From assembly GCF_036321535.1 (NCBI RefSeq), contig NC_087436.1, positions 28,584,001 to 28,648,000 on the forward strand: a DNA stretch of 64,000 nt, in the 5' to 3' direction. Position numbers and translations under genes: made by a program. The stretch's first letter is position 1, and each line of letters opens with the position of its first letter. Origin of the DNA: Camelus dromedarius. Its lineage: Eukaryota. This document shows, in pieces, positions 1 through 64,000 of the stretch. Below the pieces are notes generated by a model. The model ran no database searches. It saw only the letters and a list, made by a program, of their open reading frames with translations, and was not told where the DNA came from.

Positions 1-265
1 AAAAACTTGCAAATTGTTCATGGTGCAGGTGGCTGGGATGGCACCAAAAGACCACAAGCAGTCTTGCCATAGTGGTGCCTACTGACACTGCTCCCGCCTG
101 GCAGTGGTGTGAACATTCTCACTGCCTGACATTCTGCCAGTTTTGTGAGCCTAGTTCTGTAGACATCATTTGCATTTTGTAACCCACTTAGTAAGATTCC
201 AATAATTCCTTTTTCTGTTTAAAAATATCAATTTCTATTGTTTGAAAAAAAAAAAAACTCTGATG
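1..265 (+). mobile_element. 3' part of an old ERVL/MaLR-type LTR (LTR16/MLT1-like)
   Basis: End motif 'ccaataattcctttttctgttt...tttctattgtttg' resembles MLT1/LTR16 U5 ends; heavily diverged. Confidence 0.4.
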
Positions 266-929
266 GATGCCATCCCCCAATCTCCCTCTCAGGCTAACCA
301 CACACTAAACATTTCACTTCTTCAGTGTTCATCATTGTAGTGATTTGCACTTTTACCCCAAAGTCACCCGCACCATAAATATGGGTACAATTTTTGTTCT
401 TCTCTCTTTAGATTTAATTATTTGCTGGGTCCTATTAATTCTAGAGATTTTACATGCCTTTGATGCCCAGTGCCTCCTTGCCAGCCTTATTAATCACTTC
501 TTATTTAAGGCTCTTGTAATATTTCAACTAGAATATTGTGAATTGTATAACTACATCATTTGTTTTCCCTTTCCAAAATGTCTATTGTGTTAATGTTAGA
601 AAATTAATAATATTAATGAAAGACAAATATTTCTAAAATACAAATCTATTTTATTAGTCATCACCTACCTATAGCTTATTGGGTAAAAATCAAAGCCAGA
701 ATAAGAACCAGTAATAATTGTAGCATTATTTTGTCATGTATAGTACAGTACAGACATACACTTGTTCTTTCACTAACATGCAAGGTATACAACTTATGTC
801 CTTCTCATAATCATGAACCTGAGTTGAACAATGTCTCCAAAGTCTTCAAGCAGGTCCTTCTATACTGAGCTCAGATTTAAATTATCTGTACCATCTCTTT
901 CTTGAAAGTACACTGCTGCAGCCTCTGAT

Positions 930-1400
930 TAAAGTGTGAAGCTGGGAGTCCAGATGACTGAATTTTTTTTTTTTTTGACACAGTTTACTGATTCAATGAT
1001 GGGCGCTTAACTCAACCTAAGCCTACTGATTTCTCTAAAATTTGAATTAAGAAGCATGTGGTTAGACCTATAGTGACAGCCACTGGATTTAAGAAATTCA
1101 TTTCAAGTCAGGGACAGAACTGCACTAGTCCAAAACGATTTTGCCATTGTGAAAGAAGAAGACTAAGAGCCTTTAAAGACAAAAGCTGACAGAACTAGAG
1201 AGAGGGGAGAGGGAAGTGGGGGCGGAGAGAAAGGGAGACTCAATGGAGAAAATAGACTCAGAGAGTCATTTAGCACAGCTGTGTGAAGATTTTCCTGAAA
1301 TGTAGGTCCCATGGGAAGCTCTGATGACGATTATTATATATTCTCCTTCATGAGAACCCGTTTGAGTGGGCTTTTGCACTCTGCAACTTAGTTATCTCTA
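930..1400 (+). mobile_element. Degraded ERVL/MaLR LTR (LTR16/MLT1J-like)
   Basis: Ends with 'gtttgagtgggcttttgcactctgcaac', typical of these LTR 3' ends; purine-rich internal stretch. Confidence 0.4.
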
Positions 1401-3769
1401 GGTTAGAGGCTGTACCAAATCTATCTTTCCTAAATTAAAAGTATGGTCTTTATATTCTTTTCATTACTCTCTCAAAACATTTCAAATACTATAACATTTT
1501 ACTTTCCTTTTCTTCAATGTTTGCAACTCCTCAAGGGTTATTTCAGTATCAACTTGGACTTCAATTTTAAACCTGTATTTTCTTGCGTGTGCTGTTTATA
1601 TTACTTAAGCATATTATCCAGTGAGTCTATTTGTGCTGATCATTTTAAATTAATTTTTTTCTAGTATTCTTTCAGCGTGTAGCTTTAGTTAGCAAGAATT
1701 TCCTCAACTTGCTGCTCTCATAATATTTTTTTTTTGCTTCTGTCTTGACCCCTTTGAAATAACGTAGTCATGTTTGCTGCTTTCAAATCCTCTAGAATCT
1801 CTCCCAAGTCTAGTGAACTTTAAAAAATGTCAGTTAAAGGTTCACTGGTTTTCTTGTTCACTTCCTTTAAAATTCATGGATAGCCGCCATCGAGATGGCT
1901 GCTCTGTCTACTTGAAGCACAGCGCCCTTAGCAGTTCTACTTTTTATCTATACCTTTCTCACTCTTTATCTTACAATTTTATGAAATCTATTCTTGGCTG
2001 AAAAATATCTTATTTCTTGCTTTATTTCTGAACACAGATTTAAATAAATATTTTCGCTTGCCATGACTGAAATGATGATATAACTCTGTTATTGGAGAAA
2101 ATAATTTTTAATATACTGAAATTAAAATAACAGCAAATATATGTAGTTTAAAACTAAGGATTATGTAAGTATTTTCTAGAAGTTTTTAAAATAATTTATG
2201 AAAGCTTATTCCCTTATTCCTAAGAAATTATGTGCAAAGCATTACTGCATACCTAATGATAAGTTTTTCCTGAGATAAAGGAGTGAAGGAATTGGTGGAC
2301 ATATATACACATGCACACTCCTCTAAAAATGAGACTCTGTTTACAAATCAGATGTGTATTATCTAAGCACTATACATTTAGTCATATTAGCTATGACTAA
2401 ACAAAAATCCATAGGTGAATATAGAGAATGGTGTTGATATTTTAATAAAGAAGATATATGTGTACATACAGCCAAAATAAGAGAAGAGTAATTCTGTAAA
2501 TGAAGCTTTAACACGTACTATCATGAATATCAGTTTATAGTTTTAATAAATAGTTTTACACAGTTCAACATTAGGTACGTATTAAGAAAGTTACCATCTA
2601 GGTCTCAATAAATCATTTATTTGGAATTTCAGAAATTTAGTATAAGCAGTCCGAACACTTTATTTCCACAGATGATTAGAAGTGTTCCTTTTTCATGATA
2701 TTTTATAGTAGTATATTCATGGAATAATATAGTCAAATCATATTATGAAATATCTCCCCAATTTTAAAAATCTTTAATCATATAATATAGGTCACATAGA
2801 CAGGCCTGAATTTTATTGAAATGTTGTTAGTGGTAAATCAAATGAACATCTGTTTTTCAGTTTCCTATGAAAATTCAGGTTTCAAACTCTTGTATATTTT
2901 GGTGGAAACTGTTCTATTATCTCTGTGTTTGTTAGTTCTATACAATTATCTAAAAAAAAGAGCTAGTTTTTGTATTGTTACCTGAAAAGAAGTTACCGTC
3001 AGAAAATGTCTATTGAGTACTGACAGATTAGAATTCCCCATTTTATAAAACATAATGTGACTCATGTTGTCAAGAAAAAATGTTTAATTCAGATGGCAGA
3101 AAGTTGCTTCATACTATATGTATTGCAATAAATTAATGTACATGAAACCATGTTTACAAGACATGATAAAGAATTCAACCTTTTTAAAAAATGGAAGCCC
3201 ACCTCTAATGATCTTTTTTTTTTTTAATATTAAAAGAATGAGATTCCAATATTTTTTTTCACCTCCTGGGAAGATTTTCCAATTAAAATTAAACTTTTCT
3301 TGTTTTTGAGGAAAGTTTCACTAAAATTTGTCATGGGTAATGATTTAATTTCTGAACTGAATAAGCATTAAGGAAATGGCGGGGGGAAACCCCACTGGAT
3401 TGGGTTGGTAAAGTGATAGAAGAAAGGATGAGCTTTTGTAGGGAACTAAAGGAGGAAAAGATGGTGTTCCCAGTGATAAATTAGGTCAACAAGTAGATCA
3501 TAAAGGTTTCGAGGTATTGAAGGGCTGGAAATCTAGTGATTATTCTGGAGGGAAAGCCTACCCAGGGGAAGGAAAAGGAATCAAGGCTCTTGACAGTAGT
3601 GACAGTAGTAACTCACGGAAATGCACTTGGAGTCATTACCTACAGTGCCCACTCTGCCAAAAAATGGGCGACACCAATGGCTGTGTCCTGGGACTGGGAA
3701 AAGTGTCAGCTATTCCCTGCTCGACATCTACCTGCTCAGCATTCTACAGCACCTCCAGCAGGATTGAAA

Positions 3770-5237
3770 TGAGATAAATGTTGTTCTCATGCTTTCTAAC
3801 ACAACATCCAGTCTGCAGCCCGTGGATCAAGGAGTTAATTTAACTTTCGAGTCTTATTATTTAAGAAATATAGTTCATAAAACTGTATCTGTCATTTATA
3901 TTGATTCCTCTGATGGATCTTGGCAACGTCAATTGAAAACCGCTGGAAAGAATTCACTATCCTAGTTACCATTAAAAGCATTAATGATTCATGGGCACAG
4001 GTCAAAATACCAACATTAACAGGAGTTTGGAAGTAGTTGATTCCAATCCTCATGGATGACTTTGAGGGGTCCAAGACTTCAGTGGAGAAAGTAACTGCAG
4101 ATGAGGTTGAATTAGCAAGATAACTAGAATTAGAAGTGGAGTCTGAATATGAGACTGAATTGCTGAAATCTCATGATCAAACTTTAATGATAAGTTGATT
4201 CTTAAGATGAGCAAAGAAAGTCATTTCTTGAGTTGGAATCTACTCCTGCTAAAGAAGCTGTGGAGATTGTTGAAATGACAATGAAGGATTTAGAATATTA
4301 CATAAACTTATTTGACAAAGCAGTAGCAGGGTTTGAGAGATTGACTCTGATTTTGAAAGAGGTTCTACTGTGGGTAAAATGCTATCAAACAGCATTGCAT
4401 ACAACAGAGAAATTGTTCATGAAAGGAAGAGTCAATTGACGCGCAAACTTTGTGTTATCTTATTTTAAGAAATTTCTACAGCTACCCCGTCCTTCAGTAA
4501 CCACCACTCTGACCCATCATCAGCCATCAATATAGGGGCAAGACCCTCCACCAGGAAAAACAGATTCACTGAAGGCTCATATAATAGTATTTTTTAGCAA
4601 TAAGGTATTTTTAAATTAAGTTATTGTCGACAGCCTTAAGTGAGTAGGCCATGGGGCCCAGGCCAAAGTTCAATAGCTTGCACCTGGTAACAGGTAAATG
4701 TACGCATGCGCCAGTAGCGTGACCACCACGCATGCGCCAGTAGTGTAGCCAATACGCATGTGCCAATAGTATGAGTACTGCATTATGAACAATACGCGTG
4801 AACAGGCAGAATATACAAAAAAGACAATTGCGCCATGCCGGCGGCGTGCCGTCTTGTTGAACTAGAGGAAAGTGCTGAGCGCCGCCGCCGCCGCCGCCAC
4901 CGCTGCCCACCATGCGCGCCGCCCGTTTGTACTGTAATAAAGTGCTGTTTTGCTCCATGTCTGCTCCTCGCGCATAATGTCGGCTCCTCGTGCCTTGTTC
5001 CAGTTGCGGCATCTCACCTCCTCGAATCCCTCTCCAGCCTCCCTCGGCTGACAGGTATGTACATTTTGTAGACAAAAGAGTGTGCTATTTAATACTTAAT
5101 AGACTACAGTGCAGTATAAACATAACTTTTATATGCACCGGGAAACAAAAAAAAATGCATGTGACTCTCTTTATTCAGATAATCACTCTGTTGTGGTGGT
5201 CTGGCACCGAGCCTACAGTATCTCTGAGCTGTGCCTG
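3770..5237 (+). mobile_element. Tigger1 DNA transposon, 3' portion (decayed transposase C-terminus and right TIR), interrupted by a solo LTR at 4625-5053
   Basis: Matches recalled Tigger1 sequence ('aacacaacatcc...gcagcccgtggatcaagg', 'ctcatggatgactttgaggggt'). ORF 4233-4439 ([35 protein letters not shown]) is the transposase C-terminus. Ends 'gtgcctg' followed by TA (5238-5239). Confidence 0.93.
4625..5053 (+). mobile_element. Young CpG-rich solo LTR (429 bp) of an endogenous retrovirus
   Basis: TG...CA termini with an imperfect terminal inverted repeat (TGTCGACAGCC / GGCTGACA); 5-bp TSD GTTAT (4620-4624) / GGTAT (5054-5058); cleanly splits the Tigger1 sequence TTAAGGTATGTAC; TATA-like element about 4810-4820; AATAAA 4936-4941; about 30 CpGs. 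Confidence 0.85.
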
Positions 5238-6446
5238 TACTGTGTGCCCACAACACAGATAATTATCTTGAAGTAATATTAATCCTAAAGTCTTCCAGTT
5301 CAGTTTTAGAATTTCTCATTGTTTATCTTGAGAGGTCACAGCATTAATAGTCTTAAATATAAGTTGTCTATTTCTTTACAAGTACCAAAAGAAAAGTGTG
5401 GGGTGAAGTCTAGCAGAGGTGCACGTAGACAATATGTCAGTAGCAATGATACATTCATACCACAGAAGTTTGTAGGGACCCAAAGGGACCCACCCAGAGT
5501 CAGGCTTTGTCAAGGGTCCCAGTGGTGGTGGTTTCAACCCCCAAACTTGAAAGCATCATTTGTTTATCTCTTATTTTGATGCTAAGTTTTGCCAGGATCA
5601 CTATCACCTGTACATCATTTTCTAAAAAGCCCCCAAAGTGCAATTTTCTTTTATCTCCCCATTTAACTGTAAACTTGGCATGGGGCCTCTGGTAATTCCT
5701 GGGGACAGAGGAACATGGGCTTAAGCTCTGGTCTAGTTTATTTCTGAATATTAGAGTTCTGGACTAAGACTGGCCGAGCCATCCACCCTTTTGCCTCACT
5801 TCCCTGCCCAGCCCCACAGGGAGGAGTGGAGGGAACAGAGCCCTTGTCAATCACAGGGCTACCCAGCAGGATTTAGCTACAGTCTCTCTGGGTTGGGGCG
5901 AGTAAAGTGGAGAGCTGGGCGGAGCAGCCTGCAGGAGTGGGTAACCATTTCCTGGTCAGTCTCCAAGGGGCTGTGCGGGGCAGGCTGGGGCTGCTGCTGC
6001 TGCTGCTTGTCATTTCTTGGCGGCACCTGCTCTCTGGGCTCTCTGAGGAAGGAGTTTGTACTAAGTGCACCACACTTGGCCACTGTCCCTTCTTAGCTTT
6101 AGCAAGATACCTTTGGAGAAGATCTAACTAAATCTCTAAGATGTCTTTGGTGCCACAGGACTAATCAGTCCTAAATAGCTCTGTACTCTTTTTTTCCCCC
6201 CTCTAAAATTTCAACAACCTGCTGCACTGCTAGGTTTTTATCAGCCCTAGAGACCTGCTTACAGTTATTTAGCTCCCAAAAATCTCTCAACCACCTCTGG
6301 TCCTTTTGAAGCCCACATACAATGGCTAGGGAACTCCTTCCCTAGCATTTTTCAAACCTGACTGTTGGGTCTGTAATCTAACCTACTATGTGATCTTAGC
6401 CAAGAGTCAGGGGCCAAAGAGAAGGATCAAAGATCCTCATTGGAAG

Positions 6447-6492
6447 CAACAAACAAACAAACAAACAAACAAAACCAACCAACCAAACAAAA
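6447..6492. repeat. (CAAA)n/(CCAA)n microsatellite
   Basis: caacaaacaaacaaacaaacaaacaaaaccaaccaaccaaacaaaa. Confidence 0.9.
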
Positions 6493-6711
6493 CTTTGTAT
6501 CAGCAATGTACTAGCAACCCCAAAGAATGCAGCGTTGCTTCTGTAAATATTCCCCATGACCACTCCCCATGGCAGGTGAAGTGCTTATGGGGCTCTAAGA
6601 CTGGCAAATGGTCCACTAGCACCCATGAAGAATGTGCACCAGACTCGGAGAGGTGCTCTGCAGGATTTTCAGGCATTTTGCTCTTCACAATGGCATTGTG
6701 CTTAGTCGAGT

Positions 6712-6729
6712 ACCCTGTTGGCTGAGCCA
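6712..6729 (-). other. Retroviral primer binding site, tRNA-Ser-like
   Basis: Minus strand reads LTR...TGACA-AAT-TGGCTCAGCCAACAGGGT, a 15/18 match to TGGCGCAGCGAGCAGGGT (recalled complement of a tRNA-Ser 3' end). Confidence 0.65.
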
Positions 6730-6732
6730 ATT

Positions 6733-7479
6733 TGTCAAGAGCTCATTTGAGCTAGAAAGAGAATTAAGCTGCCAAGTGTCAGAGTAGTAGATTAAAGCAA
6801 CAAGTCAAAACGGAAGTTAGAATCAAGACTTTAATTACTTACAGTGTAAACAAGAGACTCAACCAGGGAAAGCATCGACTTCCCTAGTTCCATTTCCTGC
6901 AGAGAACAAGGCACATTGGCAAAAGTCAAGTGAATCAGCACAGACCTGAGAGCTATCTCACTGCCCAGAGATCCCAGAACAAAAGGCTTCTGAAGTTTTA
7001 TGGACCCAGGAGTCAGGGGAGGGAAAAGATGGAGGGCTAGGAGTAGAATATTTCTAGGAACTGAGAGTAAGGGAAAAAGTCTTAAAGGTCCCCTCTCCCA
7101 TCCCCTGGCCCATAAGGAGCCCTCAGCTGAGATGTCTGAACAAGATCTGGGCTGAAAACCTTAGACAAATAAATATTGGAATGTAGATGCCTGGGTCAAG
7201 AATGCAAATTGCATAAGAGCATGGCTGGCCGGAGGGGCCTGAATCCTTGCCTGCAGCCCCTCCAGAGACAAATGCTTTGTGTGCATCAAGTTTCCTGTAT
7301 GGAGGGCAGCTTTCCCCCATGAGGCCTGCCAGGTAGGGATACTGTAGGTGTCTATGATCTGGCCTGAAAAATCACAAATAAATACTTTGGCCAGAAGTAG
7401 CCTCCTCGGATGGTAGAGATAATAGATGAACACATGTAGTCTGACTTTGACTTCAGCCATGGGATGCTTAACCGTTACA
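6733..7479 (-). mobile_element. 5' LTR of an ERVL-class element (MER54/MER73/MER74-like)
   Basis: Minus strand TGTAACGGTTAAG...CTTGACA termini; ATTAAA at 6830-6835 (minus); followed by a PBS. Confidence 0.7.
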
Positions 7480-7519
7480 TTGTGATACTTCTGTGTTACA
7501 TGCTATTAGAGAGTGAAAA

Positions 7520-8630
7520 GTGCTTAAAAGATCTTTCTTTTGATTTTTGGTTCTTAGTAGCCTGACCAAGTTGTGGTCAAGAATGGTTTTCTTCAAATTT
7601 AACTCATTTGAGTTTTGCTGAGATTCTTAAATTTAAAAATTTATGTCTTCCAATATTTGAAGGTAATTTTGAACTATTAGTTTTTCAAATATTGTTCTGC
7701 TTCATTTTCTTTCATTTATCCTTCTAGGATTTCAATTACCCATATGCTAGGCTTTCTCCCTTTTTCTCCAGATTCATGGACCTCTGTTCATTATTTGTCC
7801 ATTTTTTTTCTTTCTCTTACTGGATAATTTTTATTGGTGTATTTTCAAGCCCACTGGCCCTTTACTCTTTAAACTTCTTTCTGCCACTTAATCCACCCAG
7901 GGATTTTTTTTTAAATTTAAGATATGAATTTTTCAGTTTTATAATTTCCATTTGGTTCTTTTCAGTATTTTATATTTCTCTGAAGTCACCTATTTTTTAA
8001 TTTATGTCAAGAGTAAATTCCTTTACCTTAATGCCCTTGGTTATGATAGCTTCTTCCAAGTCTTTGTTTTATAATTCCAACATCTAGGTCATCACAGGAT
8101 GAACTCTGATCATCTTTCCCTTTGAGAACATTTTCATGTTTCTTCATATGTTGAATGATTTTGAACTTTACACCCAACTTTACGATGTGTTGCCGTGTAG
8201 ATTGTTGATTCTACGATATTCCTTTGAAGCCTGTTGATATATTTGTTTTACCAGGCAATTAACTTTGTTAGACTCAAGCTGCAAATTCTCTCTTGCCTGC
8301 CATAAGTGGTAGCTCAAATTTCAGTTCAGAATGATCTCAGCTCACTCATTAAATGCATGGTTCAGATGTCATCCTGAGACTTGGGTAGAGTTTAAACATA
8401 CGTTTTGGGGTTACCTGTCTCTGGCTCTCTCCTTTCCCAAGTCTGCCCAGGAGTCTTGGTTGCCTTGACTCCTTCCCCTGATACTGTAAACCAGAATCCA
8501 GAAAGTCTGTGGGCTGGGCTGAGCCACTGAAATCACAAACTCACCTTATCCTGTTTGCTTTCTCCATTCATCATCTCTCCTGTAAAGTCTGCTTATTTTT
8601 TTCACTCTCCCGAGCCTTCTGTGGATAACA
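7520..8630 (-). mobile_element. Old L1 (L1M/HAL1-type) ORF1/5' region fragment
   Basis: T-rich antisense ORF1-like sequence ('tttttcaaatattgttctgcttcattttctttc...ggatttcaattacccatatg'). Confidence 0.65.
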
Positions 8631-8639
8631 CCATGTACA

Positions 8640-8928
8640 GTCTCTGTTTGTGTTCATAAGTTTGATAAATTTTACCTTTTTACAATAGATTTGTGTATAT
8701 CATTATGATAGCTAATGATAAAACAGACTAATATCTACATATATTTTATGCAGTTATGATGTCAAAATTTTTTCTTAATTTTTTCCCACATTTATAGGCT
8801 ACTTAGTTTGTTTCCAGTTTTTTCAAATTGTTTTAAATCTCAAAAAATTTTTCCAATATGTTTATTTTTAAAATATGCATGTAATTGGAGCTGCACAGCT
8901 CAAACCTCTATCGTTCAAGGGTCAAATG
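8640..8928 (+). mobile_element. Tigger2/MER8-type DNA transposon right end
   Basis: Ends 'cacagctcaaacctctatcgttcaagggtcaaatg' followed by TA, matching the recalled Tigger2 TIR GTTCAAGGGTCAACTG. Confidence 0.75.
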
Positions 8929-8939
8929 TATTTCTAAGC

Positions 8940-9480
8940 TGAGTTTGCTAAGCAATTTGATTTTTGATGTGAAAAAAAGATATGAACCAAGACTTAATTT
9001 GAGCAGGTGCATATACAAATTTGTTATTAAATGTTAGGAAAAATCTGAGAGAAGAAGCCAGTTGCGATTCAAGTTTGACTTTGGGCATGTTAATTTTGCA
9101 CTGTGTATTTAACATTTAAGAGATTATCCAACTGTGTAATTTAGCCAAGATGATCAAATTGGAAATATAAATTTGGAGTTATTGGTGTTCAGATAGTATT
9201 TAAAACCATGGCACTGGATGATATCACTTAGCAAGGAAAATAGATAGAGAAGGCCCTTCGACAAACACCAGTCATGGCCACATTTAGAGGTCATGAATAA
9301 GAATAATTCATACCAGAAGACTGAGCCAGCAACGCCAGTGGGATAGATGGGTGCAGAGGATTATGTTACCACAGAAGCCAAGTGAACAAAACACATAAAG
9401 AGGAGCATGATTGAGTCAAAAGTTGCTAATAGTTGTCAAATATGTAGGCTTAGACTTGATCATTGAATAGTACGTTAGCA
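8940..9480 (-). mobile_element. L2 LINE fragment
   Basis: 'ggaaatataaatttggagttattggtgttcagatagtatttaaaaccatggcactggatgatatcac' is typical antisense L2. Confidence 0.7.
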
Positions 9481-10974
9481 GGTGACTTTCACAAGAGTAA
9501 TATTTTAGAAACAAAATGGATGTGAAAAACTGATGATTCAGAATGAAGACACTTCCCTTTTTGTGCACTTTCCTTTTAATCAAGCTAGCTTCATCTCTGT
9601 TATACATATTTCTTCCACTTTCACGTATATGTAACTCTCTCTGGCCTACTTTCTTAACTTGAGGGCCTCAGCACACATTTTGAAGCTTTTACAAACTACA
9701 GGTTAAATAAAATGTTATGTTCTCCATGAAACTTCCTGCAGTCTTTCCCATTCAATGAACTTTTCTCCTTTTTTAAATGTCAATGGCACATCAAAATCCC
9801 ATTCTGAGACTATCACTTTGTATTGTCTGTCCTTGCAGACTGAGGATCATGGCTTATCTTTTTCAAATTCCTGCCCCTACTACTACCAGGCATGCCACTG
9901 TTTGGTAAATTAGATAAAAATGCCACTCAGTGAAACTATAATCCACAGAGACCCTGAGCCAGATCAGTATTTATGTTAACTCTAAGCATTTTGCTTACAG
10001 GGAAAATTTCCTAATTATCACAAAATCTCTTCAGAACCACTGAAACTGAAGCATAATTCCTGAAGGTAGCTAATACAAATGGTCCCCAACTGATCATATT
10101 TCAGAAAAAAAGAAAGATAATTATACTTCTTTTTTTATTTTACCTTGGATTTATTTCTCTATTCATATTTTCTGTACTAATTAGGAAAATAAGAATATAA
10201 AAGTCAAGGATACAGGTACCTTGATCAAATGTTCCCAGTTCCCTAGATTGTGGCAATATAATATCCAAGTTCTGAAAAATTTCTATGAATGTGGATCAGA
10301 ATGTAAACTTCTATGCTCTAATTCACTCTAATACTACACAAAGATTGAGAAATATTAAGGTCACAATTTTTAATTCATAGTTTTGCTGGAGAATAAAAGG
10401 AAAGAAACACTCTGGAAAAAAAAACTTTATTTATAGGCAAGTATACTCAGCAATTAAAACACTGTACACCCACTGAAACTGTGTATAATTTATTTGCAAA
10501 TCAATCAGGTTGGGTCAAGTTGGTCATGAATAAGCACGAGTAACAATTATACATGATATTCTTTTAAATTCAAAATGTAATTCCATCACAGTTTGTGACA
10601 GAATTAGACTAGAGAAATTTGATATCTCACTTAGCTGCCACTGTGAATTTTTGTATCATGGTAGCCAAGGTAAAAATTGCTTTTATCCACATTATTTTTG
10701 AGGCTTATAGGTTGGGTCAATCAAATATGTCTAATAATGTTGAGTCACATTTAATAAAAGTAGCCTATTAGCTAATCCTAGAACAGTTCAACTTAAATAG
10801 AAACTGTACATCCAGTTTTGATAGGGGACTTTTCCCCACACTTCTTTGTCATTCCTGAACACTCCCGGATGCTTGCTCCATGTAGCTGGGATGAGTAACC
10901 TGAGCAAGTGTACAACATACACTTGTCAGATTTCTTGACTGAATAGAGCTAATCTAAAGAAATTTCACAAGCAT

Positions 10975-11170
10975 AAGGGATACAGGAGCCATATTGCTGA
11001 GATTCAAATCCTGGCGCTGCCACTTACTTAGTACTTACAAAGTCACAGTATGACTTTGGGCAAATACTTTCCTCATCATTAAAGGTGGGAAGATCATATT
11101 GATACCTGTAAGACAGGGTTTTATTGAGGCACAAAATAGTGAATATATTTAAAAGTGCTTAAGCAGAAGA
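10975..11170 (+). mobile_element. MIR SINE
   Basis: 'gattcaaatcctggcgctgccacttact...tgactttgggcaa' MIR core. Confidence 0.75.
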
Positions 11171-14100
11171 CTGCTTCTAGGTGGCAAATGGCCTCATCAG
11201 CTGACCAGGTATATGGAAAGAAAACAAGACTGGGAGATGATAGTCAAGGAGCTCTGAGTTAGAGGCATTGTGGCTGAAGTGTGGACATAGAGTGTGGAAA
11301 TTTTCTGTGTCAAATATTAGTTTCCATGATTAAGCTGTGGAGAAAAGGGGGCACAATTGAACAAGGGAATGAGATACCTCAGGAGAAGATAGATAATTTA
11401 AGAAATCATGACCATTGCACACTCAGCACTTTGTACTTTTTATTTAGAGCCAAGTATATATGTATATATTCAGAAGTCTATTAATCATATACTTCCTTAT
11501 TTTGTTGTTCTATTTCTGAATCTTCCTCTCCAAATGCACATTTCATCCTTTCAGTATGATTATTCAACTATTTAACTACCATTGATAACTATTAATCATT
11601 TGATAGGAAATAGACATGGTATCACTTCAACTTTCTTGGAATGTTTTCTTTACCTATTGACCACATTTTTTATTTCCTCAATATTAAAGAGGACATTTAC
11701 ACTTCAATGTAGACATCAGTGATATGGTAGCTTATACCAACACTTGAAGCCCACATACAGTGTGGTACAGTATGTACAGAGAGTGCTAATATCATGTATT
11801 TAGTGAAGTTGTAACTGTAACTGATAGAAGTACTATACGGAAAAGTAGGAGACAGCTATAGCTGTGGATTTGTCTAGATCTCTTTCAACTATTAGTTTTT
11901 GTTTCATGTCTTTGGAGATTCTATTATTTGTTCAATTTTTCTGGTAAATCAAACCTGTGTCATTACATAATATTCCTCTCTATCTCTAGTACTTTGTTTT
12001 GAAACCTACTTGATCAGGAGTTAACTTTTTAAAATTTAATGTTTAAAAAAATGAACTAAAAAAATTTCCTAAGTTCCAATTTCCTTTTCCATCAGTTTAT
12101 TTTGAGTATGTACACTTTCCAAACATTCAACCTGATCTCTAAATTATCTACATGTAGAAAATAAAGTTTATTTTTGTATTAATTCTTTTAAGTTGCAATG
12201 CCACCATACCTACTGATTTCCCACATATCTCATTCTCTTCTAATTTTACTACACTTAACTCAGAAGAGGAGCAAAAGAGAAAAATACATCAAATAGTTTT
12301 TTAAAGACCCCTCCTACTCCCACTAAGGTATTCTAGAATTGCTTCAAAAATAGCAAGGGTCTGCTAACATTTTTAAGATTTAATTTTGAGCTAGTTTCCT
12401 GAATATACTGAATATATTCACAAAGAGTTGAAGAGAAGTTATAAAAGGTGAAATTGCACTGTGACTTTCTATTTCCCTCTGGTTTAAATCTTTTAGATAA
12501 TAGAAAAGATCCATGCTGTTTCATTACATTAGAAGATGGTACATTCATATTCTGCAATTCATTTTAAAGTGCATATTTCACAATGTAGCAAAAACGTGTC
12601 TTAATTAGTTAAAAATTTTGGTCATTTAAACATCTAATTTACCCCCAGAATCACATATATGTACATTATTTTTAGGTACAAATTCCCTATCCCAAGAAAA
12701 TGCAAACCTTTGGTATATAATACAATTTTGTTTATCAAATCTCCTAATTGCCATCACATTCTTTGATGACTTAGTATTTTTCTAAAAACTACTAAGACGT
12801 AACACTTGTCATCAAATTGAGAATTCTGTTTTATTGCTTTTTTTTCCTTTAGAAAAGTCGTTAAAATAATGCTAGACAAGCTTCTATGCTGTTAACCACC
12901 ATAAGAGCATTTATAAGGATAAATGTGTTTGTTTTGCTATCAGTACACATGATTTTATGATCCCATTTTCAAGTTTAATAATAAGTACTTGAGAACTGTA
13001 AATAACAGAAGACAAGAAGTTTTGAAACTTTTTATGTGATATATGAATGTAGTTGAAGTATGTCAAAGTAAATTTAGAACTTAATTTTTAAAGAGGAAAT
13101 AAAAGCTATAGTGAGGAATTAAATGAAGGTTTTGGTAAAAAGCAAAAAAAGGAAAACAATTTCCTAATTAATATATGGGTTTACAGTGTATCTAATAGCG
13201 ATTTACATATTGAAGTGCAGCAGCATTTGCTTACTTTCACTACCAAGGTCCTAACTCATCTTAACAATAGGGTTTGACTTCTGAGTGTAACATATTTTTT
13301 TCATAAAATAATGTCCTGAATTTTAGATGAGAATTTTGCATTATGAATGTACTGTACAGAACATTCTGACAAAGATTATGATAAATCCTCCTTCAAATTT
13401 TCCTCTGATGTATCATATATAACAATAAGGAATAAGAACCACACACATACAAAGGAAAAATAAAATATTCTTCTTCTGTGGTACTTTTACAAAACTGTCT
13501 TAACCTCTAAAGATACAGGTTTCCCATCTTCAATCAAACACATTAGGTATACAGTTATTGTCCTTACTATTGTATTTTAGAATATATTTTGAAAAGACCA
13601 CTTTAAATTTTAAACATATAAGAAAAATACCTTTAGAACATGCTAAATGTGTTCTTTTTTACTGAAGACATATTTCATATATTATATTTTTTATAAAAGG
13701 TCAAATCTCTATAACTATTAAAAGTAAAGTATAGCATAGAAATGTATGAATAATATATGCTTATTGATATAAAATTATGAAAATACCTATACCATACAAG
13801 TTTAGAAGTTTGAAATTCTAATTCTAATGACTTATGCCAAAAGTAAAATAATACACATATACAAAAATTTTTGAAATGTATATATTTTATATTTAAAATC
13901 ACATCAAATGATATTTTAAATCTTTAAAACATATAATTAGACAATATTTCATGTCTTAATATTCTTTCCTTTACTACATACTATTTTGTTAATTATTCAT
14001 AGGTATTAAAGAGAATCATCCACTGTGAACTCCAAATTTGTAATACATTTGCTAGAGTAGGAGAAAACACCTACATGAGAAGAGGTGTGAACCATGAAGC

Positions 14101-14861
14101 AAAATTCAACTTTGCAATATTTTACAAGTAATAATTTAAAAGATTTGTGGAAATTATCAGAAGTGATGAATTTTGTCTATAAAAGTGATACACTTTATAC
14201 GCAATATGATTAACAAAAATGATGTAATTTTATTGCTATATTTTTCTAAAATGAAATAATGTTCAAAATTCATTATTTCTAAATTATTTTTATGTAAAAG
14301 TTTTTTTCTCTTTTGTAATTTTAAACAAGCCTACTATAGATTTTAAATTTTTTAAACAGTGAAGTACAACTTAAGCATTGCACAATAATGGGAAAATTGT
14401 GTTAGTTCTTTCCTCTTGTTCAGAGTCAGGTAAAATTTTAAGAGCAATGAGTGAGAGACTGGTGATCTACCATTAATTTTGAACAAGTTTTTAAAAATGT
14501 TCAGCTATTTGAAACAAGGAACTAAAAACAAAGTAAAATAAAACAAAACAAAAATATACACAAATAAATGTCCTCTGCTAGGAGAACATCTTGAAATACT
14601 CAATATAGCTGATAATATGTTGAAATCTTTAAATAAATGTAAATATGAATAACTCAGATTTGTTAGAGTCCTATCACATTTCGCGAACCAATAAATTATC
14701 CTTTGATGAAATATCTCTGAGGCTTCACAGCCCTACAAATTTGTTGGTACTCCATTTACAGTTGAACTCTTTTCTGTTTCTTTCTGTCTCTCTTTCCATC
14801 TGACTCTGTCCCTGTGCCTGTTTCTGCCTCTCTGTGTCTCTGTCTCTCGGAACATATATGT

Positions 14862-15250
14862 TGTTAAAAGATAAACTGAGGCATATTAAAAATTTTAAGA
14901 GTTTACTTAATCAAAAATTGACTCGAATAGGGCAACATCCAACCTAGCAGATAGAAAGGAGCTCTGAGGAGCTGTACAAAATGAAAGACTTCACAGGCAG
15001 AAGGGAACAGGAACAAGGAAATTATGATCGACAAAAAAAATCGGGTATCTTATTGCAAGATTACTTTCCTTTAGGGGATGACAGGCTTCTATCAGGCAGA
15101 TGACATGACTAGTGTTGATCAGAGGATTCCTGATTGACTGGTTTAAGATTCCATTTCTGGGAGAGTTGAAACTATAATTAAGTCTTGGTTTGATGCTGTG
15201 GGCATAAGCAGCGTATGTGACTCCCTTTGGAGTCTACTGTGTTTTTGACA
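14862..15250 (-). mobile_element. ERV1 (MER4/MER41-group-like) solo LTR
   Basis: TGTTAAAAG...TTTTGACA termini, about 390 bp, MER41-like antisense layout; no clear TSD. Confidence 0.65.
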
Positions 15251-15254
15251 AGTT

Positions 15255-15287
15255 ATATATGTGTGTGTGTGTGGTTGTGTGTGTGTG
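15255..15287. repeat. (TA)/(TG)n microsatellite
   Basis: atatatgtgtgtgtgtgtggttgtgtgtgtgtg. Confidence 0.85.
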
Positions 15288-15899
15288 AGCTATTTGATTT
15301 CAAAACCCATGTTTTTTAACTTCTGCAAGATATCTCCTCTCCTCACATTATATCTATGTTGGACTATTAATCTGGTGGCTTTCTATGCCATATACTCACA
15401 TGCCCATCTTAATTTGACAAAAAGCACTAATAGCCTCTTAAGAGATCTTCCTGCTTTCAGTGTCATCTCTGTTCACATCGTCCTCTTTACTATCATCAAG
15501 GTGTTCTTTTTGCATGCAAATTTGAGCGTGGCCCTATGCTTGTTACAGCTTCTCAGTGACACTTCATCCTGTTCTCGCCTTTGTTATCCCAAACTCACAT
15601 TTTCTAACATACCAATATTAATATGTCTGAAAAACCTGTATTCCTTTCCTTTCTCCCCCAACCTTTTTCTTCCCTCATCATCCTCACCGCTAAATAATCA
15701 ACAGCACAGAACTTGCACACCCTTGCCACACTCACCATGCTCTCTTGGCAGCACAGCTCTGCCCAGGCTGCTCTCAGTCTCTAGGATGCCTGGTTCATCA
15801 TCCACATCACCTCCTGCAGTCTGGTATCTTCCGTTACTCTTTAAAACTCCAATATGCATCTCTCCACTAGGATATCTTGCTTGGTATACTTAATATGTT

Positions 15900-16880
15900 T
15901 AATACCTATCTTTTTAATATTTTAATTTATCTTTGATGTTCAATAGTTTGAAAATAATTTGCTTAGATATAGTTTTTTGAAATTTATCCTTCTGAGGTTC
16001 CTGGTTGTGTGGTTTGCTATATGACATTAATTTGGGGAAAATTCTCAGTCATCATTGCTTCAAATATTTCTTATGTGTCTTTTTCTTCTCTTTCTGGTAT
16101 TCCCATTACCCATACGTCATACCTTTTGCAGTTGTCCCACAGTTCTTGAATATTCTGTTCTATTCTTTTTTTCAGACTTTTTATTTTCCTATTGCTATTC
16201 AGTTTTGTTTCTCTTGATATTTCCTCAAGCTCAAAGATTCTTCTGTTAACCACTTCAGTCAACTAATGATCCCATTAAAGACATTCTTCATTTCTCTTAT
16301 AATTTTTTTGATCTCTAGCATTTCGTTTTGATTCTTTCTTTAAATTTTCATCTCTGCTTACATTACCCATCTGTTATTGCATGTTGTCTACTTTTTCCAC
16401 TAGAAAACTTCGCATATTTATCATAGTCATTTTATTTTATTTTTTTATCATAGTTACTTTAAATTGCTGGTGTGATATTTCCAACAAGCCTGCCATAACT
16501 GACTCTGATTTGATTGTTGCTCTGTTTCTTCAAAACTGTGTATTTTATCTTTTAGTATGCCTTGTACTTTTTTTTTTTTTTAAGCCAGACATGATCTGTA
16601 GGGTAAAATCATGATGTGTAGGGTAAAAACCTAGTACTAATTGCATGGGGTTTTCTGCTTCTGTGTCTCTGCTCTGATAAGTTGTGATTCTCTGCATCCT
16701 CTTGTATGTCTTCTGGTTTGGGCAGGTGGGCAGAGATTTGTGCTGTAAACTCAATCCTTTGCCAGGTCTAGGAAGAGTTGCTAATTTTCCTTCTTTTTTT
16801 TAAGTTTTTTGTTTGTTTTTTGGGACAGAGTGTTGACTTTTGAAATTCCTTAATGCTGGACCAGAAACTGGAAGTAACAG
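15900..16880 (-). mobile_element. Old L1M ORF1/5' fragment
   Basis: ORF 16071-16262 (-) 'EQNIQELWDNCKRYDVWVMGIPEREEK' is L1 ORF1p-like (LWD..KR.N..I.GIPE). Confidence 0.85.
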
Positions 16881-16903
16881 CTTTTTCAGTGCCTATTTTT
16901 TTT

Positions 16904-17198
16904 TAACATTTTTTACTGATTTACAATCATTTTACAGTGTTGTATCAAATTCCAGTGTAAAGCACAATTTTTCAGTTATACATGAGCATACATATATTCA
17001 TTGTCACATTTTTTTCTCCATAGGCTACCATAAGATCTTGTATATATTTCCCTGCGCTATACAGTATAATCTTGTTTATCTATTCTACAATTTTGAAATC
17101 CCAGACTATCCCTTCCCACCTTCCGCCCCCTTGGCAACCACAAGTTTGTATTCTATGTCTATGAGTCTATTTCTGTTTTGTATTTATGCTTTGTTTGT

Positions 17199-17232
<34 letters not shown>

Positions 17233-17937
17233 TTCCACATATGAGCGATCTCATATGGTATTTTTCTTTCTCTTTCTGGCTTACTTCACTTAGAATGACA
17301 TTCTCCAGGAGCATCCATGTTGCTGCAAATGGCATTATGTTGTCAGTTTTTATGGCTGAGTAGTATTCCATTGTATAAATATACCACCTCTTCTTTATCC
17401 AGTCATCTGTTGATGGGCATTTAGGCTGTCTCCATGACTTGGCTATTGTAAATAGTGCTACTATGAACATTGGGGTGCAGGTGTCATCCTGAACTGGTCA
17501 CCAGTCTTATTCAACATAGTCTTGGAAGTCCTAGCCACAGCAATCAGGCAAGAGAGAGATATAAAAGGGATCCAAATTGGAAAAGAAGAGGTAAAAGTGT
17601 CACTATATACTGACGACGTGTTACTATATATAGAACCCCTAAAAGATCCACACAAAAACTACTAGAGCTCATCAAAGAATTCAGCAAGGTAGCAGGTTAC
17701 AAGATTAACATTCAAAAATCAGTTGCATTTCTTTACACTAACGATGAATCAACAGAAAAAGAAAGTAAAGAAACAATCCCCTTTAAAATAGCACCCAAAG
17801 TAATAAAATACCTAGAAATAAATCTAACCCAGGAGGTGAAAGAATTATACACAGAAAACTATAAACCATTGATGAAGGAAATTAAAGAAGACTTTAAAAA
17901 ATGGAAAGATATCCTATGCTCTTTGATTGGAAGAATG
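16904..17937 (-). mobile_element. Young L1 insertion with 5' inversion and internal deletion
   Basis: Minus part, about 16904-17495: 3'UTR and ORF2 C-terminus ([27 protein letters not shown]). Plus part, about 17498-17937: RT ([15 protein letters not shown]...YTDD...WKDI). TSD AGTGCCTATTTTTTTT at 16888-16903 and 17938-17953, with a TT/AAAA site. Confidence 0.93.
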
Positions 17938-20900
17938 AGTGCCTATTTTTTTTAATCTCAGTAAATGTGCATTTATGTGACCTTGTTCCTTAGGAAGCTG
18001 TAGATTGCTCCAATAATTGTCCATATCAATTTTTATTACAATTGTGTGTTTATTGTTTTTTTTTCCTGCTGAATAGTATATAAATATTTTGAGAATATGT
18101 ATTATATCTTTATCATCATTCCAATACTAGAAATTAAGTCATTGTTCAAAAGAAGTAAATGATTTTGGAACTGAGTTATAAATAAGTGATAATTATATTA
18201 AAAGTGATTTTTTGTTATAGGCCTACTAAGCTTAATTGGGCTTAGATATCTGTTAGTTTATTTAAATTTTTATACAAATAGGTACTCTTTAGTCAAGATA
18301 AAATAAGTTATATTACATAATCAAATAATCTCCAACTTGCAATCTCTTCAACTACTTAAGATTATTTTTTATTCAGGATGACAGACTAAAACATCTGAGG
18401 TATCACTGGTAAATAAAACTTTTGCCCAGAATTGACACAATTGACAACTACTCATATTTCTTTGGCCAAAGAAGTTACATAACCATACTTAATTATAAAA
18501 GGAGCAAGGACATGCCAACCTACCATGTGCTCTATATATAAACTTGCCCCTAGGTTTTGCTGTTAAATGTGAACATTGGGGCATTTTTTTCCCAAACATT
18601 TTCAAACATTTCTTATTGCTGACATTCTTATTTTAAATTTTATTTTTACAATTTTCCCTGCTTATCGTATAATAGTAGGGATTATTATAAATCTTAAATT
18701 GCCTTTTGAGTACATACCATTTTTTAAGTTAACCTGATGAAATAACAGCTGTCTTCAAGAATTTGATTAAAAGTAATTTCAAAATAATTAAGATGTTGAG
18801 GTGATATGTTATTATAGAAAATAACATTGGAGACATTGCAAAAGAAGTCAGTAATGGAAATGAAGCATTGCACCTAGTAAAGGAGAGCCCTTGGGCACAT
18901 TACTTAACCTTTCAGGGTGTCATAGCATGATGTTCACAATAAGACACTTGGATTAAATGATTATCTATGGTATGTCAGTCCTAAAATTCTGATTTATGAG
19001 AACTGGTAACGAAGACTTATTATATACTTATGACTCACTTCTACCTGAGCTGGTTATAAATTGTCAGACATTGAATTCTTAGTATTCTCAAGCTGCTGCC
19101 TAATTTTTAACTTTTTTTGTCAAAAAAAAAATAAGTACAATAGTGATTTTCATGGTCAGCAGTTGCCGGGAAACATGAAATCTACTTTTAAGTCTTCACA
19201 CATTATGTTTAAAAAATATTTACTGATTAGGGGACTGAGCATTGGATAGTTATTTTAGAAATATAATTCAACAAATATCTCTTAAATAATTCCCACTAAT
19301 TTAGGTAGTTTTAAGTCTTTGTTTCTAAGAATTAATTATACTAGTGTGAGTTAGATATTCATGAGATGGGTACATATATAAGTCATTTCAATATTTTTCT
19401 TATCAAATATATGAATAATAAGTTAAGGAAACAGATTAATTTGAGCATCAAGAGTGACAGGAAGTGATTTTTTAAAAAGGTGTATTTTATTTTCTCAAGT
19501 GATATGAAAAGTTTAGCGAAGTTACATTATCATTTATGAAAAAGTTTAAAAAGCACATATTAAAATTTAATTTTAGGATATTCCTCACAATTTTCACGTT
19601 GATTCATAGTTTATAAGCCTATGTATTTGGGAATTCTATATTTTTCATAGATAATTTTCCCTTCATATTTTTTACATTAAAAAGTTTGTTTTTCTTCTAG
19701 AAATTTAAATACTTTCATAAAAAATTTTTTTAAATAAATAATGTTTTACAAAGAAAAGCATAATAGATAAAATGATTTTTTATTCTTATGTAACTCCAAT
19801 CATTCTTTTAGGAACCTGAAATCAAGAGACCTTTAGTTTGACTTGTGAACTACTTAGTTTTATTGCTCTTGCATTGGGCATAATTGGAAGGAATTATAAA
19901 TTCTGTGTGATAAACTTAAAATTTCATACAATCCAAGAGAGGTCTAGAGATTTAGCACAATTTCTGCATGGATATTACATTTTTGTTGTCTATCTCTCCC
20001 TGGAATATGCAATACTTTCTGTATTTAATCAACATAATCTATGTTAACAAGAAGAATTTTGGTCATTGTTTTATTCCAGGAGTAATTTAACAACAATAAA
20101 AAAGTCAAATTTCTAACATTTATAAATAAATTAAGAATTTTTATGTTGATTTAGTTGTATCTTACAGAAATTAAACTTGACTCATGGGAAATATAAAATA
20201 AATTACTCCATTATTGCTGCCACTCTCCTTTTGGTCCAAGGTACACTCCTTCTATAATATATGCCCCCAGATCTAGATATCTGTTTCCTATTTGCCTTTC
20301 AGCATAGCTGAGGGAAGGTTGGAGTTCTCGAACAAAACTGTAACAGAATTTAAAAAATAAATAAATAAAGAGTACCAAAGTGGAAACAAAGAAAGTAACA
20401 TGTATTTTTTTGGTCTACAAACTGTTCTGGTTTTGCTTTCATTAGATGACTGTGAAAGCAGTAATTCCCATTGTTATATTGTTGGCCCAATAATCTAAGA
20501 CCTCTCAATAAGCCCTAGATCTGGTTTCTTCGGTCCAGTTACCCATATGAGGGTAAATCTTTTTTCTCAGTGATTGACAGACAACTAGGCTACCTCCAGC
20601 TCTAGGCGAAATCTAATCCATCTGTATGCCAGACAGGCCTAAGTATGAGAGCATATTAAACTACTACCCAGTAAGGCCAGCAATGAAACCATATGCACTT
20701 GCAAAAATAAAAAATTATCATAGAGGTTACTCCATCATAGTACCAAAGGTACTTCATGATTTAGTTCAACATTTGTGGCTGAATTAAAGTGTTTATTTCC
20801 TTTATTTTATATTTCCCATGAGTTATCTATAGCTTTTACCCACAAAAATCAACATAATGTGGTTTTCAAAAGATAGCTTAATGAGTCTCTTGTAGATAAA

Positions 20901-21039
20901 TCATCCTGTGAGCATTTTATTTATAGTGGCCAACATGAATCTACTGGTATACTGTGGAAAATTAGCTCAAATTATTTTTGGTGATAAAAGGCCTGTGACC
21001 CCAATTAGAGAGCCTTTTTAGTTTATTTCCATAGTTATT

Positions 21040-21220
21040 AAAACTTAATGAGAGTCTACAGTGTCCCAGGCTTTTGCTAGGTACTTTACACACATTATTT
21101 AAAATTTTAGTATTTATTTTGTAAGGGTAATATTATGCCCAATTTCACATGAAGAAGGAACTGAAGGTTAGAAAAGTGAAGATAGCTGTCTAAGGTCATG
21201 CACTGGGTAAAAAGTAGGGA
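21040..21220 (-). mobile_element. MIR SINE
   Basis: 'gctaggtactttacacacatt...cccaatttcacatgaagaaggaactgaagg...tctaaggtcatgc' antisense MIR. Confidence 0.7.
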
Positions 21221-23174
21221 TGGCTATGTATATGCAATTGGAATAAACAGTTTTTCCATGTTTTTTTTCCCTTTAACGGGGGGCATGTCTTCCTGTCTAG
21301 TGATAATAACCCCAGTAGATTTCAGTAATGTGTGTTGATCAATAAAATATTCAAAAATTTTATATTTTCAGCTTAAACTATCAGTTTTGCCAATACAAAT
21401 TGATACTTAATTTTAAATCTTTAAAAAAGTTTTATTATCTAAAAATTATTATTAAAATCAGATAATTTGCTTGAAGAAAATTAAGACTCTTATGGTGATA
21501 GTCAGTTTTCCTTTATGTATTCCTTAAACACATATGAGCTAAAAGCAAATCAGTTTCCTGAGGAAAAATGAATTTAACAACATATGTACTGAAAATACTG
21601 GATATGTAACTGATATTATTATCTGAGATTTTTATAGTTAAAACCTAAATGCTTGTAGCCATTTTTGAAAAGAAACATGAACATGCTATATTGAAACAGT
21701 TCTTGAAATTCTTTCTGATTATCAACCAAATATTATAGGACAATTATCATATTCCTTTAGTGTAGTAAACTTAGTATATGAATAAACAATTTGTTATTTA
21801 ATTATTTTAAGGCAAGAAGTATTGCAAGTCATCATTCATAAATTTTATTAGTATATTAATGACAGCTATGTAGAAGTAGGTTTCATGAAGAATGTTCAGT
21901 ATAAATCAGTGGTGCCCTGTATCTCATTCCCTCGTTCATTTTTAAAAACACTAATTGATTATTTTGTCATTGATCCATTCCTTCCACTAAGTCAGTAGTA
22001 CTATATTTCAGGATTATTTTAAAGTTAGACCAGTTAATGACAAGAATTTAAAAAAAAAAGAGTCTTTCCAGGTATACTTTAATAGCCATATCAATAAGTC
22101 AATTACGTGAAGATGCTGAATATCTATTGATAAAATATAAACAGTTAAGTGAGCTAGACCAGAGAAGTTTTAATACATACAAATTTTTGATAGCAGCAGT
22201 ACAACACAATCTGGGATTCACTCAAGCTGAATTCGTATTAAATTTCATATTCATACACATGTATTTATTTAGCAGTAGACTTCAGTGCTGCATGTACTTG
22301 AAATAATTAAGAGCATAGGTCTATCATTAAAGAACAATATACTTGTCAGACCTAACTATAGGAGTAGTTGTTGAACCTCTTGACTTTCACAGTAACGGAA
22401 GAACTTCTTTGTCAAGCTGTGCATTGTTCAATTTACAAAGAGCATTACATTGGAGTACTAAATGATTGATATCTTTGTGCTTCTTGACATTGTTAAAACA
22501 CAGACCTGACGTCATAAGTTTAAGGGTTACCTGTAATAAATGTTATGAGGAACAATAACATATTCATCCTGATGTGCTAATTTACACTCAGGAGTCAGTA
22601 GACAACTCTTTGTTGAACTGAAGTGAATAGCCACTTGACTCTGCAGAAATAGTTCTTAGACTGAAAATCTCAATGCAATGTAATACTTTTTTTCTAGTAA
22701 TAAGTGAAGTGACAGAAATGGCTCTTTAAAATATGAAAAAACATGACAATTATTTAGTATTTCTGAAGCACATTTCAAATCCTAGATGTGAATTTAGAGG
22801 AGGGATTAACAAATCGTATGTAGCTTATTTTGTATAGAGTGGGGCAAGCAGCATGGAGACAGAGGCCAATGAAACTGGGGTTGGAAATTCTCTTTTATTT
22901 GTATCTGAATATGGGTGGCTACGTATTTATGCTCATTTCCTGCTGATCTCATGATCAAACCACTATTAGCATATTTTACCATAATTTATATTTACATATT
23001 AATACCTACATAAAAGCACTAGAAAAAACTTGGGAGCAACTACAATTCTAGAGTGAAGACATAATCTAAATCTCTTTATATAAATAATTATTTTCAGACC
23101 ATTAAAAATTGATGTTGTGTTTACTAAGTTAATGTAATAAAATGAGTGGTTATTAATAATGTAAATACTAACAA

Positions 23175-23380
23175 AAGTCCTGGTTTTGCAGTCAAGCAGG
23201 GTAGATTTTGAACCATGGTTCATCCATTTCTCATCTGCAAGTAACTCCACATGATTCATTTTTCTTACCTGGAAAATGGAAAAAGAAAAAACAGTAATTA
23301 TCTCATGAGATTATACTTAACACTAACTGTTATTCTATGTAAAATACTTTGTAGGCAACCAATACTGTTGACACATATCT
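23175..23380 (+). mobile_element. MIR SINE fragment
   Basis: 'ctggttttgcagtcaagcagg...tttcttacctggaaaatgg...tatctcatgag'. Confidence 0.55.
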
Positions 23381-23629
23381 TTGCCAAATACCCCTTTATT
23401 AAATATACTCCCTTTCTTTTCTGATTCTGAATAAAGAACTCTGTAGTTATGGATTTAGGGGAGGATGAAGTCTGTGAATATCAGTTACTACTTTACTGTT
23501 GTTTTTTATGTTTAATCTACATGATATTATAATAAATGTTAACCAGGATTCATTCCAAAGACAACATAAGCATTTGTGTTTAACATTGGCTCATGTTGTT
23601 TTATGAAAAGATTAATGACTTGTAGCTGG

Positions 23630-23790
23630 ATGGCTTGAGTTTAGATGTCATCTCTACAACTTTCAGTTATACGACAATGAGCAAGTCATTTATTACTCTG
23701 ACTTTCAGACTCTTCCTACAAAATTCTGGAGGATAATATAAAATGTATTTAAGTGAATACATTTAGAATTAAATATCATTTTGAACAAAA
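23630..23790 (+). mobile_element. MIR SINE fragment
   Basis: 'cttgagtttagat...gacaatgagcaagtcatttattactctgactttcag'. Confidence 0.55.
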
Positions 23791-24804
23791 ATTCTTTTTG
23801 CATGTGATCTGGTTTTTCCATCTTAAAAATCACCAAGATCAATGACATCAGGTAATATGAGCTGTATTAGCTAGTTCTGGTCTTTATTCTAATTAACTCT
23901 CTAACATGTCTCTTGTCAAAGTGAAGTGTTCTTATGAAACATGTACTTGACATGCTTACATATAAATTAACTGTTTCTATCTAAAATCTATTTTGCTATT
24001 AGTCATTCTGAGCTAATATAGAGATAATTCTAGGTATAAATAATCTATTACACTAAAAATGATGGAACAGTCTTATATTGACAATTATACTAGTAATTAT
24101 TTATACCAGTTGTTTAGACTAGAGCTTATTTCTTTGTGCGCTGACAAGTAAATCATTTACACTCAGAACATATTTTCATCCACATTAAGTGTAAAATTTA
24201 GTTCCTTCAAGACTGATGATTAAGAAAGAAAAATTATTGTGAACTACCAGACCATACAAGATAATATCACAGCTTACTGTTGGTGGGTTTTATTTGTATC
24301 ACATTTTTCCCAAATATTTCAGGTTACTGACAGGTCACCCACAAAATGTCACACAGAAATAAATCTCATAATTCTGTAAGACAAGCAGGAATGTATTCAC
24401 CAGATTATGGATTCTGGTTCTAAATTAGCAACGCCTGATATTTTCTTTTAAAAATACATATACATTGATCCCCAAAATAGAATAATTGTAAGTGAAACAG
24501 AAGTAGAGGTTTATTTTTAGGTCTGCTAGATTATCAAAATCCAGAACATCTTTTCTGAGAGCACTCTATTTCCATGTGGCAAATTTTAAGTCTTTTCTTG
24601 GATTTTTAATGAAAAGACACGCAAGAATGTTCTTCTTCAGCATTGCAACAGAAAGATACTGAAAGTGCACCGCAGTAAGAGTCCCTTCTTGCTGCCCTTT
24701 GACACATAGCTCTTTAGTTTCCATAATCCTTTTTTATTTATTATAGTAAATTCTGGTTTTTTTAGTTAAGCTATTTCGAGATTGTTTCTGTTTCATACAG
24801 CCCA

Positions 24805-25070
24805 ATTTAGTTCTGATAGTTTTATTTGTAAATCTGAAATTTAAAAAATGTTTAAAATCAAAAGTTTGTAAGTCATTTGACAGTAAATTATGGCAAAATC
24901 TGGATCAGCCCAAACTAACATAGGCTACTTATAGACTTCATTACTCCCCTTACAATGAACATTCATATGTTTTACTAAGAAATAATAATATGGACTGCCC
25001 AGACTTTGGTAGGCATATTATATAATATGCAACATGTGAAATTCTGACAATTTGTGAGATTTTAAAATAT
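24805..25070 (+). mobile_element. MER46C (Tigger-family) DNA transposon
   Basis: 'aaaatcaaaagtttgtaagtcatttgacag...aggctacttatagac...gaacattcatatgttttact...ctgcccagac' resembles the recalled MER46C consensus. Confidence 0.55.
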
Positions 25071-26104
25071 TTTATATAAATATAATATGTCCATCACTTT
25101 TATTGAATAAATAATCTGGGCTGCCATTTTAAGCTGTGACTTATTTTTTAAATTCATTTCAATGCAACACAACTATTTGAAAGTCTACTAGAGGCTCTTC
25201 AATATTTGATACCGGTACCTATACAGAAAAAAAGATATTATTTTCTAAGTGCCTGGTTATAAATTGTGCATTCATTAAAGCAATCAGGAAACAATTCATA
25301 AATATTATATGATATATTGCTAAATTGTGTACAATAAAGTTCTAAAAACTATTGGGCAAAGAATATAAATTACACAATAGATTTCAATATCCTTAGTAAA
25401 TATACAATAAAAAAGACCTGACTTCACCCTTCTGACATAAGGAGTTTTATGAGATATCATCTAAATAGTATCTTGTGACACTAAATTCAAGAACTGTTTT
25501 CTGCATCCCATTTAAACTGATATCAGAAGGTAAGACAGTACAGCACATGGGATATAAAATTCTTCAGAAAGCATTGCAACACAGTGAAGATGGTTTCAGG
25601 GTGCTTCCTGACTCTGTTTAGAGTAATTAGAATATTTAGATTTTAATTGAAGCCATAAGTTCCCTTAATGCATAATATTCAAATGTTTCTTTTTCTTTTG
25701 TAAATTGTACTTTGTCTTTATCTCAAATTTTAAGCATTCAGACAAGGCATTATAAATGAAGCATAAAAAATTTTACTTATAAAAGTTGTGAATTTGAGGT
25801 GAATCACATGAATACCAGAAGCTGGTAAAGATTTAAGGAAGTGGGTAATTTTTGTTTGAATATAGTACTTGAAGCATTTTTAGGAAGTTAAAGCTAGCCA
25901 AATTATCTGTATGCAATTTAATTTTAAAGCAAATACATGAATATACATTATTGACATTGCTTGGGTAACCCGAAAAGCAAAAGAATCCAAACAAAACATA
26001 ACTTGGCATGGAAAAAGGATGGAGTTTTCTAGTTCCACTAAATCACCATTTTCTGAATGTGAGTTTACATCTATTAAATGGGGATACATGTAATAAACTT
26101 GCTA

Positions 26105-26508
26105 CACAAATATAATTTTATATTGTTTATTTTAAAAATAAATTTTCAGATAATTCCAGTGAAAAAAGCAGTTGAAACTGACAAATGGAAATTTCTAGAG
26201 CAAAGAGTGGTTACAGTGTTTTGCTCCCCAAAGTGAAATTGAATAACTACTCCCCTTGCACTTGCGTCCTTAGGCTGCTTCTTCATTCCTGTTTCTCCAG
26301 TAATGGTTGGCCAATGCATTACTACCCACTGTGGCAATGCCACTAATGATGTTGCTGCAATTGCTGCTGCAATGGCATCAAAAGACTTCTTCAGGCTATT
26401 AGGCCAGATGTAAAAGCGAGACAAGTTCAATCTGGACCCCTGAAGAGCCACTCTCCAAAGTCTTGTCAGCTGTAATCTCTCTGAAAGCTCCTGGTCATCA
26501 GGTCTAGC
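26105..26508 (-). other. Candidate terminal exon of an unidentified minus-strand gene (120-codon open frame, or mostly UTR)
   Basis: Acceptor ttttctgtttgctgtag|GCTAGA at 26509/26508; GC-richer unique sequence; phase-0 frame open to TGA at 26146-26148 (ARPDDQELSERLQLTRLWRVALQGSRL...FFTGII*); AATAAA (minus) at 26126-26131. Confidence 0.5.
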
Positions 26509-27149
26509 CTACAGCAAACAGAAAATCCCAATAGGTAGTCTGTTAAAAGAGAATAGAAAAATCAGTGGAATTAGATGATTTTATGGCAATTCAATCAATG
26601 AATGGGACAATTTTTCCATTTTTACCTATTTTTTAAACATTTTATTTGACTAGTGTATAGGCATAACTTCTGAAAATTATTTGAAAAGTTCATGCTTATA
26701 TGCTTTGCACTTAATTTTTTGTACTATGCTTGTAAATTACTGTCTTTGAACAGCACAGGACTTCTGAAGACAAGGGAAATAAATCTGAACTGATGAAATC
26801 AATTCTGTAATGCACAATTTAGTGCAAATTAATATAAATTCCATTTGTTTTCAGGTTTCCCATAATAATAAGAAAAAACTCTTACTTTGTTATTCTATTA
26901 TAAAATCTATTGCCTGGTGTTTTGACATATACTTGCCTTAAAATGTTAGATTATGTACTAATACATATAATACTCAACTAAGAATAATATGAAAATCTGA
27001 AGTTTTCAATTCTTCCATAAGCAGTATTTTCAAAAAGAATGAGAAAATATTTATAATCATTAGATTCATTAATGTTGATTTAGAATAATTTAACTATACT
27101 TTTCATAATAAATTATTATATAATTTCTTCAAAGATACCAGAATAGTCT

Positions 27150-27560
27150 TTTATTTTTTAATTGAAATATATTAATTTACAATGTTGTGTTAGTTTCTAC
27201 TGTACAGCATAGTGATTCAATTATACATATACATATATATTCCTTTTCATATTCTTTTTCATTATAGACTATTACAAAGTATTAAATATAGTTCTCTACG
27301 CTTTATAGCAAGCTCTTGTGGTTTAGCTACTTTATATGTAGAAGTATCTGCAAATCCTAAACTCCCAATTTATCCCTCTCCATCCCCTTTCCCCGCTGGT
27401 AACAGTAAGTTTGTTTTCTATGTCTGTGAGTCTGTCTCTGTTTTGTAAATAAGTTCATTTGTTTCCTTTTTTTTAAGATTCCATATACAAATGATATTAT
27501 ATGGCATTTTTCTTTTTCTTTCTGTCTTGCTTCACTTAGTATGGCAATCTCCAGGTCTAC
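27150..27560 (-). mobile_element. 5'-truncated L1 3' end (artiodactyl-type)
   Basis: T-rich tail then 'aatttacaatgttgtgttagtttc...gtttgttttctatgtctgtgagtctg...ttcacttagtatggcaatctccaggtc'. Confidence 0.85.
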
Positions 27561-28329
27561 CTTTTATTAAACATTAGAATAGAATTACCAAGTCTTACCT
27601 TTGGTTAAAAAATATAAATCACTTGATGTTGTTTTGTACTTTTTCACTGACAACTACGATAAGTTTCAATTCTAAATTGAATAACAAGGTATTGTCAAAC
27701 AACTAGTTTCTGCTCATTTAAGTTCTATGAAAATAATAGAAAAACTAAAGCTCATAAAATTTTTAGTTTTTTTTTCCTTCTTGAGTTATAAAATAATCTG
27801 TGGTAATACCCATACTTATTATTGGTATCAATAAGAAATAAGCAAAAGATGGTTTCTAAGTAACATGAAACAAACTGGCCTTAATGTTTCTTTTATTAAA
27901 ATTTGAAGACAGAAACAAATACAAGATTATCTCTTTTATGCTTATAGAGATGATGATTATATATCACTATATTTAACCTGAAATATAGTCAATATTTTAA
28001 AATATTAATATTTAAGTAAATTCTATAAGTTTCATATTCAATGCTTTGAATTTTGTGATTGTATATATGCAGAATATGAATATGACCTCATCACAGACTC
28101 AGAACATTTTGTTTAAAGAGAACATTTATAATTTTAATGATTGATTGGATAATGAAGAAGGTATTTAGAATTGTTATATAAAGTATTCCTTCCCAGAAAC
28201 ATAAACTTTTCCCAATATGGCTATGTCATTTATAAAATAGAATTAAAATATGATCTGAAGACATGTTTTATTTGGTTCTTCTGTGCACGTATTGATACTG
28301 TCTCAGCCAAACTTGTCATAGTTTTGATT

Positions 28330-29430
28330 TGTATAGCAGACAAGATATCTGGAATAACCATACTGAAAGAAATAATTTCTTAAATCCTACACCGAAAAGT
28401 CTAAGCATGAATAAAAAAGTATAGGTAATTTGGATATCATTAAATTTTTTTAAAACTTCTGTTTGGTATGAAAGAAAGAGAAAAAATTTTATGTATGTAA
28501 AGCTTATCCATAAAAGGATTCATTTAACAATTTACATAGGACTGTAAAAGGACTATAAAGGGAATTCCTACAAGTCAATAAGTAAAAGGTAGGTAATTCA
28601 ATCATTTTTAAATAAACAAAGCCTTGAACAATCACTTCAAAATAGAGGATATCTAAACAGTCTATAATCACATGAAATGTTGCTCAATTATTTAGTTATG
28701 GGGAAATGTAAATATAAAATGACATTGAGATAATACTGCAGATCCAACAAAATCACTTAAAAAGAATTAAATAAAAGCTAGGTATTAACAAATCAGTGGA
28801 ACATCTAGAACTCGCATATAAATAGAGGATTACAAATTCCTACCACCATGTTGAAAATCAATTTGGCAGAATTTATTAAAACTGGGATTCACATACCCCA
28901 TGGTTCACTAAATAGTAGATTATTCACTATATGCCCAAAAGAAATAAGTGTCTGTGCAACATTTGGGTCAATAATACTCATACTGATTTGGTTCAGAGTG
29001 AAAAACTGGAAGCATTCCAATTATCCATCAATGATAAAAGAATAATCTGACGTATATTTATAAAATATAATACCATAGTCCAGTAAAAACAATGAATTAT
29101 TATAATAGACCATAACATGGATAATAATAGACAAAATGTTAAACAAAAGAAGTCAGGCATTAAAAAATATATTCTACATCTTTCCATTTAAATGAAGGTC
29201 AAAAAAAGGCAGACTCAGTATTTGTTGGTAGAAGTCAGAATACTGATAACCTTTGATGATATATTCAAACAAGAAGGAGGCTTCTAAAATGCTAGCAGTG
29301 TTTCATACCTATATCTGTGTGATAGTTATACAGGTGTACACATTTGTAAAAATACATCAAATTACACACTTAATAATTGTACATATTACTCCATATAGGT
29401 TACTCTTCAGTAAAAGTTAATGTAAAATTA
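28330..29430 (+). mobile_element. Old L1 (L1MC/ME) ORF2 end and 3'UTR
   Basis: 'aaaactggaagcattccaattatccatcaat', 'gtttcatacctatatctgtgtgatagttatacaggtgtacacatttgtaaaa'. Confidence 0.7.
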
Positions 29431-29896
29431 GAAAACAAAACAACCTAATTAGGGAAACAGCAGATCAACCCCCACCAGAACTAATACAAGGAGACTGTAA
29501 AATTTGGGCTTGCCATACACGGATTATAAAATATGGGTGTTTCATGTGGGTAAGGAAAAATATGAGTGATGATGTAGAAGCAGATTGATAGTGAGACTCG
29601 GTGAGTCAACATGCAAGCACATACCCTAGAGTACTGTTGCATTTTTGTCTAACTGAGGAGACACAAATAAAAATGTAAATAGCAGCAATATTGTAATAGT
29701 AAACAAATAAACTTGGAATAATCAAAATGCCTATATATATTTGTTTATTTAATATGTACAGTTAAGAACTAGTATGACTATAATATAGACACAGATATTA
29801 ATGGGGATAAATCTGATTAACATAATAGTGAAAAAAAAAGTTCCAAAGAGTCCATATCATATAGTTCAATTTATAGTAAGTTAAAAATCCAAAACT

Positions 29897-30032
29897 AAAA
29901 ATATTGTTTAGGATACATTCATATATATATGAATTCATATATATACGCAGTAATTTAATAAACAAAAATATTGTTTAGGATACATTCATATATATATGAA
30001 TTCATATATATATACGCAGTAATTTAATAAAC
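29897..30032. repeat. Near-perfect tandem duplication (67 + 69 bp) containing an AT palindrome
   Basis: aaaaatattgtttaggatacattcatatatatatgaattcatatatatacgcagtaatttaataaac occurs twice; the copies differ by one AT unit. Confidence 0.95.
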
Positions 30033-30277
30033 AAATTAAAACACAAAATTCTGGATGATGAGGATCTGGGAGGGGCACAATGTGTACTTCAAAGTTTTGA
30101 TAGAAGAATTATTTCCCTAAAGCTTTGCTGTGAGTGCTCAAATCTTCATATTAGCATTATTATTTATGCTTTTCACATAGCTGATAAATGTTTCTCTATG
30201 TGTATTAAAAATTTATTTACACTTCAATTTAAATCAAAGGAATGATAATCTCACAATTCAGGATAATATTTACTTGA

Positions 30278-30403
30278 TGTTTTGTTGTTGTTTGGGAGCG
30301 GAAATAATTTGTTTTGTTTTTTTACACAGAGTTACTAGGGATTGAACACAGGACCTCATGCATGCTAAGCAGGCATTCTACCACTGAGCTATACCCTCCC
30401 CCC
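30278..30403 (-). mobile_element. Vic-1-type camelid SINE (tRNA-Ala derived)
   Basis: Minus strand GGGGAGGGTATAGCTCAGTGGTAGAATGCCTGCTTAGCATGCATGAGGTCCTGTGTTCAATCCC with A/B boxes and an A-rich tail; TSD GATAATATTTACTTGA at 30262-30277 and 30406-30421. Confidence 0.88.
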
Positions 30404-31037
30404 AAGATAATATTTACTTGAGATGAGGAACCGAGAGAGGAAGGCAATGCCAATGGAGAATAGCACACTGGAGGCTTTAAATGGTTTGATAATTTAGTTC
30501 TTAACCAAGTGGAGACACAAAGGTGTTTTTAAATTGTTATCATGTGTGTTTCATATATCTCTGCATATTTGTTTTATATATTTGATATATACTTCTGCAT
30601 ATATATACTTTGGAACATTTTAAAACTAAGTTGTTGCCAACACTTAAAATCAGAAAAAATAATAAATATCTATGTTTTGTGTTTCTCTGAAAGAATAAGA
30701 GGTCTGTGCAAAACATTACAAATAATGGCTATTGTTAGCTCAAAGGAGCCAAGGGTATCTGCTTAAGATTAATGCATTTTCCCTTTTTTTCCATAGTAGT
30801 TGCCAGATCACTTCATTTATAAATTTTATTACATTCACTCCCATTTGTGTTGAAATCTGTAATGGCGATTAACAAATTTTAAAATGTCCTAATCATCTGA
30901 ATGAGCAAATATGTATTATAATATCAGAACAACTAAAAAAGAAAATGCAGCTTCATTTCCAGGATTAAATTTACAACAAACTTCTCAGATAATTTTTTTT
31001 TAGTTGGAAAATATATTTTTTTTTCACTCACTAATAC

Positions 31038-31629
31038 TGAAGGTGTCACAAAATGGCCTCCCTGATGCTAAGACAGCTTACAGAGTTCGCTATGATCTAT
31101 TAACTTGTTTTCCAGAGTTCTTTCTAACCGACTAACCTATTTTACTCCTTGCTACTGCTGTGGTTTAACTTGGCTTGAACTGTTACATGTGGAGCAACCC
31201 TAACCCTATGATTTACACCGTACCCTAAATAACTCGTATCCAAAACCCAGAAGGCATTTTTCAGAAAGAAGGTCACAAAATGGTAACATTGAAGGAACTG
31301 CCAGATCCTCCAAGAGCCCCCACGACAGGGATCAGACCTGATAATACCAAGACCTCGGGCAGTGACCTACTTAACAGGCCACCAGAAGTTCCCAGGACAC
31401 AAGATAAACTTTATAAAAGACTCTATTGTTCATTATCACTGATATGCTCCATCCCTTTTGCCTGTGTAATCACCAAGCCCCAACCCCAGGATGGAGTCAC
31501 ATTTTCCAAGCCTCCTATGACTGCCCTTTGCCAGGCAAAGCAATGAAGCGGCTTTTCTTTGCCCCCAAAAACTCTGCCTCCAAGTTTGAATTTGCTTTTT
31601 GGGGTGCAGAGGCTGATTTATCGGCAACA
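31038..31629 (+). mobile_element. ERV1-class solo LTR (592 bp)
   Basis: TGAAGG...GCAACA termini; perfect 4-bp TSD ATAC (31034-31037, 31630-31633); TATAAAA about 31412; mutated poly(A) signal AATGAA about 31542. Confidence 0.85.
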
Positions 31630-31689
31630 ATACTGCTGTTATTATGTATGTTTTCTGTAAATAGGAGAATAAAGTAATTTTTCTGATAG

Positions 31690-34435
31690 GTAGCACCCAA
31701 CAGTGGAAGGCATGAAACAACTGTAATTGTGGATTTACAACTAAACTTGGAGGACTATACAGAAATTCAGCAAGGACATAAAGGATATGAATAATGGAGT
31801 CAATAATAAGATCTAATTGACATATATAACACTTCACTCAAAAATTATGAATATTTATATTCACTTAAAAAGCAAAAAAACTTTTTTTTGTTCTACTGCC
31901 CATAGAACATTTCACCCAGGGATACCAAAGCCAGGGCCATAAAACAAACCTCAATATAACTAAAAGGACTGGAATCATATAGAGTGTATTCTTTAATCAT
32001 AATGGAATAAAACTGGGAACCGATTATAGAATGACATTAGGAAAATCTCTAAATAAGTGGAAATAAAACAGCTTATTTCTAAGTAGCCCATAGGTCAAGT
32101 AGGAAGTCTCAAAGGAAATAAAAAATACATAGAATTAAGTAACAGTGGAAGCACAACATAGTAAAAGTTTGGGGATGCAGCTAAAGCAGTGCTGATAGGG
32201 AAATCTGTGGTATGAGATTCTTACATTAGAAAAGTAGAAAGGTCTAAAATCCATAATCTAAGTTTCTCCCTCATAAACTAGAAAACAAGAACAAAATAAA
32301 CCCAAAGCAAGCAAACGAGAGGAAAGTATAAAGAGAGTATAAAGATCAATGAAATTGAAAAGTATAAAAATAGAGAAAAATCAATGAAATATTAAGCTGG
32401 TTCTTTGAAAAACGTAAATAATACTGGTAAATTTGTAGCTAGGGTCATAAAAATAAAGAAAAGAGAAATCAATATTAGGAATGAAACAGATATATTGCTA
32501 ACAAACCCTGGAACCACTAAAAAGGATAGTAGGAGAATCCTGCAACTGACTTAATACAGTTTATAAAAAATCCAAAAACAATAAAATATTTAAGTATATA
32601 CATAATAAAATACGACTGATTCTGATGCTGAAAATTGCAACTTCTGCATGAAGGAAGTCAAAGAATACTCAAGTAGTGGAGAAACATCATATTCATGGAT
32701 TGGAAGATTCAATATGGTAAAGATGGCCAATTCTCTCCAATTTGATCTATGTTTTTAATATATAACTTCTATCAAAATAGAAGCAAAGCATTCTGTAGAC
32801 ATAAACTGATTTAAAAATTTGCAATAGCTAAAACAATCTTGACAAAGAAGAATTGGGAGGAATTATTCCACACAACATTAAAATTCTACTATATCTAGAG
32901 TGATCAAGGAATGTGATTTTAGAGGAGAAACAGACATAGAACAATGAAACAGAAAAGAGGACCCAGAAACAGACCCACACAAATATGTTCAACTGATTTT
33001 TTACAAGTGTACAACCATCTCAATGGAGAGAAGACAGTCTTTCCAATAAATTGTACTAGAGCAATTATACATCCAAAGGCAAAATGAATCTTAACTCAAA
33101 CCTCCTGTCTTGTGAAAAATTTACTTAAAATAGATCATGGACTTAAAATATAAGACTATAACATTTCTAGGAAATAAAAACAAAATCATGGGATAATGGC
33201 TAAGAAGTTCTTATACTCTCCAAAAAAAACTGACCATACAAAGAAAAAACTGTTACATTAACCCTAAGCAAAACTAAAAAATTTTGTTCTTCAAAAACTC
33301 ACCTAAAAAGAATGAAAAAAATAAGCTATAGGCTAGGTGAAAATATTTGCAAACTGCATAGCCAACAATTGACTAGTATTCAGAATATAAAGAACTCTAA
33401 AAAGCAACAGAAGAAAGCAATCTGGTTAGAAGATGGACAAAATAAGTGAATAGACACTTCACCAAGGAGGATGTATAAGTAGCACATAAGCAATGAAAAT
33501 ATGTTTAGCATTATTGGCCATTAGAGAAATGCAAATTAAAACCACAATGTGATATCATTACACACCTACCAAAAATGGCTAAAATTCTTTGTTAAAGTGT
33601 CAATACCAAGTAGTAGAAAGATCACAGAGAAACTAGATGACTCATGCAGGGCAGTAGTAATGTAGAAACAGTACAACCACTCTGGAATACAGCTTGGCAG
33701 TGTTTTTGTAAAAACTAAGTGTATAACTAACATACAACCAACAGTTGTACTTTTGGGTATGGATCAATAGAAAAATAAAAACTTATGTTCAAAACAACAG
33801 GACGAGAGTATTTATGCCAGCCTTGTGAGTAATAGACAAAAACTGGAATAAGCCCAGAAGTCCTTCAACTGGTGAATGGTTAAGTGCGCCTAGTTACATA
33901 TGTTAAATCCATAGCATGGGATACTAGTCAGCAACAAAAGGAACAAGCTGTTGAGAACACACAAAATTTTGGATAAATCTGCAGGAAATTATGCTGAGCA
34001 AAAAAAAAAAAAAACCTCAACCTCTGAAGCTTACACACTATATGATACCATTTATATAATATTTTTGGAATAAAAATTTGGAAGTACGTGATAGAGATGA
34101 GAGGACAAAGAAGAGGGAGGTGGGGTGGTTATAAAGGTTTCGAAAATGATTCTTGTGTTGGAACTGTTTAGGATCTTGGCTGTGGTGGTGGACACAGGAA
34201 ACTGCACAGATGATAAATTGATATAGAACTTCACGTGTGCACACACAAACAGGTAAAACTAGGCAAACCCGAATAAAATTGGTGGATTGTATCAATAATA
34301 TCCTGGTTATGATAATTACACAATAGTTTCACAAAATTTGACGCTGGGGAAAAACAGAGCAAAATGTACAAAGGAGCTCTCTTTGTGTTGCTTCTTACAA
34401 CTGCATGTGTATCCAAATTTATCTCTTTTTTAAAA
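31690..34435 (+). mobile_element. L1MC/L1MD element: ORF2 remnants (RT region deleted) and 3'UTR
   Basis: EN-end/linker motifs, 'ttcatggattggaagattcaatat', 'gaaatgcaaattaaaaccacaat', and 3' end 'ttcttacaactgcatgtg'. Confidence 0.85.
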
Positions 34436-35586
34436 AGCTGATTCAGTGCATTGTTTTTATCTAGAGTGGTGAACATCCCTTTTCTGTAACATGAACTTCC
34501 TTGTATGATTGCTAAGTAGAAAAGCAGGAAAATGCGGTAGTCATATTGTTTCATTCACAATCTTTCCTAAGCAAGAAAAGTTTTAAAAGGTGGGGTTAAA
34601 TTTTCCAACAGGAAAAGGCAAGGGTGCTTTGTGAAGCCATAACTCTTGGGCTGTACTTCACAAAAAATTAAAAATGGCTCTGGAGTTTCTTCCACAGAGA
34701 GTTCTACTCTCAACCTTGAGCATCTCTTGGCTGCCCAAAGGATGGCACAGCCCACTGTGCTGACCTGAGTGGCAGTTCCACTGACACAGGACTCCACTTT
34801 TGCTCCATCGTCACAGCCTCTGAGTAACCTTAGCTGTAAGTAAATTGCTGTCAGGACATCTAAATTGTTGCTATTATGCCTATTAATATCACAGGGGCAA
34901 CCTCTATCCAGGCTGAGCTGCCTAAGTGGTCCAAATTATCTCCCCCAAGGACCAATTACTGTTTAACTTACAGCTTTGGTACAGACTTGCATGTATTCTG
35001 AGTTGTCTTCCCTCCAACTTGTTTTCTCATAAATAGGATGATCTGGAGTCCAGAATGGCCCCTGAGAGTCCTGGCTTAATTTTGTCTGTGGCATACTTAT
35101 GAATAGCATCTTCTTTCATTCTCAAAGGTGCCCTAGTTGACAAATTATATGGTTGCCATATTCATAGCCATGTATTTTTAACATAATTTTACAGAATGTA
35201 ACATTTTCAGGAATACATATATTAATTTATAGCAGGAAAGCTCATAACTAAGGAAGTGTACTTGCCTGGATGTACATGTGTAGGATGGTAATTCTCCACC
35301 TGAAAAATGGATGTTTCATTTGTTTATTGTTAGATTGGTTTGCAAAATTAAGGACTAGAAAGGAGAATAGAATTTTCCTTACTCTAATACCAAGTGATGT
35401 TAGACAATGACACAAAAAGAACCACTTTTACAATTCATTATTCAAGTGTGTTATGCGGAAACTATCAAAATTTTGATAATGTGAATTAAAAACTGTAACA
35501 ATTATTTCTCTATCTAATAAATGCTTAATATACAACTCCTCATGTACGAGGCATGAGGTACAATTACCAATTGTGTAATCTCATTT

Positions 35587-35775
35587 AGGAGTCAGTTTAC
35601 TAGCTGGCTGCCTGTTTTGTAAGTAAATTTTACTGGAACACAGCCATACTTATACGTTGTGTTATCCATGGCTTCTTTCTCACTATAGTAGCACGGTAGT
35701 TACAACAGAGTTTATATATTACCTGCAAAGCCTAAAATATATGTCTGACTGTAGAGAAAAAGATTGCTGACTCTA
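35587..35775 (+). mobile_element. MER58A (hAT-Charlie)
   Basis: 'gcctgttttgtaagtaaattttactggaacacagccat...gcaaagcctaaaatat...gctgactct'. Confidence 0.8.
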
Positions 35776-35879
35776 GACCTAAATTACGCTAAAACTATGT
35801 AAAAGTGAAACGCTCCTGTTCTATCATTTTATTTTCTCAAGGCTGTAAAGAAAAGGTGCTAGAAGCATGGGATTCTTTT

Positions 35880-37365
35880 ATTTCCCCCCCAATTTTATTG
35901 TGAAGTAACTGGCATACATCACTGTGCAAGTTTAAAGCACACAGCATGATAGTTTGATTTGCATATATTATAAAATTATTACCACAATAAGTCCAGCTGA
36001 CATCCATCTTCTCATACAGATACAATTTTTTAAAAAGAGAAAAAGAAAAAAAATCTCCTTGTGATAAGAACTCATAGGATTTACCCTTTTAATAATTTTT
36101 CTATATATCATATAGCAGTGTTATCTATAGTTATCACAGTATATGTATATTCCTAATACTTATTCATCTTATAATTGAAAGTTTGTAGCTTCTGACCACC
36201 TTTGTTCAATTTCCTTTCCCTCCACTCTCCACTTCCAGTAACCACTAGTCTGACCTCCTTTTCTATGAGTTTTTGTTTGTTTTTTTAGATTTCACATTAA
36301 GTGAGATAATACAGTATTTGTTCTTCCCTATCTGATTTATTGTACTTCACATATTTCAAGGTCCATCTGTGTTAGATTTTCTCATTTTTTATGGCTGAAT
36401 AATATTTATATATATATATATATCTCATAAATTCTTTATCCATCTATGGACACCTGGGTTGTTTCCACGTCTTGGCTACTGTAAATAATGCTGCTATGAA
36501 CATGGGGTGCAGAAAGTTAGTGCTTTCATTTCCTTTGAATACATTCCCAGAAAGGGAATTGCCTTATCATGTGGTAGTTCTATTTTTAATTTTTTGAGGA
36601 ACCTCCATACTTTTCTCCATAGTGGCTGTACCGATTTATAAACCCACTAATAGTACACAATGTTTCTCTTTTCTCCATATCCATGGCAGCATTTTTTCTC
36701 TCTTACCTTTTCGATGATTGCAGTTCTAAGGTGTGAGGTGATACCTCATTGTGGTTTTAATTTGTATTTGCCTAATGACTAGTGATGTTGAGTATCTTTT
36801 TAGTGTACCTGTTGGTCCTTTCTATACCTTCTCTGGAGAAATGTCTATTCAAGTCCTTTTCCCATTTTTTAAATTGGGTTTTATTTGTTTACTTGTTTGT
36901 TTGCTATTGTGTTGTATGAATTTTTAAATATATTTTGGATATTAACCTATTATTAGATATATGGTTTGTAAATATTTTTGCCATTTCATAGGTTGTCTTT
37001 TCATTTTGTTGATGGTTTCTTTTGCAGTGCAGAATCTCTTTTAGTTTAATATAGTCCCATTTGTTTATTTTTTATTTTTTGCTTGTGTTTTAGGTGTCAT
37101 ATCCAAAAAGTCACTATCAAAGCTCATGTCAAGAAGTTTTATTCCTGTTTTCTGCTAGAAGTTTTATGGTTTCAGGTTTTACGTTTAAGTCTTAATGCAT
37201 CTGAAGTTAACTTTTGTGAGTGGTGTAAGATATTGGTCCAGTTTTATTCTTCTACATGTGAATATCCAATTATCCCAGCACCATTTAATGAAAAGACTGT
37301 CTAATCTCCACTGAGTATTCTTGGATCCCATGTCAAATATTAGTTGACTGTTTAGGTTTGAGTAC
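35880..37365 (-). mobile_element. L1 (L1MA9/L1_Art-like) 3'UTR and ORF2 C-terminal part
   Basis: ORF 37185-37373 (-) '[37 protein letters not shown]' is L1 ORF2p; typical 3'UTR. Confidence 0.92.
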
Positions 37366-37387
37366 AAATCCATCCAGGTAATATATA

Positions 37388-37867
37388 CATCCAGGTAATC
37401 TGTTGTAAATTAAGAATATCATAAGTCAAAAGTGCATTTAACACACCTAACCCACTGCACAACATAGTTTAGCCTGGCCTGCCTAGATGTGCTCATATCA
37501 CTTACATTAGCCGACAGTTGGGCAAATTCATCTAACACAAAGCCTATTTTATAGTTAAAGCATTGACATCTCATGTGATTTATCAAATACTGTACTGAAA
37601 GTGAAAAACAGAATGATAGTGTGGGCTCAGAATGGTTATAAGTGTATTAGTTCTTTCCCCTTGTGATCCCACGGCTGACTGGGAGCTGTGGCTCGCCGCC
37701 CCTGCCCAGCATCCTGAGAAAGCATCTACCTCATATTGCTAGCCTAAGAAAGATCGAAATTCAAAACTCGAAGTTTGCTTCTACTGAATACGTATCACTT
37801 TTGCACTATCCATTATGAAGTAAAAAAAAAACTTAAGCTGAATCATTGTAAGTCAGGGACTGTCTGT
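37388..37867 (+). mobile_element. Tigger5/MER47-type DNA transposon
   Basis: 'gcatttaacacacctaacc...cacttacattagccgacagttgggcaaa...gtaagtcagggactgtctg' followed by TA. Confidence 0.85.
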
Positions 37868-37959
37868 ATATGACATTATATATTATACATATTATATAAC
37901 ATATTATATAACAATATGTATAATATAATAGAGATAAACATGGTCTTACATTTCTGTGA

Positions 37960-38408
37960 CATTTCAGAGGAAAATCCTTGTCCTAAGTCTGGTGCCACAG
38001 AATCAGATCCCAAGATGAGGATTTACTAGGAAGTTTGGTGGAAGAGTAAGGGTGAGAGTTAGGAACTTTAGAAGAAAGAGGACACATCCCAGTTTCTATC
38101 TTCCCTTTTCCACTCCAGGGAAGCTCCAGAGTGTAAATCATGACTGAGTGTGTCCCAGCTCTAGAAAGAGAGCTAGCTGAGTGTTGATTCCCCCTAACCA
38201 TCAGTTATTGGCTAAGTCCTTGCTCCTTCGCTTCACCCCAGGGTTGAAAACTCCTAGGCACTTCTCCCTGAAAAGCAAGCTAACCAACCTGGCATAGTCA
38301 TCTGAAGAGAATCCTATATGAGATGGCTGTGAAGCAAACACACAGATGCCACAGAAACATCAAAAGGATCAGTGGGAATCTGGGAAGAACACCAATGTAT
38401 CCTCTGCA
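37960..38408 (-). mobile_element. LTR33/LTR16-like ERVL LTR
   Basis: Ends 'gggaatctgggaagaacaccaatgtatcctctgca', the antisense of the recalled LTR33/16 5' end. Confidence 0.6.
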
Positions 38409-39519
38409 ATTCTATGTACGAAAATATTTACATCTCCACAGAGCCATAATCTGTAAACTTATTTTTTAAAAAGATAGGCTATCTAATGAAAAGAGAGCAG
38501 GTTGGGATGGCAGCAGAGATAAAAGTTTGTATAAAATGTTCACAAGATTTTGAAAGAGCCAAAACAGTTGATATTGCATATAATCTAATCAGTGAAGTAC
38601 AGGGAAAACTCAAAGATCTATTCCTCAATTTAGAATAAAGCAAAGAGATAGAATTGATCAGACAGAGATGATAATCACAGTGTAATATAATCTTTGACTC
38701 AAGTGAGCACTTCTTAGCTCAAAAGACATAAATATTCTATCAAGAAAAATTAAATCTATATCTGTCTACATGAAAACATTTTGAGTGCTTGTAATGCAGA
38801 CATAAAATTAAAAGGCAAGTAGCAAATCAGGATACTCTGCAAATTTTATGATAAGGAAAAGAAACTAAATCTGAAAATATATAAATATATAGTCTTTTTA
38901 AGTAAGAACAAGGCAAAATTAATTTCCATAGAAAAATGGGCAACTAAGCAACTAATGTAACCAGTCTCTCTCTTCTCTCTCTCTCATTCACACACACCCC
39001 CCAAAAATACAAACGAATTCAACAATAGCCACTAATTTTGTCTGTCAAATGGTCAGTGTATCTTAATAATAGCCAAGTCTGTGTTGCTCTAATATCATCG
39101 TCCATTGAACTGAAGTGACTGTTCACTAGGAATCATCAAAATACAAGGATTAAGTAAAGGCTTTAAAAGCTTGCAAAATAAATAGTGACTACTAAACCAT
39201 CTCTCCATATGGAGAAATGAATAAATTTAGAGTTCAACTTCTCCTTATCTCAAATTAAATTTATTTTCAGATAAAACTAGTGACTGCAAATTTTAAAAAG
39301 GAATGCAATCTGGAAGTTACTGCAAAGGTTTTGACAGACATTATAACCTTAAAATCAAATTCAAGAAACACGAAGTATAAAGAAATCCATTTGACCAGAT
39401 ATTTATGTATCTGTAAATAAAGGTAATGCCATGTACTCAGTGACATTGTTACATGGTTCACAATGTGAACTGAGAGATGAAGGCTTTGTAGAAGAGTGGG
39501 AGGGAGAACAGGCCACGCC

Positions 39520-39605
39520 ATTAGCGTTCAGGTCTGTCACTTACTAGCTCTTCGACTTTGGGCACATTGCTCAACAGTCAAAACCCCTGCTCATCATCTT
39601 CCCTT
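39520..39605 (+). mobile_element. MIR fragment
   Basis: 'tctgtcacttactagct...gactttgggcacattgctcaac'. Confidence 0.6.
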
Positions 39606-40310
39606 GTACTTCTGGGTGTCCTCCGGCCACTGTTAACACTGGCCTCTCAGTAACCTCTACTGTAGGCCCTCACTTACACTACAGGGGTCTGTGTTGGTCA
39701 TCATAGATCTTAATTCTGTAATCTGATAGTTTCATTTTATTAGTTTATGTTTAAAATTTGACTTACTGAATACAAAAATGCACGCTAATTAAGTTTTTTT
39801 CATACAAGCCTTGGTCTTGTATATATTTCTGTATTCATATGTAATATGCTATATATAGCCTTGCATTTACTTGTAAATATATAGTATTACAAGAACATTT
39901 TATATTCTAGTTTTCTCAACTTTCTATTGAGAAATAATTTCATATACACTAGTTAAACACAAACACCATTATAGTCACTGTACAAATGAAAAAACATTAT
40001 TAACATCACACATATTTTATAAGCTAACATCAGACATTAAGCTTTTCTTTGATTTTTATTTTGTAAAATTGTTTCAGAAGAGAAGAGATGGAATATATGT
40101 GTATGTAATACAAAGATAGGTATAGTATATGTATATATTCAATATAGATTGATATAGACATAGATATCCATATCTACTAATATATAGATATAAACATAGA
40201 TATGATGTTTACATCTAACGATATATTTCATTGAACTAAGTATTTTTTCATTTTTAATTAATGACTTTGCTTTAAAAATATCAATTACGATACCTTAGCA
40301 CCACATCCAC

Positions 40311-40425
40311 CTTAATAGTGACTATAATGATAGTGACTTAATAGTGACTATAAAAACTTAATAGTGACTGTATAATAATTCATGTAACTATAAATAATTA
40401 TAGTGAATATGATAAATAGTGACTT
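40311..40425. repeat. Degenerate minisatellite of ATAGTGACT units
   Basis: Five exact ATAGTGACT copies plus degenerate ones. Confidence 0.8.
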
Positions 40426-42068
40426 ATCAAAGAATTGTTGAATGGAGTTATATCTATTACTTATAATTTTAAAAAGTCAAAGTGTTTCTGTACTATTAGC
40501 CACCAGATATTTACATTGCATTTATTTGGTTTTAAGATGGTTGAATATGGCAGATGGATGGTTTGTTAAACTGATATTTTTCATCATATAGACATGCCTT
40601 GTGAAGTTGAGAATGGATTTGATTTTCACCATCTGCACAAAGATTTTTTTTTTTGCATATTTAGCGTAGTGTGACATCTAATTTGGTTACTACAGTCGCT
40701 CTCCATCTTTCTAAATTCAAAGAATTATGATTTATTTGAAACTTTCTATGCTATACAGCACCATTCACTCTTTGCAAAGTAGCCTTGAGTATGAAAGATT
40801 GAAATTGTTTTCCACTTTGCATGGCAGTTATCTGTGTTTTGCATTTGTTCAAAAGTTTTAAGACAAGATAAAAGTGAAAAAACAAAAAGTCAGCATGGAA
40901 TTATTTGTGTACTTAAGAATAATGATACTGGACAAAAGAGGAACATCCTTCCAAAGTATCCTTTGGAATACTTTCTCAATATTATATTCCCCCAAAATAC
41001 ATTAGAAAATTAACTGTAATGTTTAAGTCTGCTTTTTTAATTCCAGTTAGGCCTTGAAAGAAAAACACACATCCATGGTCTAAAGAGTCAGTATTGCAAT
41101 TTTTGTGGTATGATGGGCACTACTAGTCTGAAAAACATAGTATGGAAAAAATAAAATTGTGTGGAGAATGTTAGAAGTCCATTTGTATCGTTATCCAGGA
41201 AGGTAAAGACATTAAAGACGTCAGTGTTTCAACATACCCAAAGTGATTTGATTAGAATATTTTTAAACTACATTTATGTGATTCTCTGCTCAGTGGGGAA
41301 TTATGTTAATGGGGGAAAAGATGTATTGGGGTAAAGAAAACACTGTATCATAATTCTGTTCATTTAGTGATTTGTTCACATGGTCAAATTAACATTGGTC
41401 TTCCTGTTTAACTCAGTCTCCATGAGAAATGGGATGATCTTTACTTTGTTCATTATTTTTCTCTTTGGATCTTAAAACAACATCTAGCACACAATGGACA
41501 TTATTTGTAGAATTTAAAAAATACACAAATTGAGACACATTTCATGCATCAAATTTTCACCTGATGTCTATAGAATTTTACATTTGTTTTGATTCTGTTT
41601 GGTATTGGAAACTTTTAATTTTGAATGGTTAAGCAAAACAAAGAAAACAATGTATTTCTATGACACTAAAATAACTTCTGGATGTGAATTTTGATTAAAA
41701 TTTCCTGATTTGTGTCTACAAAAAAGGGAAAACATACTATTTAGATAAATCCAAATAGTTTGCATTGATGAGATTTTGATAGAATTCACTACTAGTTTGT
41801 AATATTAGTATCATAAGAATGATTTGTTATTTCTTTCTTATGTTATATTTATACATACATTTTACAAACTCTTTAATAGTTGAAAAACATAATTCAGTCC
41901 ATATCTAGACAATAGTAACACATGGCTAAGGGAAAGAAACCTTTGGCTTATTGTTTCCCAATATTTGTATTTTTTAATTAAACCAGATGGTTGGAGGGAA
42001 CCCGTGCTAGTGGTATATTTGGCAAAAGTCCAAGTAACCTGGTATACATCTCTGAGCACCGTTCTCAC

Positions 42069-42277
42069 CGCCAACCTTTCTTCTTTTGATCCTGGCCAGG
42101 GTAGCTCAAGACTTCATGAGGTTGAGGAAGCAGTATTGATTTTCCTTTTAAACTAATCTCGCCTGAGTCGGCCACTCCTTCCCTTGCTCTGAATGGAGGG
42201 GCCCTGGAGGAAACCAGCTGCAGCACTTGCGAGGTAGAATTGATTCTTTGGTCTTGACTTGAGCTGAATTCCAAACA
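42069..42277 (-). CDS. Candidate exon of an unidentified gene; favoured frame encodes C-terminus ..FGIQLKSRPKNQFYLASAAAGFLQGPSIQSKGRSGRLRRD* (stop 42153-42155)
   Basis: Strong acceptor ttttctctttttatcttcag| at 42278; GC/CpG-enriched unique sequence in an AT-rich context; donor GCG|GTGAGA at 42069/42068. Reading frame not proven. Confidence 0.55.
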
Positions 42278-43377
42278 CTGAAGATAAAAAGAGAAAATCG
42301 CAATGTAGCTAGGCCATCCTTTCAAGGCACATACACATTCAAGAGTCTCCAAAAGAATGTTCTTGGGAAACAGGGCATTGGCTTGTTAGAGCAAGTGAAG
42401 GAGATTCTTATTGTAAGACCTGGTAAACTTGTCAGCTACGTTTCCTTATAACAGAGCACTTGTGGTTTAACCAGGCTGTAAAGCTACTTTTTGTGTTAAA
42501 ATTATAAACAGGAGGTATTATATATATGATATATGATACATATATGTGTAAACATACATGCTATAGAATAAATACATGAAGATTTTCCTGTCTCTGTGTT
42601 TTATATAAAATTTAAAACAACACTGGTATAAAATACCCTAGTTTTTAAAATTCAGATAAATTAATGTGAATTAAACCTATTAATTTCTATGTTGATGCTA
42701 GCATTTTATGAAAGCAGTACCATCTGTTATGTTCGTATGAGATATATTATAAAAATTTTTTATGAATATAAAATTTATTGACATACGTAGATCTATATTA
42801 ATGTTATCTTTTACTATCCACGTCTCTTGACTTTTATTTACCTTAAAAAAAAAAGGCTAGAATATTAAGAAACAAAATTCTGAAATCAGCTTCATCAGAG
42901 CTTAAATATGATCTTCTCTAGTCTATTTTGGGGAAGTTACTTAGTTGTCATTGCCCCAGTGTTTTCTTCCCCCCAAAATAATTATCACTCTGACTACTTT
43001 TCCTTTTGACACCTCCAAGAGAATCATAATAAATAGTATAAACTGTTTTCTCTATTATAACATCCCTGACCACTCACAATATTATGACAAAATGTACAAA
43101 TTTTACTTTACAGAGAAATAAAATACTTTAACTCATTTAGAATGAACTGATGTTTGAATCTCATACAATTGCATAGAAGGATTAGTGAAACACAACGTGA
43201 GTAGTAGATACATTCAAACTGTATACCAATATTTTATGTATCAGTGACAGGTGCAATGTTACTTTTTAATGGAGTAAAAATGTTTTTTTGAGAATTTGTC
43301 CGGGGTTCTGAGCCGCCAAACGTGTTCAAGGAGCATGTCTCAGAGCAGCGTCTTTTCTTTTTAGGCACATTTTCATT

Positions 43378-43403
43378 TTAAGCAGTTCTTAAGTCAAGCA
43401 TCT
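43378..43403 (-). other. Possible alternative short terminal exon (..MLDLRTA*)
   Basis: Weak acceptor atatttcccag|AG ATG CTT GAC TTA AGA ACT GCT TAA; same phase as the favoured frame of the 42277 exon; followed by a small CpG cluster at 43300-43352. Confidence 0.25.
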
Positions 43404-44799
43404 CTGGGAAATATTCACTTGAAAAATTAATGAAATCTCATACAGGAAACAATGACTTTCAAATAACCTTTCACTTTTTAAAAACAAGTGATAAAGCATT
43501 AAAATATTAAAAATGCAATAATCTATGGCTTTTATAAACATTGTGGCTCCTATTGATTTGCTTTATCTGTTTTCAAAATCTGTACATTAAATTGCTGAGC
43601 AGGTACTCATGAATGAATACTTACATGACATATTTCAGTTTTCTGTTGAAATATTTTAATCCTGCTGACTATTTCAAATAGATATTCAGAAGAAAGGTAA
43701 AATCATCTCTTAGAGGTTAAAAAAATCTATTATTTAAAATGTAGAACATTAAAAATAGACTATGTGATAAGAACTTACAAATAGTCTTATAAAAGGATAA
43801 AAAGTGAATTTAAATTAATGTCAAACCAAATAAAAAGCTTAACTATTTTTAACTGTATGTTTTAAGTTGTATTCTAAGATTTCAGAAACAGGAATGGCAG
43901 TAAAACTGATAAAATTTTGACTAATGCTTTATAAAAATATAGGCAAATTATCACTCAGAAATAGTAATTCAATATATTTATCATGAATTCAGTCATCTCT
44001 TTGGCAATCTTGCACTTACTAATTTTTTCTAAAGTTCATTATCACAAAAATAAGACATGATAACACTGTGTTCAGAATGGAAAGTTCTATTTTTTTTTCT
44101 TTAATATGGCTTAAAGCATTTGGAGAGAAATTACTTCATCATGTTATATTAACTCAGTTTTGATTGTTTGCTGTTGGATATGAGTTCTGACAATAACTGA
44201 TCTTTCTTAATTAGTGATATATTTGTAAAATTTTTGCCCTTTTTGATTTTTCTTATTGTGATTAACTAAAAAGTTCGAAAAGACAATGTTATATGTGCCT
44301 AGGCTGATACCGTTTTAAACTAGAAGTCCTATTAAAGGAGGAACAGTAGGGGAGAAATAAAATTAGAGCAGTGTCTCAAAATGATCACTCTGCCTTTCAA
44401 CCAAATAAATAATTCATTTTATAGATTAAATTAAAGATTGAAAACTATTAAAAAGAAGGAAAGAAATAAAAAAAATAAGGAAAGTCAAAACCAATGGAAG
44501 AATATTGATACATCCCATTGTACATTTCATGATATAAGAATAAAAACAACTTTATATAACAAAACACCAGAAATATGAAAAGACATTTTGATAAATATTT
44601 ACTACAACCATGATTAAAATAGATAATGCTTACTAAATAAATAAACCTTGATAAGGCACATAGAAAACACAACCAAATAAAATGCAAAGTATTGTATTTG
44701 AATGGATAATTGTTGAATATTTGGAAAAGGGTTTAGCTATTAGAGTGTTAATTGCAATTTGTAACAATATCTCTTTGTTGTTGTTTTGCTTATCATTTT

Positions 44800-47300
44800 G
44801 ACTTTTTAAGTTTTTTCCACTAATCATTGATTTGTCTTGCCTCATTCAAATGCCACACTGTCTTGATTAATATAAACTTATACACCTTCAAATCAAGTAT
44901 AAATCCTTGATTGTTTTCTTTCTTTTTTTCTTTCAAGATTTGATCATCCATCTTTATGAATTGGAGTTACCAGGAGTGGAACTGCTGGATCATATGGTAA
45001 GTCTATTTTTAGTTTTTTAAGGAATCTCCATAGTATTTCCCATAGTGGCTGCACCAAATTACATTCCCATCAACAGAGTAGGAGAGTTCCCTTTACCCTA
45101 CAGCCTTTCCAGTATTTATAGTTTGTGGACTTTTTAATGATGGTCATTCTGACTGGTGTGAGGTGATACCTCAGTGTAGTTTCGATTTACATTTCTCTGA
45201 TAATTAGCGATATTGAGCATCTTTTCACAAATCTATTGGCCATCTGTATGTCTTCTTTGGAGAAATCTGTTTAGTTCTTTGGCCCAGTTTTTGATTGTTT
45301 TTTTTTGTTGTTGTTGTTGTTATTGAGTTGTATGAGCTGTTTGTATATTCTGGAAGGTCAGTTGCATTGTTTGCAAATATTTTCTCCCATCCTGTAGGTT
45401 GCCTTTTTGGTTTGTTTATGGTTTCCTTTGCTGAGCAAAACTAATAAGTTTAATTAAGTACCATTTGTTTGTTTGGTTTTGTGTTTGCTTGGTTGGTTGG
45501 TTGGTTGGTTGGGTTTTTTGCTTTTATTTCTATTGCTTTGGTAAACTAAGCTAGGAAAACATTGCTACAATTTATGTCAGAGAATGTTTTGCCTATTTTC
45601 TTCTAGGGGATTTATGATATCCCATCATGTTTTATTCTTTTAGCCATTTGGAGTTTATTTTTGTGTATGGTGTGAGGGAGCATTCTAACTTCATTGATTT
45701 ACATGCTGCTATCCAGTTTTCCCAATACCATTTGCCGAATAGACTTTTTCTCCATTGTATGTTCTTTCCTCTTTTGTTGAAGATTAATGGACTGACTGTA
45801 GGTGTGAGTGTTTATTTCTGGGTTCTCTAGTCTGTTTCATTGATCTATATGTCTGTTTTTGGACCAATACCAGGTTGTTTTAATTACTGTAACTTTATAG
45901 TATTGTTTGAAGTCAGAGAGGGGTATGCCTCCAGCTTCATTCTTTTTTCTTCAGTGTTGCTTTGGCAATTCTGGGTCTTTTGTGAGTCCAGACAAATTGT
46001 AGGATTATTTGTTCCATTTCTGTGAAAAATGTCATAGGTAATTTGATCTAGATATTTTATATTTCCATGTAAGTTTTGGAAATAGTTTTTGATTACTATG
46101 AAAAAAAATAGCTTACTAGAATTTTGACTGAGATTGTATTGAATATTCACTTACTTTAAGAAGAGTTGATTTCTTAATAATATTGGTTCTTCCAAACCAT
46201 GATTATAGAATAACTCATAATTTCTTTAGATATTTAAAAAAATTTCTTAAATCTATAGTTTGTTTTTATTATACATTTTTATTCACATTTTGCTAAATGT
46301 TTGTTTAACCAATATGAATTTTGACACTGTTATAAATAGAATGTTTTTAAATTTATTTCCTCTCTGTTTGCTGTTACTGTTTGAAAATAAAATTAACTTT
46401 TGTATATTAGTATTGTGATTCTGCCAAAATATAGTTAATATTTCTTGTAGTTTTTTTTGTATTTTCCTTAGAATGTAAAATGGTAAGAGTGAATATCCTG
46501 AAACATATGTGTTCAATAATTCACCATTAAATATGACATTAGTTATAGATTTATCATACTTATCTTGAAGAAGTTCCCCTCTATTCTTAATTTACTAAGA
46601 GTTTTGAACAGAAATTGATGTTGATTTTTTCAAATTCTTTTCTTGCATCTATTGAAATGGTTTGTTAAAACAACCTTACTTTACTGAGATAACATTTACT
46701 GAGTCATAATGTATTATTCTTTCAATGAATTATTGGATTGAATTGCTAATATTTTAAGTATTGTTACATCTATATTCATGAGCAATATTAGACCATAAAT
46801 TTCTTTTTTTGTCTTTGTGAGGTTGGAGGAGTATGGTTTTTCTAAACTCAAAAAGAAGTTAGGAAGGGACACCTCTTTCTTTCTTTTCTAGATAAATGTC
46901 TATGAGATTAGTATCTCTTCTTAAGTATTTTATAAACTTCAACAGTGAAAATACCTGAGTCTAAAATTTCTTTGTAGCAAAATTTTTGATGAGGAGTTCT
47001 GTTTCTTTAGCAGACTTAAAGCTATTACAATTTCCTATTTTATGGCATGTGAGTTCTGCTCAGTACCATTTTCTAAGAAATTTGTCCATTTCAACAAAGT
47101 TTTCCAATTTATTGGTATCAAGTTGGACGAAATATTATCTTTTGTCCTTTAATTATGTATAGACTCTACAGTGTTAACTGCTCTCTCATTCATTCTGTTA
47201 TAATTTGTTGGTTTCTTTTTCTTGATCAATCTGAGTAGGTGCTTATAAGGGATTTTGTTTTGTTTTCATTGTTGCATTTTAAAAAATCTGCTCAAAGAAT
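44800..47300 (-). mobile_element. Old L1ME-type ORF2 fragment interrupted by a younger L1 fragment
   Basis: Diverged antisense ORF2 ('gaagaagttcccctctattcttaatttactaagagtttt', 'ttttcttgcatctattgaaatg'). Confidence 0.75.
44946..46040 (-). mobile_element. Younger L1 ORF2 internal fragment lacking 3'UTR/poly(A)
   Basis: Better-preserved antisense ORF2 ('gctggatcatatggtaagtctatttttag', 'ctggtgtgaggtgatacctc'); flanked by ATTTGATC at 44938-44945 and 46041-46048. Confidence 0.8.
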
Positions 47301-47620
47301 CAACATATGACACTTTTAAGCAGTTACTACTTAAGGTGCTGTTACTTTAGTACAATGGAATAACACAGTGAATATTAAGTTTCAGTATTAATTAACATTA
47401 AATCTGTCCATTATTTCTTTCATAAAATTTTATTTTGATATAAATGTTAAAATCTTTCATTATATTTTTAGGTCTTTAAAACATATAATCCAGCCAAGAG
47501 TCTTTATGTTTATATAATTTTTAAATATTTATAAAATAAAACGAAAGACAAAAAAGGGATAAAGATTTGAGGGAAAGACAGAAGGGCCACGAACCCCTAT
47601 TTAGTCCAAGTACTGTTTTT

Positions 47621-47953
47621 GGTTTTTTTTAATTAAAGTACAGTCAATTACAATGTACAAAGTACGGTCACTTTCTGGTGCACAGCACAATGTCCTAGTC
47701 ATGCATATACATACATGTATTCATTTTCATATTCTTTGTCATTAAATGTTATTATAAGATATTGAATATAGTTCTCTGTGCTATACAGAAGAAATTTGGG
47801 TTTTTTAATTTATTTTTATATATACTGGCTAACATTTGCAAATCTCAAAGTCCTAAATTTATCCCTTCCCATTCCCTTTCACCTAGTAACCATAAGATTG
47901 TTTACTATGTCTGTAAGTCTGTTTCTGTTTTGTATATGAGTTCACTAGTGTCT
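47621..47953 (-). mobile_element. 5'-truncated L1 3' end with TSD
   Basis: Poly(T) tail and L1 3'UTR; TSD CAAGTACTGT(T/C)TTT starting at 47607 and 47954; TT/AAAA site. Confidence 0.88.
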
Positions 47954-48569
47954 CAAGTACTGTCTTTTAAAGTAAGATATATACCATTTTATGAATTAAC
48001 AGTTAATATTTTTCTAAAGTCATAACACACACACACATTTTCACTGTGTATTATAATTGTCCCCATGAATTTTATCCCCATAATGCTTTTCTTTGTCACT
48101 GAGAAAAAATGTGTCTATTTATGTTTCATTTAATTTATTTCTGAAAAGAATACTCTGTCATCTTAATTCATGGAAAGCAAAATCATACAGGGTCTCACCA
48201 CTGTTCAGAAAAAGAAATAAGAAGAAGAGTACTTTGAACACACTGAACTTACTGAATAAGCCATGAACAGGGAATTCCAGAGGAAGGCATAATGCTCACT
48301 CTATCAACAAAAATACAGTTTGCCTCTGGCAAAGCTAAGGGCAGACATATCCCATATAGACTTGAGTCCTAAATACTGTTTAGGTGAAATTTTTATTAGG
48401 TTAAATGTCAGTAGAGTAAACAAAAAATTTTTCAGTATCTCACATTTAAATGGTGTTCAGTACTAGTGCAGTATATCTACTAAGAACATGGACAGCTCTG
48501 AATTTAGTTACAAAAACATAGTATTTTCATTCAATTTAATTACCAATATTTATGCTCTGAAATAGTCAT

Positions 48570-49330
48570 ATTTTGAATAAATTTTTGAATTTGAATCTCT
48601 TATAAAGCATGACTATAAAAAATACCAAAGCTCCTGGTTCATTGCTCACATAGAAAGCTTCAGTTACCTCCCCCTTGGCCTCACTGCTTTGCCAGATGAC
48701 TTCCTCATCAATTTACCATGGTAGAATAAAGATGGCTTTCAACATGCAAAGAGGATCATGTATCTCTTCCATCTTTCACTACTTTGCAAGTTTTTGACTT
48801 GCCACTGGCCTTCGATTATTATACATGTACATATAGACTATTATCCATGAACTACATGGACTCAACATGAACTGGCTTTCTGTTGTCTCTCTAGCTTCAA
48901 ATCTTATCACTCCACTACCATCCACCTTTCCAGCCTTCATGATTTTTACTTCAGGTAGATGAATTATTTTGCTGCCTGTAATTTCATGATCTTTCTCCTT
49001 TCTTTAGAGGCATTTACACAGATCACATCTTGTCTTTCAGTAATCTTTCTTACACCTCCTTATACCTGAAGATCTTTTACCTGTACTTTATGTCTCATTT
49101 GGTATGCCATTTCATCTGGCAATGAGACTTTTCCATTTAAAAATTCCTATTTTTTTGTCATCATAGTATGTAATACATCATATCTCTGTGTACTTGTCTG
49201 TACTCTTTTCTGAATTTATGTATTTTTTAAAAAGAATACATATTACATTTACAATTATATCCCCAGGAGCTATCAAAGTAACTTACACATAATAAAAACC
49301 TTTAATATGTATGAGTTAAATTGAGTAGAG
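48570..49330 (+). mobile_element. L2 LINE 3' fragments
   Basis: Pyrimidine-rich L2-like tract ending 'tatatccccaggagctatcaaagtaacttacacataataa'. Confidence 0.55.
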
Positions 49331-49717
49331 CTCCTATAGTAAGAAAACATGTCACGATGCATTCTAAATGTAATTTCTACATAGTCTTAATGCTTAGTGT
49401 GTACAGACTTGTACATACACAGTCTTTGACATTCATTTATTAAACTTATTCTATTGTAATTAAAATAATTATTTTTTCCACCTTAAACACACCTGCCACT
49501 CATTTAATATCTACTGGTATTCCCCTCTGGATTAATTTTTGCACATTCACCTTCATTTCCCCTGTATTCTCCTGTGTACATATCCATCTGGACAAGAGAA
49601 CATGTATACACATATTTTAAACACATTTTTGAAAAGCTGTGATGTTCGATCATTTCACTAATCAATTTATTTTGAATATAATTTTTTTAAGTTTGTATTT
49701 TATTTATATATAGTACT

Positions 49718-50150
49718 GGCCATATGCGCCGTCCACAGACTTGAACCTGCTGTTCCACCAGTGCTCTGCAGGATTGCTGGGTCAATGACACATCACCAGT
49801 CAGGTAAAACTGCAGGATGGCCAGATCCCACCTCGTATTCTTTTTAGTGGGTGAACAATCCAGCACTTGGTGAAGTCTGCTTCACAATGAAGAGAAAATA
49901 TCTAAGGACTAAGAAGTAGAATGGCTCTGATTTCTTGGCCAACATATTCCTTTTAAATTTGTGTTTCCTTTGCTGAGACTTTCCGCTTAAGACCCTAAGA
50001 ATAAGAAGGATCATGAGGCCCTAACTTCACAGACTGTGTCTGTGCTGAAAATAAAGATCCGGTCTGCCTTTGCTCCTCTGCTCATAGAATGTGTCTGTCC
50101 TCCCTGAACTTCTTAGGGTATTACAGTTTGATGGGTGTACCATCCTAATC
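49718..50150 (-). pseudogene. Degenerate 28S (LSU) rRNA fragment, domain V/VI region
   Basis: Colinear with antisense 28S: 'tagtgggtgaacaatcca.cacttggtgaa.tctgcttcacaatga', 'agaaggatcatgaggccc', 'ctgaaaataaagatc', 'tctgtcctccctga', 'gtttgatgggtgtacc', and the sarcin-ricin-loop stem 'gaacctgc.gttcc...gcagg'. Confidence 0.9.
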
Positions 50151-51149
50151 CAGGTATACTGAGCCTAACAGTAGTGTGGCCAGAATATTATGCACTATGG
50201 CCTGCCTAATTTTACAAAAGAAATTCTAAAGAATTGAGCCCATTTTTAGGGTTGACATATTGACAAATCTAAATGGATGTTATATACAAAAAGTCAAAGC
50301 CACGATGGCTAACCTTATGAGTAAGGAAAATGATAGGGTTGATAAAGAGAGGACATGCAGAAAGAAATGTAGAGATTGCATAAGAATAAAAATGGTCCAT
50401 GTCCATGAAAGATGGAGGAGAATTTTATGCCCATAGACAGGTTATCAGTTATAGTGATTATTTTCAAGCTACAGAAACAACTATGACTAATAAAAACAGG
50501 AAAATAATTTTTGAGGTAGGGCACAGAATTGATAGAGAAGCTGAAAAATGATTAAAATATAGAAAAATAATCATTTCATTTATTAAACTCTAACATCTAG
50601 TTCTTGGGAAAAGACATAAATAAAATTGATACATAATGGATTTAATGGCTTAAAAAATCAGAACAAAACACTCCAAGCAAAAATAAAATTGAGCATGAGA
50701 ATTACAAATTATGTGTATTTTCACTTTTCTCTCACAGTGATTCTGTGCACTAGATTGGAAAATGCGCTGGTCTGTTTGATTCTCAAGGAAAATAAATGTA
50801 CAGATAATCTAGAAGGTGATATGAAGAAATATATCAGCACCTAAACTACCCCAGGGAATTAGCCACCCAGCACCAAGGGTCCAGCCTGTTGGGGGACTTA
50901 ACATTGAGCTTTCTAGAAAACTAGAAAATGAATTTCATATTTCCCACAACAACAATCTCATTCTTCATGGTCACCCTCCTTTTTTAAAAATTTGAGCTAG
51001 CATTTAGATAGTCCCCTAATGTAATTTTTATAGAGTCTGTTTAATTCTCCTGGGTGTGGATTACACCTAGGCTGGCAGAATTTATGCTATACCATCTTAA
51101 ACTCTGAATTACTAAAGAAAATCTGCAAAAATAAATGTACAATTAGGTT

Positions 51150-51470
51150 CATTGAAATGAAACCATAGATTCAACAAATACAATTTTTAAAATCAGAGAG
51201 GAAAGATAAATTACCTACAAAGACATGATTTCAAGATATTATTTCTCATTAACAAATATAGATACAAGAAAACATGCAGTGATAGTTCCAGAATGCTGAA
51301 AAAACTCTCGATTTAGAATTGTACGTCTAAATTAGCCATAATCTATGGATAAAATCACATATAGCTAAATTATCAATATTAAAAACATCAGAGTTTACCA
51401 CTCACAGAACATGACTAAAATAACTATCTAAGCTTACTCTTTCCAACGAAAAATAAACTCAAATTAAAAA
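51150..51470 (+). mobile_element. Old L1/HAL1 ORF1 C-terminal fragment
   Basis: 'cagagaggaaagataaattacctacaaag...atttctca...tttagaatt'. Confidence 0.55.
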
Positions 51471-54400
51471 CTCACGGCTTTCAGCTAGAGGACTTCAATC
51501 CTTCATCAAATCTGCTACCAATGAAGAAACTAGAGTGATTTTACTGGGAAAAAAAAAAAAAGCACACTCATTATAAAAGATGTGAGAGATTTGAGAATTC
51601 ATCAGTATCTCCATTTGCCTAACAAGTATAGCAGATGTGATTTTATGGTAAGCATACACATCTTCTAAGAGTTTGAAGACCTTACAAGAAGTGAAAGTTT
51701 CTATGTCCAGAAGCAGAACAAGGACTGATAAACACAGATCTTAAAACTTTTTCTTGTCTCACGCTGTTATTTGTTAAGAAAAATATTGTATCTTATTACT
51801 CACTAAGTGGAAGTGGTCCTATGATGAATATAACTCTCTGAAAATATTTAAAATAAGTTTGATTCTGCTGTATTATTTCAAATACATATGTGACAACTAA
51901 ATGACACAATTATGTTAAGAACAAAAAAAAGGTTGCCCAAATTTTGGCTAATGTATTACTGACTCAGGGCAGACAAAATCATAGTTGCTTTACTAATTTC
52001 AAGCTGTTTTTTAAATCAATTTGAAATGGTTTGCCTAAATGCGAACAGCCTGGGTGAAATGCAATGCATAGAAACGTACAGCACGCACTATAGCACATGC
52101 GGTGCACAAAAACAATACTTCTTCACAACAAGGAAAAAATTGTTAATTCTACATCAAAATGGTGTCAGTAAGAAATACATGTTTGTTAACTATGCTTTAG
52201 ATAGGAATTGTAACTGAAGTGTTTTCCAGTGGGTAGGAGCCATGGTCTGACTTTTCTAGGCACTTAACGGTAGACTGGAGTAAAATACACTCCTGCAAAG
52301 GTTATAATGGGAAACCAGAAGTGACAATAGAACGTCATTCATCTCACTGTTTTCTTACTAAGCAATAAAAGTCTGTAAAGGATATGTGGCCACAACAGAC
52401 ACGTGCATGCTGATGGTTATTCTCACACAGACTGAAGGATTTCATCTACATTAAATTTGAATTTGTTGTAAAAGCCAATCTTTGGTTTCATTTCTCATGG
52501 TTAATCTGGAGTGGATCAATCATATGTTTTAGGATCAATATCATTAATAAAAGAAAAGGATATACACTTACGTTTCATGTGTTATGCAAGATTAGAAACT
52601 ATTGCAAATAGAAATAGGAAAAACTAAGGAAACTATAGATAATCATTGAAATATATATTATTTTAGGTGACATTACTAATCATGATGAACTACTAGAACT
52701 ATAACCAGAATTAGCAAAATATAATAATTTCAAATCAGTAAGGTAACTATCTCAATTTTGTTGATAAGTCAAAATGTTTCATTGTGTGCTCTGTTTTAAA
52801 TGATTGTTTTAGTTTAGCACATTTGAAAAAGAAGCATAAAATTGTAAAATTTCCTGAAATGCCTTCAAAAACTCTTAGAACGATTTATAAATTGTGGAGT
52901 TTGAGATTGGTCCATTTTCACCTTGAAGCATTCATAAAGTTAATTCATTTTTATTTTCTGGAGATTGTTTTGACCTAGAAAATTTCACTTGCTTGCCTTT
53001 TTGAAATCCACTTTAATATTTGAATTAAATGTACCAGATTTTCCCTCAAAACCTTACTAACACATTTATTTAAAATATAGATATATTAGATCATCTTCCC
53101 ACTGTCATTTCATTTAAACGAGAGTAATCCATATGATACGTTTTAGCTGCATGTCAACTGAAAAATCTTGAGACAATTTTCTCTCCAATATTGCCTGCAG
53201 ATGTTTCTTCAGTCTTTTCATTAAGGTTTTTTTTTTTTTTCTGTTTCTCTCTCTCTTCCCTTTATTTTTTACTCCATTTTCAAAATACTTTTCTATGAAA
53301 CGATTTGGTTTCTGTGCAATGTATCTGGTGTAAGCTATACCATGCAGTGCCTTCAGCAAAATTTCTTCCTGAGTCCTTTGAACAAGTGGCAGAGATGGTA
53401 ACAGGAACTTTATTGTTTACTCTTCCTTTTCTGCTACTGAAGATTTGGGGAAAACATCATGCATAAAACATTTTGTCTGACCACCCTCACTATGCCCCTT
53501 GGTATATTTTAAGGACTTATTCTCAAAACCTCCATATGGCCTGAAGTTTTGCTAGCACGTCTAAATAAAGGCTTGGAAGTTCTTTGCTGTGTGCCCCCTG
53601 TCTCCAAGACAAAATTTGTGGATAGCTCTTAAAAGTCAATTTTAAAACTCTAGCCCTTGGTAAAAAACTAAATTAAAAACAGCTTGAGAAGAGTTGAACA
53701 TGACAAAATAATAGTTCAAGGAGATTTAGAGATACTGTCAGAAGTTATGCTGAAGTTAGAAAAAACAATTTAAAGGTTATCCCAAGGAACTTGCAGTTCT
53801 TAGTTTAATGCTAATGAACCAAGAAGTATTAGGCTAAGAGAGTTAATCCGTATTCAGAGCATTCAAATAAATTAAATGAAAAATGTGCAGATCTAATGCA
53901 ACTTGCAAATGCTGGTTTCAATAATTGTCACATCAGCTGAGTATTTACCTAACCAGCCCGGCTAAATTTACCTTTCTCACTAATATTGCTTTTTTTCTTT
54001 TGTCACATCATTTTAGTGGCATTTTAGTCAAACTGAGGATTTCCCCCTGAATTATTTGAGAAAGAAGACTATTCATAGAGGGATTTATTAGGTGGGAGAA
54101 ACTACTGTGGGATTATTTTAAAATACATTCTTCCTTTGTCAAGACCCATTCCTTTGAAGTGCTTATGAATGTTAGTTCTTTATTTCTTCTTCTTTCTGGA
54201 ATTTTTTTCAAAAATCTGTATTTGCAGAGTATTTTTAAAAACATCACTAGTCTGTAACAATGTTATGTAGTCTTTAATGAAAATGCTTTCCACAGTATTT
54301 TCTTTTATGCATTTCACTCTAGTCTCCCTACCAGTTTTCTACATAGCCTCTCTTCTTCACTTTCAATATCATCAATCTTTGGGGTTTTTTTTCAAATTAA

Positions 54401-55877
54401 ATAATAGTGAAGTGATATATCCAAACATTGGAATATGGAGTAATGCCTCTCAACATTTTTCCGATGTTTCACTCAAAAAATATCTGTTCCAACACATGAG
54501 TAAGAGCATGAGATTTCTTGTAATATGAAGCAACCAGCCCAGCGTTCTGGTAAGCCCAGACCCTCCAAGCCACTCAGAAAGACAAAGGCAGCCATGTGTT
54601 GTCACAAATGTAATCCACTTGGAGCACGCTGAGTGAAATGTGAAAACGAGCTTTCATAGTGCTTTCTGAAGTAGCTTAAATTCGTACTTTGACTTGAGGT
54701 TTCTTAAGCGTTCTATGCATATTGCTTTGCTTGCTTTCATAACCGAGAAAAAAAAATCATTCAGTTTGTCACTGTTTGATTCATTTACAGCATTCACAAT
54801 GTTTTTATCAAAGAGTTAACATTCATTTTATAATCCTCTACATGGTATGTTTCAGTGAAGACTTCTCAGAGAGGTTCTTAATGTTAAAGAAGTTTCACAG
54901 GGAATATAGGGGAAAATAAATATGAAAAAGGAAGTCATTTTAGGATTAGGGATAAGTGTGAAAAAGGGACCGAGCCTACTTATAGGACTAAAAAATAATT
55001 TTCAATTTAAAAGTTATAATGAACACTCATTTTTTTAATAAAAGTGACCTTTTTAAAAAATGAAGAGGCATTCCTTCTCTTTTAGCAAGAATCTTGCATT
55101 AGTAATTGTCAAGCTGCAATTAGAAGAAGAGCAAGCTTTCAATTCTTATAACTTTTCTCTAAAATGTTGGCACATGAAAAGAAGTGCCCTGGACAGATGG
55201 GAAATTAGCATGTCATAAAAATCTGTAATAGATTGGCTGTTGCTGTCAATCTTGTGAAAGTAATTACATCACGATGACTTGTCCTGAAAATTACTATGGA
55301 CTTACAAAGGAAATAATATGCATATAAGGCAAACAATGAAACAAATAAATATCACTTCCTTTCAATATAATTTTCTAATCTCTTTTAAATTGTTGGTTAG
55401 GATGGAGACTTTGAAATTATTTTTACATGATAGCATCATTAAAAATAATGCAAAAACATTACTTTTTAAGAGAGAGGTGTATACACAACAAAGTGGAGAG
55501 TGTTCAACCACCACCCTACTCAAGGCTCAGTCTTCTGATGATACCCCAGGGGCCAGAATGCAGAGGTTTTCCCCTTTTACATCATTTCCCTGAAATGTGT
55601 CCAGTGTCCTGGGTCATTGAAACAAGAATGGCCTATAGAAAGTTTGTTTGCTGAGGCAACAAATTGTGGGGTCAAAAATAGGCATTAGAACTCCTAGAAC
55701 AATTAGTGGGTGGCATGTTTGCTGCCTATAAATAAGAAAATCCTTATTAGCTTGCAAAGAGAAGGCAGCTCAATTATCTGGTTAGCGGAGGTGAAAAGAG
55801 CAAAGACCTTGGTGAGCTCTTCCTTCTGCCCCTTCTCTCACATTAATGAGGCCCCTCTTTCCTCATTTCCTCTAACC

Positions 55878-56060
55878 CAGGGTTTGTCAACCTCGGCACC
55901 ATTAACATCTTGAACTGGATAATTCTACATGGTGGAAACCATCATGGGCACATTAGGATGCAGCAGATATGGTCTCTACCCATTAGATGCCAGTAGTAGC
56001 CCTCTGCCCTCAGTTATGGCAACCAAAAATGGCTCCAGCTATTCCAAGTGTCCCCTGACA
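55878..56060 (+). mobile_element. MER20 (hAT-Charlie)
   Basis: 'cagggtttgtcaacctcggcacc...ctctacccattagatgccagtag...caaccaaaaatg'. Confidence 0.85.
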
Positions 56061-57865
56061 GAGGGGATTTCAGACGGTGTTTGATATTCACTGTCCAACT
56101 CAGGTAACTTTTTCTAGCTGCATGAAATATGATTTCATCTTTTATCTCTACTATACTGGCCTCACAGAAACAATAGTTCCCTTGAAGAAATGAGTGACTT
56201 AGGTATTGCTGACTCTAGCCGCATGGAGTTGGATGGAAGATAGAGCTGTGGGAATTCAAGTGAAAAAGTGCAATTAAAAAAAAAGAGAGTAACGATACTT
56301 CAAATGTTTCTTCCCTAACTTCATGCTCGCATATATAAAAGGATATGTTTCATATATTCTCAAATGAATGACTCCACCCAGTGAACTACAAAGATAGATT
56401 TGTTTTTCAAAATTTGTTTTGATATAACCTGAATTTTGAAAAACGTGACCTTTTTAGTAATGTGAACACTTTGTATAGTTCAAAAATAAAACCATAAGAA
56501 GTACAGATGTGTTTAATCTGGTTCAGACTAACCAATTAGTAATGTCTTCAAAATACTATGGGGTTGAACATAATCAAAATTTATAGATAATATATGTATA
56601 TTTGTATATCTGTGTATATATAATTTTTAAACATGCCACTCTGTTTTTTACATTAATGGCACCAGTAAAATCACTAAGATGGGCAAATTCTGTTTTCTTC
56701 TGTGTAAAACCACTGCAGATACATCTGATATCAGGTCATCTGGTAAAGCAGATGTGGCAGGATGATGTTATCTGAGTCTGTGCATCACCTTCTTCGCCGG
56801 CATTATTAACCTTTTATACCATCCGCTTACACCAATACATATCCCATCTTCCACCCTGCATCCCCTGTAGATACCTCTGTCAACTACGTGCTTCCAAGTC
56901 TATTCTGTATGGTTAAAGTCTTATTCATGTGCCATTAAGTATACAACAGTGTATTTTATGTAAGATGGTCCTAGATGCTGAAAACATCTTCAATATTTTT
57001 TAAAATGTGAAGTAAATGGACTCGTATAACAGATTTTTAATAAGGAATTTTTAATTTATTATCCAAATACTTAACTTTTGGCAAAATTAATTAAGATAAA
57101 TGACATATTCTGCAATAATTATAATTGAAAGTGTACATTAATATTCATGTATATGTGCTGTGGGAATAATGTTTTGTTTAAAAGGAAATGTTTTAAACAG
57201 TTTATAATAAATATGCCCTTTTTTGTTATCTTTAAAACACGTTGTCTCCTCAGAAATATAAGAAACATTATAAAATCATTATGATCACTGCAAGGAAATT
57301 CCCACTTCTTAGTTAAGCTTGAGCTCCCATCTGTCCCTTTCCAGCCTCGCAGAGAGTGTTGATGGAGTGAAGGACTGCACTCCTCACTCATTTTCACATT
57401 TCACATTTTCATATTATCCCCCTGCCATTTGAAACACTCTATCTTGGGCTCTCAGGACCTCCTCTTCTCTTCATGTTTTCAAAGGCATATTTACAGGGTT
57501 TTTTTTTTTTTTCTTTACTACTGAACATATGGGAAAGGTTTTAGTTTGATTTTTTTCTACACACTCAATATTAACTTTTGAAACTTGGGTTTTTGCATTT
57601 TTTTTCTTCATGAATAGCATAGTTGGTTTGTTTGGATTAGTGATAATTTAAAAAGAAAACAAAGCTAACCCATGACATCTGAAGATTACTTTTCAGGAAA
57701 TATTTGAGTTAGAAAGTCAAAAAAATACAAGTTCTGATATTTCTGATTTCATTTACCCATTCATTCATTTATTGTCAAAAATTTACTGAGTATATTATGA
57801 TTTCTAGGAGTCAATAATTATACTAGAAACTCAAGGTATAGTGTCTCCACCCTAAAGTAGTTTAA

Positions 57866-57992
57866 ATATATATATATGCATATGTATTTAATAATACAAT
57901 GAATGTTAGACAAAGGAATAACTATATGTACACATAGATACATATATACACATATATTATATGTATATTTATTATGTATATATACATATATT
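57866..57992. repeat. (TA)n-rich low-complexity tract
   Basis: atatatatatgcatatg...tatatacacatatattatatg. Confidence 0.7.
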
Positions 57993-58925
57993 TATTCCTT
58001 TCTCTAATATTCATTAAACATATGCAATACACAAGGTATAATTTGGTTTATGAACAATAAGCTTCCCTGAAGTTATTTGAGAGACATTTTAGAATGTCCT
58101 AAAAGGATAGATAGAAACTTTTAAAACGCTTTAAAACTGACCTTGTTAATTTTTTTGGAATTTGTTCACAAAAATATGTTCTTTATAAAGTGCATGAAAA
58201 TAAGGCTGTCACTGGCCAGGTGATTTGTGTTCAAAGTGTCATTCCTGACTTCCTGGTAGAGAAGGCAGAGCAATATTAGACAGACATTTTTCTAAGTAGA
58301 TTAGAATGATCACAGTTGACCCCTTCTCCCTGTCAAGAAAGGATCAAGTAAACTATTAAAGATAAAATCCATACTTTATGTAAGTTCAGATAATTATATA
58401 ACTATTATGTATAGTATTCTATGTGTATCAGTAGATGTGCACAGGCAACAGTCACCATCTCAGATTCATGAAAGAAACATAAAACTTTCTAATAGTTCCA
58501 CTGCTTCACTGCAAAATTACTTAAATGTGCTTCCAGTTAAATTGCAATTTTATACAAAAGCCTGATTTCCATATTCTGTTTGATTTCCAGACATTTAAAT
58601 TAGTAGAATGGGTCAAGCTAAGAGCATATTTGCAGTTTTCCTTTGAAGAAAATTATGTTCAACTATGAACATATTTAAGTAATGTAGTAAAGGAGTGTAA
58701 CTGCCTTCACTTTGTGAGACTCAGCTAATTAAGGCAATCACGAAGGTCACCAACACAGATTTCAAGTTCACGTGAAAATACAGACATGCAGTTCACCGTT
58801 TCTTTAGAGACATGAAATGTAAACCTACAAAATCTCTGCAGTCAGTAATACATAATAGACACTTCTGAAAAAGCCGCTTTCAGGAAAATACCATCACATT
58901 GTTGTTTCCTTGACTATATAAGTCT

Positions 58926-59437
58926 TGTGATGGTTAATTTTATGGATCAGCTTGGCTGGGCCATGGGGTGCCCAGCTATTTGGATGACATTATCTCTGAG
59001 TGTGTTTGTGAAGGTGTTTCCAGACAAGATTAACATTTGAATTGAAGGCCTGAATAGAACAAAGGCTGAGTAAGGGAGAATTCTCTCTCTTTGTCTGATG
59101 TCTTTGAGCTGGAACATTGTTGGTCTTCTCCTGCCTTTGGATTTGGCCTTAGACTGGAACTTACATCATCAGTCCTCCTGGTCCTCAGACCTTTGGACTC
59201 CATCTTGGATTTTCAACCTCCATAATCATATGAGCTAATTCCTTATAGTAAATCTTTCCTTTCTTTTCTTTTCTTTTTTCTTTTCTTTTCTTTTGTTTTC
59301 TTTTCTTTTCTTTTCTTCTTTCTTTTTCTTTTCTGTTCTCTTTTCTTTTCTTTTCTTTTCTTTTGTCTTTCTCCCCACCTCTCTCTGTATGTCTCCTGTG
59401 AGTTCTGTTTCTTGAAAGAACCCAGACTAATAATACA
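58926..59437 (+). mobile_element. MLT2-family (ERVL) solo LTR with internal (TTTTC)n expansion
   Basis: TGTGATGGTTAATTTTATG...GACTAATAATACA; 5-bp TSD AGTCT/AGGCT. Confidence 0.92.
59254..59370. repeat. (TTTTC)n pentanucleotide microsatellite
   Basis: About 115 bp of TTTTC repeats inside MLT2. Confidence 0.95.
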
Positions 59438-59789
59438 AGGCTCATCCTATAGACTTCCCAATGGAAAGAGCATATTCACATTTGCTAAAGTCATACCATC
59501 ATACAGCCAAATTTCAAAATATTCAAACTACTAAAGATAATGGCAGTTCTTGGTTCAGCGGTTAATAAAATGAATTATCTCTGTTTCATTGAAGATAAAA
59601 CAATAATTGTGCTTTGAATTACATTTTTTAAAAGTATTCATAAAATAGTATAAACATAGCAGATATATCTGTTTTGTAGAATTTCTTGTCTTTCATTTAG
59701 GTTCAACAGAGAGAAAATATTTTTCTGTATCACACACTGACCTCTAAGTAGTGCACATACTCAGTTACCAATCCTTCCTGTCAACTTTA

Positions 59790-60355
59790 CATACAGAACC
59801 ACAGCTTTCTTCTTGTGCTCACTCAACTCACACATTTCAGGTGACTCAGGGAAAGCTGAAGCCAGCCCCAGTATTTTTCTAGGTCCTAATTAGTGTGAGT
59901 CAGTCTTGATGATCTGAAACTTTCCATGAGTTTGTATTTGATTCAGGAACATAGGAGTAATCCCATTCATGCCTGGCATCAAACCAATCGATATATGGGT
60001 TAAGTGTAAGTAGATAACCTGAAATAGTCATAAAATTCAAGAAGAAAAATGCTTTTCATTGTTAGGCATAGGTTGTTCCCTCACTCCGTACGGATGTGAG
60101 CAAAAACCTATCTTGCCTCAGTACTTTCTTCTGCTGCCTTCATGAACCTTGAGGGCAACCATCCCAGGACTGAAGATCATCCAGAGGCAGGCAGTTAAGA
60201 GAACCATGCACAAATGGAGTCATAGACCCACATGCTCTATACCTGGAGTTCACAATGTTTCTGTACTTTCTGATATGTGAAATAATCTATTTTCTTTAAT
60301 TTTAGTCTAGTTTTATTCTGAAATTCAGTTTCTGGCACTTGAAAAATATTCTGAC
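59790..60355 (+). mobile_element. Degraded ERVL/MaLR LTR (LTR16/MLT1-like)
   Basis: 3' end 'tgatatgtgaaataat...tagttttattctgaaattcagtttctggcacttgaaaaatattctgaca'. Confidence 0.45.
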
Positions 60356-62734
60356 AGGGATGGGTTCTGATATTGTTACTATTATCCCAACAATACGGAG
60401 AATGTGGCTAGCAAGGTGATTCAGTTCTTTATCAGAATGGGTGAAGAAGCAATAGCCACACTTCCAAGGCCCTTCCCAGTATCACAAGCTTCTAAATAAC
60501 TTTAGGCTGGATATGGATGTGTCTTTGTCATAAATGTATAGTTGTTATCAAGAAAAGCATGTACATTTCATAGAATTGTGCAGCTGGAAGGGAAACTAGG
60601 GAACGTAAAATCTAACCTCTCCTCTGCTAGGAAAGTGAACATGTCTTCTTGTCATTAAAAATAAAGAAATGAGACATGTTTTCAAGATGAATTTAGAATG
60701 TTCATTTTCTCCTGATGAATTGAAACCTTTGTCAATGGCCCTCTTTAAATCTGCCACTGTTACTTTTGCTTTAAAGTGTAGTTCAAGACTGTAATGCAGC
60801 CACAAAAGGTTTCTTTTCAATTATCTCTTCCTGATACAGTTTTTTTAAGTTCTTGTATCTGATAATATCATATTTGAATACCTCAAAGTTTAATTCTGCT
60901 GCTACCAGTTCCTAATGTCTCCAAGCATGCCTTGCTACTGGTTTTGTTTTCATATTTTTTCTTTTATTTATTTCTTGCAAGCTGATATTTAACTGATCTA
61001 AATGTTTAAAAATTATGAGGGCTAATTCTTCTAGAAAGAATTTTTATTTACATCTTCTGGGTGCACATGGGTACTACCAACTTGAGTACACTTTATTTTG
61101 CTCTCTAACCTTTAGATTTCCTATACCATGCATGTATCTCAAACTTTCGGGATAGCAAGACTATAAGATCCACGTTTGGGTGAACATTTCCTCCTTCCTT
61201 CCTTTCTTTTTCAAATTTTGTCCAGCTCCAGTAGAAGTCCAGATAGAGGAATTCCTTTCTCGTCACTCAACCTCAATTAATTTTTTTTCCCCCTTGGCCC
61301 ATCATATCACTGAGCAAGCTGGGTTTTTGAGAAACCTGGCTTTATATAATCATATCGGTTCCAACACTGCCATCTGAGTGAGTGCAAGGCCTCCTCTTCC
61401 CCTACAGAGCCATTAATACCAGTGTCTTTAATGAAGTACCAGGATTACTTCTTGCTTTCTCCCCTGGATATCTTCATTCTTCTACATTAATCCTTTAAAA
61501 CTTTAATGTTAAATTTAATTGAATTATCATCTGTCTCCTTAGTTCTCACTTGATCCTTATAATTCAGGCAGCCCAGGTGATGAACCAGAGCATGGTCTCC
61601 TTAATCACACTTTCCTCTTTCCTGCTCATTCTGTTTCTTCTGCACCTATTTTCCTTCTGCAGTGTTGAAACTTGGAAGGAGGATAGAGGTATTTGGTGCA
61701 CGTTTTTAGTAATTGATAGCAAACATCTTCAAGAAATGTCTTTGATTTTGCAGTCAAAGTATAAGGTGAAGTATTGGAAAAATGCATTCAGCCAGCTTTA
61801 ATAAAATGCATGCTTCCCAGGTATAGCACATACTGTAGTGCTCTAAGACAGTGGGCAGTAAAGTTCTTACAGTATTGTATGTAAAAATCAGTGTGTTTAT
61901 TGCAGTAATGTGAAGAAGATAAACAAAACTAGAGCAAGGATCAAGTTTCATATGTTCAAATGTTTCTAGGTAGTTAAAAATCTTAAACTCAAATCAATGA
62001 ACTTTTCACTCTCAATTTCCTTTCCTATTGAAAAGAAAATTTAGATCAAATTATCACTAATGCTCTATCAATATAGAATTATAATATTTGTTACCATAAA
62101 TTACCTTTATTTATAGTGAAAGACATCCTTCATATTTTATAAAATATGAAAAATAAGGTCTGAACCTTTTCAATAACCAACTTAATTTAAAGAGCTAGCA
62201 GACATAAGTATGTAATAAAGATACATGAAATGATCTTTTAAGTATGTTTTTCCCTCTAGTGTAGATAATTGAAAATACTATATGCTTAGCAATCAAGAAG
62301 GAACTAAATGTTATCAATATATTAAATCGGTTATATTGCCTAGATTCTGAAGTTCAATTATAATGAAAAGAATATTTTGGGCAATCCAAATTGACTTAAT
62401 GGAAACAAATTACACCCCCCACACACCCGTACAAATAATCTTAAAGTCTTGCTATTTTTTGAATTAGCAGGATTGATTCTTCTTTTAATATTAAAATACT
62501 CATTAAATAAATACATCCATTTAAAAATTTATTAAAATTACAAGTGAAAGAGGGGTACAGTTATGACACTAAGAAATAATTTCAAATGTTTTAACTATCT
62601 GAAACTAGGTGAGAGCTTTTGGTATGTACGTATCAAGCATTCTTAATGTTTCTAATATAATTGCCAGTTTTAAGGATATAGCAAATTGAATGCCAAATAC
62701 CTTATTCTGTCAATTTTTTGTTAAAAAAATGTTA

Positions 62735-63084
62735 GAACCTGATTTCACTGGGTTTAAGTCAAAGTGTCAACAGGATCGAGGACAAAACCACTTTCTTGTC
62801 CTTTCCAGCTTCTGGGGACCATCCAGGTTCATTGGCTCATGGTCTCCTGTTTACCAAGCAGCGATGGTCTGTTGAGTCTTCCTCACACACATTCCTCTCT
62901 CTCTTACATCTCTCTTGCTCTCACAAGAACCCTTAGGATTATACAGAGCCTACCCAGATAATCCAAGATGATCTTCCCATATCAAGATCCTTTTCAAAGC
63001 ACCCTTTGATCAATAAAGTAGACACATTCACAGATTCTGGGAATTAGGAGGACATCTTGGGGTGGAGCATTTTTCTGCTACCAA
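62735..63084 (-). mobile_element. MLT1 (MaLR) LTR
   Basis: 'cctttccagcttctgg...ccagataatccaagatgatcttccc...cacattcacagattctgggaattagg'. Confidence 0.85.
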
Positions 63085-64000
63085 TCTCTGCACTGGAAAT
63101 CACCAACATTTTGTTTTCACCAGCTCCCTCAATTGCATAAAGGAATCCGCATCCCCAGTCCTAGTCATTCTCCCTTATTGGCTCTGTGCATAGTGTGCTA
63201 TCTGAAATCTACCCCCGTTTTTATAAACTAACTTACTCCAACCTTATAAATACTCCTATGAATTTAGGGTTTAGAAAGCAAACACCAAAACTTACAGACA
63301 GCTTGTGGGGTTTCCTTCTGTCTCATATCTTTCCCTTGAAAATGAATGATGAAAGGAAATTCAGGGAAAATAACAAAGAAGATAAAAAACATTAATATGA
63401 GGTTAATATCTCAAAATATCATAGAATCAAATATGCTAATATTTAGAAAACCTAGAAAATGCTTACCTTAGGAAATAAATAAAATTATATAACACCAACA
63501 CATTAAAAAATAATAAAATCTATAAGGATTATTTTTAACATCAATTAACGGTAAAAAGATGTTCTCATTAGTTAAAGTAGAGCACTTCACACAGTGCAGA
63601 TAATGAATACGGGTAATCAAGTCCCTTAAATAAATTTACTTTATTACACAAATTATGCACCTCAATTATTAATTTGGCCTGTTGTCTTTAGATAATCATT
63701 CAATTCTCATGTGTGCAATTTTCCTCAGTTAGAACATGTGATGAATATGATAGAGGTGGAATTTTCTAAATGTTGGTATATTGAAATCTATACCCCAGTG
63801 CTAATTCTTTTTTTTTTTTTTTTTTGGTACATTGTACTGTTTCATGCCTTTTTTGAAGGATAAATTGTTTCAATTGCCTGCAATCACCAATCCTTGTTAA
63901 GGAGACTCGTTCCTAGAACTGAGCCCAGTGCTAGCACAAACTTAAGTAGTCTCCAAAGCTGTTTTTATTAAGTAATTTAAAGATCTATTGAAATAGTATA

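Follow-up and report, generated by a model that had tools for sequence, protein, structure and literature searches.

A CpG-rich solo LTR, tentatively ERV-S-like, within a Tigger-type transposon of the dromedary

A window of 64 kb from the genome of Camelus dromedarius (NC_087436.1, positions 28,584,001 to 28,648,000; the window is the whole stretch of DNA that was analyzed, and all coordinates refer to it) contains one element that is rich in CpG dinucleotides within otherwise CpG-poor DNA. This raises the questions of which class of endogenous retroviruses (ERV) the element was derived from and why its CpGs were retained. Solo LTRs of young age are frequent in mammals, and there is nothing unusual about a single CpG-rich copy in gene-poor DNA. 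What gives the finding its value is the class assignment.

The element was located at positions 4625..5053 of the forward strand, has a length of 429 bp, and starts with TGT and ends with ACA. These coordinates, the length and the TG...CA termini are the same as those given in the initial annotation, where about 30 CpGs in a CpG-poor window had been reported as well. By direct count, the element has a G + C content of 0.557 and contains 32 CpGs, corresponding to an observed/expected ratio (O/E) of 0.97, and the remaining 63,571 bases of the window contain 285 CpGs at an O/E of 0.167. Other 429-bp stretches of the window hold 1.9 CpGs on average and 7 at most, and the Poisson probability at the background rate is about 1e-14. 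The CpGs are unevenly distributed, with one in the first 77 bp and 31 in the remaining 352 bp. The excess ends sharply at the borders of the LTR, the adjacent parts of the host transposon having an O/E of 0.18 and 0.31, respectively.

The LTR is genuine DNA and no assembly artefact, because its sequence words are present in public runs. From 37 sampled words, a fraction of 0.89-0.95 was found in 20 of the 23 runs listed (16 samples, 10 studies) and none in the other three, in a run-level word search that cannot separate a single fixed locus from many near-identical copies. One substitution would cost 2.9 of the 37 words, i.e., 0.92 would be left. This value was obtained in 14 of the 20 positive runs listed, and the assembled LTR may therefore deviate from the common form in a single change or a single repeat-length variant.

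The LTR is situated inside a Tigger-type transposon, as had been recognized before. A decayed Tigger/pogo-type transposase remnant with stop codons and frameshifts extends upstream over 3740..4619 (+, with an approximate 5′ limit), and its frame at 3768-3962 matches the Pfam family DDE_1 above the cut-off (E-value 8.8e-06). Downstream, the sequence at 5059..5240 (+) reads as the 3′ end of a Tigger-type element with a terminal-repeat-like end and TA. The host element is presumably Tigger1, whose flanks we take to rejoin exactly, judging from the Tigger1 3′ end. A matching 5′ terminal repeat could not be found in the window at up to three mismatches. A candidate for a second Tigger-like copy and a model of the empty site (57021-57058) was rejected with a score at chance level (69 vs. 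a shuffle maximum of 73), and an Atlas search with the C-terminal piece of Tigger resulted in no usable match.

Several other features of the window were recorded. At 16890-17950, an L1 3′ end on the reverse strand is joined at ~17495 to a piece of L1 ORF2 on the forward strand, which has a weak RVT_1 match. This is the pattern of a 5′-inverted L1, and its 3′ end (~16900-17500) is assumed to resemble camelid L1. Perfect short tandem duplications are present in AT-rich sequence at 29897-30035 (49 nt at a spacing of 67 and 30 nt at a spacing of 69), and a long pyrimidine microsatellite of the (CTTTT)n type is located at 59246-59379. Furthermore, two stop-free frames of 120-122 codons on the reverse strand (26149-26508 and 34567-34935) resemble exons and have a G + C content above that of the adjacent DNA. 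The former was discarded as a host-gene exon, having no Pfam family and one weak, repeat-driven PDB match, and no homologue was found for it among longer proteins (0 of 396 candidates).

Immediately next to the LTR, GTTAT (4620..4624, +) and GGTAT (5054..5058, +) form the target-site duplication (TSD) of 5 bp with one mismatch that had been annotated. According to our own arithmetic, a flank match of 4/5 or better has a chance probability of about 1.6%. In total, 20 combinations of length and offset were tried, and a one-mismatch reading resulted for three of them: the 5-bp reading, a reading of 6 bp, for which the terminal A of CA has to be counted as flank, and one of 4 bp, which requires one extra base. 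Neither flank of the LTR contains a primer site or a purine tract, no internal retroviral genes adjoin it, and no second copy of the LTR is located within the 64-kb window. A TSD on both sides together with the lack of primer site, purine tract and second copy is the product expected of a recombination between two LTRs. With the TG...CA ends in addition, we infer with strong confidence that 4625-5053 is a solo LTR by origin, as the initial annotation had stated for an endogenous retrovirus.

The searches outside the window revealed no relatives among the data covered. A scan of IMG/VR with a 16-mer of the LTR hit 44 loci, which are regarded as chance matches because none of them extended past the seed (best 38 bits), and metagenome scans with 26-mers of the LTR resulted in 0 matches. 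In the window itself, no Rfam match was obtained. A scan for bacterial promoters is uninformative for the present host.

Read from its motifs, the LTR appears to respect the order U3-R-U5, with tandem repeats followed by the TATA-like and AATAAA signals that the initial annotation had pointed out. By repeat search, three tandem repeats of 26 bp with an enhancer-like appearance were detected in the putative U3 (4702..4779, +). The palindrome CGCATGCG, which is predicted and here assumed to be NRF1-like, is intact in copies 1 and 2, and the repeats include CCAAT boxes at 4749 and 4763, which we take to be putative NF-Y sites. An A-rich, TATA-like run at 4810..4822 (+, TATA at 4812) is the probable core promoter with a presumptive start site. 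It is followed by a GC-rich stretch with 12% A (4830..4935, +), which by its base composition is the probable R region and contains a (GCC)6 run at 4881-4898. Class III, gamma and lentiviral LTRs have been reported to be depleted of A in this region. The polyadenylation signal AATAAA (4936..4941, +) lies 118 nt from the 3′ end, and the R/U5 segment (4950..5053, +) consists of three repeats of ~21 nt and a terminal hairpin of 5 pairs (5035-5050). The LTR retains the components of a Pol II promoter together with a poly(A) signal, any function of which at this site would be putative. In the probable R region, an ATG in a strong Kozak-like context opens a frame of 21 codons (4912-4977, +), which runs across the poly(A) signal and is probably incidental. 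On the reverse strand, a stop-free antisense frame of 157 codons (4614-5084) spans the whole LTR. It was rejected as a gene, having no Pfam family, and is taken as a by-product of the high G + C content.

For the class assignment, TSD length and LTR ends were compared with published values. Table 1 of PMC4299795 gives a TSD of 4 bp for ERV1, 6 bp for ERV2 and 5 bp for ERV3 and ERV4, and the accessible text of the same source notes that the length is not uniform inside the ERV classes. In the part of PMC3601003 that was available (Table 3), TGT/ACA is the integrase motif of class III. The ends of the element match this motif, and with 8/9 and 7/7 positions the gamma motif of that source fits too, so that the ends alone do not decide the class.

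A comparison with LTR18, the LTR of HERV-S, was more informative. HERV-S/LTR18 is placed in the ERVS lineage of ERV3, which is without dUTPase and has a class I envelope, in the available portions of PMC5753468 and PMC4724089. The comparison was carried out by eye, with blocks picked after seeing them, on the LTR18 sequences printed in two sources that were available in part, PMC3601003 (supplementary file 2) and PMC9712623 (LTR18A library). The element and LTR18A have a block of 9-10 nt (4642..4651, +) in common, which lies near the 5′ end of both at comparable positions, and a 7-nt block (4781..4787, +), weak when taken alone, also occurs in the U3 of LTR18A. After the AATAAA signal, five blocks of 6-7 nt (4955, 4985, 4998, 5041 and 5048; 32 nt in total) are common to both LTRs in the same order, and the late U5 block is also kept in LTR18B, whose last six bases are identical to those of the element. 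The middle parts of the element and of LTR18A do not match. In the library, whose rows are barcode repeats and no independent copies, the 10-mer of the 5′ block is contained in at least 600 LTR18A rows vs. 0 for the reversed string among the rows listed, and the 7-mer at 4955 in at least 2,783 LTR18A rows vs. at least 272 for its reverse (accessible part of PMC9712623).

A stand-in null distribution was generated by shuffling the element itself. A total of 32 nt in ordered blocks was reached by 47 of 3000 dinucleotide shuffles, and 27 of 5000 shuffles yielded a 9-mer within the first 45 nt. The joint chance is about 1e-4, or about 0.04 after allowing for some 500 families. By hand count, the distance from the poly(A) signal to the 3′ end, 118 nt in the element, amounts to 106 and 115 nt in LTR18A and LTR18B, to ~60-75 nt in six MaLR/ERV-L LTRs, and is also long in LTR53 (~118 nt). 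From the ordered blocks common with LTR18A/B, the element was tentatively assigned to ERV-S-like class III. Given the shuffle result and the independent TSD length, membership in ERV3 (class III) is likely as far as sequence comparison goes, and the narrower, ERV-S-like placement is put forward with moderate confidence. The earlier statement that no known family could be assigned is revised by this tentative placement, the resemblance to LTR18 as a whole being confined to short blocks.

Other retroviral sources of the LTR have to be weighed against ERV3. The initial annotation had taken the ends as betaretrovirus-like, and a class II (ERV2) solo LTR with a true TSD of 6 bp, from which one A was lost at the 3′ junction, could be imagined. 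Its 6-bp reading equally has one mismatch, and the element ends in a hairpin of 5 pairs; some non-HML LTRs of ERV2 have a similar 5′ start and a short closing hairpin. However, an extra deletion would be required, and the blocks in common with LTR18 would need to be chance. Furthermore, the termini miss the HML motifs of Table 3 in PMC3601003, the normal TSD of ERV2 is 6 bp, and of the ERV classes, class II has been reported as the least abundant in camelids in the accessible literature. The betaretrovirus-like hint is not supported, and a class II origin is considered improbable. Some weight, though a small one, is given to a class I (gamma/epsilon-like) LTR with a 5-bp TSD or to another, ERV-L or unplaced ERV3, member of class III, for which several observations speak: the gamma terminal motifs fit almost fully, TSD length varies inside classes, ERV1 and ERVL are abundant among the full-length elements of camelids, and small, well-supported ERV1 and ERVL clusters exist in alpaca. 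Yet the MaLR and ERV-L LTRs that were compared have a short distance from signal to end and different ends, and in the accessible parts of published LTR training sets, in which gaps hide matches, LTR18A is the only class III LTR with the late U5 7-mer close to its 3′ end. The TSD of 5 bp had also led to the mention of lentiviruses, whose TSD has this length, and the element comes close to the ~420-bp LTR of the colugo lentivirus. That the solo LTR stems from an endogenous lentivirus so far unknown is nevertheless hardly credible: lentiviruses are poor in CpG, the opposite of this CpG-rich element, no stable TAR-like fold was obtained (R/U5 z-score 0.85, with 163 of 200 shuffles folding as well), and the LTR18-like blocks together with the TSD fit ERV3. 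In addition, according to the available text of PMC4198772, rabbit, ferret, mouse lemur and colugo were the only hosts of lentiviral Pol among the 104 genomes screened.

The second question, why the CpGs were retained, is best answered by youth of the insertion. By hand count, the LTR18A consensus contains ~25 CpGs in 357 bp, which is the same density as 32 in 429 bp, and in the human LTR18A copies shown many CpGs are lost. This equal density implies that youth explains the island-like look, and with an excess that stops at the LTR borders, the recent insertion proposed in the initial annotation is upheld. Some decay has taken place: TG or TA is present at three of the nine CpG positions within the U3 repeats, the O/E of TpG in the LTR is 1.57, and the TSD mismatch, if read as one change since insertion, counts against absolute youth. 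Alternatively, the LTR could be old and have escaped germ-line methylation by means of NRF1-, NF-Y- or YY1-type sites, as an orphan CpG-island promoter, which concerns its age and not its class. Consistent with this, the CGCATGCG cores, the CCAAT boxes and the GCC run are all located in the CpG-rich part, the LTR lies within the common definition of a CpG island (>200 bp, >50% GC, O/E >0.6), CpGs are scarce in the first 77 bp and the TSD is mismatched. The abrupt stop of the excess at the borders, a density equal to the ancestral level of LTR18A and the lack of an identified gene in the window argue against it, so that this alternative is rated as rather unlikely and an escape from methylation, though conceivable, is not required for explaining the CpG richness. 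With an assumed decay of 2 to 4.4e-8 per CpG per year and a retention of 0.67-0.9, the age of the LTR is roughly 2-20 My, or up to 40 My at the slowest assumed rate. Young LTRs are to be expected, since peaks of LTR elements are given at 0.3-2.1 My for wild camel and 1-4 My for alpaca in the accessible part of PMC8605555.

Taken together, a class III retrovirus of the ERV-S kind, a relative of HERV-S/HERV18 with its LTR18, would have inserted, in the germ line, into a Tigger-type transposon that was already dead, where its integrase would have left the duplication of 5 bp. A recombination of the two LTRs may then have deleted the internal genes and left one LTR. ERV-S LTRs would have been CpG-rich at insertion, and this copy, at ~2-20 My, would be too young for the loss of most CpGs. 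As a whole, this account of an ERV-S-kind insertion, LTR-LTR recombination and youth appears reasonably probable. In the accessible text of PMC8278194, the ERV-S elements of mammals are characterized as degenerate in general, and camelid ERVs are counted by superfamily only in the available parts of PMC8605555 and PMC6675863. With a young ERV-S family in camelids, a poorly sampled retroviral lineage would gain a dated and well-preserved member, and presence/absence markers for camelid phylogeny as well as a natural series for timing CpG decay would become available. It is further conceivable, though doubtful, that an undescribed ERV-S retrovirus invaded camelids within the last few million years, is perhaps still insertionally polymorphic, and spread CpG-rich promoter modules containing NRF1-like repeats across the genome. 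If true, this would rank with the youngest ERV-S invasions known from a mammal. The lineage is one of class III that has a class I envelope and is without a known living counterpart, and its insertion pattern, silencing and dating could then be studied in a livestock species.

Among the known systems, the LTRs of MaLR and ERV-L (MLT1, MLT2, MT2, ORR1, LTR16) are like the element in the 5-bp class of their TSD, the TG...CA ends and the AATAAA signal, but differ in the ~60-75 nt from signal to end and in their terminal bases; the mammal-wide members of these groups are old and CpG-depleted in genomes. HERV-S has a primer site for tRNA-Ser. No description of a camelid ERV-S family was found in the literature covered, mainly papers of the open-access kind, and motifs of the LTR gave full-text matches only to two 11-mers, none of them on retroviral LTRs by title. 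The alpaca LTR families LTR1_Vpa and LTR2_Vpa are already catalogued in Repbase, as seen in the available parts of the PMC4724089 supplement and of PMC6726744. The element could belong to a named alpaca family such as these, which are known here by name alone, and the chance that its family already has a Repbase name is about even. HERVL32, HERVL66, the horse elements ERV3-5 and ERV3-1N-EC and the marmoset element ERV3-1-CJ, env-bearing and dUTPase-less ERV3 in the accessible text of PMC4724089, are likened to it by class alone. The frog XtERV-S, of class III and with a reported 5-bp TSD, is likened by description only (available part of PMC8278194). As far as these two sources were accessible, env-bearing ERV3 lineages occur outside primates, and XtERV-S shows that such lineages can be young (PMC4724089, PMC8278194). 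The closest likeness is that to LTR18A/LTR18B of HERV-S (HERV18/HERVL18; PMC5753468 and PMC4724089, in the parts available). LTR18A is annotated in simian primates, has a length of 357 bp as opposed to 429 bp and is old, whereas the element kept its CpGs; the element also has the 26-bp U3 repeats and the GCC run, both absent from LTR18A, and unlike LTR18A it has no AP-1 match. In common with LTR18A/B are the TGT...ACA ends with the last six bases, the 5′ block, the ordered blocks, the long distance from poly(A) signal to end (106-118 nt) and the CpG density of the consensus.
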